64,000 nt of DNA. Origin: an uncultured Verrucomicrobiales bacterium (GTDB lineage Bacteria > Verrucomicrobiota > Verrucomicrobiia > Verrucomicrobiales > DEV007). Where the stretch lies: positions 15,072-79,071 of the forward strand of contig CALKOM010000014.1 in the NCBI GenBank assembly GCA_938091905.1, read 5' to 3'. Both the position numbers and the translations under genes were made by a program. Below, one piece after another: positions 1 through 64,000 of this stretch (position 1 is its first letter; the number at the start of each line of letters is the position of its first letter). Below the pieces are notes generated by a model that had not been told where the DNA came from, ran no database searches, and saw only the letters and a program-made list of their open reading frames with translations.

Positions 1-1313
1 GCAGCTGGGGTGGACTGGGCTTGATTCTCTATGCCATCGCCACCTACAGCACGTCGACGCGTTTCCCCGGATCTGCAGCACTCGCTCCCTGCCTCGGAGC
101 CGGCCTTCTCATCGCCTCAAATGACAAAACGCGCACCGTGGTCGGTCGCCTCCTATCGCTGAGCCCCTTTGTCCTTGTTGGAAAGATCTCTTACTCGCTT
201 TATCTCTGGCACTGGCCCTTGATTGTTCTCTACAAGGCTAGTTCGATTCAAAGCCTAACGCTCAACGAACAGTTAGGGATCTTATTCGCCTCCTTTGTTC
301 TAGCTTGGCTCTCCTGGCGCTTTGTCGAGACTCCCTTCCGCAAGCCTTCCGAATCTTCTAAAATACCTTCAAAGCGCGTCTTCCAAGCATTCGCAGCAGT
401 GACCGTGGTCTCCATCCTCCTCGGCACCATCATCTATAAAAACGATGGCTTCGAGTCCCGATTCTCACCTGCAGTCATTCGCTACATGAATGCCGAGCTA
501 GCGCGCGAACCTGGAGACAAGATTGACCTGCTCGAGAATGGCGCTCCGCCTTTGCTCATCAGAGCAAAGGCCGCCCCCGATGCCCCAGTTCTTCCCGTCC
601 TCATCTGGGGTGATAGCCACGCTCGCTCCATCCTCCATCTCTGCCGCGAAGCCTGCCGTGAATCTGGCACGAACATCTACGCATCAGCCTTCGCCGGAAC
701 ACCACCTCTACTTGGCACCGTCCATCCGCCCAGAATGACGTCGCGAGACTACAACGACGCCGTCCTGGCATTCATCAAAGCTAAGCAAATTGAAACCGTC
801 ATTCTCGTAGGAAGATGGACGCATCATGCCATTGGAGCCCCTGAGACGAACACCCCACCTGCCCTTCGTGCCAGCGACGCCCCCAAGATGTCTTCCAAAA
901 AAGCCTTTCGTTCCAGCTTCACTCGCACCATCCGGTCACTAACAGAATCCGACGTCTCCGTTTGGGTCATGAAGCAGGTGCCCAATCACCGCGTTGACCT
1001 ACCGAGTGCCCTTGCCACCGCTACTCGATTTCCCTCCCAAGCTCCCAACGGCATCGAATCCCTTGGCGTCAGCGTCACAGAGCACCTTGAGTTTCAGAAA
1101 TTCACCAACGAGATCATCGATGCCCATGCCAGCGATTCCGTGACGGTTCTAGATCCTCTATCAACCTTCACAACCGCCTCAGATCGTTGCCGACTTGAAC
1201 GCGGTGGGCATTCACTCTATCACGACGACAACCATCTCTCCGATCGGGGCTCCCTTGAGCTCCGCCCGCTGTTCGAACCTCTGTTTCGAACATGGCATGT
1301 TAGCCAAAAGTAA
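1..1313 (+). CDS. Acyltransferase-3 / SGNH fusion O-acetyltransferase (OafA/OatA-like), 5'-truncated by the window edge
   Basis: Membrane motif GKISYSLYLWHWP, then SGNH motifs WGDSHA and D-x-x-H (YHDDNHLS). The frame is open to the start of the window. Confidence 0.9.
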   Translation, partial: SWGGLGLILYAIATYSTSTRFPGSAALAPCLGAGLLIASNDKTRTVVGRLLSLSPFVLVGKISYSLYLWHWPLIVLYKASSIQSLTLNEQLGILFASFVLAWLSWRFVETPFRKPSESSKIPSKRVFQAFAAVTVVSILLGTIIYKNDGFESRFSPAVIRYMNAELAREPGDKIDLLENGAPPLLIRAKAAPDAPVLPVLIWGDSHARSILHLCREACRESGTNIYASAFAGTPPLLGTVHPPRMTSRDYNDAVLAFIKAKQIETVILVGRWTHHAIGAPETNTPPALRASDAPKMSSKKAFRSSFTRTIRSLTESDVSVWVMKQVPNHRVDLPSALATATRFPSQAPNGIESLGVSVTEHLEFQKFTNEIIDAHASDSVTVLDPLSTFTTASDRCRLERGGHSLYHDDNHLSDRGSLELRPLFEPLFRTWHVSQK

Positions 1314-1414
1314 CTTGATAATAGGAATTACTCTCCTTCGCCGATCAATCGATCAGATCATATTCTTAGGGCCTGATGCGTTCAGCGCTCCCGCACCTTG
1401 TTCCCGTTTCACTT

Positions 1415-2083
1415 TCAGTCACTCCCTATTCCTAGCAACCCACTTTCAAACTCCCATGGGATAGCTATGGAGTGGAGTATGAGCGCTAAATTCCTATACT
1501 TGCTTTCGCTGGCAGCACTGAGCTCGGCGTAGCCGGGATTCTCGCTAGGACCACAAAGCTTCTCACTTCCGCCCTTACAAATCATCGTAAACGGCACATC
1601 GCGCAGGACGCCGAGCGCGTAGACTTCCGCCATCTCCACAGCGAGTTCGCATGAGGCTGGTGCCATGCCAAAAGCGCCAGAGTCCAAACCTTGGAGCTCA
1701 TAGACATGACCGGCGCACGGACTTTCCCAACCGCGCCATTTGACTTCTTTATTCTAGCCATCGCAGCCCACTTCATTGCCACAATGTTCGTCTACACCTT
1801 CAGCAGTAGGCACATGCTTTGCAAACAAGTTGCTATCCCTTGAATTGATCGCCTAGACGAAACATCGGTAATCCGCTGGGCTTTTAATCACTCCATAACA
1901 ATCACGCAACAAGCTCATGGTGAAGTTCGCCAGGTAATTGTCGTGATCGAACTCTTCACAGATTGTTTGTGGCTTCGCCTGGGGATGGGGCCTTGAAATC
2001 TCCATTGCCAGGTCGCGATAACGCTTGGCTTCCTTCGCCCTTTCCGATCCTGCTGGATCTGGTTCTGCATAGGGTAGTTTCAT
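1415..2083 (-). pseudogene. Vanadium-dependent haloperoxidase (bromoperoxidase-like) remnant, N-terminal part only
   Basis: One frame interrupted by TAG at 1853-1855 and 1754-1756. It reads ...NYLANFTMSL...KWRGWESPRAGHVYELQGLD...ELAVEMAEVYALGVLRDVPF. The C-terminal vanadate-binding half is missing. Confidence 0.75.
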
Positions 2084-2475
2084 CCTTTGATACCCTCTCT
2101 ATTTCCTTATTTTAATCTAGTTGACGAGTGACTATGACCTCCCTGGCAATGCCAACAGCTTGAGTATAGGAGACCAAGCTACCGCCCGAACAATTCGGAT
2201 ACCTGCTCGACAACCGAGTAGATGCGCACACCCTACCATTGATGCAGGGCAAGCAAATTGTGGCGGATGCTCAAGCATAGCACTCAAGGCAACAGCGGCG
2301 AAAGTCATTTCAATTCCGCATACCATGCCGCTTTGCTCAATGATTCTGACAACCCTTGAGGTCGGGAGCGTAGGCGAATTCGTCGGCAGAAGGAAGCACT
2401 GACCCACCTAACCAAAAGCGCCATGATAGCATGTCGCAAGATTGTTCAAGTTCACTGAAGCTGCAAATGCGACAG

Positions 2476-4188
2476 CTAATCGTCCTCAGCCTCGAGCGCC
2501 AAGGCTTTCGACGACTTCCGACCAAGCAGGATAAGTTCACTCCGCAACATCTCAGGAAACTTCCCCGCGTCCTCCAACTCGGCTTCAGCCGCAGCCCAAG
2601 TCTGCGGAGAGCCACCTGGCTGACCGCCCAGCTCCTGACAAAGCAAGAGTGACAGGTAAGCGGAGGACAGCGAATCCTCAGAGCCATAACGCCGCCCCGC
2701 AACGAAGTCATCGACAAGTGCTTGGGCCTTCGCTAGGCCATTCTCAAAGTCTTCTAGCATTAGGCAAGCCCGGATGATGTAGTACTGACAGGACGCGTAA
2801 TCCAAGTGCATCCTACGCTCACTGTAGGCACGTTCGCCAACGCTATTGTAGGCAATGATTTCAGCTTGAACCATGTCCGGCATATCCTCACCCATGACCA
2901 CTGGATCGGGATGCCCGCGCATGACCAAGCCTTTGAAATAGATCCCCATTGCTCGCAGGTTGAGAGGATATTGATACAAGACATCTTTGACCAAGTTCTG
3001 TTCCTCTCGCCAAACAGGGGAACGAGACCAAGACAAGGTCGCAAACGAGACGACGAGTATTCCGAGCACCGGCCGTGCGATCCAACGGAGACTAGGAAAG
3101 CGGAAATCCGTGAGTTCACGGACGCCATAGGCGAAGAGAAGTCCAATCCACGGCATAGACGGGTAAGTTCGATACTCCACCATGGGTTCATCTAACGTGT
3201 AGGCGAATCGCAACAAGAGATGGAAGAAGCACAAGCCAAGCAACGCAGCGAGCCAGCGCTTACAGCGAATGTACCTTTCTAAGATCACAGCCGCCGCCGC
3301 AAAGATCACCACAAGCTTGGTCACCGCTTCGCCGTCTGACCAGGCAATGGTCCATGGAATATGATGATCACTCGACAACCCTATAGGCGCAAACATTCTG
3401 CTCACATACTCGCCCATCACCCGTGCTTGCGTCAGCCAGTGATGCCCCAATTCCGCGAAATTCCCGAGCTTGGAAAGCACCAATCCAAACCAAGCCGCCG
3501 TGAACACAATCGCACAGAGCCCTATCCCTGCGATCATCAGTAATCTACTCTTCGGCTCAAGCTGAATTCCTTTGTCCTCACCCAGCCGCGCGGTAAAGAA
3601 GATCAAGATCGTCGCGTGAAAGAACCCTGGCTCTTTCGCCATGCCCGCAAGCAACACTAGCCCTACAGAGATCACACCCCAGAGAAGTCTTCGCCCGTCA
3701 CGCCATTTTAGAAAAGCAACGCACGCGAGCATCGAGAGCAACGTCGCCAGTAGAATCGTGGTCTGCGCGGCATAGTGAACGGGCTCCACACAAAGCGGGT
3801 GCACGGCAAAGAGAAGCGCTCCCCAGAAAGCGAGGGATTCCGCGTGACTACAAATCGATTCTGGCCCCAGCCTAACAAAGGAACGCAGCAAGCCCAAACT
3901 CGTGAAGGCAACCAGACCATGAAGGAACCAATTAAAGCCATGGAAGGCAACTGGGCTCGGCCCGAAGAGAAGATAGATTCCGCGCCAACAAGCGTGGGTG
4001 AGAAATCGACCAATCCAATCAAACTCCAGAGGCTTCGTCCCGATCACCTCCGCCCGCATGACGATGTGGTGAAAGTCGTCCATGTAGAAGGCAGCCTGCC
4101 AGGCTCCGATCTGTGAAAGGAGCGCTGCGGCAAGCACCAAGAGCCAGGGCCAAAGGGTCCGCGCCCAAGGGCAACTCAGTAGCTTCAT
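2476..4188 (-). CDS. TMTC-like GT-C fold membrane glycosyltransferase (putative protein O-mannosyltransferase)
   Basis: YMDD after TM1, FHGFNWFLH, ALLFAVHPLCVEPV and EYRTYP motifs, many TM helices and a helical C-terminal domain. Confidence 0.75.
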   Translation of the reverse strand: MKLLSCPWARTLWPWLLVLAAALLSQIGAWQAAFYMDDFHHIVMRAEVIGTKPLEFDWIGRFLTHACWRGIYLLFGPSPVAFHGFNWFLHGLVAFTSLGLLRSFVRLGPESICSHAESLAFWGALLFAVHPLCVEPVHYAAQTTILLATLLSMLACVAFLKWRDGRRLLWGVISVGLVLLAGMAKEPGFFHATILIFFTARLGEDKGIQLEPKSRLLMIAGIGLCAIVFTAAWFGLVLSKLGNFAELGHHWLTQARVMGEYVSRMFAPIGLSSDHHIPWTIAWSDGEAVTKLVVIFAAAAVILERYIRCKRWLAALLGLCFFHLLLRFAYTLDEPMVEYRTYPSMPWIGLLFAYGVRELTDFRFPSLRWIARPVLGILVVSFATLSWSRSPVWREEQNLVKDVLYQYPLNLRAMGIYFKGLVMRGHPDPVVMGEDMPDMVQAEIIAYNSVGERAYSERRMHLDYASCQYYIIRACLMLEDFENGLAKAQALVDDFVAGRRYGSEDSLSSAYLSLLLCQELGGQPGGSPQTWAAAEAELEDAGKFPEMLRSELILLGRKSSKALALEAEDD

Positions 4189-4293
4189 TTAGCCCAGAAT
4201 CGATGATTTTTACGGTTTATCAACCAATCTCCGACCACCTTTTGAAAGATTATCCCTGGAAGTAGCGAGGCCCTCCGGTATAGGAGCAGACAC

Positions 4294-4929
4294 ATGCCAT
4301 TGACCGACACCCAGACGCAAGAGTCTCCACCAAAGACTGGTCTCGAAGACGAGCCGCGCACCGCGCAAGAAGCACGCTGGGATGAGAACTTCGCCAAACT
4401 AGCATTACGCTATGCCGGAGGAGAACACGCCGATGTCCTTTACGCTCCTTGCGGGAGTACCGGACAATTCTACGAACTCCTGGCAAGCCGCGCGAAGCAT
4501 CTGCATCTCGTCGAAGACAATCCCGCCAAACTCGAATCCCTTCTCGCCACTCATCCGGATGCCAAACGCTGGGAGCCCCAGGTTGGCGAAGTCGCAAACC
4601 TTCCTCTAACAGACCAAAGCGTAGACCTCGCGTTCTGCATGCATCATTTCTACGACCTGCAGGATTCGGAGTCTCGTCTTGCGGCGCTCAAGGAACTCGC
4701 CCGCGTGAGCCGCCGTTACGTCGCCATCAGCGTGCATGACCGCGCGACCCTGAGCTATATTCGCAAACGCATTCGCAGCGAGAAGTCGTTCCCGGACTCT
4801 CTCAGAATGGCGACCATCCTCAAAGAGGCTGCCCACGCTGATCTAGGATTGGTGCTCAAGCACCCAACACTATCACTGTTCGCTTATCAGCGCTCGCTAC
4901 TCTTCGAGAAAACTTCAGCGCGAGGTTAA
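4294..4929 (+). CDS. Class I SAM-dependent methyltransferase
   Basis: VLYAPCGSTG (degenerate motif I), NLPLTDQSVDL and LKELARVS motifs. Confidence 0.7.
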   Translation: MPLTDTQTQESPPKTGLEDEPRTAQEARWDENFAKLALRYAGGEHADVLYAPCGSTGQFYELLASRAKHLHLVEDNPAKLESLLATHPDAKRWEPQVGEVANLPLTDQSVDLAFCMHHFYDLQDSESRLAALKELARVSRRYVAISVHDRATLSYIRKRIRSEKSFPDSLRMATILKEAAHADLGLVLKHPTLSLFAYQRSLLFEKTSARG

Positions 4930-5936
4930 AGCATGCCCCGAGCAACCAGGTTGTTGAGACGGTGCGCCACATTCTCAACCCCGTCCAACACGGTATCGCT
5001 GTAGCTACGACCATCGGTCGTATCAATGCCATGCCCGGAGTCCAGCTTGCGAAGCCCTTCCAACGCAGGGTCCTCATGGTGAAAGAGTTCGACGAAAACA
5101 TACTCCAGCTTACCTGTCTTCGCACAAGCAGCCATGAGTGCGCCAATCCACCCATCATCCGTGGTTAGGCAGCCGCGCGTGGTCTTGCTAGAAGCATGGA
5201 ACATCCCGAGCTCTCCCGCTTTGGCCATGTCACGAATCACGGCCTCATTCTCGGGAATGGTTAGGCTGGAATCTCCACAGTGAGCAGCATCTACCATCAC
5301 CTTGAAGAAGGCCTTACCTAGAGCCTTGTTCGTGGCTTTGACGATTGACCACGCCTTGCCTACATCCGTGAAGGTCTGAAACTCGCCACCCCGCAGAAAC
5401 TCCATGTGCCATGCTTTAATACCACTGTTAGCAAGATCAGCCTCAGCATAGGCTCGCACATGCACTTTCACATTCTGAGCAACAGCGGCATCAAAATCAG
5501 CGCCCACTTTGGGAGTTGCCCCTGGCTTCATCCATTCTTCGATCGATGTAGAAGCCACTTGGGTAATCTCATGTTGTTTAGCCAGGGTCAACCCATCCAC
5601 CAGCATGCCAACGACCGCATCTTCGTCGTCGGGATTCATCGGATCAGCTCCACCGACCATGAGAATGAGGTGCACGGCCAGCCCCAGCGCCTTGAGACCC
5701 TCTATCATCTCATCATTATCTCCGGGCTCGACTCCTGGAAACACCGAAATCTGCACACAGTTAAATTTGACCGACGATTTCTGCACCAAGTGGGCCATTT
5801 CTGTAACAACCAAAAGCTTGCCATCCTCGCCGCGAGGCAGTCGGCCCTCTTCCGGAACCAGCCCGCCCACAAACTTGATGTGCGTAGGCACGATCCCGAG
5901 TTCCACCGATGTTCTGAGTGTGATGCTTTCAGCCAT
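4926..5936 (-). CDS. Sugar phosphate isomerase/epimerase (xylose-isomerase-like TIM barrel)
   Basis: Metal-ligand pattern MEFLR ... VDAAH ... FHAS ... FVELF. Confidence 0.75.
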   Translation of the reverse strand: MAESITLRTSVELGIVPTHIKFVGGLVPEEGRLPRGEDGKLLVVTEMAHLVQKSSVKFNCVQISVFPGVEPGDNDEMIEGLKALGLAVHLILMVGGADPMNPDDEDAVVGMLVDGLTLAKQHEITQVASTSIEEWMKPGATPKVGADFDAAVAQNVKVHVRAYAEADLANSGIKAWHMEFLRGGEFQTFTDVGKAWSIVKATNKALGKAFFKVMVDAAHCGDSSLTIPENEAVIRDMAKAGELGMFHASSKTTRGCLTTDDGWIGALMAACAKTGKLEYVFVELFHHEDPALEGLRKLDSGHGIDTTDGRSYSDTVLDGVENVAHRLNNLVARGML

Positions 5937-6034
5937 GCGCTGTGTTCGCGTAAATCAGATAGGGCGTCAAGCTTGGAGACTTAACCCCATGAAAGAGAGT
6001 GCAGCCCGACGGATCATGGACGAAACTCGAAACC

Positions 6035-7699
6035 ATGATCCGTCCTCTCGCGATCGTTTTGGCCTCTATGATGGTGAGTCCTATCTCCCTAATCGCCGAC
6101 TCAGTGTGGGTTGAAGGAGAAACCGGTCAAACCACCAACCTGCGCAAGAACGGCTGGTATTCGTCCGTTCGAGCACAAGATTTGTCCGGAGCGGACTGGC
6201 TTGCCACGTATGGAAGTGATGTTCCCGTCGTCGCCACCTTTCCTCTTACGTTCACAAAAGCTGGGAACTACACGTTGTGGGTTCGAGCAAATCCTATCAA
6301 CGCAACACTTCACGCTGCAATTGGTGCTTCAGAAAAATGGTTAGAAGTTCCTATTTCCTCAGATCGCCATGAAATAATTAACATTGCCTCTGATGGCAAA
6401 CCAGACCTGCGCTTCCTCGCATGGAGCAAAGTTGGGCCGATATCGCTAGTAGAAGGCGAAACAAGACTTCGCTTTCGAATGTCTTCCAAGAATCGCAACC
6501 ATGGTGCCATCGATTGTTTCTGCCTCACCACCGACTCCGAGTGGAAACCAATTGGTATCTTAAAACCTAACGAATCTTCCAGTTGGCCCGCGCCAAAACT
6601 AACAGACACCAATCTCAGCCACTGGAGCGAATTCATTCGCCCGTCCGAAAAAGATCTCTCCTGGCGTGGCGTTCGTTGGCACCGCCATCTCGATGAAGCC
6701 GCGGCGGAAGCCAGCGACCTTGGGCGCCCCGTTCTCCTTTGGGCGATGAATGGGCATCCATGTGGTGAGACATGAAACAATGACGTCAAAGGACGCGACG
6801 AGATCTGGTCAGATCTCAACCTACAAAAGCTTTCCAAGGAATTTGTCTGTGTCATCGAGGAAACCTTTCATCTCCACCCGCCAAACTGGCTCAAGGATCC
6901 TCCGAGACCAAAGAGCACTGCGCTCTATCGCACCTATGTGAAGAATGCACCCAAGCTCTGGCCTAAAAACACCAGCACCTATCAAGGGTTCTATCTTATG
7001 AGCCCCACCGGTGACTACCTAGGTGGAAACTTCGGCATTGTTCGTGAAGAAGAAGCGCGCAACTTGATGACAACAGCGTTAGAAAAATGGAAAGCGACGG
7101 GTGCGGCCATGCGCACCGTTTCAACGAACCCTCCCGCCCTCTATGGTGGGAATGAGCCCCAACCTGGTTCTCTGAAACTGCAGCTCGCCTACCGTGACCT
7201 CCCACGCGGTGACGTTGAAAGACCAACCACGGTCTACGTTCAGAATCCCTACAACCTCGGATGGTTTGATTTCTCAAAAGAGGAGGCGCGTGCGCTTCTC
7301 ACAAAATCAGAAGAGCCGGTCACAATCCCGCACTCACTCTTTGCTAAGATGGCCACTCGAACACTAAAGGACGCTGTTCGGGGCCAGATGTCACGGTGGG
7401 ATAGCTCGGCACTCCACTCTGGCTCCCTCACTACGCAGCGAATCTTGAAAGCCGGTTCGCGGAGCTCCTATCGCCTAAAAGGATCCGTCAATCTGTCAGA
7501 GAATGAACGCCGCTATGAAGTTCAGTTGCTCGGCAAAGCCGTTTACGATGAACGCCTGCAGGCCTTTTTTGAATTTGAGCTCGTCGCCGTAGGCCAACGT
7601 AGTGGCAAAGGTGGTGCCAATGGCCGCGAAAACGATCTCGGACCTGCACCAATGGGAGTAGCTTTCAAGCTCTATCGATCACCCAAAACGAGCCGCTAA
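6035..7699 (+). CDS. Putative exported selenoprotein, 554 aa, Sec247: signal peptide, CBM-like jelly-roll domain, SelN/thioredoxin-like domain, C-terminal domain
   Basis: ORFs 5999..6775 and 6938..7699 share a frame. The only stop between them is TGA 6773-6775 in RPVLLWAMNGHPCGET-U-NNDVKGR, and a SECIS-like hairpin follows. Confidence 0.8.
6800..6817 (+). promoter_or_regulatory. Candidate bacterial SECIS element (apical hairpin)
   Basis: Perfect 7-bp stem GAGATCT/AGATCTC with a GGTC loop. There are 31 nt between the TGA and the loop. Confidence 0.7.
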
Positions 7700-8206
7700 C
7701 CAAGACTTCTTACATTGAGCATGTAGGTGAGATCTGCCGGATCAGACTCTAGCCTCTACCTTAGCGAAGCGATGAAGTTGTCCACTGTGCACGTGGTTGG
7801 ATACGCATGGTATTCCCACACCACACCCAAGAAGTGCTCGCGCGACACGGGCTCACCCCGATGCTCGGCGGAAAAGCGCTCGCACCCGAGCAATGAGCTC
7901 TTTCATGCTGATGGGCTTCACCAAATAATCATCTGCGTCCGTCTCCAGTCCAGCCACGCGATCATCTACCATGCCTTTGGCTGTCAACATCAGAATGGAG
8001 GGCTTACAACTACGACGCCGCAACTTCAGACACACTCTGTAGCAATCCACCCCGGGCATCATCACGTCGAATAGAATCAGATTACAAGCGCGCTCCAAGC
8101 CAAGTTGACCATCTTCAGCTGTGGCCACACGAGAACCATGCCCCCGCAAGGCCTCTGCTAGAGCCATCCTTATGGCCAGTTCGTCATCGATGATGAGTAG
8201 ACTAGT
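7696..8206 (-). pseudogene. OmpR-family response regulator pseudogene
   Basis: Receiver domain (LLIIDDE...LFDVMMPG...MLTAK...DDYLVKP), then a frameshift/deletion to a winged-helix remnant GEPVSREHFLGVVWEYHAYPTTCTVDNFIASLR*RLESDP...LG*. Confidence 0.85.
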
Positions 8207-8362
8207 CTAGGTACCGGACTTGGGTCGTGGAAACCGCAAGGTGAAGGTACTGGCTTTACCAGAAGCGCTATCAAGCATGACCTTGCCGCCGTAAGCCATA
8301 AGTAGCATTGACGCCACAGGTGCTCGCAATTCATGCAACACGCGCGCCACAAACCGGCTCTC
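8207..8362 (-). pseudogene. Sensor histidine kinase remnant with a large internal deletion
   Basis: H-box SRFVARVLHELRAPVASM joined directly to the terminal HATPase motif GGKVMLDSASGKASTFTLRFP*. Confidence 0.75.
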
Positions 8363-8548
8363 GATATCACTCGCGACGCAATGCATGCTGTGTCAACGCC
8401 AAGTGGTGCGTCTTTCAATCCACGACAGCAATTACGGTGATAACGCTTGTAGGGTTAAGAAGACGTTCAAAAATATTGTCATAACACCACGACCACGCCG
8501 AATGCAGCGTTCGACCATCATTCTTCTCCCACTGCGATGTCGTAAATT

Positions 8549-10122
8549 CTATAACACCGCCCCACTCAAGTATGGGCAGCGGGAATGACCCACTGAAGAC
8601 GACATCGATGATCTCCTTCCGGGTGGTGCGACAGATTCTCGCACGTTGCCAGTCGACACTCTAATTATTCGGTCGTTGTGTCTTAGGAGTATTGGCCCAA
8701 TCAGCAAGATGGCAGCCAAGCTGGGTGTCTCGCCAGAACCTGTCGCCAACAGTGTTTGATAGAGTATCTGCGGAAGGCATAGTGTGCTCGCTCCCTGCTT
8801 CTTCCATTCAAGATAACGCAATCGCATCGTATGGGCGCGCATAGGTCTACCCTGAACTTCGGCCCCAGGATCGGCCCCACGTGCGATCAGCTCCTGAGCC
8901 TCATCCCACTTCTTATCTTGCAGAGCATGGAACATGCGGTGTCTTCTCCTGATTATCACCGGCATCGATTTCTGCAACGGCCTCTATCAATGCTGGCACT
9001 AACTCGAAAGCCCCACCACGAACAGCTGCATGTAGAACAGTCCCGCAAAACCGGTCCGTCATGGTTAGATCTGTTCGCGAAACAAGCTGGATGGAAAACT
9101 TGAAACGCTCACTGTCTGCAAGCGCTTAATGAAATGCTGAGGGATATTGTCCCACAACAGCACTTACATCCGCGCCTTGCAGTGAGAGCAAAGCAAAGAT
9201 CTCGTTTTGATCGCGGTCGATAGCCCAGATTAGCGGTGTCGGTTCTCCTTCCGCAGCGACGAGATTCAGATTAGCATCCCGCTCATGCAACAGCTTCACA
9301 AAGGGATGTCCATCGCGAAGGACGGCAGGATCTAACATCATTATTCTCCTTTCGCGTTTCTTGCCGTCAAAGCGAAACAAATCGTTCTTGATCTCGTATA
9401 TGCCATTTGGAGTAGAATTCCTGTTCAACAACAGCCTACCGACACTCTGGAACCCACTCACAATCGCCTCTCCTAGAGGAGAGCCGCACTCGATATCCAC
9501 GCCTGACGTTATTAGATATTCACATGCTTTTAGGCGCCCATACTGCGCAGCGATCGAGAGAGCTGTTTCGTGATCGATATCCACGCCATTCTTGAGAAGA
9601 AACTCTAGAACCCGCAAGTGTCCGTTCCTAGCAGCTCGATGGACGGGAGCGTAACCTTCTTCCACGGCAGAAATCAGAACTGGGCTGTCTGAGATGATCT
9701 TGCTCAGACGCTCACTCTCCCTCGCTTCTCCCTCGCTTCTTCATCAAGCAAATCGAGCGCCGTTTCTACTGAAGAAGCTTTCTCTCACAAGGCGAGTAGA
9801 TTCTCTCGCCTGAGCCGGGCAAGCGAATCATGCGCGGGAAATTCGGCAAGCTACTGCAGATAAAGCTTCACTGCCTCCTTAGGGCGGTTCTGCTTACGCC
9901 GGACTTCGACGAGCCAGAAGAGCGCTGTAGCGGCGAACTGGCGATGGGAGTGGTAAGTCTCCAACAGCTTCTCATAGCCCGGGGCCGGTTGCGTCAGGCC
10001 TTGAGAGGCTTCCTCCTCAATTAGAGCCTCACGAAGAAGTTTCTCCAAGTCATCTCTGCGAGATTCTTGAGCAGAAAGGCTAAAGTAACAAGAACCGAAA
10101 GAATGAGGATCGATGGCTTCAT
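8549..10122 (-). pseudogene. Secreted TPR plus ankyrin-repeat protein, fragmented
   Basis: Signal-like start MKPSILILSVLVTLA at 10122 frameshifts to LLREALIEEEA...AATALFWL, then TAG at 9851-9853. Ankyrin repeats (PVHRAARNGH, TALSIAAQYG, TPLIWAI) lie at 9126..9665, with a further fragment at 8549..8977. Confidence 0.75.
9716..9740. repeat. 11-bp tandem duplication (TCTCCCTCGCT x2) inside the ankyrin pseudogene
   Basis: Direct reading of the sequence. Confidence 0.8.
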
Positions 10123-10208
10123 TATACCAAGATAGCACCTGCCGCTCCCGCATTGCGTCATGGATGCGGCATATCGACATCTGTCAATCTTGTGCTAGTT
10201 CTGGTCCC

Positions 10209-11090
10209 TTGAAAAGATTCGTTCTCCCCGCTATCATCGTCACGCTCGTCCCCCTGCTCTTTGTCGAACCTCACGTCGCCCGTTGGCTTGAGTCGAACCG
10301 GACGACAAAGCGCCATGGTGAGATCATTCACGAGATCACATCGACATACTCTCACATCAGGGTACGCGAACGAGGCAATGTACGTTGCCTGACATTCGTC
10401 GATCCAAATGGCCGCGAAGAACGCCAATCGGCAATCGACATAAAGAATCCTCATGCCATGCAGTTGGGCTACACCACCTCATTCTTTGCCTCGCTGCTAT
10501 TTCGAGAACCTCAAGAGCGCGTGCTCATCGTTGGTCTGGGAGGAGGCGGCATGGTTCGCTTTCTGAACCATGCTTTTCCCGAAACGATGGTCGAAGCAGT
10601 GGAGATTGACCGCGTGGTCGTCGGCGTCGCCAAGAACTACTTTGGTACTATGGAAGGCCCCATGACAAAAATTCATGTGGCGGACGCCTTTGATTATCTC
10701 AAAGAACCTCACGGCCCCTTTGATGCTCTTTACATGGATGCCTTCCTCAAGCCATCAGTCGCTTCAGGTCTGGAGAATGTCACCCAGCGACTGAAAACCC
10801 TAGAGTTCCTTCAGAGCCTGCGCAGGCAACTAAATCCTGGAGGCATCGTTGCATTTAATCTACACCAATACGCCTCCGCTACCCAGGACGATCTCGACGC
10901 CCTTAAGACGGCGTTCCCGCAGGTCTATCTCTTTGGCGTACCACGGACAGGTAATCTGATAGCCATCTGTACTATTGACCGCCAACGACTTACTACAGAG
11001 ACTTTGGCAGAGCGAGCAACCAATCTAGAAACAAAGCTAGATGTCGACCTACCCTGGCAAAGCTTCGTCAATGAGCTACACCACCTTTAA
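10209..11090 (+). CDS. Spermidine-synthase-like SAM-dependent methyltransferase with an N-terminal membrane anchor
   Basis: RVLIVGLGGG, AVEID, HVADAF and LYMDAF motifs. Probable TTG start at 10209. Confidence 0.8.
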   Translation: MKRFVLPAIIVTLVPLLFVEPHVARWLESNRTTKRHGEIIHEITSTYSHIRVRERGNVRCLTFVDPNGREERQSAIDIKNPHAMQLGYTTSFFASLLFREPQERVLIVGLGGGGMVRFLNHAFPETMVEAVEIDRVVVGVAKNYFGTMEGPMTKIHVADAFDYLKEPHGPFDALYMDAFLKPSVASGLENVTQRLKTLEFLQSLRRQLNPGGIVAFNLHQYASATQDDLDALKTAFPQVYLFGVPRTGNLIAICTIDRQRLTTETLAERATNLETKLDVDLPWQSFVNELHHL

Positions 11091-11263
11091 CGAAAGATTT
11101 CCGTTGATCCCGTCAATGCCCCCTTCTAGCATTCCACAGTGGCCTAGGGAGGTGATTGTAAAATTACTTGGGAGGGGGGGAATACTCCACTTAATGTGCG
11201 GTCGCCCCTCAGCTCACACTTTCCTGTCCCGGCATTGGGGCTACGAGGGTGTAAACCTACCTC

Positions 11264-12259
11264 ATGAATCGCCGAATTCTTCTAGCTTGCCCTTACCCCC
11301 TAGATTCTCCCCGCGGAAACAGTGTCTCCGCCAATCGCATCATTGGGATCCTCGAAGGGCTTGGCCACACTGTCATTCCGATATCTGGCCGAACTTCCTC
11401 TGAAGGCTCAGGAGATATTCTTATCGCGCTGCACGCAAGAAAGAGCGCTACGGCCATCGAAAGCTTTCACGCGAGGCATCCGCAACGCCCTGTCATCATC
11501 TTGCTCACAGGCTCCGATCTCTATGCCGATCTAGAAGGTCCTCCAGAGAACCGCACAACCGTGCAGCAAACCCTTGCGCTCGCAACCCGACTGGTCGTTG
11601 CGCAAGGCGCCTCGATCACAGACATCCCAGAAACCTTTCGTGACAAAGCCCAGGTAGTTCCCAAGTCACCGCTAACTAATGTTCCCACTCGCATGAAGAA
11701 CCGGTCACCAGGGCTCCTGAACGTCGTCCTTTCCAGTCACCTGCGCCCAGCCAAAGCACCGCTTCTTGTGCTTGAATCGCTAGCTCTTTTACCGGAGAGC
11801 ATCGCCGTTCAGGTTGACCACTATGGACATGCAGAGGATCCGGATCTAGGCCGCTATGCCCTCAATGCTTCTAAAGTCCCCAGAACTAAGTACTACTGGC
11901 ATGGCAACAAGCCCCACAAAGAGATGTTAGCCACCTTTGCTCAAGCAGATCTCCTGTTAAACACATCTCGAGTCGAGGGCGGCGCCAATACCCTATGCGA
12001 GGCCATTCAAATGGGCCTACCCTGCCTTGCAACATCCATCCCACCCAACGCTGGCATGCTAGGTGAAGACTACCCTGGGCTCTTTCCAATGGATGATGCT
12101 CAGGCTCTAGCAATGTTGATAGAACGAAGCACTTCAGATGCCGATTTCCTCAACCAACTCACCTTAAAGGTTGAAATGAGGGCCCCTTTCTTTACAAGGC
12201 AGGCTGAAGCGGAAGCTTGGCAGAAAGTGATCGAGGAAGCATCGTCCCTGTCTACGTAG
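11264..12259 (+). CDS. senB: Selenosugar synthase SenB (TIGR04348-family GT4 glycosyltransferase)
   Basis: Family motifs GNSVSANR, LIALHARKSA, LTGSDLY, HLRPAK, TSRVEGGAN and GMLGEDYPGLF. Confidence 0.85.
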   Translation: MNRRILLACPYPLDSPRGNSVSANRIIGILEGLGHTVIPISGRTSSEGSGDILIALHARKSATAIESFHARHPQRPVIILLTGSDLYADLEGPPENRTTVQQTLALATRLVVAQGASITDIPETFRDKAQVVPKSPLTNVPTRMKNRSPGLLNVVLSSHLRPAKAPLLVLESLALLPESIAVQVDHYGHAEDPDLGRYALNASKVPRTKYYWHGNKPHKEMLATFAQADLLLNTSRVEGGANTLCEAIQMGLPCLATSIPPNAGMLGEDYPGLFPMDDAQALAMLIERSTSDADFLNQLTLKVEMRAPFFTRQAEAEAWQKVIEEASSLST

Positions 12260-12382
12260 CATCGCTATTCTTGGCCGTCCTCAAAGGCGGCACACTTCTG
12301 CTAGAAATACATCATCGCCTGCTACACAGCCAATGCCTTGGACCAAAATTACTAACACTATATTTCGTAATAGTGCGTGTTT

Positions 12383-13168
12383 CTATCGCCTCACCCGGAC
12401 CTCATCCGCGCTCGCCAGTACGCACCTCTTTCCTCCGCCAACGTCCAAGACGAGCTCACCTTCCGACCCAAGGTCAATCGCAGTGCCCTCAATAATCTTC
12501 ACGCCAAGGCGGGCTCGTACCGGTTTGCCTAACAAGTAATGAGCCTTCTTCAACTCCGCCAATTGCTTTGCAAACGCCTCAGCTGGCGAACTCAGGATAT
12601 CCGAGAGGCGATCAAGAATCCCGGCAGCAAAACCTACGCGGTCAATCCAGGTTCCCGTCACCTCCCGCAGCGACGTGGCAAGGTCTCGAATCTCCTCGGG
12701 CAATTCATCCTGTTGGACATTCACATTTACCCCAACACCAATCACGGCAGAAGCTTCTCCACCACCTTGCATCTTCGTTTCAGCAAGTATTCCTGACACC
12801 TTACGATCCCCCAGATACAGGTCATTGGGCCACTTCACGAGGGGAGACGCTGGCGGATAGCCCTCAAGCGCTCGCTTCAAAGCCAACGCCGTCAGGTGCG
12901 TCAGCCTTCCCCAGTCACGTAGCGGCCAAGCTGGCCGAACCCGGCAAGAGAAGAGGAGATTGCTCTCGGGCGGCCCTCCAAACCAAACGTTTCCGCGTCG
13001 CCCACGACCCGCCGTTTGCCGTTCAGCAAACAGCACCGTGCCAACAGTTTCTGAACCAACTGGCAAGTCGAGCACCGCATCGTTCGTCGAGGCCACCTCA
13101 TCCGTCACGTGAATACTCCAGGCATCTTCACGCTCCAGAGCAGCACCAACACTTTCCGCATCAAGCAC
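12383..13168 (-). CDS. birA: Biotin--[acetyl-CoA-carboxylase] ligase
   Basis: [21 protein letters not shown] and KVSGIL motifs. Probable GTG start overlaps the trpG stop. Confidence 0.93.
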
Positions 13169-13742
13169 TGCCTGGACTTGGTAAGTCGAGGAAGTTCTGC
13201 AAAAGCTGCTTCCCATTCTCAGTCAGAATAGACTCTGGATGAAACTGCAAACCATGAATCGGATACTCACGATGCTGCAAACCCATGATCTCATTCTCAG
13301 CCGTTTCCGCCGTGATCTTGAGCACCTCCGGAAAGGTCTCTCGTTTCACAATAAGAGAGTGATAACGGGTCGCCTCAAATGAGTCAGGCAGACCCTCAAA
13401 GATACTCTGCCCTTTATGGAGAATGGGGGACGTCTTGCCATGCATGAGACGCTCGGCGCGAATGACATCCCCGCCAAAGACCTGACCGATGCATTGATGT
13501 CCAAGACAGACACCGAGAATCGGAATCGTCTTTCCAAAGGCACGCACCACTTCACAACTAATACCGGCTTCTGCTGGTGTGCAGGGACCAGGGGAAATAC
13601 AGATCTTGTCTGGTGCAAGCTCACGGATTTCATCGATGGTGATCTCGTCATTCCGATAGACTTTGAGATCGGCACCGAGCTCACCAAAGTACTGCACCAA
13701 GTTGTAGGTGAACGAATCGTAATTATCGATTACTAACAACAT
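13161..13742 (-). CDS. trpG: Anthranilate synthase component II (glutamine amidotransferase)
   Basis: [17 protein letters not shown] and QFHPES motifs; adjacent to trpE. Confidence 0.95.
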
Positions 13743-13748
13743 CTTTGA

Positions 13749-15305
13749 TTAGACTCCTTTAGAAAGGTTCTTGGCATACTCGATCGCACGGATCATGCCC
13801 ATGGCTTTGTTCACGGTCTCTTCGTACTCATTCTCAGGCACCGAATCTGCCACCACACCTGCACCCGCTTGGACGTAGGCTTTGCCATTCTTGAGAACAC
13901 ACGTGCGAAGGGCAATGCACGAGTCGAGGTTCCCATCGAAACCGAAATAACCCACGGCCCCGGAGTATGCACAACGTTTGTTCTTCTCTAGCTCATTGAT
14001 GATCTGCATGGCACGCACCTTCGGCGAACCAGAAACAGTACCCGCAGGGAAAGTCGCCGCCATGACATCATAGACGGTCTTGTCTTCGTGAAGTTGACCA
14101 ACCACGTTTGAGACGATGTGCATGACGTGGCTGTAACGCTCAATGACCATGAGATCCGTCACGTTCACCGTGTCATAGTTCGCCACACGCCCCACATCAT
14201 TTCGCGCAAGGTCCACGAGCATCACGTGTTCCGCACACTCTTTGGGATCCCCTAACAAATCCTGCTCCAAAGCGCAGTCCTCTTCTTCAGACTTGCCACG
14301 CCAACGCGTGCCAGCAAGAGGACGAATTTCAATCTTGCGGTCGATGGATCTCACATGCACTTCAGGAGAACTTCCAACCAAGGAGAAGCCATCTGGAAAC
14401 TGAAGGCAGAACATGTAGGGCGAGGGATTCACATGTCGCAGTGCCCGGTAAAGATCGATCGGAGGTTCTGTGAAATCGACGGAGAATCTCTGTGACGGCA
14501 CCACCTGAAAGATATCACCCGCACGAATGTATTCCTTCGCCTTCTCCACCATTGCACAATACTCCTCCTTAGTCGTGTTGCTAGACGGTTCCACTCGGTC
14601 CGGCTTGGCATAAGTGATGACCGGCTTTGCATGGATAGGCTGTGACAACTTATCAATTAACTTATCGATCCGTTGCCGAGCAGCAGCATAGGCTTCTTCA
14701 GCGTTGGCAAATTCGTCAGTGACTACGTTGGCCACGACTTGGATCCGCCGATACTTGTGATCAAAGATGAGCACATCATTCGCCACCATAAAGAGCATGT
14801 CAGGGACACCGAGAATATCCTCAGGTGGGTCGGGCACCGTCGGCTCAAAGTAACGGACCGCATCATAACTCAAGTAGCCAACTGCCCCACCGTAGAACAC
14901 CGGCAAGCCGTTAGAATCGGCCGGGCGATAAGCGGCCATCAACACCTCCAGCTCACGCAAGGGATCCCCTTCCGCTTGGTGCGTTTCCACGGTGCCAGTC
15001 TGCACGTTCGTCAGCGTCACCTCGAGTCCGCGACACTCGAAGATCTGACGCGGCTCGCTCCCAAGAAAGGAATAGCGTCCCGCGTCTTCACGAGTTTCCG
15101 CAGATTCAAAGAGGAACGCGTAGTCCCCATCGTTGATCTTTCGAAACGCCGAAAGAGGCGTTTCATAATCGGCTGCCAATTCAGTGTACGTGGGCACAAG
15201 ATTCCCGGCAGCGAATTGCGCAGCAAAGGTCTCGAAATCAGGCTTGAGAGGCGTCTCGGGCACAGTGAATTCAGTTTGGAGAGCGAAACTCGTTTCGCAA
15301 GCCAT
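13749..15305 (-). CDS. trpE: Anthranilate synthase component I
   Basis: LFESAE, GDIFQVVPS, NPSPYM, AEHVMLVDLARND and TFPAGTVSGSPK motifs. Start uncertain. Confidence 0.95.
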   Translation of the reverse strand: MACETSFALQTEFTVPETPLKPDFETFAAQFAAGNLVPTYTELAADYETPLSAFRKINDGDYAFLFESAETREDAGRYSFLGSEPRQIFECRGLEVTLTNVQTGTVETHQAEGDPLRELEVLMAAYRPADSNGLPVFYGGAVGYLSYDAVRYFEPTVPDPPEDILGVPDMLFMVANDVLIFDHKYRRIQVVANVVTDEFANAEEAYAAARQRIDKLIDKLSQPIHAKPVITYAKPDRVEPSSNTTKEEYCAMVEKAKEYIRAGDIFQVVPSQRFSVDFTEPPIDLYRALRHVNPSPYMFCLQFPDGFSLVGSSPEVHVRSIDRKIEIRPLAGTRWRGKSEEEDCALEQDLLGDPKECAEHVMLVDLARNDVGRVANYDTVNVTDLMVIERYSHVMHIVSNVVGQLHEDKTVYDVMAATFPAGTVSGSPKVRAMQIINELEKNKRCAYSGAVGYFGFDGNLDSCIALRTCVLKNGKAYVQAGAGVVADSVPENEYEETVNKAMGMIRAIEYAKNLSKGV

Positions 15306-15345
15306 CACTTGGCAATCTTCCGAGCCGACACTACCCTTTGCTGCC

Positions 15346-16206
15346 ATGTCGGACGAGGCTGATTCCGCTCCTACCCACCCACCGGCTAACACAGCGTTAG
15401 CCGCTCGCTACGGATCTGCTCGAGAAGCTTTTGATCATGCGCTGGTCATCCTCGCCATGAATTTGCCTTACTGGCATGTCCACCAATCTGGCAGCCACGA
15501 ACTCTACGTTGAGGAAGAGCGACTCGGACAAGTCGCAGATGAATTGCGTGCCTATCGCCAAGAACAGGCCTCCTGGCGGCCCGTAGATCCAGACGCTGGA
15601 GTGGCCGACTATCCAGCTAGCTTCTACGTTCCCTATGTCGCGACCCTAATCCTGACGTTATCCTTCATTCTGCAGAACGCCTACGCGCCATACTATGCCA
15701 CTATTGGAAGGATGGACACCCTGGGGTTCCTCTCTCGAAACGAGTGGTGGCGCCCGCTCACCGCGCTGTTCCTTCATGCAGATGTTCCTCATGTTCTTGG
15801 AAACATCGTCTTCGGCCTGTGGTACGGCACGTTGGTCAATCGCACCTATGGCACTCTGCTCGGCTGGAGCCTCATGTTGGCCAGTGGAATCTTGGGAAAC
15901 ACGCTCGTCGCTCTGCATCGGTTTCCGGCATCCCATTTCTCGATTGGAGCTTCCACAGCTGTCTTTGGAGCTTTGGGTCTTCTCGTCGCAGAGGGGTTCG
16001 CTCATCGCTGGCGACAGCGTTTCAGTATGCAGGTAGGCCAGCTCCTCATTCCGATGGTTGCTGGGGGGCTCCTCCTGGGCTGGACCGGCGGGTTTCACGA
16101 TCCCCAGATCGACGGCCTGGCTCATGTGGGAGGATTTCTCTCAGGTTTCATGTTAGGTCTGGCCGCTTCTTTCCTTCCGAGGAAAGAAGCAGGAGTTAGC
16201 AAGTGA
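15346..16206 (+). CDS. Rhomboid family intramembrane serine protease
   Basis: WWRPLTALFLH, HVLGN, GAS and AHVGGF motifs. Confidence 0.9.
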   Translation: MSDEADSAPTHPPANTALAARYGSAREAFDHALVILAMNLPYWHVHQSGSHELYVEEERLGQVADELRAYRQEQASWRPVDPDAGVADYPASFYVPYVATLILTLSFILQNAYAPYYATIGRMDTLGFLSRNEWWRPLTALFLHADVPHVLGNIVFGLWYGTLVNRTYGTLLGWSLMLASGILGNTLVALHRFPASHFSIGASTAVFGALGLLVAEGFAHRWRQRFSMQVGQLLIPMVAGGLLLGWTGGFHDPQIDGLAHVGGFLSGFMLGLAASFLPRKEAGVSK

Positions 16207-16237
16207 CGCCGGGCTCGGAGAGTGGCAGGCTGTTGAC

Positions 16238-17098
16238 ATGTTAAAACAAATCATCACTCACCCTGGGAGTGCGCATAAAGACGATTTCCTCGCCTGTAGC
16301 GTGCTCGTGCACCTCCATGAGGTGCCAATTCTGCGGCGAGAACCAACGGAAGAGGATCTCAACGATCCGGGCATCTGTGTGGTGGATGTAGGTGGCCGGC
16401 ACGAGCCCGAGCTAAAGAACTTCGATCACCATCAGTTCCCTCAAGATGAACCGCCTGTCTGTGCGCTTTCGCTAGTGCTAAAAGACCTTGGGATTTACGA
16501 CGATGCAAAGAAGTTCTGTGATTGGCTAGAACCTGCCGAGTGGCTCGATTGCTTGGGCCCCGTGGACACCGCAAAGAAGCTTGGCGCCCCTCGGGCAGTC
16601 ATCAGCCAGTTGCTCTCGCCGATCGATGTGACTATGCTGAAGCGCTTCGCTTCCGAAACTCAACTCACGTTCCGGTGTCCGATCTGGCAGCTAATGCGCA
16701 TGGTTGGTGAAGATCTTGTCGCCTACCTGCGCAGCTTGCGCAATCGGCTCGATTTCATTCACGACCGTGCCGAGTGGTGGACGATTGACACCAAACAAGG
16801 AGCCTTCGAAGCCCTCTTCATGCCCCGGATCGAACCGATCAACGGTGAGCCTTCCTTTGGGTTGAATCGCTATATCGAGGAAGTAGGCAAGCAGGATGAG
16901 GTCATCGCGCTTGTTTATCCAGATCGCCGGGGCGGTGGCTATGGGCTAGGGCGTTTCAATGACAATCGACGCATGGACTTCACCCGAGTGGGCGAGGAAG
17001 AAGACGTCCACTTTGCCCACGGGCGTGGCTTCGTCGCAAAGACGTCAGCCACCGATCCAGATCGGCTGAAAGAGTTGCTGGCCCAGGCCTATCATTAA
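16238..17098 (+). CDS. MYG1-family metal-dependent hydrolase/exonuclease
   Basis: ITHPGSAHKDD, DVGG, FDHHQ and FAHGRGF motifs. Confidence 0.88.
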   Translation: MLKQIITHPGSAHKDDFLACSVLVHLHEVPILRREPTEEDLNDPGICVVDVGGRHEPELKNFDHHQFPQDEPPVCALSLVLKDLGIYDDAKKFCDWLEPAEWLDCLGPVDTAKKLGAPRAVISQLLSPIDVTMLKRFASETQLTFRCPIWQLMRMVGEDLVAYLRSLRNRLDFIHDRAEWWTIDTKQGAFEALFMPRIEPINGEPSFGLNRYIEEVGKQDEVIALVYPDRRGGGYGLGRFNDNRRMDFTRVGEEEDVHFAHGRGFVAKTSATDPDRLKELLAQAYH

Positions 17099-17111
17099 CA
17101 GGGAGAACAAA

Positions 17112-18134
17112 CTACCGCACGTGGAACGTGGAATTGCGGGTCTTCGTGCCGACAAACTCGTAACGGTTCCAGGCACTCATGTCATTGAGTGAAACCCAAC
17201 GGCGCTCTTCCTGCCGATAGTGCCAGTCCTTATCGTTTTGATAGGTGAATTGCATTCCACGACCTTCGATAATGGTTTGCACTTCATTATCGTGATAATT
17301 CTTCTCATCATAGTCGGTGAGCGCACGTTGTCCCATCTCGGAATAGAAAGCATTGATTTCAAAGAGGAGATCATCGAGATCTTCGTCCATCTCCTGGACC
17401 TTGAGCCCAATGCGCTTGGCTTCGCGTAAGGTAATAGGATAACTGTGAGAGGGATAATCGGCATTCAGCACACGACTAATGCGCGACCGTTCCTTGGCGC
17501 TCGATACATGATAGGAAAGAATTTCCTCACAAAGCTTTAGAGAAAGCGAGCTCGCTCGATCAATCGCTCCAAAAACGAGGGGGTGCACATGCTCGTAGAG
17601 TTTCGCATACGGATTCGACTGAGCTTTTGGGTCAGGAAGCTCGGCATCGGCATCGTGCCAGAGATTGGTCACGCGGTTCAGCTCATCTTGGCTCACACTG
17701 ATGAGATAATTGTTCCGGTCGACCGGAGACAGATCGTGGGTAAGTGACGTATCCACCGCTGTGAGATAAGCGAGTGGCCCCATGTGAATCTCGTCGGCGC
17801 CAAGGGAAATCATCGTTGCTGCAGAGGCACACTCCAATGGGATCAAGGCAATCACGCGCTTGCCGTGCTGCCGAAGAAGATTAACCAGGCGAAGAGCTGC
17901 TTGCCCGTTCCCTCCCGTGGACTTCATGAAGAGGTAGATCTTGTCGTGCTTGCCTATGTGTTTCAGCACTTCGGCAAGAGGTGGCACGTCGGTGTGACAG
18001 ATGGAGCCACTGCCAGCCGACCAATAAGTGAGAAACGCTCCGTCGATCGTCGACTCAATCTTCTTAATCATCTGTTGCGTCTTTCGAAACAGATTCGGCG
18101 GCTCAACGATTTTGATAGCTTTCTTCTTCTCCAT
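17112..18134 (-). CDS. SDH-family ClpP-fold serine proteinase (DUF114-like)
   Basis: STGG, CASAATMISLGADEIHMGP, VD and YPSHSYPI motifs. Confidence 0.8.
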   Translation of the reverse strand: MEKKKAIKIVEPPNLFRKTQQMIKKIESTIDGAFLTYWSAGSGSICHTDVPPLAEVLKHIGKHDKIYLFMKSTGGNGQAALRLVNLLRQHGKRVIALIPLECASAATMISLGADEIHMGPLAYLTAVDTSLTHDLSPVDRNNYLISVSQDELNRVTNLWHDADAELPDPKAQSNPYAKLYEHVHPLVFGAIDRASSLSLKLCEEILSYHVSSAKERSRISRVLNADYPSHSYPITLREAKRIGLKVQEMDEDLDDLLFEINAFYSEMGQRALTDYDEKNYHDNEVQTIIEGRGMQFTYQNDKDWHYRQEERRWVSLNDMSAWNRYEFVGTKTRNSTFHVR

Positions 18135-18147
18135 AGTGGGGCGGTAG

Positions 18148-19344
18148 TTAGGTGAAAAGCCGATTCACAGCCTCTACTGACTGCGGTGAGCAGACACGTT
18201 CAATGCACTCTCTCCACGTCTCTTGTCCAGACAGAATCTCAATCTCTACTCGTAAGTAGTAGATTGGCACGTCCCTCGAATCGATCTCCGGTAGGCGCAC
18301 GGCATCCTTCTCCGTCGTCACAATCATCGCCAAGTCGCGGTCCACACAGTGATTGATGAATGTGAGAACCTCTTGCTCGGTGTATCGATGATGATCCGTG
18401 TAGCGCCGCCGAGCCTCGACATTGGCTCCCAAGCGCGTGAGTGAATTCTCAAATGTTTCCGGGGTGGCAATCCCGCTAATAGTGCCGACGTAGATATCCT
18501 TGAGCGCCTCCAAGGGTAGTCGCTCGTCGGAGTGCACGTTATGAAGATAACAAGGCGCATGCCGACAAGCGATGATTTCCGCCGTGCGATTGTATTTTCT
18601 TATCTGTTCGATCAAGGCGTCGTTCGATTCCCCCAGGCGGCATTTCGTGAGGAAGATGTAGTGTGCTCGCTTGAGACTCGTCGCTGGCTCACGAAGAGTG
18701 CCACGAGGCAATAGTCGCCCCGTCCCAAACGGTGCCATGCTGTCGACCAGAATAATGTCGAGCCGATGGCGGAGCCTCATATACTGCAACCCATCGTCGA
18801 GAAGGATGGTATCGATGCCATGCTCTCGAATCGCATAACCGCCAGACTTTACCCTATCCTTGTCCACGAGCACCACCACCCCATCGAGATTGGAAGCCAA
18901 CATGTAAGGTTCATCACCCGAAAGCTCTGAATCTAACAACACCTCATTTCCATCGGAAACAACACGCGGAGGATCTTGCACGGTCCTCCCAGTGACACGA
19001 TTTTTTAATCGCTCTTTGAACGGCGGCTTCTTACTCTTGTAACCTCGACTGAGAACAGCCACATGCCGTCCGGCATCACGTAAAGCTCGGGCAAACAATT
19101 CGACTACAGGAGTCTTACCCGTGCCACCTACCGTGATGTTCCCGATGCTAATAACAAGACAACCCAAATTATGTTCCCGCAACACACGTTCGCGATACAA
19201 GTAGAGCCGGAGACGAACAAGCCCTCCCCAGACGCCAGAGAGTAACCTGAGAAAGACGCGGAGCACCCCAGCGCCGAAGCCCTTCTTGCGGTCATAAATG
19301 ACCTCTGTCGCAAACTCTTCTAGGCTCTCAAGAGTCTCTTTCAT
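18148..19344 (-). CDS. lpxK: Tetraacyldisaccharide 4'-kinase
   Basis: [30 protein letters not shown] and TTEKDAV motifs. Confidence 0.95.
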
Positions 19345-20225
19345 CAGCTTACCGTAAGCGTCTGAGCGCCTTCGTTGTCTGCCCCTAAGACAAGCAGACG
19401 CGAGGAGCCAACCACTGCGTAGGCTTTCTGCATGGCTTCAGCGATACGGCGCAATGGCACGCCTTCTTCCGCCAAGCAGGCGATACTTGATCCCGAACCG
19501 CTTAGGAATCCACCGAGTGCTCCCGCAGATTCAGCTGCTGCGATCACTTCCGTCAGTCCGGGATTAGTCACCTGACGATAAGGCTGATGCAAATGATCCA
19601 GGAAGCTTCCACGTAAGGCTTCGTACTGTTGTGTAGCAAAGGCAGAGGTGATGACACAGGCATTCCCAAGACTAACCACGGCATCTTTATGCAGCAATTT
19701 CTCGGGCAACACTTGGCGCGCCACATCCGTAAGCAGTTCGCGTTCCGGTACGAGCACCAAGAACTTAAGACGAGAATCCACCGGATGATAGAGACAGATC
19801 CCAGTAGCGTTCGTGCAGGTGAAGCCTCCATAGACGCCAGCTGAAGCATTGTCAGGATGCCCTTCCAATTCACTTCCCAACTGAAAGAGCACATTCTTAG
19901 CTAGAGGCTCGCCCAAGAGGGCATTGAGCCCCTGGAGAATCCCTTGTCGCAACGTGACACTACTGCCTAATCCACGGGAAATCGGAACGTCTCCTTCGAT
20001 CGTCCAACTAAAGGAGAAGCTTTCAGCATCAGCTTGGGCAAAGAAGCGTTTCGCCGTCGCCGCTACCATCGGATGGTCTGGGCTGATACCACCGCCTTCG
20101 CGCCGAGTCACTCCAATCTGGTTGTAGACCTGAAGTGCGATCCCCATACAGTCGAATCCCGGACCGATGTTAGAGGTCGAACCGGGCACCTGAACGAGCG
20201 CGTGACTGAAACCTGAGTCTGGCAT
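19344..20225 (-). CDS. thrB: Homoserine kinase
   Basis: STSNIGPGFD, PISRGLGSS, EGHPDN and LSGSGS motifs. Confidence 0.93.
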   Translation of the reverse strand: MPDSGFSHALVQVPGSTSNIGPGFDCMGIALQVYNQIGVTRREGGGISPDHPMVAATAKRFFAQADAESFSFSWTIEGDVPISRGLGSSVTLRQGILQGLNALLGEPLAKNVLFQLGSELEGHPDNASAGVYGGFTCTNATGICLYHPVDSRLKFLVLVPERELLTDVARQVLPEKLLHKDAVVSLGNACVITSAFATQQYEALRGSFLDHLHQPYRQVTNPGLTEVIAAAESAGALGGFLSGSGSSIACLAEEGVPLRRIAEAMQKAYAVVGSSRLLVLGADNEGAQTLTVS

Positions 20226-20297
20226 GAGTGGTATTCGGGAAAAAGGTTGAGGGATAGACGAGCCGACTGCAATACTCTGCCCAGCAGAAATTACAAT

Positions 20298-21083
20298 ATG
20301 GAACGTCCCGATAAGCGCGCTTGCGATCAACTCCGCCCCATCTCCTTCATCCCTAACGTGGCCCCACACGCCACAGGCTCCTGTTTAGTCAGTTTTGGAA
20401 ATACCAGCGTCATCTGTGCCGCCACCATCGAAGATGGTGTCCCTGGCTGGATGAAATATCAGAAAGTCGAGGGCGGCTGGCTCACCGCCGAGTACAGCAT
20501 GCTCCCCTACTCAACTCTTTCAAGGAAGCCTCGTGATATCAATCGGGGCAAACTCGATGGACGTAGTTCCGAAATTCAGCGTCTGATCGGTCGCTCGCTT
20601 CGAGCGATCGTCGACCTCAAAGCTCTGGGCCCCCGCACGCTCTGGATCGATTGCGACGTCCTCCGAGCCGATGGAGGCACCCGCACCGCCTCGATCACTG
20701 GCGCCTGTGTTGCCGTTGGCATTGCTATAAATGCGCTCATCGCCAAGGCCAAGTTCACAAGCTCACCCATGAAAAAGAAGGTCGCGGCGGTAAGTGCCGG
20801 CATCTACAAAGACACAGCCTGCCTTGACCTCAACTACATCGAAGATCGCGATGCCTCGGTCGACTCGAACGTAGTCATGACAGAAGATCTTGATTTCGTC
20901 GAAGTACAGAGCGCGGGCGAAGAGGCTGTTTACTCTCACGACCAGCTGCAGAGCCTTCTTGAGCTGTGTAAGAAAGGGGTGCAGGAGATATCAATTCTTC
21001 AAGATGAAGCTATCCTAGCAGCCGAAACTCAGGCCAATGAAGATCAGTTAGCCAATCTCGCAAACCACTTCGGCAGTCGTTGA
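20298..21083 (+). CDS. rph: Ribonuclease PH
   Basis: GWLTAEYSMLP, EIQRLIGRSLR and ADGGTRTASITG motifs. Confidence 0.96.
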   Translation: MERPDKRACDQLRPISFIPNVAPHATGSCLVSFGNTSVICAATIEDGVPGWMKYQKVEGGWLTAEYSMLPYSTLSRKPRDINRGKLDGRSSEIQRLIGRSLRAIVDLKALGPRTLWIDCDVLRADGGTRTASITGACVAVGIAINALIAKAKFTSSPMKKKVAAVSAGIYKDTACLDLNYIEDRDASVDSNVVMTEDLDFVEVQSAGEEAVYSHDQLQSLLELCKKGVQEISILQDEAILAAETQANEDQLANLANHFGSR

Positions 21084-21084
21084 A

Positions 21085-21834
21085 TTGAAAGGCGAACGCA
21101 TCGCCAATCGCACGGATTTCACCGTTCTCGAGGACACGGAAGACTACATCGTCGTCGACAAACCAGCGCCCATGCTCGTCCACCCGAGCAAACCCAGTCC
21201 TGTGCCCACGTTATGGGATGAATTACGTGCGTTGTTAGCTTATGACATCACCAATGGCGCGCACCTCTCCATCATCAATCGGCTGGATCGGGAAACAAGT
21301 GGCGTTGTCCTAATCACTAAACACACCGAAGCTGCACGCCGTTTCTCCATTGCCATGCAGCGGCGCCGCACAGAGAAGATCTACCAAACACTCGTCCATG
21401 GCTGGCCGAGTGAAGACACCTTTACCATAAACGCACCATTACTTCGACGGGGAGAAGTCGAACACTCTCCAATCTGGCTAAAACGCATGGTCCACAAAGA
21501 TGGCCAATCAGCGGTCACTCGCACCAGGGTGCTAGAGCGCATTCAGCACAGCGGTGAGCAATACAGCTTCTTGGAGGTCACACCAGTGACAGGTCGCACC
21601 CACCAAATTCGCGTGCATCTCAGCCACATCGGCCACCCCATTGTCGGGGACAAGATCTATCAAGACGAAACCTGCTACCTCCGCTTCATCGAAGACGGCT
21701 GGACGAGTGAGCTTGAAAAACAGCTCTTGTTTCCTCGCCAGGCCTTGCACGCCAGCAAACTGACCTTTCACTTCGAGGAAGGTGATCTTAGCTGGGCCGC
21801 ACCCTTTCCCGAAGGACTAAAGCTATCTTGTTAG
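21085..21834 (+). CDS. RluA-family pseudouridine synthase
   Basis: VDKP, NRLDRETSG, TGRTHQIRVH and GDKIY motifs. Confidence 0.92.
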   Translation: MKGERIANRTDFTVLEDTEDYIVVDKPAPMLVHPSKPSPVPTLWDELRALLAYDITNGAHLSIINRLDRETSGVVLITKHTEAARRFSIAMQRRRTEKIYQTLVHGWPSEDTFTINAPLLRRGEVEHSPIWLKRMVHKDGQSAVTRTRVLERIQHSGEQYSFLEVTPVTGRTHQIRVHLSHIGHPIVGDKIYQDETCYLRFIEDGWTSELEKQLLFPRQALHASKLTFHFEEGDLSWAAPFPEGLKLSC

Positions 21835-21853
21835 ATAGACGATTCTCACCACC

Positions 21854-22468
21854 TCACGATACCGCCCGATTCGGCAGTCGGATATTCCAGCGAAGCGCAA
21901 TCAACCGGATCAACACGATGATCGCGATACCGCTCAGCACACGAGTTGGCTCAGGCAGAGGCACGTAGTGGAGCAGTAAGAAAACCCAGTTTCCGACAAA
22001 GGCGCAAGTCGCGTAGAGAGGCGCAAAGCTGAAGAGGCTAGGGATTTCATTGCAAATGACTTCGCCCATGACACCACCGAAAGATCCCGCAACAACGCCT
22101 AACAGTGACGCCACAAACCAAGTGGCACCGTAGTCGAGAGCAAACTGCGTACCGAGGACGCTGAACAGCCCCAAGCCCAGCGCATCAGGCACATGGAGGA
22201 ATTTCGTTAGGGCCCTAGGCAGCTTCCTAAAAAACGACGACAGCAACGCCAAGGCAAACACGGTTAGCGGATAGATCTCGTGCTCGATCCAAAACAGTGG
22301 ATGACGGTCCAGGAAGAGATCACGCAGGGTGCCACCACCGAACGCAACAATAAACGCCAGCGAGAAGCCCCCCACAAAGTCCATGCCCTTGCTTCGCGCC
22401 AGGAGAATCCCATAAAGCGCTCCTGCCGTGACGGCAGTGAACTCAATAATTCTGAAGAAAGGCTCCAT
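21854..22468 (-). CDS. Trimeric intracellular cation channel / UPF0126 (YadS-like) membrane protein
   Basis: AFGGGTLRD, DALGLGLF and GGVMGEVICNEIP motifs. Confidence 0.88.
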   Translation of the reverse strand: MEPFFRIIEFTAVTAGALYGILLARSKGMDFVGGFSLAFIVAFGGGTLRDLFLDRHPLFWIEHEIYPLTVFALALLSSFFRKLPRALTKFLHVPDALGLGLFSVLGTQFALDYGATWFVASLLGVVAGSFGGVMGEVICNEIPSLFSFAPLYATCAFVGNWVFLLLHYVPLPEPTRVLSGIAIIVLIRLIALRWNIRLPNRAVS

Positions 22469-22507
22469 GATGAGAGCGTGATAGACGCTCCCAGCGGAAG
22501 CGACCCA

Positions 22508-23407
22508 CTACTTCGCGGAAACGATGGAAACCTTCTCCTTTGTCGGGAAGTTATCAGGGATCGAAATGGTGACTGCTTTGCCAGCCGCATACTGCAAGGA
22601 GCGACCAAGAATCGTGTGGAATCCCACACAACGAAGTCCATCCAGCTCCTTCTGCCCTTTCCAAAGATGACCTAGCACCGTAGTGACCACACGTCCTTTA
22701 CCATACGGAATGAACCAAGTCATGGGCTCGTGTTTCCCCGAACCGCCTTTCTCCTTATCCGCGTAGGCACTGCTGAGAATCGTCATGTTCTTCGCCGGCC
22801 CACGCTGGCCATGATAAAGCTCGTCAAAAGCATGAAGCCACTCGTTAGGCACACCATTCATGATCGGATGATTTGGGTCACGAACCTTCACCACAAAGGG
22901 ATGCTTGGAACCATGGCCAGCACCGATACCCTCGCCGCGAGGCTCACGGATCAACTTGCCATCGTCGTTATAGTAGAGTCGATCTCCACCCATCGGATTC
23001 CGCCAAAGTAGGCCCGTGATCTGATTGAATTCTGCCCAATTAGGAAAGGCATTGTTCGCAGCATGGACATTGACCAGACCACCACCTTTCGCAATAAATG
23101 CTAACAGACCATCACCGATAGACTTGGGCCATGGATCTCCATAGTAGTTATTTAGAACAACGTCGAACTTAGAGAAATCAATCTTCCAGCTATCCCAATT
23201 CTCTTTCGTGGGGCTCGTGGATACCGTCACGTCAAAGAGCTTCGCGGACGCGAGAGCCTCCAACAACTGCTCAGTCGTCCGCTCCCAGTCGTGATTGTTC
23301 TGGCCGTCTATGAGTAGGACTTGCAACGGCTTAGCGTCGTCTTGCGCCAAAAGATTCACAGGCAACAACGCGAAAACGAGAAGAAGGACATGGACGAAGT
23401 TTTTCAT
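22508..23407 (-). CDS. ThuA-domain secreted protein
   Basis: Signal peptide; DGQNNHDW, DELY, HEPM and TVLGH motifs. Confidence 0.85.
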   Translation of the reverse strand: MKNFVHVLLLVFALLPVNLLAQDDAKPLQVLLIDGQNNHDWERTTEQLLEALASAKLFDVTVSTSPTKENWDSWKIDFSKFDVVLNNYYGDPWPKSIGDGLLAFIAKGGGLVNVHAANNAFPNWAEFNQITGLLWRNPMGGDRLYYNDDGKLIREPRGEGIGAGHGSKHPFVVKVRDPNHPIMNGVPNEWLHAFDELYHGQRGPAKNMTILSSAYADKEKGGSGKHEPMTWFIPYGKGRVVTTVLGHLWKGQKELDGLRCVGFHTILGRSLQYAAGKAVTISIPDNFPTKEKVSIVSAK

Positions 23408-23416
23408 AGCAATTTG

Positions 23417-25111
23417 TTATTTAGTTGGCACGTAACGATCGAAGAGCTGGTTCAAGCGTTCCAAGTAGATATCTGTCGCACCATTACGCAAAGCCTGCGG
23501 GCGTTGGAAAGTAGTAGTGCGACGATGCTCGCGGGGATTGTAATCGCCACGGTAATGCGCATCGAACAACCGATCGAGATTATCAGTGGGCGCCTCCAAA
23601 CTTCCAGTCACGTCAAAGGTGGTCCATCCGAAGGGATTGTCAGGCTTCGACTTGAAGAAAGCAGGCCGCCCCTTCGTGATCCCATTTCTCGTCGCCCGAG
23701 CCAAGGTGTCATCCGGCAAACCAATCTCAAATTTCCCGCTGATGCTATGATTCGGCTGGACGGTAAATTCGCCTAACAAACTTGCAGCTCTGGGATTCGA
23801 ACCATAGATATCGTAGAGTCGGATGATGCCACCCTTCTGATGAATCGTGGCTGAAAACTCGTCAAACGCCAGCCGACTGAGTTCAGCCGTCCCAAAGTTT
23901 AGCGAGAGACTAGAAAGGATTTCCAAGCCTTTGACCGAGAGACCAGGAATCTTCACCTTCCCCTTCAGCTCCGGAAGGTCATCCATGGACAGCCCCCCCT
24001 GAAGGGTTAGATCACCCTCAAGACGCCCTAGCAGACGCTCGCTCCAATCATCGTGGACCATGTCGCTTACTTTGACGTTCTTGACTGCGATCGCGAGATC
24101 AACACGCGGCTCGCTTCCAAGAAAGATCTCTCCAGTTATAGAGCACGTACCTCCATCTTCCGACGTGAGGTTGGCACGGTGGATCGAGAGCATTCCGTCC
24201 GCCCCCCAGGTGAAGTCAGCTGCCTCGATCCGAAATTGCGGCCAATAGAAGTAGTCGAGTGTTCCCCTACCCGCCGTAACGAAATAGCCAGGGTTCGTCT
24301 TGTTCATGGTCAGGTGGAGGCCATCAAGCCGATGCGGGTTGTCAGGATTGACACCAAACTCTGCACTAAAATGGCGACAGCTCACGCGCTCCGCGTCGTA
24401 AGAATTGGGCACACCGCTGAATCCTAACCCTGCCGCGAGCACCTTGATAGCTTCATCTAACAGAGGCACCTGTGTCGTTCCCTCCACTTGTGGAGGCAAT
24501 GGCCGGAGCTGCAACTCCGCCCGGTCAGCGATGAGGTGAGAGATAAGCCAGTCTTTCGAAAGAAACGACCCAAAGCGCAATCGTGCCTCCATGTTGGTCA
24601 GGGTGAATCCCGCAAGCACAGAATCATCAGGACCAGCTGCGCTGAACTTGCGGTTCTTTACGGCCAACTTGGAGACTTTGAAGGGGTCCTCAAATTCCCC
24701 TTGGTAACCAATCGACTCACTCACAGACTCACTCATCTCCTTACGAAATTTCTCACCTCCATAGGCAAGATAGGAAAAGAGGAAGCTACCAGCCACGAAG
24801 GCCAGGATTGGAAGTAGAATAAGGAGGCCCAGCCCCATCATCATGTAACGACGCCGACGTTTGGCCCGAATCGGCTGATTGCTGCGGCGTCGCCGCTTTT
24901 TCTTAGACTTCAGTCCCTGGTCGCTAGAAGAAGATCGCACCTTTCGTAGGTGGTCGACCATCTCTTGGTAAGTATAGTGATCAGGAGTCGCGTCAGAGCC
25001 ACCTGAGGCCCCAGACGACTCCGAACTTGGCTCTCCGGAGCCCTTGGCAGGAGGTGGGGACTGCGATTCTCTGGCACCACTAGGGGCGCGGCGGCGTCTG
25101 GATGGAGGCAT
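23417..25111 (-). CDS. Membrane-anchored hypothetical protein, AsmA-like beta-rich
   Basis: Low-complexity basic N-terminus, a single TM helix, and a beta-rich periplasmic part ending in VTGSLEAPTDNL. Confidence 0.55.
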   Translation of the reverse strand: MPPSRRRRAPSGARESQSPPPAKGSGEPSSESSGASGGSDATPDHYTYQEMVDHLRKVRSSSSDQGLKSKKKRRRRSNQPIRAKRRRRYMMMGLGLLILLPILAFVAGSFLFSYLAYGGEKFRKEMSESVSESIGYQGEFEDPFKVSKLAVKNRKFSAAGPDDSVLAGFTLTNMEARLRFGSFLSKDWLISHLIADRAELQLRPLPPQVEGTTQVPLLDEAIKVLAAGLGFSGVPNSYDAERVSCRHFSAEFGVNPDNPHRLDGLHLTMNKTNPGYFVTAGRGTLDYFYWPQFRIEAADFTWGADGMLSIHRANLTSEDGGTCSITGEIFLGSEPRVDLAIAVKNVKVSDMVHDDWSERLLGRLEGDLTLQGGLSMDDLPELKGKVKIPGLSVKGLEILSSLSLNFGTAELSRLAFDEFSATIHQKGGIIRLYDIYGSNPRAASLLGEFTVQPNHSISGKFEIGLPDDTLARATRNGITKGRPAFFKSKPDNPFGWTTFDVTGSLEAPTDNLDRLFDAHYRGDYNPREHRRTTTFQRPQALRNGATDIYLERLNQLFDRYVPTK

Positions 25112-25179
25112 GAGGCTTGGCGTGGAAGGTTCGAGGATCCGTCCGACTCAAGCACAAGCAGGCTCGAGCGCAAGGAACG

Positions 25180-27639
25180 CTACTCGACGTCAATGATACT
25201 GCTAGGGCTAGAGGGACCGTTTATAAGAGTGCCCTGAGCATCAATGATCGAAACGGTGACAAAGATGACCACAGCGCGTGTCTTTGTTCTACCAACGTCA
25301 CCTCGGAAGAGACGCCCCACGAAGGGAAGGTCACCCACGATGGGAACTTTATCTGCAATGGTGTCGCGGCGTTCCTCCGAAAGGCCACCGATGACCAGAG
25401 TGGAGCCGTCGTATACCGACGCGTTCACTTGGTTTCGAATACTACTGAAGACCGGCAGTAGAATCTGATTATCCGTGACCAGCACATTGGTAGGGTTACC
25501 TAACGCATCCGTTCCCGCAGCCGTGATGGGTGAGCCATAGTTCACAAAGCCAATGAACTCGACAAACTCGGGGCTCAATGCCAGATCGACCATCTGACCG
25601 TCCGGACTAATCGCAGGCTCCACTTCAAGCGTGAATCCAAGAGGGCGCATTTCAAAAGTCGTCGGGTGAGCTGGCGTCACCGGGAAGATGCCCGCATCGA
25701 CACCTACACTCACCTCTTGTGGCAGCTCTGGTGGATCAAATTCCACTGGATAGATCAATTCTAGACCGGACTCAATTCGAGCACGGTTGCCAGGTTTCAC
25801 CGTGACCGTTGGCGACGTAACAATGTCAGAGTTCGTATGCTGATTCAGCCCCCGCATCACCACTTGAAACTGTGGGTCGGTCATTTGACCAAATGCGGAG
25901 AAGATTCCTGATGCTAGGTTTGTAGAAAGCGCCGTTTCCCGATCGACCCCAATAATCTGCTCTAAGGCATCCACACCGATCGCGCTGGGACCACTGCGAA
26001 TGCCACTAGTGACTCGATCGCCACCTAAGACCTGTCCAGTGATCGGATCAGTAAAAGCAAAGTCGGAGTTTGGATTGGTCGCGTTGGGCAGCACTCCCGT
26101 TGTCTCGACAGCTGGAACGGTAGAACCACCGCCACCGAGCACTTGGTTGCCACTCTGAAGTCTAAAAGGTCCGACGAGCCAATCGAATCCTAACTCTTCA
26201 AGATTCTCCTGTCGGACATCCATCGTCGTGACCTTGATCACGATCTGACGTTGCGGACCACCGGATGCAGACGAAACCAAATTCTCAATTAAATCGAGAT
26301 TAGAAAGCGTGTTGCGAACCGTTAGCTTATTCGACAAAGGCAAATACTGAGCATTCGCCCCCTCCGGGAAAGACACGCCATTCTGCTCCAGAAACGCCGT
26401 CTCTGAAACCACATTGACCTGAGCCGAATCACCAAACGGATCATCACTAGCACCACCACCATCGGAAGTGAAGAAATCCGGCCGCACCGTGAAAGAACGC
26501 GAAATCATCGTCGTGTCCTGCTCGTCCTGCGGGACGATCTCGACCGCAAATTGATCAATGCGGAATTTCGCCCCCACAAACTCGGTCACATACTGCACGA
26601 GTACTAGCAATGGCACCGTCTTCATGGTCATCGTGATGGGACGGGCCCGATCAATTCCTGCCGCCGACGAGAGCACGAAATTCACTCCGGCGCCGGAAGG
26701 ATCATTGACCTTACTGAGTTGCTCAAGGTAACGAACGACTGGCTCAATCGTCATTCCTTGTAGATTCACTTCAGGTATCGTGATCGATGCGAGCTTTCGC
26801 GCGATACTCTCAGAGAGAGGAGCATCTTGCAACGATCCCAGCTCAGGAGTCTCCTTTGGCCGCATCGCGCTTTCCCCATTGCTAGGGTCGGTATACTCCC
26901 ACTTGGCAGCCAAATCATCGAGCAACTTAGCGCGAGCTTGGTCATACGCTGCATCACGATAGTTGCGAGACATGTGAGAGGCCTTGATCAATCCCTCACG
27001 AGCCGCCGTGTTCGTCTCGTCCGTATTGAGAACTTCCGCGAACTTAGTCGTCGCCTCGTCAAACTCGCCCATTTCCAGCAATGAGTGGCCCTCCCCAAGG
27101 GCACGAGTCACATCATCCACCTTTCTCATGTGAGCAGCAGTCTTTCCAGGTGGCACCCACTCAGGATCAGCCAAGCGATTCTGCATCTCCTTCGCACCTT
27201 CATGATCGGGCACGCGCTGCACATCCAGCACTTCGTCAATAATCAACCGCGCCTCCTTCTGACGGTGCATGTCGACCAACTTTTCAGCATAAGCGACCGT
27301 GGCATCACCATAGCGTTGTTTGGCCGTCACCCGAAATGGATCGCCACTATCACCGACAGGAACGAGCTCGAAGGCCTTCCGAAAATTCGTAAATGCCCGG
27401 GCCAAATCACCTTCTTCAAGGTAGTTGTCCCCCTCGGAGAGGTAGTGATTCACCTGTAGAAGCGACATCTCGCGTTTCCCAATGTCTCCAGCCACGGCAT
27501 TCTCGAAATCTTGGGCAGCGGCACGTTGTGGCGTTAAAAACATAGCCACGCTTACGGCCAGGCCGCCTCCAAGGATTCCGAGGGGTGACAAAGGGCGACT
27601 ATTGCTACGAGAATGGGTCGTCATACGGGCGTAAGTCAT
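25180..27639 (-). CDS. Type II/IV secretin, Amuc_1098 family, with N-terminal TPR-like region
   Basis: ELGFDW, QFQVVMRGLNQ, GFVNYGSPI and DKVPIVGDLPFVGRLF motifs. Confidence 0.9.
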   Translation of the reverse strand: MTYARMTTHSRSNSRPLSPLGILGGGLAVSVAMFLTPQRAAAQDFENAVAGDIGKREMSLLQVNHYLSEGDNYLEEGDLARAFTNFRKAFELVPVGDSGDPFRVTAKQRYGDATVAYAEKLVDMHRQKEARLIIDEVLDVQRVPDHEGAKEMQNRLADPEWVPPGKTAAHMRKVDDVTRALGEGHSLLEMGEFDEATTKFAEVLNTDETNTAAREGLIKASHMSRNYRDAAYDQARAKLLDDLAAKWEYTDPSNGESAMRPKETPELGSLQDAPLSESIARKLASITIPEVNLQGMTIEPVVRYLEQLSKVNDPSGAGVNFVLSSAAGIDRARPITMTMKTVPLLVLVQYVTEFVGAKFRIDQFAVEIVPQDEQDTTMISRSFTVRPDFFTSDGGGASDDPFGDSAQVNVVSETAFLEQNGVSFPEGANAQYLPLSNKLTVRNTLSNLDLIENLVSSASGGPQRQIVIKVTTMDVRQENLEELGFDWLVGPFRLQSGNQVLGGGGSTVPAVETTGVLPNATNPNSDFAFTDPITGQVLGGDRVTSGIRSGPSAIGVDALEQIIGVDRETALSTNLASGIFSAFGQMTDPQFQVVMRGLNQHTNSDIVTSPTVTVKPGNRARIESGLELIYPVEFDPPELPQEVSVGVDAGIFPVTPAHPTTFEMRPLGFTLEVEPAISPDGQMVDLALSPEFVEFIGFVNYGSPITAAGTDALGNPTNVLVTDNQILLPVFSSIRNQVNASVYDGSTLVIGGLSEERRDTIADKVPIVGDLPFVGRLFRGDVGRTKTRAVVIFVTVSIIDAQGTLINGPSSPSSIIDVE

Positions 27640-27731
27640 GCCAGAATACTCTGGATTGTAACGTCTAAATTTAAAAAATTCACCCCTTTTTGAGAGCCGG
27701 ATTCGATCAGTGCTCCTGCAAACGAGAATAG

Positions 27732-28904
27732 TCAGCGCGTTTCACCGTAGAGACACGCCACCAAGCTAAGTGCCTTCTCCGTGGGAAACACGCTCCGCTC
27801 CATCTGGTTCATCACATAAGCAAATCCAATTCCCATGCTCGGATCCGCAAAAGCCAAGCTACCTCCTGCCCCAGGATGACCAAAGGCCCGCTTGCTCGGC
27901 CCAAAGAGCGCACGAGTCTTGCCACCAGCCGCATCCACCGGGTCCTTCATGAAGCCCGCTGCGAAGGCCGTTTCTCGGAGAAAGACCTGATCCTGCCCTT
28001 GCGCTAACGGCGATTCCATAGCGCGCAGACTGGATTGATTAAACAACGCCGTCCCCGCGCATCGTCCACCCTGGGCCAGCATGCCATAAAATGCCGCCAG
28101 CCCGCGAGCGGACGCCACTCCGCCAAAGGCCGGGTAACCTATCCGCCAAACTTTTGGATCATTCAGAGCCCCCACCGAGTCGAGCCCTCGGGGAGACCCA
28201 AAGGCCTGCGCCGTGAGCCCATCGCGATCACCCAGGGACCTGTAGAAACGAGCCTCCTCGTCGTTCTCAGCCCCAAATCGGCCGGGCACCAACTCTGCCA
28301 CCCGGTCATCCTCGCTCTCGGGAAGGCCAATCCAGGCATCCAGCCCAAGTGGCTCGGCCAGAGCTTCTCGCCAGAACCCGCCCAACGACGCCGCTCCCGT
28401 CACCCGCCGGACAATCTCCTCCAGGAGAAAGCCAAAGGTCCTCACATGATAGCCATGCCCCGTTGTCCAGCGAGGGGCCTCTTCCTCCAACGCCTTGATC
28501 ACGGCAGCATAATCATCAACGGCAGGAGGATGGGACAGGGCAGCGAGCCCCGCCCGGTGACTCAGCACCTCGGCCAACGTGACCTGTTCTTTCACGGCCT
28601 GCCCAAATGACTCCCAAATAGCCGCCACAGGCGTGTCCAACCCGATCCCAGCGTCTTCCAACGCCGCTAAAGTCGTCGCAGCCGCCAACCCTTTCGTACA
28701 CGACCATACGGGCACCAGCGACTCAGGCGTCCAGGCACGCGTCCGATTGCGATCCATAAAGCCACCTGCGACGTGCAGCAGTTCCCGCTCCCCTTGCCAC
28801 ACAGAAACGGCCGCCCCCAAGTCTGCTCCATTTACAAGATTCGCCTGAAACTGTCGCTCCAAACACTGCAAACGCGCCTCAGATACGGTGGGGAAACTTG
28901 CCAT
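27732..28904 (-). CDS. Serine hydrolase, beta-lactamase-family esterase
   Basis: SxxK (WSCTKG), LSHRAGL, GYH and FGHPGAGGS motifs. Confidence 0.9.
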   Translation of the reverse strand: MASFPTVSEARLQCLERQFQANLVNGADLGAAVSVWQGERELLHVAGGFMDRNRTRAWTPESLVPVWSCTKGLAAATTLAALEDAGIGLDTPVAAIWESFGQAVKEQVTLAEVLSHRAGLAALSHPPAVDDYAAVIKALEEEAPRWTTGHGYHVRTFGFLLEEIVRRVTGAASLGGFWREALAEPLGLDAWIGLPESEDDRVAELVPGRFGAENDEEARFYRSLGDRDGLTAQAFGSPRGLDSVGALNDPKVWRIGYPAFGGVASARGLAAFYGMLAQGGRCAGTALFNQSSLRAMESPLAQGQDQVFLRETAFAAGFMKDPVDAAGGKTRALFGPSKRAFGHPGAGGSLAFADPSMGIGFAYVMNQMERSVFPTEKALSLVACLYGETR

Positions 28905-29000
28905 TATAAAAGTAGTTGCGGCTCAGATTGATTGCGTCCATGCTCCGCCTCCACCCCTAGAACCCCTCGGGGAAACCGCTATTTATCAACGAATTTCGTC

Positions 29001-29204
29001 ATGCAAGTAAGAGCTTCCGTCAAGAGATTGAGTGCCGACTGCCAAATCGTGAAGCGTCGCGGTGTCCTCTATGTGATCTGCAAGAAGAACCCACGGTTGA
29101 AGCAGAAGCAGAAGTGCAGCCCTCGCAATAAGACGAGTATGCGCCGGCAGAACTGGCGCAAACGCCGTTGCGGCGCTCCTTACAAGTCCTGGAAACAGCG
29201 TTAA
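29001..29204 (+). CDS. rpmJ: 50S ribosomal protein bL36 with incomplete Zn ligands and a 30-aa C-terminal extension
   Basis: [37 protein letters not shown] followed by a basic tail. Confidence 0.88.
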
Positions 29205-29237
29205 GCTGCTGGCTGCGCTTCGACGCAGCCATGATTC

Positions 29238-31187
29238 CTATTCTAGCGCTTTCACGTAAAGATTACGCCAAGACACCTCGAACGGGCCTGTCCCGCTCTT
29301 GATACCGTGTACTTGGAGCCCAATGAATCCTGATTGCGAAGATTCAGCATCCGTCACATCGGCGAGGGCGACACTGTTGACCCAAGTCTGAATCCGTTCC
29401 CCGTGCGCTCGGATATAATAGTGGTTCCACGCGCCATTCTTGAACGGCGACGTCTTCGACCGATCTTGACTTATCCATCCTCGATCGGTGCCTTCCGAAT
29501 ACACATAACCCGCTTGACCCGGCACTACTGCGATTTCCACTTGGGGTCCATGAACCCTACCATTCTTATAATCAGGAAGACTCTGTGAGCGAATCTGCAC
29601 ACCGGAATTGAGGGCATCATCGACCTTTACTTCGAATCTCAGCTCAAAGTCACCGTAGTCTTTCTCTGTACAAAGAAACGAGTTCGGGCTGCCTTCTCTG
29701 GTCTTCCCGATAATGGTTCCCTCATGAACTCGAAAGGTAGCCGTGCCATTCCTTGGCAGCCAGCCGTCCAGATCCGTTCCATTGAAGAGGGGCGTCCACG
29801 TCTGAGGCACCTCGCCACGATCAGTCACGCCATAGTTCAATTGCGAGAGATCCCATTTGGTTAGGCAAGGCACACCAGCGGCCACATGCACTTCATTGTT
29901 CTCATCACGCGTCTCGAAGGTGATCGTTCCTTTGTTAGCGCCCGCAATATCGACGGTTAGCAACCCATAGTTGTTTCCACGCATGCCCCAAAGCTGGTTG
30001 CGATGGTAACGATCCAGAATCGAGACCTTCTGATCCTGCTGCAATGGCGAACTCGTCGCCTCCACCAAGAGTGTGCCATCGGGCTGAGCCTGCTGCATGG
30101 CCTCACTGTGATGGCGATCCCCACTTAGAAACACCACGCCGCCAATCTTCTCACGCTCCAACGTCTCCGCCAAAGTCTGGAATTCGCCACGCGCCTCCAT
30201 GTAATGGCCTTCCCCGCGCTCATCCGCACAAATCACCTGCGTGCCATTGGCGATCACTTTCACCGTAGCCGTCGATCTCTTCAAACCGTCTAACAACCAT
30301 GCTAGCTGAGCTTTCCCCCAAATCTCACCCGTCTCTCGCGTCACCTCCTTGTGCCGGTCCGGAGAAAATTTGTAGTAGCGGTCGTCCAAGAGAAACACCT
30401 CCACCGGCCCACACCGATACTTGCTAAAAATGCCCGGAGCCTCTGGCAATCCCCACCCCGGGTTGGCCCACATTTGCTTGAAGACGCGAAGCGCTTCCTC
30501 CTTCAACGGAAACGTCCGATCCGCATTGTTCGGCCCATAGTCGTGATCATCCCAAATCCCGTAGTTCGGCACGCTCCGTAACAAGACCTGCAAATCCGGA
30601 TGTACCCGCGTTAGCAAATGACGCGCTCGCATCGAACCTGGAAAGTTCCAATCCCCCACAGGCCCCGTCGTCGAGAAATGCTTATCACTACCATCAGCAA
30701 CGATGAAGTAGGCGTTGTCGCCAAGAAAGATCATTGCATGAGGTTCCTCCTTGGCAATCGCTCCATAGATCGGCCCTCTTGGATACTGGGAAATCTTGCT
30801 ACACGAACCGAACGCCAACTGCACCTTCCCCGTCGAACTCGGCTTCGGATACGTCCGAAAAATCACGGACAATTTCTCGGACTCATTCCCATCACGAGTC
30901 GCTGTTAGAGTCACCTCAGTCTTCGCATCCGCCAGCAATCCCGAGAACCCCAGCACATGGCAATCCGCACCACGATCCTCCCAATGCGTCACTTTATGAG
31001 TCACATCACCTTGCCTCGCCTCCCCCGTTACCCGAGTCCCTTTCTTGATCCGGATCCACACACTCCCCGTCGTGTCCGACACGTGCCCCACCATGGGCCC
31101 AGCCGGGATCAACGTCGACGGTGCGGCAAATCCAGTGGAGACCAAGCCCAACAAGGAAAGCGCAACAACAAATCCGAATCTAATCAT
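29238..31187 (-). CDS. PhoD-like phosphatase fused to DUF1080 (3-keto-disaccharide hydrolase-like)
   Basis: AFGSC, FLGDN, WDDHD, LLDDR and LSGDRH motifs, then WTPLFNGTDLDGW, NSGVQIRS and GFIGLQVH. Confidence 0.88.
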   Translation of the reverse strand: MIRFGFVVALSLLGLVSTGFAAPSTLIPAGPMVGHVSDTTGSVWIRIKKGTRVTGEARQGDVTHKVTHWEDRGADCHVLGFSGLLADAKTEVTLTATRDGNESEKLSVIFRTYPKPSSTGKVQLAFGSCSKISQYPRGPIYGAIAKEEPHAMIFLGDNAYFIVADGSDKHFSTTGPVGDWNFPGSMRARHLLTRVHPDLQVLLRSVPNYGIWDDHDYGPNNADRTFPLKEEALRVFKQMWANPGWGLPEAPGIFSKYRCGPVEVFLLDDRYYKFSPDRHKEVTRETGEIWGKAQLAWLLDGLKRSTATVKVIANGTQVICADERGEGHYMEARGEFQTLAETLEREKIGGVVFLSGDRHHSEAMQQAQPDGTLLVEATSSPLQQDQKVSILDRYHRNQLWGMRGNNYGLLTVDIAGANKGTITFETRDENNEVHVAAGVPCLTKWDLSQLNYGVTDRGEVPQTWTPLFNGTDLDGWLPRNGTATFRVHEGTIIGKTREGSPNSFLCTEKDYGDFELRFEVKVDDALNSGVQIRSQSLPDYKNGRVHGPQVEIAVVPGQAGYVYSEGTDRGWISQDRSKTSPFKNGAWNHYYIRAHGERIQTWVNSVALADVTDAESSQSGFIGLQVHGIKSGTGPFEVSWRNLYVKALE

Positions 31188-31365
31188 CCAACCATCCTAG
31201 GCAAACAGCCACGCACCCGACAACCCCCAACCAAACTTTCGAAGAACGTCATCAGAGTCGATCCTACTCCTTGAGGGTGACAAATGTTTGACTCGATCGA
31301 TCGCGTTTCCCTCGTAGATAGTCTATCTCCTTTGTAGTTCGTCTACAATTGCAAGAAGCCTGAAA

Positions 31366-32757
31366 ATGAAACCTATAAACACCCCCGAGCACTTTGACTA
31401 CATCGTAATTGGCGGCGGTAGCGGCGGCTATGCAGCTGCCCGAACCGCCCGAGAAGTTCTCGAACGCGTGGCCATCGTTGATGGCAGCGAGCAACTTGGT
31501 GGCTTGTGCATCCTTCGCGGGTGCATGCCTTCTAAGACTCTGATCTATTCGGCCGAAGTACTCCACTTAGCCCAACAGGGAAACTTGTTCGGGCTCAATG
31601 TCCCTGAGGCGACACCGGACATGCAGGCTCTTCACCGGCGCAAGATCGAGGTTATTAAGGAATTCTCCAACTACAGAGAACAACAGCTGACCGGCGAGCG
31701 TTTTACGCTCTTTCGTGCAAAGGCGAAGTTCATCGATGAGCGAACCATAGAGCTGGACAATGGGACGCGACTAACGGCTGACCACTTCATGATTGCAACG
31801 GGATCAGTCGTGTCTGTGCCGCCGGTTCCAGGCCTAACAGAGGCCCCATACTGGACGAGTGATGATGTGCTCGAGTTGGATTTCAAACCTGAGCAAGTCA
31901 TTGTTCTGGGCGGAGGCATCGTGGCGTGTGAGTTGACGCAGTTTCTGCGTAGAATCGGCAGCGAGGTCACTCAAATCCAACGCTCCGAGCACATCCTCAA
32001 GGAGGAATCACCTGAGGCTTCCAGCGTTGTCGAACAGCAGTTTCGCAAAGAAGGCATCGCGCTTCATACAGGAACCACACTGAAATCTGTCGACTACGAC
32101 GGAAGTATGTTCACGGCAACGTTTCTACAGGATGAAAAGGAGGTCACTGTAAAGGCCGCTCATCTACTCAATGCGCTTGGGCGACGCCCCGCAACAGATG
32201 GGCTGGGCCTTGCCGCAGCGGGAATCCACACGTTACCTAGCGGCCACATCGATTGCAACGCCATGCAGCAAACGAGCAACCCTATCATTTACGCTAGCGG
32301 CGATGTTGCAGGGCCGCATGAAATTGTACATGTGGCAATCATGCAGGGGGAAACTGCTGCGCGACATGCGACGTCTCGCCAGGCCGAACCGGTCGATTAC
32401 GGTAGTCTTTGCCGCGTCGTTTTCACAGACCCTCAAGTGGCCGCAGTGGGTGCCATTGAGAAGCAGCTCAAGGAGCGCGGCATCGAGTTTCTCTCCGCCA
32501 ACTACCCTTTTGATGATCATGGGAAATCGATCCTCATGGAGGCCAAGTCTGGCTACGTCAAGGTGTTTGCCGACCGTGAGGGAGTGGTGCTCGGGGCGGA
32601 ATGTGTGGGCAAAGATGCAGGGGAACTCATTCATTCGATGGCCGTTGCGGTTCAGCTCAAAGCCAATGTCAGCGACTTGCTGAAAGTGCATTGGTATCAT
32701 CCCACACTTTCTGAGATCTGGAGCTACCCACTGGAGGACATTCACGAGGATGTTTGA
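31366..32757 (+). CDS. Class I pyridine nucleotide-disulfide oxidoreductase (dihydrolipoyl dehydrogenase-like)
   Basis: GGGSGG, GGLCILRGCMPSK and HPTLSE motifs. Confidence 0.9.
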   Translation: MKPINTPEHFDYIVIGGGSGGYAAARTAREVLERVAIVDGSEQLGGLCILRGCMPSKTLIYSAEVLHLAQQGNLFGLNVPEATPDMQALHRRKIEVIKEFSNYREQQLTGERFTLFRAKAKFIDERTIELDNGTRLTADHFMIATGSVVSVPPVPGLTEAPYWTSDDVLELDFKPEQVIVLGGGIVACELTQFLRRIGSEVTQIQRSEHILKEESPEASSVVEQQFRKEGIALHTGTTLKSVDYDGSMFTATFLQDEKEVTVKAAHLLNALGRRPATDGLGLAAAGIHTLPSGHIDCNAMQQTSNPIIYASGDVAGPHEIVHVAIMQGETAARHATSRQAEPVDYGSLCRVVFTDPQVAAVGAIEKQLKERGIEFLSANYPFDDHGKSILMEAKSGYVKVFADREGVVLGAECVGKDAGELIHSMAVAVQLKANVSDLLKVHWYHPTLSEIWSYPLEDIHEDV

Positions 32758-32993
32758 TAACTTCGCACTACCGTTGTGGCTGGAGAATTGAAAGTAGGCC
32801 GGGAACGTTGAGGAATTTGGCGGTGAGGATGGGCGGTTACACTTTGCGATGACAGGGAAGTTTATGAGGGACTTATGGGCTCAAGATCGCAAGCGAGTCG
32901 CCGGTGGCGTTGGAGGCAGCTAAGGAGCAAAAGACAGTTGCTCGGCAGAGCACGATGAGATTTCTCAACTAGGAATGATGCTGATAGAAATCG

Positions 32994-34543
32994 TTAGTAT
33001 GAGTCCCCAACAACGTGACCGACCAAATCATCGACCAGGCCAGATCCATCCCAATCCAACGAGGCCAATGTGAATGACTGCTCTCGCCTGCCATAGGCGG
33101 GTGGCTTCCCAGGCACATAGCCGTGGGGAAGGTTCTTCATAAACTCACCCGTGACCAACGTGTCAAGGTCCTCCGAAAAGCCAGCGTGTTTCAGGCGATA
33201 GCGCTGCAATGCACACACGACGCGAAGCAAATCCCATTGTGTTTGAGACTCCGCATATTCCGGCCAAAGTTCGCGATCTGCGTCACGATCAGATTGGCCA
33301 AGAAATTGTATGGGGTTAGATCCGCCTTGGCTATCTCGCTTGAATCTGGCTCGCGTGTCCGGTCAATCAGCTGATTCTGTGAATCGTAAATAGAGAAGAT
33401 GTTCTTGTCCCAACAATCTATTTTCACCGCCATATTCTAGCCATGCCATCCACGAGGCATCACATCGGGAAGGTACGCATAGCAGCGATTTCGAAGTCCT
33501 CTAAAAACAGCTCTGAACCACTGCCCACAACTAGCTTCAGGTCCCCAATCCACCCGTCCCAGACTCCACTGGCCTTGAGTCCACGCTTCCCCATTCATGG
33601 CTGCCATTCCAAAGCTAACACCTCCAGCCAGTTCAGCGTGCATCGCATGATCGAAATGCCCAAGCAAATCAATAGGAGCCATTGCTTCTTGCAGTTTGAG
33701 CAACGAGGCATCACTCCAGTTCGAGTGCATTAGGAGCCGATGCAGTTCGGTCTGGAGCACTACTTGGCTCATACTCGCCCTGACTAAAGCTCCAACCAAC
33801 GATCCGCTTTCAAAGCGTGCAATCTCACCAAATTTGATCACTCTCACTATGTCACGAGCTGCACTGTTAGGGTCCCCATCGTTTAGAAAGGCTTCGGCTC
33901 GGGTGAAGAGTAGGACGGCCAGCTTCTTCGACGTCTCCGTTATGTTGCTGATCTGCGGCACGGGTGCCATGTCCATACTGCTGTAGTCGAGCCGCATCCA
34001 TTGGCACTCGTCAAATTGCAGCGCGTCATGCAGTTCCTCTATTTGCGGCTCAAGATGAAACGTTGCCTGAAGAACACGCTGCGCGGCTCGGTTTGGATCC
34101 CCTTCTGGGTCCAAGCGGTCCGCCCAATCTCTCAGCTCACCGATTCTACCTATCAACAATTCCTGCGGTAATCCCCTGAAGAACGGCTTCACAGCCAACC
34201 CAATGTCGACAAAGTAACTGCTTCCTCCTGGCGTAACAGTGATGGCATCGAAGGGCGGTTAGGCCGCTTGGTTTCTTTCAGGCGGCACCGCTGGCTTCTG
34301 ATGGAAGTCCCGCCAGTCCCAAGACGTCATTTCTTCAGCTAGGCGTGCCTTTGCCAAATTGAGCGCCCGAGTTCCACGATAATTCTCAATCTTCCAAGCA
34401 GTGATGCCCAGTGCTGTCAGGATGCAGATGCCCCCAATGAGCCCACCAACAGCAGAGGTGCTCGAAAGCCATGCCAAGGCAGGATTCAAAAATCCTCCTT
34501 CAAAGTGCATGCTGCACTTTGAATATAATCTCCATATTCTCAA
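32994..34543 (-). pseudogene. Fragmented Verrucomicrobia-type membrane-anchored hypothetical protein
   Basis: Same-frame segments 34259..34543, 33437..34198 and 33191..33433 are separated by TAA/TAG. A frameshift then leads to the family-like C-terminus CALQRYRLKH...LDTLV...FTLASLDWDG...DD. Confidence 0.7.
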
Positions 34544-34576
34544 TCAACGTTCCTGCTGCCAGTGAAATAATTTCGG

Positions 34577-34603
34577 TGATGCCTGATGATGCCTGATGAT
34601 GCC
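34577..34603. repeat. 10-bp tandem repeat TGATGCCTGA x2.7, intergenic
   Basis: Direct reading of the sequence. Confidence 0.8.
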
Positions 34604-34662
34604 ATTCGAAATGAGTTCTCGAAAGGCGGCGTGAGATCAGATCAGTTGATACTGCGCCATAT

Positions 34663-35661
34663 TCACACGATCGACCGCAATCGTATCCACCGTGTCGCGC
34701 CTACCTCATGCAGGTGACCATACAGATCTTCGTGCACGAGAAGCGGCTCTTCATGCGCCCGGTCCACACCGATTGGATAGACAAGCACTCCTAACTGATC
34801 GCCAAGAAACTGGGTCGCATGCACCTGGACTTCTAGCGTTCCAGGTGCCTCATTTTCGAGGAGCTCCAATTCACGCGGGCGTATCCACGGACGCCCTTTC
34901 CCTACAGCCACTCCAGACCAGGCTTCTGGCAACGCATTGGCAGGTCCAAAGAGCCTGGCGCAATAGGCATCGTTCGGCGTATGATAGACGTCACGACTAG
35001 GTCCATGTTGGACGAGCTGGCCGTCGCGCAAGATAGCCAAACGATCAGAAATCACTAGCGCATCCTGGGTGTCATGCGTCACGACGAGAGCGGTGGCATT
35101 CACTTTGCGAATGATCGCTAGCAACTGATCCCGCAAGTAGGTCCGTAAATTCGGATCCAGATTGGAGAACGGCTCATCGAGTAATACCATCTTCGGATTT
35201 GGCGCCAATGCCCGCGCCAACGCGATGCGTTGCCGTTCCCCACCAGAAAGCTCATGCGGATACCTCAACGCAGCCGCTCGCAAGTTTACCATAGCTAACA
35301 AATAATGTAAGCGCGCCATCCGCTCCTCTTTCGAAAGCCCTCGGAGGCCATAAGCAACATTTGCCTCCACCGTCATGTGAGGAAAGAGCGCGCCCTCTTG
35401 AAAAACAAGTCCCACTCCACGCTTCTCCGGTGGCACCCAGGCGCCCCCGCCGGCAACTTTGAGACCACCAATGCGAAGTTCGCCCGTGGTGGGAGATTCC
35501 AAACCTGCCACCAGCCGCAATAACGTCGTCTTACCACTACCACTAGCCCCAACAACACCGAGAATCTCACCTTCTTCGATCTCCAGATCTAAGGCATGCA
35601 AGGCGTCCTGCACCGCGCCGTCATAGCGCTTACTCACGCCCTTCAATTCAAGGCACGTCAT
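34663..35661 (-). CDS. fbpC: Fe3+ ABC transporter ATP-binding protein (FbpC-like)
   Basis: GASGSGKTT, LSGGERQR and LLDEPF motifs; operon context. Confidence 0.85.
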   Translation of the reverse strand: MTCLELKGVSKRYDGAVQDALHALDLEIEEGEILGVVGASGSGKTTLLRLVAGLESPTTGELRIGGLKVAGGGAWVPPEKRGVGLVFQEGALFPHMTVEANVAYGLRGLSKEERMARLHYLLAMVNLRAAALRYPHELSGGERQRIALARALAPNPKMVLLDEPFSNLDPNLRTYLRDQLLAIIRKVNATALVVTHDTQDALVISDRLAILRDGQLVQHGPSRDVYHTPNDAYCARLFGPANALPEAWSGVAVGKGRPWIRPRELELLENEAPGTLEVQVHATQFLGDQLGVLVYPIGVDRAHEEPLLVHEDLYGHLHEVGATRWIRLRSIV

Positions 35662-37271
35662 GCTTGCTCTCCTCCTCCGCGAAGCGATCGATTCAATGGT
35701 ATCAACACCACAATCCCCACCATCACGATGGCCAGTGACGGCAAGGCCCCCTCGTGAATCCGCCCTTCCTTGGCCAAGCCAAACGCCTTCGTAGCCAAGG
35801 TTTCGAAATTTGCCGGACGTAAGATCATCGTGAGCGGAAGCTCCTTCAAGACATCAACAAAGACAAGCATTCCCGCCGCCAGCATTGGACGTCGCATCAA
35901 CGGCAAGATGACTCTCCCAAACGTGCGCCCACGCCGGTCTCCCAGCAATTGTGACGCTTCATCCAAACGCCCGCACAGCCGGTCCATACCCGCACTGATC
36001 GGCTGATATGCCACCGCAAGAAACCGCGTGAGATAGCCGAAAAGCACCGCTAAAAGCGTACCGCTCAAGAGGACGTTGGAATCCAACCATTGGTCAAAGT
36101 TACCAAACACCATCATCACACCCACCGCAACAACCGCGCCCGGCATAGCATAGCCAAGCGTCGCAGCTCGCAACAGGCCTTTCCATGATCGCGACTGGCA
36201 TCCACGCGCCGTGAACGCTAACAGAAAGCCTACACTCACGATCATCAGCGACGCTGAAGCTGCCAGAGCCAGGCTCCGTCCCAACATCGGCAGAAAGTGA
36301 CTCGGAACGGAGTCCCGTAAATTGAGCAGGCTCCATTGCCCCAGCTTCCAAGCCGGGTAAAGGAAGCCTGCTGTTAACGGAAGTCCACAGCAGATCACAG
36401 CGAATATCCCACCAATCCGTCCCAAGCGACAACGTTCGATCGGACGTTCCTCCGTTCGCGCATCGGCAAAGCTTCGCTTTCCCCGTTGGGCGTATTCCAA
36501 ACCAATCAGAACAAGGACGATCAAAGTGACTAAACCCGCCAAGCGGATCGCCGACACGCGATCTTCCAAACCGAACCAGGTCCGAAAGACCCCGTCAGCT
36601 AAGGTCGGCACACCTAACAAATTCACAGCACCATAGTCGTTGAGTACCTCCATCACGACCAAACTCAGGCCCGCAATGATGGCCGGACGCGACAGCGGCA
36701 AGGCAATCCTAAAGAATGTTGCCCTTCCTGATTGCCCCAACATCTGCGAGGCTTCAATCAGCGCGCGATTGTGATGGGCAAAGGATGTTCGGGCAGAAAG
36801 GTAAATGTAGGGAAAGAGCACACTGGCCAACACTACTGACAATAACCCATAGCGAAGCAACGTTTGCGCCAGCATGAACGCATCCACGCCGAACTGCTCT
36901 CGAACCCACACCAACGTCGGAATCAACATTTCAGGGATCTGCAGATATGCCAGAGCCGCAACGTAAGTCGGAAAAGCCAGCGGCAAAACCAAGGCCCATT
37001 CAAAAACCCGCCGCCCAGGAAACTCATGCGTCACCACAAGCCACGCTGCCGGTAACGCCATGAGCAGCGCAAGCAAACTTACCACAATCGCCAAGATCGC
37101 GGTGTTCTTCAAGTAATCGCCCAACAACGTGGACGCCACATGCCCCCACTCAGGACCCGTTTGTCCGAGACCAAAGAGGACCGCCACCAAGGGGGCGACC
37201 ACGACGAGACAAAGAAGCCCGGCGCCAATCAGCCACCGATCCCAGCGCCATTCTGCCCGGCCTACTCCCAC
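35658..37271 (-). CDS. fbpB: Fe3+ ABC transporter permease (FbpB-like)
   Basis: Duplicated permease with LPLAFPTYVAA, EVLNDYG and KELPLT motifs. Confidence 0.88.
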   Translation of the reverse strand: MGVGRAEWRWDRWLIGAGLLCLVVVAPLVAVLFGLGQTGPEWGHVASTLLGDYLKNTAILAIVVSLLALLMALPAAWLVVTHEFPGRRVFEWALVLPLAFPTYVAALAYLQIPEMLIPTLVWVREQFGVDAFMLAQTLLRYGLLSVVLASVLFPYIYLSARTSFAHHNRALIEASQMLGQSGRATFFRIALPLSRPAIIAGLSLVVMEVLNDYGAVNLLGVPTLADGVFRTWFGLEDRVSAIRLAGLVTLIVLVLIGLEYAQRGKRSFADARTEERPIERCRLGRIGGIFAVICCGLPLTAGFLYPAWKLGQWSLLNLRDSVPSHFLPMLGRSLALAASASLMIVSVGFLLAFTARGCQSRSWKGLLRAATLGYAMPGAVVAVGVMMVFGNFDQWLDSNVLLSGTLLAVLFGYLTRFLAVAYQPISAGMDRLCGRLDEASQLLGDRRGRTFGRVILPLMRRPMLAAGMLVFVDVLKELPLTMILRPANFETLATKAFGLAKEGRIHEGALPSLAIVMVGIVVLIPLNRSLRGGGEQA

Positions 37272-38272
37272 CCAGCACGGTTGAAGACCTTGACCGCCGC
37301 CTTGTTCAGCTCACCGAGCCGAGCCAACGAAAGAGAATCTGGTTTGAATGTGCCCCAGGACTTCAGCAGATCAGACCAAGCCACGTCTTTCGAAACGGGA
37401 TACTCATAAGTCGTCACGGGAAAGCTCGCCTGAGCTTCCTTTGAAGCGAGAAACTCTAGCAGCTTTACCGCATTCCCCTTATGTTTCGCCGCCTTGACGA
37501 CTCCAGCACCGCTGACATTGATGTGCGTCCCGCGATCGCTTTGGTTAGGAAAGAACACCCCAATCTTCGAAGCCACGTCCCGATCCTTAGCATCGGCAGA
37601 ATTCTGTAAGAGCCCAACATAGTAGGTATTTACAATCGCGACATCTGCCAAACCAGCCGCCACGGCACGCATCTGATCACGGTCACTCCCTTGTGGCGCC
37701 CTCGCCATGTTCTTCCTTACCGCACTCGCCCACTGCGAAGCCTTTGCTTCCCCATGAGCTGCAATGAGCGAAGCTAACAGCGATTGATTGTAAATGTTAG
37801 AAGATGATCGTGCCAGGACCCGCCCTCGCCACTCCTTACCAGCCAGCGCCTCATAGGTTGAAAGCTCCGACGGCTTCACCCGATCCTTGGCATACACAAT
37901 CACCCGCGCTCGACTCGTAAACCCAAACCAATACCCTTCGGGATCCCGCAGCGCCTCAGGGATGCTCGCACGCAAATTCTCTGAGGTCACCGGCTGAAGC
38001 AAATCCATCGACTTGGCCCGATGCAAACGCCCTGCATCCGCCGTCATCAAAAGATCCGCAGGCGTGCGATCGCCTTCTTGCTTCAACCGCTCCATCAACT
38101 GATCCGCCCCCGACTTCACCACGTTCACCTGTATCCCAGTCTTCTTCGTAAACTCGGCAAAAAGCGCAACATCCGCCTCGTAATGCCGATGCGTGTACAA
38201 CATCACCTCCTCAGCCGCAGCCAATGCCGAACTCACGAAGGAAATAACCAGAATCAGAAGAATCACTTTCAT
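37262..38272 (-). CDS. fbpA: Fe3+ ABC transporter substrate-binding protein (FutA/FbpA-like)
   Basis: YTHRHY, NIYNQSL and VNTYY tyrosine-ligand motifs; signal peptide. Confidence 0.9.
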   Translation of the reverse strand: MKVILLILVISFVSSALAAAEEVMLYTHRHYEADVALFAEFTKKTGIQVNVVKSGADQLMERLKQEGDRTPADLLMTADAGRLHRAKSMDLLQPVTSENLRASIPEALRDPEGYWFGFTSRARVIVYAKDRVKPSELSTYEALAGKEWRGRVLARSSSNIYNQSLLASLIAAHGEAKASQWASAVRKNMARAPQGSDRDQMRAVAAGLADVAIVNTYYVGLLQNSADAKDRDVASKIGVFFPNQSDRGTHINVSGAGVVKAAKHKGNAVKLLEFLASKEAQASFPVTTYEYPVSKDVAWSDLLKSWGTFKPDSLSLARLGELNKAAVKVFNRAGWE

Positions 38273-38289
38273 TCCGCCATCTAATGCAA

Positions 38290-38306
38290 TTGAGACTCAA
38301 TCTCAA
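38290..38306. promoter_or_regulatory. Fur-box-like palindrome upstream of the iron ABC operon
   Basis: TTGAGA-CTCAA-TCTCAA (6-5-6 inverted repeat), 17 bp upstream of the fbpA start. Confidence 0.7.
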
Positions 38307-38401
38307 CAAGGAAATTGACGAATTCCTAATAAAGGAACTTCAAATATCATTTATACGCTAATTTTTTCTTTTTACGATCTAAAATCCACCAATGTTACCG
38401 T

Positions 38402-38740
38402 ATGAGGCTCCCAACTCGAATCATGGTTGTTGCTGGATTGGTAGGTCTGGCCGCCGCTATTGCTGCCATCCAAATTCAACCTTCATCATCTGAGGCTACT
38501 GTGGCGGATGCCAGTGAGAGTAGGATTGATTCGAAGAAGGCTCGAGATGTGAACGCGACCGAACGCTGATACACGATCGATTTGAACTTGGAACCAGAGA
38601 TTATCGAATTCGAAGGACTCGTCAATCACGGCTCGCCTATTACACAGACAGTCACTGATGCCGAAGGCCAGCCGCACAAAGTCCATTTCAAGGACTGAAG
38701 AATCGATATACCGGAGTGCTCCACCCGTCGCTCTCAGTTA
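38402..38740 (+). pseudogene. Small membrane-anchored protein carrying an Amuc_1098-secretin-like segment, two in-frame TGA stops
   Basis: MRLPTRIMVVAGLVGLAAAIAAI...ER*YTIDLNLEPEIIEFEGLVNHGSPITQ...KD*RIDIPECSTRR, compared with VDLALSPEFVEFIGFVNYGSPIT...NQILLPVFSSIR in the secretin. The 3' end is approximate. Confidence 0.65.
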
Positions 38741-38924
38741 GAGAAGCACTCGCAAGCCCGAACTCACACTCCTCAAACAGGACGTCGTCATCACACATGT
38801 TTTGTTTCTAGATTTTCTAGCCTCCACTTCGTAACGACAGCATTTCTGCCGGTGCCGGAAGCGGCACCAAGCACGCCAAGAATGAAGGCGATACCTGGTC
38901 CGCAGGAAAAGAGGACGATTAGAG

Positions 38925-39179
38925 TCAGAGTTCTGACTCCTCCTCCAGCTGACGTTTCCGATCTCGTGAAAGTATGATGCAACACTCTCCCAGAACAGCA
39001 TCGCCCAGCGCGTAGAGACGCATGCGATGTATTTTGACCATACCCTTCGAAACGAGTTCTCGATAGGCGATGGGGGCACCGCTCTGTCTCAGATCCTCTG
39101 CCGTATGCACTCCGACTGCTGCAAGCCAATCCTGACAACGAGGACCAGGGGTGGGAAGGCTGCTGACACGGTTACTCAT
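38925..39179 (-). CDS. TfoX/Sxy C-terminal domain protein
   Basis: SLPTPGP...WLAAVGVHTAEDLRQSGA...AY...LYALGDA. Confidence 0.75.
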   Translation of the reverse strand: MSNRVSSLPTPGPRCQDWLAAVGVHTAEDLRQSGAPIAYRELVSKGMVKIHRMRLYALGDAVLGECCIILSRDRKRQLEEESEL

Positions 39180-39244
39180 GGGAAACGGAAAAAAGGTCGC
39201 GAAACACCGTTGCCAGTGCCCAAGCAATTCTCAATGCTGGCAAT

Positions 39245-40132
39245 ATGGGTAATCGCTTTCTTTCTCTTCTCACCACGACTACGCTATCATTAGCACACAC
39301 CCAAGCAATCGAAGTCATCCCGGTATGGCCAGACCTAGCTCCCGGCGAATCCGATAAGCATACTGGGACCGCCCAACCGCCAAAAGTAGCCGATCCGACT
39401 ATTACCCGTGTCGAAGCCATCACCTTCCCGACCTTGCAAGTCATGCGCCCAAAAAGGACGGCAAATGGAACTGCCATCGTCATCTTGCCTGGAGGTGGCT
39501 TTCGCTATGTGGTCCCGAATCTGGAAGGCTCAGAGGCAGGGGAAATTTTTAATACGTTAGGGATCACCGCTTTCGTATTGAACTACCGGACGACTAATAC
39601 GGGTCCTTCTGGTGCTTGGCTTCGTCCTTTGCAAGATTCCCAAAGAGCGATCCGCTTGGTTCGTGCTCGCGCTGCTGAATGGGACCTCGATCCGAAGAAG
39701 ATTGGCCTGCTGGCATTCTCGGCCGGTGGCCAGGTTGGAGCCATTCATATTGGCAACCAAGGCGATGCTTACAATCCGATCGACTCAACCGACGAACAAA
39801 GTGCTCGTCCTGACTTCGCCATGCTCATCTATCCTTGGCGATTGGCAGACGCCAAAACTGGCGACCTCATGCCGGCAATTCAGTTGTCTCAAAATTCCCC
39901 TCCAACGTTCATCGTGCACACCCATGACGATCAGTCGTCATCTCTGGGAGCCGCCGGAGTCTACATTGCCTTAAAAAAGCACAACGTGCCTGCGGAAATC
40001 CATATCTACGAGACCGGTGGTCACGGCTATGGCACGCGAGACCGACCCAAGTCTAACATCGGCACGTGGTCAGATCGCGCATTAGACTGGTTGGTCAATC
40101 GTCAGCTAGGCGACCGAACAGAGTACAAGTAA
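39245..40132 (+). CDS. Secreted alpha/beta hydrolase (carbohydrate esterase-like)
   Basis: PGGGF, AFSAGG, RPDFAMLIYP and GGHGYG motifs. Confidence 0.88.
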   Translation: MGNRFLSLLTTTTLSLAHTQAIEVIPVWPDLAPGESDKHTGTAQPPKVADPTITRVEAITFPTLQVMRPKRTANGTAIVILPGGGFRYVVPNLEGSEAGEIFNTLGITAFVLNYRTTNTGPSGAWLRPLQDSQRAIRLVRARAAEWDLDPKKIGLLAFSAGGQVGAIHIGNQGDAYNPIDSTDEQSARPDFAMLIYPWRLADAKTGDLMPAIQLSQNSPPTFIVHTHDDQSSSLGAAGVYIALKKHNVPAEIHIYETGGHGYGTRDRPKSNIGTWSDRALDWLVNRQLGDRTEYK

Positions 40133-40135
40133 ATG

Positions 40136-43100
40136 CTAAATGTCGGAAGCTGCCTCTTCACTGGAAACTACTCGTCCCAGGTAACGACTGGCGGCAAAGC
40201 GAAGCTGCGCCGGATTGAGCCGCATGAGGCAGGCCTGTTTCTTTCCAAGAGAAGAGACCTGCTCATCTGTGAGCTGAACGATCTGCTCAAACTGGCAGAT
40301 TCCCATATCTTTCAACAGAGCCGATCCCACACCACTCACTCCAGGCAATAGACTCAGCGGGTCTCCTCGCTGCTGCTCCCTATCAGCGACAGCACCCGAG
40401 TCAGATTTCGATGTTAAATCATGCGCTTCTGGAGGATCCCATGACCGCCACCGCCAGTGACTTCCTACCGCGACTCGGGCACCAGAATGCCAGCGATGCA
40501 ACGTTTCACGAAAGCCTTGGAAGCGCCCGTCACGGACGCGCAACGCCGCACACTGACGACTACGCAAGAAGGAAAGCTGTCGGAATGTCCAAATCCCATA
40601 GTCGTTCAAGAGACGTTCCATGTTCTCGTCAATCCCATCGATTTCCGAGAGTGAGTCTACTTCGCGTGGCTTGAATTGATACAGTGTGCCTAGCTCAGCA
40701 TCTTGATAGACTTGATTTTCATCAGCAAATTCCAACGGCACGCCTTGACGTAACCGGGCAAGCGACGTCGCCGCCTCTACGCTATGGATGCTTAAAAGGG
40801 CACGCCAGAGATTCCACCCCATGTTCTTGAACTCAGGCGCTTCGGCACGCAGCGCATCGATCTGCGAATCCGTTAAGTTTTCAATCTGCTTGAAACGGTA
40901 GAATCCCAATTCATGGAGTTGCTTCTCACTTTGCGCTGTGACGCCATTCATAAGCGCAAGTTGGTCCGGTTCCTCGAGAGCCTCGGGGTAAACCACACCA
41001 AAGCACGGTGACAACTGTACCACTTCACCCGCAAAGGCTGGTGGTATTGACATCGCGAAGCCTTCCTCAGAGAATCGACGTCGCCATTCTGCCCAACGAA
41101 TGCCTGCTAATTCAGGGTGACGGCTCACCAACTCCTGAATTGCGGCATCATCCCAATGAGCGATCTGTACGAAACGATATATTCCCAGGCGACGAAGGAG
41201 ACTCGCCTTCATTTCGTCCACACCTTGTAAAAGCGTTAGCTGATCTACTTTCCCAGGAACACGATCATAAACCACTCCAAGATGAGGACAGTGTTGTATA
41301 GACTCACCAGCGAATGCCGTCGGTGTCATCAAGCGTTGTCCATTACGGAAATAAGCACGCCAGTGCCCCCAAGCGAACCCATCAAAGCGATCATCCATCT
41401 TACGCCAAGCCTCGAGTTGGGTGTCAGAAAGCTGGGCAATTTGCTCATAGCGATAAAGGCCCATGGCATTCATCGCCTGACCGGAAGCTGAATCGATTCC
41501 TTTCAATCGGCAGAGATTATCTGACTGCGCTGGCGCCTCGCCATAGACAAAGCCAAGCTTTAGAGAAAGTTTGAGAGTCTCTCCAGTCAGCGTCTCTGGC
41601 ATCTCGATTGCTCCGCGATGGGTTCGGAAATACGCCCGCCACGACTTCCAATCGACCGCCCTCAAACGATCGTCCAGCTCACCAAGCTGATTCACTTCGG
41701 CATCGCCAAAGCAAGCAAGTTGGCTATAACGATAGATACCTAATTGATACAAACACTCAGCGGCCTGAGTGCTAACACCTTGAAGTTGCGTGAAATCATC
41801 AGACTCACAAGGAGTACTAACATAGACAACTCCGAGTTGCGGAGAGATCTGAACAGGCTCGCCTTCGAATTCGGAGGGCACTTCAATCGTCTCATCCGAA
41901 GATCTCAAACGCTCTCTCCACGCCCTCCAATCAACCTCCCCGGCAGCAGGAGCAGCTTTCTTCCAATGTTCAATCTGATCATCGCTTAAATGCACCACTT
42001 GGCGATAGCGATAGAGCCCCTCACGATTCAACTGCTCAGCCGCACTCGCGCTAACACCATACAACAAAGACAAGTCATCGACTTCATTCGGCGCCCTTCC
42101 ATAAACAACACCAAGATTAGGTGACACTTGAACTGGCTCACCTTCAAATTCAGTAGGCACTTCGATCTTTGCTCCTGAAGAAGCGAGCTGATCACGCCAA
42201 CCCTTCCAATCAAATCCTGGCACAGACGCTGTCTGTTTCTGCCAGTTCCCAATCTGATGATCACTTAGCTGAGCAATTTGCTCATAGCGATAGAGCCCGC
42301 TACCATTCCATTTCCGAACCGCAGACGAATCCGCACCTTGCAACAAGGAAAGATCGTCCTGGTTCGCCGGCTTACGCGTGTATATTAGGCCGAGCTTTGG
42401 CGAAAGGGCCACTTCCGCACCTTCGAAGCCACCCGGCAATTCCAAGCGCCCTCCAGATTTCTTGATCTCGTGACGCCAATAGCTCCAGTCGATTTCCTGC
42501 AGCAACGGTGCTTCATTCTCCAACGCGGCAATCTCTTCATCCGACCATTCTGCAATCTGGCCAAACTGATAGATGCCCAGCCCGTGGAGTGCTGAAACTT
42601 GTTCCGCCCCCAATCCCTCAATGAGCGTAAGTCGATCAGTTTTCTTTGGGCGCGAAGCGAAGACCCATCCAAGGTAAGGAGACCATTTCACAGCCTCGCC
42701 TTTCAAGGTGGCGGGCGGCGTGAGGCTCTCAGAGCCTTGGAAACGCTTGCGCCAAGCATGCCAAGGTAGTTTCGCGAACGCGGGATCCTGCTTTTCCCAT
42801 GCACCAATCTGAGCATCGTTTAGCTGAGCGACCTGAGCATAGCGATAGATCCCGCTTCGGTTCAAACTCTTGCCAAGAGAAGGATAGACTCCGTGAAGTT
42901 GTGATAGGTCGTCTGCCTTAGTAGGGGGCTCACGGAATAGAGGCCCCAACGTGGGCGATACCTCCACCGGTTGACCTTGAAGCGCTTCCGGAATCCTAGG
43001 AATACCATCTGAGGACTTAAAATAGGTACGCCACTGTGACCACTCAGGCCCTTCAAGCTTCAGATCATGAGCCTGCAAGGCATTCAGTTCTTCATCCTTA

Positions 43101-44191
43101 AGATGCGCAATCTGTTTGAACTTGTGTATCCCAAGTTTGCCCAACAACTCCCCGCCCTCCGGCGTCAGACCTGCAAGCGTAGAGAAATCGTCTGCATCCT
43201 TTGGCTTTCGATTGTAGACCCAACCGAACTTAGAACTAAGTGTCATATCTTCCCCCACAAAGTGGGACGGCAAGACCGGAGCGGGGATCGCTCTCGGTTT
43301 CACTAGCATCGGAACGTTCTCCTTTGGCGATGCAGGAGCAATCTCCATATCCCCCCACTCGGGTTTAAGGCGAGCCACCTTCCTTGGCTTTAGAGCCAGA
43401 GGCCTCTCGTCAAGAACTAGCTCCTGATCCAACACAGACTCTACTTCCGCCAGCGGTTTTGAAGCCAACGACTGCTTCTCGGGAACCTGATTCTTCTCTA
43501 TCACCGGATTAACCTCAGCCAGTTTAGCTTTTGAACTGGGCTGCTCATCAGCTTTCTCTCGCGCTGCCTCCTCACCATCAGACCCGCCAACCTCAGTAAC
43601 TTCCACCAACCGACTCTGGCGGGCTCGCAGGCGATCACGCCAGAATGTCCAATGGACCTCTCTAAGCTTAGGATCCTCACTCTGCAAAGCGCGGATATTC
43701 CCGTCAGACAACTCACTGATCTGAGCAAACTGATAAATCCCTAAAGCATTCAACTTCCTCTGTAGGTTGTCGTCCACGCCGCGCAATGTCGTGAGGTCGT
43801 CTCGGTGTTCAGGAGGAAAGCGATACCCTTTTCCGAATGGCTCTTCATCCGGGATGGCCAGCTCTTCAAGTTGATCCTTTAGAAGCGAAGCAGCCTCGAG
43901 ACCAGACTCTCCTTCCTGCTTGATCGGTTCATTCGCAGCGGGAGCGCCGCTACGAGCAGGCATCGGAACTGCTCGTTCCAGATCGCGGAGCCCTTCTCTC
44001 ACCTGGCGCTGCAAGGCCACCACTTCCAACAAGAGGTTGCGCTCACGAAGAATGCCTTTCCGGAAACGCCTTACCCAAGGTCCCCAGAGAAGCCAAGCAA
44101 ACCAAAGACCAAGCAGAAATGACAGCAGCGCAAGCCAAACCTTCCAAGGCAAGCAGATCGTTTCCCAAAGATACGTGAGCGTCTTCCACAT
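40136..44191 (-). CDS. Membrane-anchored protein with 12 helix-hairpin-helix (COG3743-like) repeats
   Basis: N-terminal TM helix, then 12 units with consensus P..F.GE.V..SP.LG.VY...P...DDL..L.GV......L...GIY.F.QIA.L.D.QI......W..WR. Confidence 0.8.
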   Translation of the reverse strand: MWKTLTYLWETICLPWKVWLALLSFLLGLWFAWLLWGPWVRRFRKGILRERNLLLEVVALQRQVREGLRDLERAVPMPARSGAPAANEPIKQEGESGLEAASLLKDQLEELAIPDEEPFGKGYRFPPEHRDDLTTLRGVDDNLQRKLNALGIYQFAQISELSDGNIRALQSEDPKLREVHWTFWRDRLRARQSRLVEVTEVGGSDGEEAAREKADEQPSSKAKLAEVNPVIEKNQVPEKQSLASKPLAEVESVLDQELVLDERPLALKPRKVARLKPEWGDMEIAPASPKENVPMLVKPRAIPAPVLPSHFVGEDMTLSSKFGWVYNRKPKDADDFSTLAGLTPEGGELLGKLGIHKFKQIAHLKDEELNALQAHDLKLEGPEWSQWRTYFKSSDGIPRIPEALQGQPVEVSPTLGPLFREPPTKADDLSQLHGVYPSLGKSLNRSGIYRYAQVAQLNDAQIGAWEKQDPAFAKLPWHAWRKRFQGSESLTPPATLKGEAVKWSPYLGWVFASRPKKTDRLTLIEGLGAEQVSALHGLGIYQFGQIAEWSDEEIAALENEAPLLQEIDWSYWRHEIKKSGGRLELPGGFEGAEVALSPKLGLIYTRKPANQDDLSLLQGADSSAVRKWNGSGLYRYEQIAQLSDHQIGNWQKQTASVPGFDWKGWRDQLASSGAKIEVPTEFEGEPVQVSPNLGVVYGRAPNEVDDLSLLYGVSASAAEQLNREGLYRYRQVVHLSDDQIEHWKKAAPAAGEVDWRAWRERLRSSDETIEVPSEFEGEPVQISPQLGVVYVSTPCESDDFTQLQGVSTQAAECLYQLGIYRYSQLACFGDAEVNQLGELDDRLRAVDWKSWRAYFRTHRGAIEMPETLTGETLKLSLKLGFVYGEAPAQSDNLCRLKGIDSASGQAMNAMGLYRYEQIAQLSDTQLEAWRKMDDRFDGFAWGHWRAYFRNGQRLMTPTAFAGESIQHCPHLGVVYDRVPGKVDQLTLLQGVDEMKASLLRRLGIYRFVQIAHWDDAAIQELVSRHPELAGIRWAEWRRRFSEEGFAMSIPPAFAGEVVQLSPCFGVVYPEALEEPDQLALMNGVTAQSEKQLHELGFYRFKQIENLTDSQIDALRAEAPEFKNMGWNLWRALLSIHSVEAATSLARLRQGVPLEFADENQVYQDAELGTLYQFKPREVDSLSEIDGIDENMERLLNDYGIWTFRQLSFLRSRQCAALRVRDGRFQGFRETLHRWHSGARVAVGSHWRWRSWDPPEAHDLTSKSDSGAVADREQQRGDPLSLLPGVSGVGSALLKDMGICQFEQIVQLTDEQVSSLGKKQACLMRLNPAQLRFAASRYLGRVVSSEEAASDI
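40230..43801 (-). repeat. Intragenic array of diverged ~93-aa protein repeats (12 copies)
   Basis: Repeats counted by eye in the translation. Units 2-10 are evenly spaced; units 1 and 12 are set apart by linkers. Confidence 0.8.
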
Positions 44192-44195
44192 AACT

Positions 44196-44399
44196 CTAGA
44201 CGCTCTTCTTCAGCAGAGCTCGCTCTTTTTCTAACAATTCAACAGCATACTCTACACGCATTGCCTTCGCTCTCCGGGATCTCCAGAGGAATCCTCCAAC
44301 GATTAGCCCGAGGATAAAAAAGAGCACCCCCCAGAACAGCGCTAAGGAAAAAGCATGTGTCAGGTAGTAATACATACCGCCACTATATAAAGCATCCAT
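44196..44399 (-). CDS. Small single-pass membrane protein (ArfB-like position)
   Basis: Hydrophobic LALFWGVLFFILGLIVGGFLW followed by basic residues. It resembles the N-terminus of the downstream 1351-aa protein. Gaps to neighbours are 4 and 30 bp. Confidence 0.65.
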   Translation of the reverse strand: MDALYSGGMYYYLTHAFSLALFWGVLFFILGLIVGGFLWRSRRAKAMRVEYAVELLEKERALLKKSV

Positions 44400-44429
44400 T
44401 ATTATCGTTGTAGTGTTAGCCTGATACCA

Positions 44430-45854
44430 TTAATCCCTCAAATGAATCTCAACACCTCGTTCACTTCCTAAATCTTGGTCTGGCCTCACCTCATTGGCGG
44501 CGTCGAGACTATCCACCTCGATACGATTCGCCGTTACACCTAGCTTAACTAGCTCTCTCTTAATACTTTCAGCGCGGCGAAGACTCAAACTCTTGTTATC
44601 GGCCGCGTTTCTTCCAGATTCAGCGTAGCCCGCAACGACAATCACGCCTTCATAGTCAGCATCGGTTAGAAGACCATGAACTTGAGTTACCTTCCGAAGC
44701 TCCTCGAAATTCGCAATCTCCTGGTTCGTCCCGAAGTAAACCGACAATCGAGCTAAACTAGCCTTGAGCTGTGCCTCTCTTTCCTCCTCCATACCAACCT
44801 CCTCTTGTTGATCAGCCCGTTCAGATTCGACTGACTCTAGAGAGCTAAGAAGAACCCCTTCCAAATGGGCCCGAATCAATGGGTTCGATATGCCAAGAAC
44901 GACGATGCCAGCAGGCCCTTCAGAGAAGCCGCCCTCTTCACCTTCTCTCATTGACAGAAAAGCCCGAATGCGGCTTGGAAACGCATCCGATGTGTAACTT
45001 GCAAGCTCTGGCACCACGCCAAGCTCGTTATTCCAAACAACTTCCGGTGCCGCCTGCCGGGCAGCCAGCATCGCCTGGGCACGGATCTCAGCACTTCCAA
45101 CACTGCCCCGCAAAAAGCCCTCCTCGCGTTTACCCCCATGTTTCGTGACCACACAATGCACTCCTTCTAAGGCAGTTGAGCTTATCGTCAGATGGTTCTC
45201 AAGTGTCCGACCATGAAGGAGGAGCTCGACTTGTTCCTCAATTCGATCCTTAATTGCTGACGATGAAACCTCGCCTCGCATGACAAACTTCTCCATAGAC
45301 CACTCGAAGAATCCTTGCTCCGCTTCCTTGATAAACAACGCACCAAAGCTTGCGATCAATCGAGCATCCGGCACTGGGCAAGAACGCTCTGACACTTCCA
45401 GATCATTGACAACTGTGCGAACCACAGGCATTTGATAGACAATCTCAGAGACTCGCTTCTTTAAAACATCGTTAGCCACTCGCCCTCTCAATAGCACCTC
45501 ACTCCCTTTTCGTTCAAAGAAGACCGTGGATGGCAAGGATGGAAGCACTGGCTCTACTTCTTCAAGGAAGTCGATCACACGTCCAGCCCTAAGCCTACCT
45601 GAAATCTCTCGAACGATCTGACGCTTGCGTCCCTTCTCCACATTACCCGAGAGCACGAGATCGAGATGATCAACCCGAGTGGACAAATTCGACATGTACT
45701 TCTGTGATATCTCAGCTGTATTAAGATCCGCTAACAACTCTCGCTCGATCCTGAGGTCGCCATCACAGCACGTTCGCGAAACCCAAGCGAAGATTCCGAC
45801 GATGGCGATAAAGAGAAGAACAACAACGGCTTTCATGACAACAGGCCCTATCAT
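44430..45854 (-). CDS. BON-domain plus OmpA-like C-terminal domain membrane protein (ArfA-like architecture)
   Basis: N-terminal TM; BON-like repeats (LVLSGNV, VLLRGRV...VVNDLEV, MRGEV...LENHL, FLRGSV...NNELGV); C-terminal SVYF...VAGYA...NKSLSLRRAESIK...LGV...RGVEI. Confidence 0.82.
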   Translation of the reverse strand: MIGPVVMKAVVVLLFIAIVGIFAWVSRTCCDGDLRIERELLADLNTAEISQKYMSNLSTRVDHLDLVLSGNVEKGRKRQIVREISGRLRAGRVIDFLEEVEPVLPSLPSTVFFERKGSEVLLRGRVANDVLKKRVSEIVYQMPVVRTVVNDLEVSERSCPVPDARLIASFGALFIKEAEQGFFEWSMEKFVMRGEVSSSAIKDRIEEQVELLLHGRTLENHLTISSTALEGVHCVVTKHGGKREEGFLRGSVGSAEIRAQAMLAARQAAPEVVWNNELGVVPELASYTSDAFPSRIRAFLSMREGEEGGFSEGPAGIVVLGISNPLIRAHLEGVLLSSLESVESERADQQEEVGMEEEREAQLKASLARLSVYFGTNQEIANFEELRKVTQVHGLLTDADYEGVIVVAGYAESGRNAADNKSLSLRRAESIKRELVKLGVTANRIEVDSLDAANEVRPDQDLGSERGVEIHLRD

Positions 45855-46028
45855 CGGTGCTTACCAGATTCTAGAGACGGTCGAAATTATGGGACCAATC
45901 GGAGAACGCACAAGAACACATCCAGAAAGAGTATTTAGTATCCTCAAACTGTCTTCGAGGCTTTAACAGTTCCCAAAGCGCAAGGAATTGGGCCCCTGGT
46001 TAGACGTGCCAATAGTGGGCCTAGCTGG

Positions 46029-46068
46029 TCGACGCCCGAGCACGCTTGCAACCGTGCTCGGGCGTCGA
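46029..46068. repeat. 40-bp near-perfect palindrome in a divergent intergenic region
   Basis: TCGACGCCCGAGCACG-CTTGCAAC-CGTGCTCGGGCGTCGA: perfect 16-bp arms and a self-palindromic TTGCAA centre. Confidence 0.9.
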
Positions 46069-46077
46069 ACCTGAAGC

Positions 46078-48336
46078 ATGGTCAGAGCGGCCCTCCTGCT
46101 TCTCTTGCTCCACGCAACGGTGCTCTCAATAGTGAGTGGTGCTTCCGCTTGGAAAGCAGACGTCCTCCCTTTCTTTGAGAACTATTGCTACGACTGCCAC
46201 GGTGACGGCACGGAGAAAGGCGACCTTTCCCTGAATGGCTACCTCACGGAAGCCTCCGTTCTTAAGGACATCAAGGTCTGGGATACGATCAAGTATCAGG
46301 TGGAGAACTGGGTGATGCCGCCACCGAATAAAGCACAGCCAACACCGACAGAGCGTAAGATGGTCGCCACCTACTTGGAGAATCTGCTCTACCCCTGCGA
46401 CTGCGACATTCCTGATCCTGGCCGCACTACCATCAATCGACTCAATCGCGAACAATACGATGCGCGACCTCGTCGGCATCGATGTCAGACCCACAGACAT
46501 TTTCCCAGCAGATGATTCAGGCTATGGCTTTGACAACATCGGCGACGTGCTCACGATTCCGCCCATCCTCATGGAACGGTATCTTATCGGAGCTGATAAG
46601 GTCCTCGATGAAGCGATCTTCACGGGGCCACCAGAGTCAATCACTAGGATCCACGATGCTTTAGTCATGATGGGAGGTAAACGCTCCGAACAAACCGCAC
46701 GTGTGTTAGATAAGCTAGGAACAGTAAAAGTGAGGCACCAGTTTAGACATCAGGGCGACTATAAGATCCGGGTGCGCTTGGGAATGGATAGATCGTCGAA
46801 CGAGGGACTGAAAACGACGCTCTCCCTCGACAAGAAGGTCGTCCACACGGCATCCGTGACCGCTAGCAAGCTTCGCCCAGAAGCGATTGAGACCACCGTG
46901 ACGGCAAAAAAGGGAGTTCGGAGGTGATCATAACTCTCAAAGGGAATCCCGGTAGGAATCGGCTCTTTGTGACGCCAATCGAGATAGAAGGACCATTCCA
47001 ACCAAAGGCCGATCGGCTACCGCCGTCGCACACCGCCATCTTTGGCTAAGTTCCTGGCAACCGTGATCTCAGAACAGCGGAACGTACCATTCGGAGATTC
47101 GGTCATCGCGCATTCCGTCGCCCTATCAAGCCTGATGAAGTCAAGCGGTTGGTAAAGTTCGTTCAGCTCAGTCTGAACCGCGGCGACGGCTTCGAGATGG
47201 GAATCAAACAAGCACTCAGAGCTATGCTCGTTTCGCCACACTTTCTGTTTCGAATCGAATGGCTGCCCGAGCCTAACAATCCCAAACGTGTTGAAGCCGT
47301 CACTGAATACGCTCTCGCTTCCCGTCTGTCTTACTTTCTATGGAGCAGCATGCCGGACAACGAGTTGCTGTCGCTCGCTTTCAAAGGTGAACTCCGCAAG
47401 CAACTCAAGCCACAAATCATGCGCATGCTGGCTGATCCAAAAGCGAACGAGCTTGCACGCAACTTCGGCGGTCAGTGGCTTGAGCCCCGCAACCTACAGG
47501 TTCACGAAGCAAATGGGGAGAAGTTTCCTGAATTTACCCCCAAATTGCGAGACGCCATGGCTCACGAGACGGAGGAGTTCTTTCTACACGTCATGCGTAA
47601 GAATCGGCCAGTGACCGAGTTTTTGACTGCAGACCACACCTTCGTCAACGAACCACTGGAAAAATATTACGATTTGAAGGGAGTCTCCGGACAGGATTTC
47701 CAACGTGTTTCTCTAGCAGGCACTCCGAGGCGCGGCGTGCTCACTCACGCCAGCGTACTCACGGTGACCTCCGATCCCACGCGCACGTCACCGGTGAAAC
47801 GCGGCAAGTGGATACTAAACAATCCGTTAGTCACCTCACCACCACCTCCTCCACCGAACGTCCCCGAGCTAGAAGAGAATGACTAAGCCGAACTTAAGGG
47901 CAGCTTGCAAGCACGAATGGAGAAATACAGAGATATTCCTGGGTGCGCGTCATGCCATCGCTTAATAGATCCGTTAGGCTTTGGCCTTGAGCACTTCGGC
48001 CCACTCGGCGCCTGGCGAGACAAAGATGGCGCCTATTCCATCGAGGCAACGGGCGAGCTTGTTTCTGGGCAGCAGTTCGAGGGTTCAGATGAACTCATTG
48101 GCATCCTCGATACCAAGAAGCGTGATCTCTATTACAAATGCCTGGCTCACAAACTACTCACCTACGCTCTTGCACGAGGCCTCGAATACTACGATCGCTG
48201 CGCAGTCGATGAAATTCAGGGTAAATTGGGGAAAGACAGCCGCTTCAACACCGTGGTAATGGCGATTGTAGAGAGCATCCCGTTTCAGAAACGTCGGGGC
48301 GATGGATATGTCGAGCCAGATCGAAGCAAGCGGTAG
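46078..48336 (+). pseudogene. Planctomycete-type cytochrome c / DUF1592-DUF1588-DUF1585 protein, fragmented
   Basis: CYDCH, RLNREQY, GYGFDNIG, LASRLSYFLWSSMPD, RTSPVKRGKW and CASCH motifs are spread over several frames. Frameshift near 46460 and in-frame TAA at 47884-47886. Confidence 0.88.
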
Positions 48337-48374
48337 CCCTTGTCATCATTTCGAACCTGAACGGTCCTAAGACC

Positions 48375-49695
48375 ATGAGAAAGACTTCCCTAGACCGTCG
48401 CCGATTCCTCCGCGGGCTCGGCTCAACCTTCCCTTGAATCCCTCGGCGCAGGCCCCAGGGCGGCCACCGGAGCCCGCCCGGTGCGACTCGGGTTCGTCTA
48501 CCTTCTTAACGGCGTGAATGTGGATCAGTGGGAGCCGAAAGGCGGTTGCTCCAATCTTAAGCTATCTCAGACACTGGAACCACTGGCACCAGTTCAGGAT
48601 TACATTCAAGTGCTCAGCGGCCTTAAGCACGACAAAGCCCGCGCCAATAGCGATGGGGGGAGGCGATCATGCTAGAGCTAATGCAACCTTCCTCACCGGC
48701 GCTCAAGCACGCAAGACTGCTGGAGCGAATGTCGAAGTCGGGATCTCCGTCGATCAGATCGCCGCTGATCACGCAGGCAACCTAACAAGGCTGCCATCGT
48801 TAGAGTTGACTTGCGACAAACCGCGACGGGCAGGCAGCTGCGATTCGGGCTATAGCTGTACCTATCAATACAATATTTCCTGGAAATCGGAAACCACGCC
48901 AATGACACCGGAGCGCAATCCGCGTGAGGCTTTCGACAGATTGTTCAGCAACCGAATTCGTGGTGAAGTCGCCACCAATCGCGCTGCGCGCGACTTCTAC
49001 AACAAGAGCATTCTCGACTTTGTCACCGAGGACACTCGCAACCTGCGCAGGTATCTGGGACGCACCGATCAGGGCAAGTTGGACGATTACCTGGACACCG
49101 TCCGCGGGATTGAAAAACGAATCGAAACGGCAGAGAAGTTTGCTCTACAGACCCCTGACATGGACCGCCCACGAGGTTCCCAGATGATTATACCGAACAC
49201 CTGCGCCTCATGTATGACATCATGGCGGTCGCCTTCCAGACAGACACAACACGAATCAGCACGTTCCTTCCATCCCATGATGGCAACAATCGGTCCTTCA
49301 ATGAAGTAGGTGTGAAAGAAGGCCATCCCAGCCTCTAACATCACCAGAACAACGAAAATAAGCTTGAGCAAATCGGCAAGATCAGTCAGTTCTACGTGGA
49401 TCAGTTCAGCTATTTCATCCAGAAACTAGCAGACACGCCAGATGGTGATGTAAGCTTGTTGGATAACTCCATGATCGTCTTTGGTGGTGGCATTAGTGAT
49501 CCCAATCGCCACAGCCACAGCCACAGCGACTTGCCGGTCGTTCTGGCTGGCCGTGGTGGAGGCTACCTCACACCAGGCAAGCGGCAGGTCTATAAAGATG
49601 ATCCCATGTGCAATCTCTACGTCAGCCTTCTCCGAGGCCTGGGCGTGGAGACCAAACGCTTCGGTGACTGCACTGGCACTCTACGCGGTATCTAG
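48375..49695 (+). pseudogene. DUF1552 domain protein, fragmented
   Basis: RRRFLRGLG leader, GDHAR, ISVDQ, CDSGYSC and LLDNSMIVFG...HSDLP motifs in changing frames, with internal stops. Confidence 0.88.
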
Positions 49696-49740
49696 CAGTT
49701 CGCATCTCGACAAGATCGAGAAACGTTTCATGGTTAAGCC

Positions 49741-50724
49741 ATGAAACAAACAACCGCAATTCGACTCTTCTTGGTCGGGCTTCCCATCGGTCTTGTGCTG
49801 ACCACTGCGGTCTCCATGGTCTGGCACTTTAATAAGCCGAAAGAAGACGGTGCGCCCAAGGTCTACACGACTCTAGCCGATGAAATATCGGCCCAGGCCG
49901 TCTCAAGTTACGTTAGTAACCTTTCAAAAGTGATTGGTGAACGCCATTCTTCGAAACCAGGAACACTAGACCGTACCGCGAACTATCTAGAGTCCACATT
50001 GGGCACACGAAACCTAGGCTACGATGTGAAACGACAGGTCTACGACGTCGGGGGACAACCAGCGAGAAACCTTTGGGTCGAGATTCCCGGAGGGAAGCGC
50101 CTTAACGAAGTGGTCGTTGTCGTGGCTCACTATGATGCCCCGCTTGGCAGCCGCGGCGAGAATAACAATGCAAGTGGTGTTGCCGCCCTGCTCGCGATGG
50201 CCGAAAACTTCGCTCGCGAGAAGCCTATTCTCAGCATGCGTCTAGCGTTTCTAACACACAGCACTGCCCCCCACCTGAACACGAACGATTCCGGCTCCGC
50301 ACGTTATGCTCAGCTATTGGAACGACGAGGAGAACAAATCCGCACTGTCTTCTGCCTTGATGGGATAGGAGCTTTTCCAGCCACCGGACTGGCCACTACC
50401 GCACTCACCGAGCCCTTTCTCCCTAACAAGGGCCCATTCCTCAGTCTTCTTGCCAACCGCTCATCTGCCTCCGTCCTCGCCCTCAGTTTTGACTGTCTCG
50501 CACCTCTTCTTAGGTTCACGTGTCATCAGGCTGTCGTGCCTGAGAACTCACAGAGCTTTCTCGATGAGTCTACCGCAGGCGCCTTCCAATCCGCCGGCTT
50601 TCCTACACTCCTCATCCGAGGAAGCGGCCGCTTGGGCAAAGATGAGCTTGCTGTAGACACCACCACGCTAGCAGAGACCACCCGTGCGATCTCAACACTA
50701 ATTCGAGTCCTGGCAAATCCGTAG
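49741..50724 (+). CDS. Membrane-anchored M28 peptidase homologue with degenerate metal ligands
   Basis: AHYD retained, but ENNNASG replaces ADDNASG and the EE motif is absent. Confidence 0.75.
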   Translation: MKQTTAIRLFLVGLPIGLVLTTAVSMVWHFNKPKEDGAPKVYTTLADEISAQAVSSYVSNLSKVIGERHSSKPGTLDRTANYLESTLGTRNLGYDVKRQVYDVGGQPARNLWVEIPGGKRLNEVVVVVAHYDAPLGSRGENNNASGVAALLAMAENFAREKPILSMRLAFLTHSTAPHLNTNDSGSARYAQLLERRGEQIRTVFCLDGIGAFPATGLATTALTEPFLPNKGPFLSLLANRSSASVLALSFDCLAPLLRFTCHQAVVPENSQSFLDESTAGAFQSAGFPTLLIRGSGRLGKDELAVDTTTLAETTRAISTLIRVLANP

Positions 50725-50792
50725 CCACCGAGAAACAGAGAGCCCCCACAAGAAGGATCTCTGCTATTGGCAATTATTTAATGCCAGCGTCG

Positions 50793-51683
50793 TTAAGCTT
50801 CGTTCCGTCCTTTAAAAGTCAACTCGGCCACGCCTGATTTGTCGAGTTCGCCAAGGCCTTTCTCGATCATCTTATCATACTGAGCCTTTGTCGCATCATT
50901 CAAAGGCAGATTCAGACCGACATCTTCAGCCAGTGATTGCGCAATGCCAGAGTCCTTTGACGCGTGTGCGGCAGAGAACCAGCACTCATGATCACGATCT
51001 TCCATGTCTTCAGCGTCCGTTTCCAAAACCCGGGAGTTGGCTCCTGTTTGTGAAAAGACTTCCTGGAGCATTTTGAGATCTAATCCTAACGCATCACCTA
51101 GACCTAAACCCTCGGCCAACCCAGCCGTATTGATGTTCATGACCATATTGACGAGAGCCTTCACTTTGGCCGCCGAACCGATCTCGCCGGTGTAGCGCAT
51201 ATTGACACTCAGCTCGTCGAGCAGTGGCTTGCTGCTGTTAAATGCGCCTTCATCACCGGCGACCATGAGGTAGAGCGTTCCTTCGCGCGCTTGGCTAATG
51301 CTGGAAGCCATGCACCCTTCCAAGTATTCAGCGCCCACTTCCTTAGACTTCGCTGCAAGATCAATGTGAGTCTTCGGGCGAATCGTAGCGCAATTGATGA
51401 ATGCTTTTCCAGAAGCCCCTTCGAGTAAGTTATCACCATCATTGGTAAAGATGTCGTACATGGCCTGATCATCCGAAACGACCGTGATAATTACATCCGC
51501 CGCGGCAGTGACTTCAGCTAACGTACTGCAGGCCTTGGCTCCGAGTTCGTCGGCGACCGCTTTAGACAATTCCGCGCTGACATCAGACACAGCGGAGATC
51601 GTGTAGCCCTGATCTTTTAAATGGCGCGCCATGTTCGAGCCCATGCGACCAATCCCAACAAATGCGATTCTCTTATCTTTCAT
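50793..51683 (-). CDS. NAD(P)-dependent oxidoreductase, 3-hydroxyisobutyrate dehydrogenase family
   Basis: GIGRMGSNMA, KALVN and SKD motifs. Confidence 0.9.
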   Translation of the reverse strand: MKDKRIAFVGIGRMGSNMARHLKDQGYTISAVSDVSAELSKAVADELGAKACSTLAEVTAAADVIITVVSDDQAMYDIFTNDGDNLLEGASGKAFINCATIRPKTHIDLAAKSKEVGAEYLEGCMASSISQAREGTLYLMVAGDEGAFNSSKPLLDELSVNMRYTGEIGSAAKVKALVNMVMNINTAGLAEGLGLGDALGLDLKMLQEVFSQTGANSRVLETDAEDMEDRDHECWFSAAHASKDSGIAQSLAEDVGLNLPLNDATKAQYDKMIEKGLGELDKSGVAELTFKGRNEA

Positions 51684-51776
51684 AAAGCGTCTGATCGTAG
51701 GGACTCCCAAGAGGAAAGCAACGGAGAATTGGGCGTGTGATTGACTCCCTGGCCATGGCGGCTTCATGATTCATGG

Positions 51777-52736
51777 ATGGTCTCCGCATCTTCTCCGATT
51801 CCCACAGGGCTCGTACTTGATCCGATCTTCGCCGAACACGATCCCGGGCCAGGGCACGTGGAGCAGGTGGCTCGCTACACAGCTATCACGGCATCTCTCA
51901 CCCAGAGCGGACTAGCATCCTCATTAACGCAAATTCCCACCCGTGGAGTTACGGATGAAGAACTTGGGCTCGTGCATACGCCCGCCTACATCCTCAAAGC
52001 AGCAAAGGAGATTAAAGAGGGGGCGCGTCAGTTGAGCACAGGTGACACGACTGTCTGCAAGGCGAGCCTCAAAGTGGCCCGACGCGCGGCCGGTAGTGTC
52101 TGTGCTGCCATTGACGCCATCTTTGAGGGCACCATTCAACGAGCATTCTGTGCTCTTCGTCCTCCCGGGCACCACGCCACGCCAGATCGCGGAATGGGCT
52201 TCTGCATCTTCAACAGTGCCGCCCTCGCGGCACGTTATGCACAAGAGCACCACGACATCGAGCGGGTTGCCATAGTCGATTGGGACGTGCACCACGGCAA
52301 CGGGACACAAGATATCTTCTACGAAGACCCAAGCGTCCATTTCTTCAGCACCCATCAATCGCCGCTCTACCCGGGCACGGGGGCCGTTCAGGAGACTGGC
52401 CGAGGAGATGGCAAGGGCACCACGTTAAACAGGCCCTTCGCCGCGATGAGCGGAATGACGGAAATCGGTGGGGCTTTCTCCAACGAGTGGACAGCAACCA
52501 TGGCTAATTTCAAACCTCAGCTCGTCGTAATCTCTGCCGGATTTGACTCACGTATCGATGATCCCTTGGGAGCCTTTACACTAACAGACCAGAATTTCGC
52601 TACCCTTACTCAAACTGTAATCAATGTCGCCAACGAGCACGCGGAGGGAAGAATCATCTCTTGCCTAGAAGGAGGATACAATGTCAGTGGGCTTGCTTCT
52701 GCCGTTCAGGCGCACATTCAGGCGCTTCGGAAGTAG
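51777..52736 (+). CDS. Histone deacetylase family protein
   Basis: RPPGHHA, GFCIFN, DWDVHHGNGTQ, SAGFD and LEGGY motifs. Confidence 0.93.
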   Translation: MVSASSPIPTGLVLDPIFAEHDPGPGHVEQVARYTAITASLTQSGLASSLTQIPTRGVTDEELGLVHTPAYILKAAKEIKEGARQLSTGDTTVCKASLKVARRAAGSVCAAIDAIFEGTIQRAFCALRPPGHHATPDRGMGFCIFNSAALAARYAQEHHDIERVAIVDWDVHHGNGTQDIFYEDPSVHFFSTHQSPLYPGTGAVQETGRGDGKGTTLNRPFAAMSGMTEIGGAFSNEWTATMANFKPQLVVISAGFDSRIDDPLGAFTLTDQNFATLTQTVINVANEHAEGRIISCLEGGYNVSGLASAVQAHIQALRK

Positions 52737-55257
52737 TATCCGCTACATCGGCATCATGGATCACTTCACGTAGTTTCTCATAAAGTTGAGACAGTGAATA
52801 TGGTTTTTGCAGGAATGGAATCTTGCGGTCCATCGCCTTGTCTAACAAAGCACGAGCATCAGTATAGCCACTACTGAGCAGGGGTTTCAACGAAGGATCT
52901 TTTTCCAGCACAATCTCCAGGATCTCCATGCCCGTACCGTCTGGCAGGACCGCATCGGTGAAAACCATATCGAACCTACCATCGTTCTCATCATAGGCCT
53001 CTATTGCGGCTTTGAAGGAAGCAGCAGGAGTGACTATGAATCCCGCCTTCTTAAGAGCCTGCTGAACGAAAGCGAGCACACTAGGCTCATCTTCGACCAG
53101 AAGTACCCGATCCACACCCTTGCGATCTTCCAAAGAACCCACCACCGACGTCCCCTTCCGCTCAGGGGCACACACGACTTTGTCAGAGGGCAGGAAAACC
53201 TCAAAAGTAGAGCCCTTTCCAAGCTTACTGTCGACCGTGATCCATCCCCCATGCTGATCGATGATGCCGAGCACAACCGAGAGGCCAAGCCCAGTTCCAT
53301 CGTGTCCCTTCGTCGTATAAAACGGATCAAAGATCCGATCCCGGAGCTCCTTGCTCATCCCGCACCCTTGATCCTTGACCGTAACCTTGACATAGTTGCC
53401 TAACGGGCGATCGGGATCGCCCTTCTCCAGGCTGACATTCGAAGTGGTCAGTTGGATCTCCCCCCCTTCAGGCATCGCATGTCGTGCATTGACGCACAAA
53501 TTCATGATCACTTGTTCCAACTGCCCACGATCCGCCTCCACCCCCCAAAGTTCCTTTTCAAGTTCGTGTTTCAAGACAATGTCCTCACCGAGGATGCGCT
53601 GTAACATGTTTTTCAAATGGACGACCGTATCATTAAGATTGATGCGATCCTTCTGCAGAATCTGTTTTCGCGAAAATGCGAGAAGTTGCTTAGTCAATGA
53701 AGCAGCGCTTTCAGCTGCCTTCCGGATCTCCATCAACTCGCCACGATGATCCGCGGAAAGCCCACTGTTCTGGAGGATAGTATCACTGTAACCAATGATC
53801 GGCACCAACATGTTATTGAAGTCGTGTGCAATACCGCCCGAAAGCTTGCCAATGGCCTCCAACTTCTGAGATTGATTGAGAGACTCGACCAACTCCAGTC
53901 GCTGCTTCTCGCTCTGTCTACGCTTCAGGAGGTTATGAATAATCTCGGACAGCACCACCATGATACGCACATCATGCACACTGAACTCAAGTGGCTCATC
54001 ACTGACAAACGAGATCATTCCCCAAGTTCTACCATCCTTATCGTATCCTAGCGGCAATGCCAGGACACCTTCCATCTCGATATCTTGCAAAACTTTCAGC
54101 GTCTCAGGCGAAGTTTCTTTTAGATCAGCGCTGCTTTGAACGAGGACGTGACCGTGAGATTGAAGCTGATCTTCAATCCAGGGCAGATCACTCCAGTAGA
54201 GCGATTCCAACTCTTGCTGGTAGACACCAACCTCACCTTCCATGTTGTGGATCGGCTGGTTGAGGATCGACTCCGATTCTTCTTGAGTCACAATGAAGCG
54301 CTTTATCTTAAGGAAATCAGCCAGGTTCTGGAGCACCTCGCAAACGGCTTCTTCCAGACGCTCAGGATCACACTTGGTCAGATTAACACAAGAGCTTGAG
54401 ATCAAGCTCTCCAGATCAATACGAGCACTCAATGCAGCCGTCCTCTCATCAACCAGCTCCTCCAGGTGACGCTGATACTTGATCAATTGTTTGGCCTTCG
54501 CCTTCTTCTCCGTAATATCACGGAAAGTAAGGATGGCGCCTAACACCACACCATCCGCATTGCGAATCAACGACCCTGAATCTTCAATACAACGCCCCGC
54601 ATTCTCACGCGAGACAAGCACTGTGTTGTCTGCCAGTGGCACATGCTCTTGCTTTTCGAGAGCCCCCAGCGCCGGATTCATCGCATGCTGACCTTGCTCA
54701 TCGAGTGAGTGATACACATCAACCACAGCAGTTCCCTCGGCTTCTGACATTGACCACCCCGTCAGTATTTCAGCGACAGGATTCATGAAAACAATCTGCC
54801 CAGTATTGTCTGTCGCGATGACGCCATCCCCCACACACCTTAGAGTAGCATAGAACCACTCACGCCCTGCGGAAAGCTGCTGATAGAGACGCTGCTTGTT
54901 TATCGCAATCTCTACCGTGCTAAGCAGGGCTACCTCCTCGAAGGGCTTGATCACATACCCTAACGGATCTGTCTCCTTAGCACGCTCGATGACTTTAGAC
55001 TGCGAGTACGCAGTTAGGTAAACAACCGAGCCCCCAAAGCGTTCCTTGATAATGTGGGCAGTATCGACACCATCCCTCTCTCCCTGGATGACAATATCCA
55101 TGAGAATCAGGTCCGGACGATGCTCATCCGCAAGACCTAACGCACGTTCGCTATCGTTCGCAATGCCAACAACATCGTAGCCACTCTCCTCCAAACACTG
55201 CGCGATATCTTCTGCCACAATGCGTTCGTCTTCGACGATGAGAACTCGTTTACTCAT
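52684..55257 (-). CDS. Hybrid sensor histidine kinase (REC-PAS-GAF-HisKA-HATPase-REC)
   Basis: VLIVEDE, FMNPVAE, GIAHDFNNML, NARHAM, GTGLGL and a C-terminal LLVEDE. Confidence 0.92.
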   Translation of the reverse strand: MSKRVLIVEDERIVAEDIAQCLEESGYDVVGIANDSERALGLADEHRPDLILMDIVIQGERDGVDTAHIIKERFGGSVVYLTAYSQSKVIERAKETDPLGYVIKPFEEVALLSTVEIAINKQRLYQQLSAGREWFYATLRCVGDGVIATDNTGQIVFMNPVAEILTGWSMSEAEGTAVVDVYHSLDEQGQHAMNPALGALEKQEHVPLADNTVLVSRENAGRCIEDSGSLIRNADGVVLGAILTFRDITEKKAKAKQLIKYQRHLEELVDERTAALSARIDLESLISSSCVNLTKCDPERLEEAVCEVLQNLADFLKIKRFIVTQEESESILNQPIHNMEGEVGVYQQELESLYWSDLPWIEDQLQSHGHVLVQSSADLKETSPETLKVLQDIEMEGVLALPLGYDKDGRTWGMISFVSDEPLEFSVHDVRIMVVLSEIIHNLLKRRQSEKQRLELVESLNQSQKLEAIGKLSGGIAHDFNNMLVPIIGYSDTILQNSGLSADHRGELMEIRKAAESAASLTKQLLAFSRKQILQKDRINLNDTVVHLKNMLQRILGEDIVLKHELEKELWGVEADRGQLEQVIMNLCVNARHAMPEGGEIQLTTSNVSLEKGDPDRPLGNYVKVTVKDQGCGMSKELRDRIFDPFYTTKGHDGTGLGLSVVLGIIDQHGGWITVDSKLGKGSTFEVFLPSDKVVCAPERKGTSVVGSLEDRKGVDRVLLVEDEPSVLAFVQQALKKAGFIVTPAASFKAAIEAYDENDGRFDMVFTDAVLPDGTGMEILEIVLEKDPSLKPLLSSGYTDARALLDKAMDRKIPFLQKPYSLSQLYEKLREVIHDADVADTTSEAPECAPERQKQAH

Positions 55258-55264
55258 AGCTTAA

Positions 55265-56542
55265 TCACATTCTGTTCGTGTAAACAGTTTCCTTAAATTG
55301 AATATCGGCCGTTGTGCCGTCTCCGTTGCGGAACTCCACCGCCCCATTCAGTTGGTCGACCAACATTTCGACTAGGCTCATACCCACCGATGAGCGTCGC
55401 TCGCCGGGGACCGGCATCTTTTTCATACCGACACCGTTGTCCGAGACTCGCAACTGGTAGGCACTCTCCCCCGTGGAGCTGACTTTGATAGCAATCCTTC
55501 CCTTACGACCATCGTTAAAAGCATACTTGAGCGAGTTTGACACCAGCTCATTGATGATCAGACCACAAGGCCTTGCGGTATCTAGCGGCAGCAGCACATC
55601 ATCGATGTCCACATCAAGATCAGGCTGCTCCTCGCTCGTATGCATGCGGAGAAGTTGTCTAGACAGTGTATCGACATAGCTTTTGAAGTCTACCGTAGAT
55701 AAACTGTTGGACTGATAGAGCTTCTCGTGAAGTAATCCCATCGATCGAATGCGCAACTCGCTTTCTTTCAACATTCCCTTCATCTCGTCTGTGCTCGCCT
55801 TACGCGCTTGCATTCGAAGAAGACTTGAGAGGACCTGAAGATTGTTCTTCACTCGATGGTGAATTTCTTTCGGAAGAATCTCCTGCTCTCGCAATTGCCC
55901 CTCTTTCGCCATCGCTTCTTTCTCGGTAGATCGAGATTGCTGAAGATCAGAAACCATTCGATTCATGGTATCGCCTAGGATACCTAACTCTGTATTAGAA
56001 TCCAAATTCACACGAGATTCGAGGTCTCCCGACGCCACGTGACTAGCAAAAGTCTTTAATCCGCTAATCGGACGCGTTAGTCGATTGGCAAAGAGGAAAG
56101 ACATGAGCACACCAATCAGTAGGCCTGGCCCAGCAAGATCTAACACGATTTGCAGCAGGCTACGAAGGCCTGCATGGTACTTATCCATTGAGAGTCCGAT
56201 GTGAAGCCATCCGAGTTGTCCTGCTACCTGAACAGGTTGAGATCCATGGAAGACTTGACCATTAGCAAGCTCACCCGCCTGCACGCGACCTGAAGGCTGC
56301 TCCATTGCTGCTGGCAAATCGCTCTCGGTAACTGCACCAGCGTTAAGTGAATCCACAGCGAGGAGAAGAGAACCGGCACTTTCCTGCAAATGCGAAAGAA
56401 GGACCTCTCTCTCGTGCATTATGAATCTAAGGCCAAATGCTGTTAGCGTAAGAATCGTAACAAACGCAGAGTATACAGCGGTACGGAGGAAGAGACTTCC
56501 CCAACGACTTTCACTTCGGCTAGGACCCGAACCACCCATCAA
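55265..56542 (-). CDS. HAMP-containing sensor histidine kinase (HisKA_2 type)
   Basis: KEIHHRVKNNLQ, NELVSNSLKYAF and SDNGVG motifs. The sensor region is short and the start is uncertain. Confidence 0.82.
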   Translation of the reverse strand: MMGGSGPSRSESRWGSLFLRTAVYSAFVTILTLTAFGLRFIMHEREVLLSHLQESAGSLLLAVDSLNAGAVTESDLPAAMEQPSGRVQAGELANGQVFHGSQPVQVAGQLGWLHIGLSMDKYHAGLRSLLQIVLDLAGPGLLIGVLMSFLFANRLTRPISGLKTFASHVASGDLESRVNLDSNTELGILGDTMNRMVSDLQQSRSTEKEAMAKEGQLREQEILPKEIHHRVKNNLQVLSSLLRMQARKASTDEMKGMLKESELRIRSMGLLHEKLYQSNSLSTVDFKSYVDTLSRQLLRMHTSEEQPDLDVDIDDVLLPLDTARPCGLIINELVSNSLKYAFNDGRKGRIAIKVSSTGESAYQLRVSDNGVGMKKMPVPGERRSSVGMSLVEMLVDQLNGAVEFRNGDGTTADIQFKETVYTNRM

Positions 56543-56795
56543 TACGAGACATTTTTATAACAGTAAGAATTTCCATTCAATTACCGCCAAAGCAATTGTC
56601 AAGACAACGTGAAAACTGCTTATATTTCTGCTCGGTATTAGATAACTATTCGGATAGATTAACGATCTGCTCACCTCAGCCTGAGTTAATTTACTGGCGG
56701 CCAGATAATTACCCCCATCCAGCACCACAGCTGGACCTCCCTAGATGGAAGCTTCCACTTGGGAAATCACCTGATCTGGCTCATGATGCCCCTAG

Positions 56796-57335
56796 ATGTC
56801 TCAGGTCGAAGATCCCATACCCCTCATCATTCGCTCCTCTCCCCGGGCCCTTCTGGGTCGGTTTGCCGTCCCCTCAATCTCACTATTGGTGACGTTTCTC
56901 ATTGGCATCTACCTCCTTCTTCAAGAGCATACTGCTAATGGAGGTAAGTTCTTGCTCGTCATCGCCTTTCTAGCGACGCTGGTGGTAACCACTCGGATGC
57001 TGATGGCTTGGCTGAGAATACGACACACGGAGTACGCCGTGTATCCAAATCAGGTGCAAGAATCCTCATACCTTATAAAAATACTCGGCGCACGAAACAA
57101 CACAGTCAAGCTCAACGAGATCAAACAACTCCACTGCTACAGCAATGGCTGGTTAGACGTCTGGTTCTTCAATTGCGGCAAGATCCAAATGGTCACTTCG
57201 GGAGACCAAGTCGACTTCATCATGGAAAATGTCTTTGACCCCATGAAGCTTAAGGATCAGCTGGAATTGCGGCTCTTTGGCGAGATCGCCGAGAACGCTC
57301 CAGGTCTCCGTGCCAGCCCCCGAAGCCCTGCCTAG
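56796..57335 (+). CDS. Membrane protein with a bacterial PH (bPH_2-like) domain
   Basis: Two TM helices, then TEYAVY...IKQL...FNCGKI...ENVFDP. Confidence 0.65.
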   Translation: MSQVEDPIPLIIRSSPRALLGRFAVPSISLLVTFLIGIYLLLQEHTANGGKFLLVIAFLATLVVTTRMLMAWLRIRHTEYAVYPNQVQESSYLIKILGARNNTVKLNEIKQLHCYSNGWLDVWFFNCGKIQMVTSGDQVDFIMENVFDPMKLKDQLELRLFGEIAENAPGLRASPRSPA

Positions 57336-57395
57336 TTCTGGGTTGCGCCTTTACAAATTCACTAATGCCCCTTTTCATCAATAGGCTCTAGACTC

Positions 57396-58046
57396 ATGAA
57401 ATCTCTCCTCTACATCACGTTTTCGGTCCTCGCCCTCTTCAGCGTGAGCTGTGAAACCAACAAAAGCTACAAGAAAAAGAAGGCGAACAGTGGCCTCTCC
57501 ACGGGCTATCCCACCCCAGGGTTCGACTCAAGCTACTACGTCAAGGCTTACCGGCCGACAAACCCTGCAAATGTCAGGGTCAAAGTTAGCACGTCAAACC
57601 AATCCGTTTACGTCATGGAAGGCAACAAGCCCCTCATGGTCTTGGCGTGCACCGTCGGAAAAGCATCGTCACCGACTCCAAAGGGCCATCTCAGGATCAG
57701 AAGTAAGCAGAAGTACCGCCGCCGCCAATCGCAGCCTGGCCGCGGTTATCCCATGGGCTACTGGTGCGAATTCAAGTCTGCAGCTTATGGCATTCACGCA
57801 GGATGGGTTCACAATGCGCCTCGCTCGGCGGGTTGCATCCGCTTGCACTTCAACGCCGCTCCCAAGTTCTTCAATTTGGTCCGCGTGGGCACACCACTTC
57901 ACATTGCAACCGTCCAACCAGAGGACGCGACCATCGGTCAAAACATCCTGCGTCCACGCGATGCGGCGGCACCAGAGTTCCCACCAAGTATTCAGAACAC
58001 AAACGAGGTCTTTCACATCTACAAGGGTCCGCTCTTCGACGATTAA
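57396..58046 (+). CDS. L,D-transpeptidase (YkuD family) lipoprotein
   Basis: Lipobox SVSC, TPKG and GIHAG...SAGCIRL motifs. Confidence 0.88.
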   Translation: MKSLLYITFSVLALFSVSCETNKSYKKKKANSGLSTGYPTPGFDSSYYVKAYRPTNPANVRVKVSTSNQSVYVMEGNKPLMVLACTVGKASSPTPKGHLRIRSKQKYRRRQSQPGRGYPMGYWCEFKSAAYGIHAGWVHNAPRSAGCIRLHFNAAPKFFNLVRVGTPLHIATVQPEDATIGQNILRPRDAAAPEFPPSIQNTNEVFHIYKGPLFDD

Positions 58047-58085
58047 CACCCCCGTTAAACAACCTTTAAATCCTTACAAACAACG

Positions 58086-59318
58086 ATGACTCCCACGACT
58101 CCACCTCTTCGCCGAAAGCCCGTCAATGTTCGTACGCCTGAGGTCATGGATCGCGTGAAAGCCGAAGTGGAAACCCACTACCGGAGCCACATTGTTGAGA
58201 AATTGCGCAAAAAGGGTGGTGTTCTCACAATCGGAAACACCACCCTACGCCTGGCGAAACAGTTTGGCTTTTGCTATGGCGTCGAGCGAGCAATTGACCT
58301 TGCCTACGCCTCACGCCGGGTTTTTCCAGACCAGAATATCTACCTCATCGGCGAGATCATCCACAACCCCGAGGTGAACCGCCAGCTGGTCGAAATGGGC
58401 ATCCGCAATCTCGTCGGGCCCGATGCCGATGCCTCCGTGGACGAACTCACCCCAGAAGACGTGGTCATCGTCCCCGCTTTCGGAGCTGAAGCCGAGCTCA
58501 TCGCTAACATCAAAAATAGCGGGTGCCAGATCGTGGATACCACCTGCGGCGATGTCATGAGCGTTTGGAAACGCGTCCGCCGATATGCTCGCAAGAACTT
58601 CACTTCCATCATTCACGGCAAAGCCTCACATGAGGAAACACGAGCCACCGCTTCCCGTGCGACCAATGTCGAAGGCGGTCACTACCTGGTCATCCTTACC
58701 CTTGATGACACTGATTACGTCTGCGACTACATTCGCAATGGCGGTGACAGCAGCGCCTTCCTCGAGCGATTCAAAGGGGGCTACTCAGACGGGTTCGATC
58801 CTGACACACACCTCTATCAAGTAGGTGTGGCCAATCAGACGACAATGCTCAAGTCTGAGACAGAGGAGCTCCAACGTCGCGTTGCCGCTGCCGTGCGCGA
58901 ACGGGATGGGAACGAGAACACCGAGAACTTCGAATACTTCGACACGATTTGCGGCGCGACTCAGGAGCGTCAAGACGCGCTCTTCGAAATGCTTGAGCGC
59001 CCGATGGACATTCTATTAGTCGTTGGCGGATACAACAGTTCGAACACCACCCATTTGGTAGAGATTGGTGAACGCCAACTTCCCACTTTTTTCATTCGCG
59101 ATGCGGAATGTCTCTGTTCGTTCAAGGAGATCGTTCATTTTGACCTCCACAAGAGTGAGGAGGTCACCTCCATTTACACAGAAAGTCTACTTGGCGAAGG
59201 ACCTGTAACGATTGGTATTACTGCGGGAGCTTCTTGCCCAAACAATCTTATCGAGGCCACTATCATCCAGGCCTTCGAATTGCGCGGTATTTCACGGGAT
59301 GATATCCTAGAATCCTAA
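58086..59318 (+). CDS. ispH: 4-hydroxy-3-methylbut-2-enyl diphosphate reductase
   Basis: GFCYGVERA, IIHNP, DTTC, DTICGATQERQ, SSNT and TAGASCP motifs. Confidence 0.95.
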   Translation: MTPTTPPLRRKPVNVRTPEVMDRVKAEVETHYRSHIVEKLRKKGGVLTIGNTTLRLAKQFGFCYGVERAIDLAYASRRVFPDQNIYLIGEIIHNPEVNRQLVEMGIRNLVGPDADASVDELTPEDVVIVPAFGAEAELIANIKNSGCQIVDTTCGDVMSVWKRVRRYARKNFTSIIHGKASHEETRATASRATNVEGGHYLVILTLDDTDYVCDYIRNGGDSSAFLERFKGGYSDGFDPDTHLYQVGVANQTTMLKSETEELQRRVAAAVRERDGNENTENFEYFDTICGATQERQDALFEMLERPMDILLVVGGYNSSNTTHLVEIGERQLPTFFIRDAECLCSFKEIVHFDLHKSEEVTSIYTESLLGEGPVTIGITAGASCPNNLIEATIIQAFELRGISRDDILES

Positions 59319-59331
59319 CAAAGATCTAGAA

Positions 59332-60114
59332 TCATCCGCTAACCACGATGGCAAACGCATTGTGGTTGTGAATGGATTCGAAATTCTCTCCTTCAATGCA
59401 GTAAGAATTCACACCTTTCATATCCTGAATCTTGAGCGCTACATTCCGCACAAGATCCTCGACAAAGACCGGATTGTCATAGGCACGTTCGGTCACTTGC
59501 TTCTCATCTGGACGCTTTAGCACGCTGTAAAGCTCCGAACTCCCACAGGTCTCCACGGCCTCAATCAAAACACGGGCGGATGGCAAGGCATCAGCTTTTC
59601 CCTCCACAGTAAGTATAATCACCCCACGCTGGTTGTGAGCGCCACGCACGCTGATATTGCGAGAGCATGGACACAACGTCGTCACCGGCACTCTCAAAGT
59701 AAGCTTGGTCGTGGTCGCCTCCCCATTGCGTTCACCTTCCAAAGTTAAAGCATAATCCAGTTTTCCAGCGCTCTTAGTCACTGGCGCTTCCTTCGTAAGG
59801 AAGAATGGGAAATCAATGAGAACAGTCGCGCCACGGGACTCCAGCCGCTCAATCATGACGTCGAGCAGCATAGGCAAAGTGGGGACGGAAACGCTATCTG
59901 CGTGCTCCGAGAGAATCGATACGAACCGGCTCATGTGCGTACCACGAACATCTGCCGAAAGCGCCACTGACATGGCAACTGTCGCTACGGTCGCTTGAGC
60001 AACAGCCTCGCCATCCGTGAATAGTATCGGATGACTAAGATCACGGATTCCAACCCTTTTTATCGGGACCCGCCGCTCATCGGGTTGGTTCTGGGTATCT
60101 TCGAGCTTTGACAT
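59332..60114 (-). CDS. folE2: GTP cyclohydrolase IB
   Basis: GTHMSRF, TTLCPCS, AHNQR, KRPDEK, FVEDLVR and ESIHNH motifs. Confidence 0.95.
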   Translation of the reverse strand: MSKLEDTQNQPDERRVPIKRVGIRDLSHPILFTDGEAVAQATVATVAMSVALSADVRGTHMSRFVSILSEHADSVSVPTLPMLLDVMIERLESRGATVLIDFPFFLTKEAPVTKSAGKLDYALTLEGERNGEATTTKLTLRVPVTTLCPCSRNISVRGAHNQRGVIILTVEGKADALPSARVLIEAVETCGSSELYSVLKRPDEKQVTERAYDNPVFVEDLVRNVALKIQDMKGVNSYCIEGENFESIHNHNAFAIVVSG

Positions 60115-60160
60115 GAGAAGAATAGCCTAAAAGGGGAAGTGCAGCTTGGCGCGGCCCGAT

Positions 60161-60194
60161 AAAAAAAGCCTGACCGTGAGGGCAGGCTTTTTTT
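60161..60194. terminator. Rho-independent terminator downstream of rpsR, symmetrical A7/T7 flanks
   Basis: AAAAAAA-GCCTGACC-GTGA-GGGCAGGC-TTTTTTT. Confidence 0.85.
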
Positions 60195-60243
60195 AAGACC
60201 GCTTGGACGAACCTCCCGCAGAAGGTATCGCTCAGCGGGCGAG

Positions 60244-60483
60244 TTATGGGAGCAAATTGATCGAGCGAGCCCTCTTGATCTCGCGAGTAATCTTGCGGTG
60301 AAGCTTGGCAGAGACCCCAGTGATCCGGCGAGGAAGAATACGACCTGTTTCAGTGGTAAATTTGGACAGCAAGTCCGTATCTTTAAAGGACACACGAGCT
60401 GGCGTGAGGTCCAAACGGCGCCGCGGCATCTTGCGATTCGAGCGGCGGAGATTGGCGAGGCGTTCCCTATTCTTTGGTTCCAT
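60244..60483 (-). CDS. rpsR: 30S ribosomal protein bS18, cysteine-free form
   Basis: [24 protein letters not shown]...IKRAR. Confidence 0.95.
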
Positions 60484-60524
60484 GATTTTGGCGGAAAGTA
60501 GTGCTTGGCGAGGAGAGAGACGAA

Positions 60525-60698
60525 CTACCGGCGCTCGCGGTGCAAGGTGCGGCGTTTGAGGAAGTGGTTAAACTTCACCTTCTCAAGGCGACCAGGCGTG
60601 TTGAGGCTCTTCTTGTTTCGCGTCGTCACGTACTGGGAGGCCTGTTTGCCTTCAGCCCGTGCTTCTGTGCACTCTAGTATGATAACGTCTCTAGCCAT
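60525..60698 (-). CDS. rpmG: 50S ribosomal protein bL33, lacking the full Zn ribbon
   Basis: [12 protein letters not shown]...YVTTRNKK...[19 protein letters not shown]. Confidence 0.93.
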
Positions 60699-60819
60699 AG
60701 CGGCCTGGAAGCTAGGAGCAATCAACTCGGCTGCAACTAAAAAATGCGAGTTGTCAGCAGGTCTGCTACCAGCTCCCAAACACCCATAGAAATCACCTTC
60801 AGCCAAGCTTCCAGCACGG

Positions 60820-61890
60820 CTAGATCGGTCCCCGTGGCCTTGCCATCCCCTCCGACACGTCGAAGATGGCCGCCTGGAGCCCCTCTTCATTCGGCAGCCA
60901 TTTTAGAGAGGTCGTCGTGACCAGCTTCTGACTCTCCCTCGGGAGGGCCTGCATCAATGCGTCGCGGCGTTTCGGATCAAGCTCGCCAAACACATCGTCT
61001 ACAAGAAGGATCGGAGTCTGATCCCTTCGCTTACGCAGAAGTTCCATTTGCCCCAACTTCAGCGCGAGCGCAATGGTACGCTGCTGCCCCTCTGACGCGA
61101 ACTTACTCGCGGGTCGGTCATTGATAAGAACCCCCACTTCATCCCGATGCGGTCCAGCATTCGTCTGGCCACGACGTTGATCGCGATCTCGCATGCTGGA
61201 CAACGTCTCCGCGAAATCCTCTCCCGCCCCGGGCAAATAATCGATGGAGAGCACCTCACTAGATCCGCTGATCGCTTGCTGCGCTTCGCAAATAGGCTCT
61301 TTCAAAGAGTCCACCAACCCTTGCCGCTGCCGAGTCAATTGGTTCCCATGAGCTAACAAGATACTCGTATACGCATCGATCTGCGCCCAATCTGGCCGCA
61401 TCTCTTTCAACAACTCATTTCGCGAACGCAAGGCGACCTCATAAGAGCGCAATGCCACCCGATAATCAGGATAAAGCTGCGAGGCCTGAAAGTCCAAATA
61501 GCGCCGACGGCGACTTCCACTGCCAGTGATCAAACCGAGATCGTCGTTTCCCATCCACACCACCAACCCACTGTGCTCCAAATACTCTCGACTGCGATCG
61601 ATCAAGTTTTCGCCGTGGTAAAGTTTCCGTCGTCGTCTCACTTCATTCACCATCCCCAGTGACTGATCGCCCCACGTTCCAGAGAGGCCGAAACCTGTTT
61701 GATCAAACCGGATCAGATCGTTCAGAGACGTCGTCCTCGGGGACTGGAGACGCAGCAACACGCACACCGCTTCGAGAATCGAGGTCTTGCCCTGCGCATT
61801 CTCACCGATGAACGCCGTCAAGCCTGGGCCAACCTCCAAACGGAGGCTATCAAAGCAACGAAACTGGCTCAGTTTCAGCGTGCGTAGCAT
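60820..61890 (-). CDS. recF: DNA replication/repair protein RecF
   Basis: GENAQGKTSILEA, RRRYLD, GPHRD, SEGQQR and LLVDDVFGELD motifs. Confidence 0.95.
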   Translation of the reverse strand: MLRTLKLSQFRCFDSLRLEVGPGLTAFIGENAQGKTSILEAVCVLLRLQSPRTTSLNDLIRFDQTGFGLSGTWGDQSLGMVNEVRRRRKLYHGENLIDRSREYLEHSGLVVWMGNDDLGLITGSGSRRRRYLDFQASQLYPDYRVALRSYEVALRSRNELLKEMRPDWAQIDAYTSILLAHGNQLTRQRQGLVDSLKEPICEAQQAISGSSEVLSIDYLPGAGEDFAETLSSMRDRDQRRGQTNAGPHRDEVGVLINDRPASKFASEGQQRTIALALKLGQMELLRKRRDQTPILLVDDVFGELDPKRRDALMQALPRESQKLVTTTSLKWLPNEEGLQAAIFDVSEGMARPRGPI

Positions 61891-61950
61891 GCTGCGGAGC
61901 CAACGCCAGCGCGCATCTTCAAGCAAGTAGGATCTGCTAAGAAGTCGGAC

Positions 61951-64000
61951 TTACTGGTCAGGCGTCTCGTAGCGCAGGCGAAAAAAGCGTTGATCAGGTT
62001 GCTCACGCTGCACTGAGATCGTCTCAAGTCTCACGGACGGATCAAACCAGCCTAGGTCACGGTTGGTCGGATCCAAGATCACCTCGGCTTCCCAACTATC
62101 ACTAGTCAACGAATCACTACTTTCCAAGATCGTAGCTCGTCCCGAATAGCGCGCCACTCGGGCCCGAACATGGCTCCTCCCGATAGACCACAAAGGATCT
62201 AACCCTGTCAAATAATCGCTCGGCGTCCCCAGGCCCCAGGAACCGTCAGCCAATCGCACCGCAGCTTCGTCCGATGCCAACCTTGGCGTTCCAACCCAAT
62301 CCACCAGGGTCCGCGCGCCCATTTCTCCAGGAAGCGTCAGATAGATCGTGTCCCCCTTCTTGCGTAGTGGGAAAGAGGCGGCCAGGCCGTTCAAGAGCTT
62401 GTCAGCAAAGTAGATTCGTTGCGTTGCACCCGGCTCTAACATCCCCGTCGCTGGCAAAACGTAATCATCTCGGCCGTCACTGAAAAAATTCTGGGTCACG
62501 GTCAATCCCTGCAAGTCAATCGCCGCACCACCATCATTCCGCAGAGTGATGTAGTCTGGCGTGATGTTCCAATCTTCGAGATCGTCAAAGGTCATCGTCT
62601 CGTTATCCGTGACGACCTCAACAATCTTGAGCTGTCCGGCAAGGAGTTGGCTCGTTCCAAACGTGTAGACCATTTCAAGCTGTTGGCGGTTCACCGCAAA
62701 GATCGGATCACGTGGTCGGTAGGTGTTCTTGTTATTAAGGTCCGTCGCTTCCACATAAAACTGCACTTCCTCACCTTCCGCCATTGCCGGGAACTCCCCC
62801 GCAAAGAAGCCGTCCAGCACCTCGCCGTCGCCGTGCTGCCCATCATCATAGAGCACCACACGCTGGGTTTCTTGCAATGGATTCGTCAGTGATTTGCACA
62901 CCATACTGAGCGCGATGACGCCCACATCATCATTGGCCCGTGCGGTGACGCGGAACGATTGGTTAGGCTTCATTTCAGAGAAATCAACGCCCTTAAAGAA
63001 GACAGAAGGCTCCAACTCACCATTATCGATATTCGTCGAGTCAATGTCTGGAAACATGTTGTGACGGAAAGCATCCACACCATCCTGATAACGAGCGAAC
63101 GAGATGTTCTGCTCCATCGGCGGGTAGGTCACGCGATCTAGCTGATTTCCTTCGGCATCAAGTAGTTCCAGAGTCGTCCCATCTGCAGGCAACTTAAATC
63201 CCGTGTGCAGGTGAGACTGCTCTACCCGAGTGCTACAGAACAACGTTAGACGATCCTTGGGCCCCATCAAGCCCGCCGCAAACGTGTACTCTTGGATCTC
63301 CTCATCCTTGGTATCTGCATTGTCAATCCGGCGCAGCTTCCAGTCCCTCATGTCGAGCGCGTGATCCAAGCCATTGAAGATCTCCACACAGTCCGGCGTC
63401 TCAGACCGCGATTCGTCGAAGCGGTAGCGGTTATTGCTCGGTAGGATTTCATTGATCACCACCTGCGGCATGGGCGGCCTCTTCGGTGAACCCGTGTAAG
63501 GCGCACCGGCCTCGGGCGAACGACTGCTCAAGGCAATCCACAAGGCATCGCCCGAACCGACCAAATCAGTAAGACCATCACCATCTACATCGCCAGATCG
63601 GATAAACGCTCCAGCCGGAACATCCACCGTAATGGCAGGATCAAACGCGCCTTCAGAGTCACCCTTCAAAATGGTGACACACGAAAGGATGCGGCAAGAC
63701 ACTGCTAGATCATCGATCCCATCGCCATCCATGTCGCCCTGCGTCAAACTTGAGGCGGGGAAATCGGTTCCCTTCAAGGGCTCCTTCTGCGGCACAAAGG
63801 AACCACCTCCCCCACCTAACAAGAGCATTACACCTTTACCACTTCCTACTAGCAAATCCAGATCCCCGTCACCGTTCGTGTCAGACGCTGTGATCTCACG
63901 CGTTCCAAACTTGCCCTGGGAGGCCGGTGGATAGTCATAACGCTTGCCCGTCTTCTCCAAGAGATTGCCATCGCTCACATGCACCACCACATCACCAGCA
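61951..64000 (-). CDS. Large secreted/surface protein: FG-GAP repeats, lamin-tail domains and a choice-of-anchor-X-like segment; 5'-truncated
   Basis: DxxGDGxxDL repeats, VVINEI...DCVEIFN, LYDDGQHGD...DG, and a C-terminal LESSDSL...W...RFFRL. Confidence 0.75.
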   Translation of the reverse strand, partial: AGDVVVHVSDGNLLEKTGKRYDYPPASQGKFGTREITASDTNGDGDLDLLVGSGKGVMLLLGGGGGSFVPQKEPLKGTDFPASSLTQGDMDGDGIDDLAVSCRILSCVTILKGDSEGAFDPAITVDVPAGAFIRSGDVDGDGLTDLVGSGDALWIALSSRSPEAGAPYTGSPKRPPMPQVVINEILPSNNRYRFDESRSETPDCVEIFNGLDHALDMRDWKLRRIDNADTKDEEIQEYTFAAGLMGPKDRLTLFCSTRVEQSHLHTGFKLPADGTTLELLDAEGNQLDRVTYPPMEQNISFARYQDGVDAFRHNMFPDIDSTNIDNGELEPSVFFKGVDFSEMKPNQSFRVTARANDDVGVIALSMVCKSLTNPLQETQRVVLYDDGQHGDGEVLDGFFAGEFPAMAEGEEVQFYVEATDLNNKNTYRPRDPIFAVNRQQLEMVYTFGTSQLLAGQLKIVEVVTDNETMTFDDLEDWNITPDYITLRNDGGAAIDLQGLTVTQNFFSDGRDDYVLPATGMLEPGATQRIYFADKLLNGLAASFPLRKKGDTIYLTLPGEMGARTLVDWVGTPRLASDEAAVRLADGSWGLGTPSDYLTGLDPLWSIGRSHVRARVARYSGRATILESSDSLTSDSWEAEVILDPTNRDLGWFDPSVRLETISVQREQPDQRFFRLRYETPDQ

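Follow-up and report, generated by a model that had tools for sequence, protein, structure and literature searches.

The region 6035-7699 on the forward strand of the window, which is the whole 64-kb stretch of DNA analysed, is very probably a single gene for an exported selenoprotein of 554 residues, in which an in-frame UGA would be decoded as selenocysteine (Sec). This reading is drawn from sequence comparison and from structure models. The original prediction of a hidden exported selenoprotein with a SECIS element is supported, and it passed all of the refutation tests proposed with it that could be carried out. The predicted product has a signal peptide, a CBM6/35-like beta-sandwich, a domain of the Thioredoxin_7/DsbD-gamma type, and a beta-rich domain.

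Structure of the Gene

The putative gene has its start codon ATG at 6035, the Sec-UGA at 6773-6775, and the stop codon TAA at 7697-7699. Ordinary ORF prediction divides it into two ORFs in an identical frame, one of 258 aa at 5999..6775 (GTG start; 246 aa when counted from ATG 6035 to the TGA) and one of 253 aa at 6938..7699, with the TGA at 6773-6775 as the sole break between them. The next 162 nt (54 codons) are stop-free and have neither ATG, GTG nor TTG until GTG 6938. With TGA translated as U, ATG 6035 opens a product of 554 residues that has Cys243 and U247 in the context ...RPVLLWAMNGHPCGET-U-NND.... Open codons 3' of the UGA number 307, and in alignment A5, which combines 19 references with database proteins, this part of the window copy keeps 4/4 invariant and 17/17 nearly invariant columns. 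Directly after the UGA, the window copy differs from the other members in two places that are otherwise conserved: it reads N-N-D, where all 80 loci compared (see below) have G at +3, and G-R-D, which elsewhere in the family is G-R-R/Q. The two ORFs in one frame, the single TGA followed by 54 open codons, the 554-aa read-through product with its Cys243/Sec247 pair, and a coding sequence free of further lesions had all been described in the original prediction, and all were reproduced here.

No promoter-like site was found between 5700 and 8000, and terminator-like sites in that interval occurred at chance level only. A scan of the window for ORF pairs linked by one or two TGA codons returned 12 stretches, this gene among them.

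Conservation of the UGA Codon among Relatives

Genomic relatives were found with an alignment of the 61 residues preceding the UGA, so that the search patterns lay upstream of the tested codon, and 80 loci were kept out of 281 confirmed relatives in species-representative genomes. The homologous codon, which follows ...GET or ...GCT, is TGA in 80/80 of these loci, distributed over Verrucomicrobiota, Planctomycetota, Armatimonadota, and Marinimicrobia. The frame after the TGA is open for 290-360 codons in 75 loci; two are longer, two shorter, and one is cut by the locus end. All close members examined keep the predicted Sec, and a Cys replacement is present in none. In the genome-contig search, the best match had 70% identity, and the window's own genome was not among the matches.

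The protein search gave 760 matches (cluster representatives) at E <= 1e-3, and the site was analysed in the best 150 of them. Among these 150, 25 N-terminal fragments end exactly at MNG[HN]P[CS]GET, 32 C-terminal fragments start at most 18 residues past the site (scattered over +4 to +18), and 23 proteins span the site; the other 70 are mostly shorter C-terminal pieces. The 23 spanning proteins are distant relatives, and 17 of them have a residue other than Cys at the UGA site (S 8, D 5, A 2, R 1, W 1, against C 6). The single W, in P0172, is probably a TGA translated as Trp by the gene caller.

On the N-terminal side of the site, the window protein is 51-70% identical to its relatives. On the other side, it aligns with P0002 and P0003 from 6 residues past the UGA with 48-49% identity. 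These two proteins begin (M-G-R) 5-6 residues after the TGA position, and the window residue homologous to their starting M is Lys. Since the 54 codons after the TGA lie inside this alignment and the window is start-less there, they are coding. The same break is seen in two metagenomic relatives, P0319 (a 246-aa N-fragment, 98% identical) and P0225 (a 253-aa C-fragment, 95% identical), whose lengths are exactly those of ATG 6035..TGA and GTG 6938..stop.

The original prediction had proposed to look for TGA or Cys at this position in homologues; the former was found throughout the genomic loci and the latter in part of the spanning proteins, next to S, D, A, R, and one W. It had also named consistently separate halves as a contrary outcome, and this is not what was found, the separation being a product of gene callers that cut at the TGA. 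By this comparison, the UGA at 6773-6775 almost certainly encodes selenocysteine.

Hairpins Downstream of the UGA

The bacterial SECIS is a hairpin just 3' of the UGA, and recoding of UGA through it is textbook knowledge. In Escherichia coli fdhF, the SECIS loop reads GGUC. A hairpin of the bSECIS type, GAGAUCU-GGUC-AGAUCUC, is located at 6800..6817 on the forward strand over the codons E-I-W-S-D-L; the perfect stem with its GGUC loop 31 nt past the TGA was foreseen in the original prediction and is confirmed. The loop starts at 6807. According to the bSECIS consensus (PMC13188914, section 5), the loop has 3-9 nt with G in the first two loop positions, the stem has 4-16 bp, the distance from the UGA is 16-37 nt, and the MFE is <= -7.5 kcal/mol. 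The hairpin passes all four bSECIS rules, with a loop of 4 nt beginning with GG, a stem of 7 bp, a spacing of 31 nt, and -8.7 kcal/mol. As in the fdhF-type SECIS of E. coli, the stem-loop is part of the coding sequence and follows closely on the UGA, its apical loop is small and opens with GG/GU, and the spacing falls within 16-37 nt. It differs in two respects: the loop is almost as distant from the UGA as the consensus permits, and many relatives have another, stronger hairpin that precedes this one on the 3' side of the UGA.

The 60-nt stretch has a folding energy of -12.6 kcal/mol (z = -1.57), which is attained by 13 of 200 shuffled sequences. For the 22-nt hairpin alone, at -8.7 kcal/mol, z is -2.9 and 1 of 200 shuffles is as good. 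On its own the hairpin is modest evidence; comparison with relatives lifts the observation well above chance. Over 78 distinct sequences, 71.5% of the cells of the two-hairpin structure are paired; with the 3' partner shifted, this falls to 30-43%. The covariation score of the structure, 0.179 (<= 0.129 for the shifted versions), was reached by 0 of 500 shuffles, with the caveat that the sequences in the alignment are related to each other. Pair 31-42 of alignment A4 is GC in 40 sequences, AU in 20, GU in 13, and other in 5. The strongest covarying pair changes from A-U to G-C and joins base 1 of an Ile/Val codon with base 3 of an Asp codon; this change could partly follow genomic GC content. 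The hairpin is kept in relatives with compensatory changes, as the check suggested with the original prediction had asked. For the Ser that closes the loop, 53 of 73 genes use UCA, versus 5.4 expected from each gene's usage, over a GC content of 0.34-0.73. Judged by this codon choice, the hairpin is under strong synonymous-codon constraint.

A weak proximal hairpin, CGUC-AAAG-GACG, is present at 6784..6795 on the forward strand as a remnant of the 6-bp GGCGUC/GACGCC hairpin of many relatives. The G-to-D change at +3 in the window weakened it to 4 bp, and its energy is -4.1 kcal/mol in the window versus -10.1 kcal/mol in locus L046. Among the 78 distinct sequences, 73% of its cells are paired, with little covariation. 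Its loop is 12 nt from the UGA and thus outside the 16-37 nt rule. Rfam gave no match, neither for the whole window at gathering thresholds nor for 6700-6900 at E <= 10; Rfam is not known to have a general model of the bacterial SECIS. From its fit to the bSECIS consensus and its conservation, the 6800-6817 hairpin would, when the ribosome pauses at the UGA, bring SelB-GTP-Sec-tRNA(Sec) to it, as the SECIS elements of other bacterial selenoprotein mRNAs do.

Other Explanations of the In-Frame UGA

The sequence could be a pseudogene, with the TGA as a nonsense mutation or the whole copy as a dead relic in a genome that has lost its Sec machinery, and with a truncated product of 246 aa or none; we consider this improbable. 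Decayed genes are present in the window, namely a two-component remnant at 7853-8386 (response-regulator fragment 7853-8167 and HisKA fragment 8207-8386) and, at 46078-48336, a PSCyt/PSD gene that is split; for this reason, the window copy could have been inactivated recently. The D at +3 and the weakened proximal hairpin also agree with decay, as does the absence of Sec machinery from the window: the selA, selB, and selD families are absent among its 48 ORFs, and 0 tRNAs, thus no tRNA-Sec, were found in the 64 kb. With ARAGORN, the flanks of 60 of the 80 loci yielded tRNA-Pro, tRNA-Asn, and tRNA-Met; tRNA-Sec was not among them. Against decay, all 80 relatives, which belong to four or more named phyla, share the TGA, as do the near-identical metagenomic relatives; it is thus inherited from an ancestor and no lesion. 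The open reading frame of 307 codons with all its conserved columns and the perfect distal hairpin also speak for an intact gene.

Still less probable is that the UGA is read as Trp, Cys, Gly, or Arg, through near-cognate suppression or a lineage-specific change of the code. UGA-to-Trp reassignment is reported for some Verrucomicrobiota (PMC13462651), and the W in P0172 means that at least one pipeline used a code with UGA as Trp. However, TGA, as the stop codon of 12 of the 36 Pfam-supported ORFs of the window, serves this organism as a normal terminator of translation. Moreover, the site is the redox position of the thioredoxin fold, where Cys recurs among the spanning relatives and Trp occurs in P0172 only, and in four phyla the UGA is followed by a hairpin that complies with the SECIS consensus and is under synonymous constraint. 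The idea of two separate genes, an exported CBM protein that ends at the TGA and a downstream protein with its own start, is the annotation given by every gene caller and has the M-G-R starts of P0002 and P0003 in its favour, but its probability is close to negligible. The 54 conserved codons of the window offer no start codon and have Lys in place of the M, and the scattered beginnings of the C-terminal fragments follow whatever start-like codon exists. Two genes would also split the thioredoxin fold between strand beta1 and helix alpha1, and the distant relatives with a sense codon at the site are single polypeptides.

Predicted Domains and Function

The single selenoprotein, which we prefer to these alternatives, has a hydrophobic N-terminus that is probably a Sec-type signal peptide (residues 1-21, MIRPLAIVLASMMVSPISLIA; 6035..6097, forward strand). 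Its close relatives have a hydrophobic N-terminal stretch ahead of a conserved WVE(G/A)E. The full-length AlphaFold model has a pLDDT of 88.8, with values <50 at residues 1-5 and 9-18.

Residues ~23-175 (6101..6559, forward strand) form a CBM6/CBM35-like beta-sandwich in this model. In Foldseek, the domain matched CBM6 structures 2cdo, 2cdp, and 5fui and CBM35 structures 2w1w, 2vzp, and 2w47 from the PDB, with E from 1e-6 to 1e-4, a probability of 1.00, and TM(target) of 0.6-0.72. The assignment is by predicted fold; Pfam CBM models did not match the read-through protein to E = 1. The jelly-roll or CBM-like domain expected in the original prediction can thus be specified as a CBM6/CBM35-like fold. 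Its relatives by sequence are N-terminal domains of proteins of ~890 aa, to which some sources give the names GH5 or GH42. The domain is lineage-specific, as most Sec-family members have no CBM and carry instead a short hydrophobic N-terminus or a zinc-ribbon with a membrane segment.

The thioredoxin-fold domain comprises residues ~190-354 (6602..7096, forward strand) according to AlphaFold and Foldseek. The AlphaFold model of residues 186-554 has a pLDDT of 94.2 and a pTM of 0.92. In the numbering of this model, strand 48-53 is followed by U 62, helix 63-72, strand 86-91, helix 107-119, strands 133-137 and 143-148, and helix 153-168, which is the beta-alpha-beta-alpha-beta-beta-alpha thioredoxin fold. 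The UGA interrupts the domain between strand beta1 and helix alpha1, and in the predicted structure its residue is at the N-terminus of helix alpha1, the classic redox position of the thioredoxin fold. The thioredoxin-like site of the original prediction is thereby borne out by the fold. The resemblance to the redox site of selenoprotein N (SCUG motif) that it also suggested would be a further possibility, on which the literature search returned reviews of animal SelN only. The top Foldseek matches were 3f9u, DsbD-gamma (1vrs_E, 2fwg), ERp19 (1sen), DsbH (2ju5), and AGR2/3, with probabilities of ~1.0 and TM(target) of 0.55-0.70. The DsbD-gamma/DsbH/ERp19/AGR2 domains (Thioredoxin_7-like) are the closest solved folds; they are extracytoplasmic or ER-lumenal and their redox residue starts helix alpha1, but identity to them is only 13-19%. 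Proteins of the DsbD-gamma type use CxxC or CxxS, whereas the Sec here has a Cys partner upstream in the beta1-alpha1 loop. Pfam thioredoxin families gave no match to the window protein up to E = 1, and five stand-alone spanning relatives matched no family to E = 0.01. The family profile had no significant match among PDB sequences (chance HLA matches at E >= 0.004, 3f9u at E = 0.09).

The candidate resolving cysteine, Cys243, is encoded by TGT at 6761..6763 on the forward strand, four residues before Sec. The unusual C-x-x-x-U site of the original prediction therefore holds for the window, but Cys243 is not universal. Of the 23 loci L001-L023, 21 have Cys at this position, and the other two, the Roseibacillus loci L019 and L020, have Ala; among the N-terminal fragments it is Cys in 23/25 and Ser in 2/25. 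A larger sister clade has C-x-U (HPLGCT-U) where the window clade has C-x-x-x-U.

The C-terminal beta-rich domain (residues ~375-548; 7157..7678, forward strand) has long antiparallel strands and high pLDDT. The most conserved motifs of the family, RDLPR, VRGQ, and DLGPAPMG, are located there. The domain had no match in Pfam/NCBIfam and only weak resemblances in Foldseek (LolA 8cgm_A, probability 0.30; 2w7q_A, probability 0.20). In the model, the beta-rich and thioredoxin domains would pack into one conserved module, with Sec247 at the N-terminal end of helix alpha1 in the invariant context T-U-N-N-(G). The protein is most likely an extracytoplasmic selenol-based oxidoreductase, with redox chemistry and substrate inferred. 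Sec247 would be the attacking nucleophile, and Cys243, where present, may resolve the intermediate via a selenenylsulfide. The substrate would be held by the C-terminal domain and, in this lineage, also by the CBM.

Family Membership and Distribution

Among the carriers are Saltatorellus ferox Poly30, for which a complete genome exists, and Roseibacillus persicicus KCTC 12988, a type strain in culture. A conserved neighbourhood was not found when 9 neighbour ORFs were compared with the 80 loci, where only generic response-regulator similarity was seen. Pfam and NCBIfam gave sub-threshold matches only for the read-through protein (CobW_C at E = 0.07; NF041383 at E = 0.14). Membership in NF041383 (VPGUxxT family, type 2) was rejected, with 11.8 bits over residues 213-273 against a cutoff of 275 and with HPCGET-U-NND as the motif here. 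Eight further catalogued thioredoxin-fold selenoprotein families gave 0 relevant model matches, and the 2026 catalogue of 119 selenoprotein families has no matching family. Among the papers listed in motif and topic searches of the literature, none describes the family.

The thioredoxin-fold selenoproteins in Table 1 of PMC13188914 include a Trx7/PDZ selenoprotein (NF041199, CxxU), VPGUxxT (NF041383), and thioredoxin-like Sec.1/Sec.2 (CxU / UxC). Like the family described here, they are bacterial, have an in-frame UGA followed by a coding hairpin and Sec in the Trx redox loop, have Cys homologues, and have a predicted function. The family described here differs in the motif T-U-N-N-G with Cys at -4 (window clade) or -2, which is not UxxC, CxxU, or VPGU, and in the fusion of Trx to a conserved beta domain of ~180 residues, absent from their descriptions.

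In the tree of the module computed in FastTree, there are at least three changes between Sec and non-Sec, and Sec is thus not immutable in the wider family. Sec-less paralogues serve Ser/Thr kinases and a FecR-type anti-sigma factor as extracellular domains. Their recruitment suggests that the module recognises a specific periplasmic ligand that would be transformed by the redox chemistry of the Sec form. We give an even chance to the view that these proteins constitute an undescribed selenoprotein family of four phyla, with an extracytoplasmic Thioredoxin_7-like fold (invariant T-U-N-N-G) joined to the beta domain.

Annotation systematically fails on selenoprotein genes, since it takes UGA as a stop. 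The original prediction that standard annotation would miss this gene proved right: all named relatives are "hypothetical protein" fragments cut at the TGA by gene callers, ESM Atlas has only unnamed "hypothetical protein" clusters, and the whole family, with its 281 confirmed genome relatives and 760 cluster representatives, is filed publicly as pairs of such fragments. The recoding mechanism itself is already textbook; the family is apparently an uncatalogued addition to the prokaryotic selenoprotein families, of which ~119 are known. Its occurrence points to the use of selenium in marine Verrucomicrobiota and in Armatimonadota, lineages little noticed for selenium biology, and its predicted product is an exported Trx-fold enzyme with an unusual active site, Cys upstream and Sec at the helix cap. 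For annotation, the family can be recognised by the signature MNGHP-x-G-x-T-UGA-AAC-AAY-GGN, followed by the hairpin core UCUGGUCAGA.

Reading frame and protein relatives

The ORFs 5999/6035..6775 and 6938..7699 of the plus strand share one common frame, and TGA 6773-6775 is the sole break between them; the 54 codons after it are free of stops and of ATG, GTG, and TTG. Translation from ATG 6035 with TGA read as selenocysteine (Sec, U) yields a product of 554 residues in which Cys243 and U247 lie within ...LLWAMNGHPCGET-U-NNDVKGRDEIWSD.... Two same-frame ORFs split by this TGA, with a hairpin just 3' of it, had been described in the original prediction and are borne out in the window sequence. 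Its reading as a single exported selenoprotein was essentially right, and homologue, RNA, and structure comparisons mark it as a real finding; UGA 6773-6775 very probably specifies Sec in one exported protein of 554 aa. UGA is also a normal terminator in the window, where the 36 Pfam-supported ORFs end in TGA, TAA, and TAG 12 times each.

The first round of word-based searching returned 73 matches, the majority being proteins of about 890 aa that align to the N-terminal domain only. Alignments of the two best, P0002 and P0003 (307 and 308 aa, 48-49% identical), begin at query residue 253, which is 5-6 codons past the TGA. With the module (residues 186-554) alone, 141 matches were found at E<=1e-10; each of the 120 listed covers at most 81% of the query, and all named matches among those listed are "hypothetical" or "uncharacterized" proteins. 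The closest relatives, P0319 (98% identical, 246 aa) and P0225 (95% identical, 253 aa), match the two halves of the window gene exactly in length.

An exhaustive HMMER search with residues 186-554 (U at query position 62, E<=1e-3) matched 760 cluster representatives, and fragment and spanning classes were assigned for the best 150. Among these 150, 25 are N-terminal fragments that end at ...MNG[HN]P[CS]GET and therefore terminate exactly at the UGA codon, 32 are C-terminal fragments starting no more than 18 residues past it, and 70 are other pieces, chiefly shorter C-terminal ones. The remaining 23 span the UGA site at 26-40% identity to the query and carry Cys (6), Ser (8), Asp (5), Ala (2), Arg (1), or Trp (1) there. 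P0172 reads ...MNGHPLGCT-W-NNG... and its sequence degenerates shortly downstream; a metagenome pipeline probably translated a TGA here with a UGA=Trp table.

Conservation of the UGA codon

Species-representative genomes were scanned with an alignment of the 61 residues preceding the UGA. The scan gave 297 matching stretches. Relationship was confirmed for 281 of them, and 80 of these loci were kept for codon, RNA, and tree comparisons. The window's own genome is outside the scanned representatives, and the nearest match has 70% identity. According to record titles, the 80 loci belong to Verrucomicrobiota (about 22), Planctomycetota (38), Armatimonadota (10), and Marinimicrobia (2), with one labelled Paracoccaceae and seven unclassified. 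Among them are loci from Roseibacillus persicicus KCTC 12988 (L019) and from Saltatorellus ferox Poly30 (L046), whose genome is complete. TGA is present at the homologous codon in all 80. The frame stays open for 290-360 codons past it in 75 loci; it is longer in L025 and L053, shorter in L034 and L058, and in L073 ends with the locus itself. The planctomycete loci L024 (at about 7235, locus coordinates) and L025 (about 7912) hold a second, non-Sec module paralogue 1.2-1.7 kb 3' of the Sec gene, as tandem Sec and non-Sec copies; its aligned codon is GAC in both loci.

Two motif types surround the Sec codon. HPCGET-U-NNG, the type of the window, is chiefly verrucomicrobial, and HPLGCT-U-NNG occurs in Planctomycetota, Armatimonadota, and others. 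All 80 loci have Gly at +3, and 79 of them have Thr at -1. At -4, L019 and L020 have Ala and two of the 25 N-terminal fragments have Ser instead of Cys, so the Cys243-Sec247 pair is common but not obligatory. The window departs from its relatives in having Asp at +3 (D250, GAC 6782-6784; N-N-D) against Gly in 80 of 80 loci, a change that also costs base pairs of the proximal hairpin, and G-R-D (D255, GAC 6797-6799) where related loci have GRR or GRQ. Most of the residual doubt about Sec at UGA 6773-6775 lies in the possibility that this gene copy, or the Sec machinery of this genome, is now non-functional. No tRNA was found in the 64-kb window, and its 48 larger ORFs gave no match to the selA, selB, or selD families; PMC4807772 reports full Sec machinery for some planctomycetes. 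In a FastTree analysis of 91 module sequences, the only tree method used, the window falls within a 24-row clade in which every row has Sec (local support 100). Non-Sec forms are scattered through the rest of this tree and force at least three changes. L044, titled as a Paracoccaceae MAG, pairs with Saltatorellus ferox (branch lengths 0.16 and 0.15, support 99), which points to a planctomycete contig binned in error and not to an alphaproteobacterial carrier of the family.

RNA hairpins

The inverted repeat GAGATCT-GGTC-AGATCTC (6800-6817, plus strand) is perfect, with its loop 31 nt past the TGA. The 60-nt stretch folds with z = -1.57, and the 22-nt distal hairpin alone has -8.7 kcal/mol and z = -2.9; taken alone, the window hairpin is modest evidence. 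When 66 nt from the UGA were folded for all 81 sequences (window and 80 loci), two adjacent hairpins emerged. The proximal one, GGCGUC-NNNN-GACGCC with its loop 12 nt past the UGA, is strong in many genes from planctomycetes and Armatimonadota (S. ferox, -10.1 kcal/mol) and in the window (6784..6795) is cut to 4 bp and -4.1 kcal/mol. The distal hairpin, with UCU-GGUC-AGA as its core and a loop made by the Trp-Ser codons, occurs in most of the 81 sequences; in the window it is perfect, with 7 bp.

Pairing in the two-helix structure reaches 71.5% across the alignment of the 81 sequences (78 distinct rows), compared with 30-43% in controls with a slid partner. The covariation score of 0.179 compares with at most 0.129 in slid controls and was reached by none of 500 column shuffles. 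Pair 31-42 is GC in 40 rows, AU in 20, GU in 13, and other in 5, but this swap may partly track genomic GC because it links base 1 of an Ile/Val codon with base 3 of an Asp codon. The Ser codon that closes the loop with its third base is UCA in 53 of the 73 genes with W-S here (GC content 0.34 to 0.73), against 5.4 predicted from the Ser codon usage of each gene itself; among their remaining Ser codons, 8.7% are UCA. This bias is a cleaner signal of probable constraint than the covariation at pair 31-42.

The bSECIS consensus given in PMC13188914 allows loops of 3-9 nt and stems of 4-16 bp, with G in the first two loop positions, spacing of 16-37 nt, and MFE <= -7.5 kcal/mol. The window distal hairpin satisfies each of these rules (GGUC, 7 bp, 31 nt, -8.7 kcal/mol), whereas the proximal hairpin, with its loop 12 nt from the UGA, fails that for spacing. 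Five planctomycete loci with the motif ...IARQSVW... (L034, L058, L067, L069, and L080) form an alternative 6-8 bp hairpin, CCAGAC/GUCUGG, in the first 40 nt or so past the TGA, and its 3' arm takes UCUGG of the standard distal hairpin; the SECIS may therefore vary by lineage.

Protein structure and family

The AlphaFold2 model of residues 186-554 (35-row alignment) has pLDDT 94.2 and pTM 0.92. About 170 N-terminal residues of the module are modelled as a thioredoxin fold, with the UGA residue (model position 62) directly N-terminal to helix 63-72. In the predicted structure this is the position of the nucleophilic Cys of thioredoxins; as the UGA precedes helix alpha1, beta1 is encoded 5' and alpha1 3' of the "stop". 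Foldseek against PDB gave 3f9u, 1vrs_E, 2fwg, 1sen, and 2ju5 (prob about 1.0, TM(target) 0.55-0.70). The module thus resembles Thioredoxin_7/DsbD-gamma/DsbH/ERp19/AGR-type domains in fold, although sequence identity is just 13-19%. The C-terminal beta-rich domain has weak Foldseek likeness at best (LolA, prob 0.2-0.3). The full-length model has pLDDT 88.8 and shows a CBM6/CBM35-like beta-sandwich at residues ~23-175, with Foldseek matches at E 1e-6 to 1e-4, prob 1.00, and TM(target) 0.6-0.72, in agreement with the CBM-like domain predicted earlier. Residues 1-18 are hydrophobic with low model confidence, consistent with a signal peptide, as are the hydrophobic N-termini of close relatives.

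Most of the close relatives L001-L018 have the four-part architecture of the window protein; in other family members a short hydrophobic N-terminus or a zinc-ribbon with membrane segment replaces the CBM. Non-Sec modules, in which D, S, A, or C occupies the Sec position, form the C-terminal part of Ser/Thr kinases (P0118, P0129, and P0192, one with Kelch repeats), follow a FecR domain (P0157), or precede a SecDF P1-head domain (P0132). Judged from these sequences, the fusions suggest an extracytoplasmic sensor or ligand-binding unit.

No Pfam model matched the window protein. Its best NCBIfam match was NF041383 (VPGUxxT type 2), and membership was rejected, as 11.8 bits is far under the cutoff of 275; for eight further family members NCBIfam returned nothing relevant. 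Among the 119 families that the 2026 review PMC13188914 lists in its Table 1, none has a C-x-x-x-U, GETU, or GCTU motif or an architecture like this one, and the review names neither Planctomycetes nor Verrucomicrobia. Motif and topic literature searches returned no description of the family, which supplements or subscription journals could hold. Because none of these sources gave a match, the family is apparently uncatalogued; its kind is well known, namely bacterial selenoproteins with a Trx fold that are decoded via a coding-region SECIS.

Neighbouring genes

Directly 3' of the selenoprotein gene, on the minus strand, are a response-regulator receiver fragment (7853-8167, profile positions 13-111 of 111) and a HisKA fragment of 59 aa (8207-8386), which look like the remains of a decayed hybrid two-component gene. 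Four successive ORFs at 46078-48336 on the plus strand match PSCyt1; PSD3; PSD5/PSD4/PSCyt3; and PSCyt3/PSD2, and look like one planctomycete-type multi-domain gene broken by frameshifts or stops. The next ORF after them, 48518-49309, has a DUF1552 match limited to profile positions 54-213 of 307.
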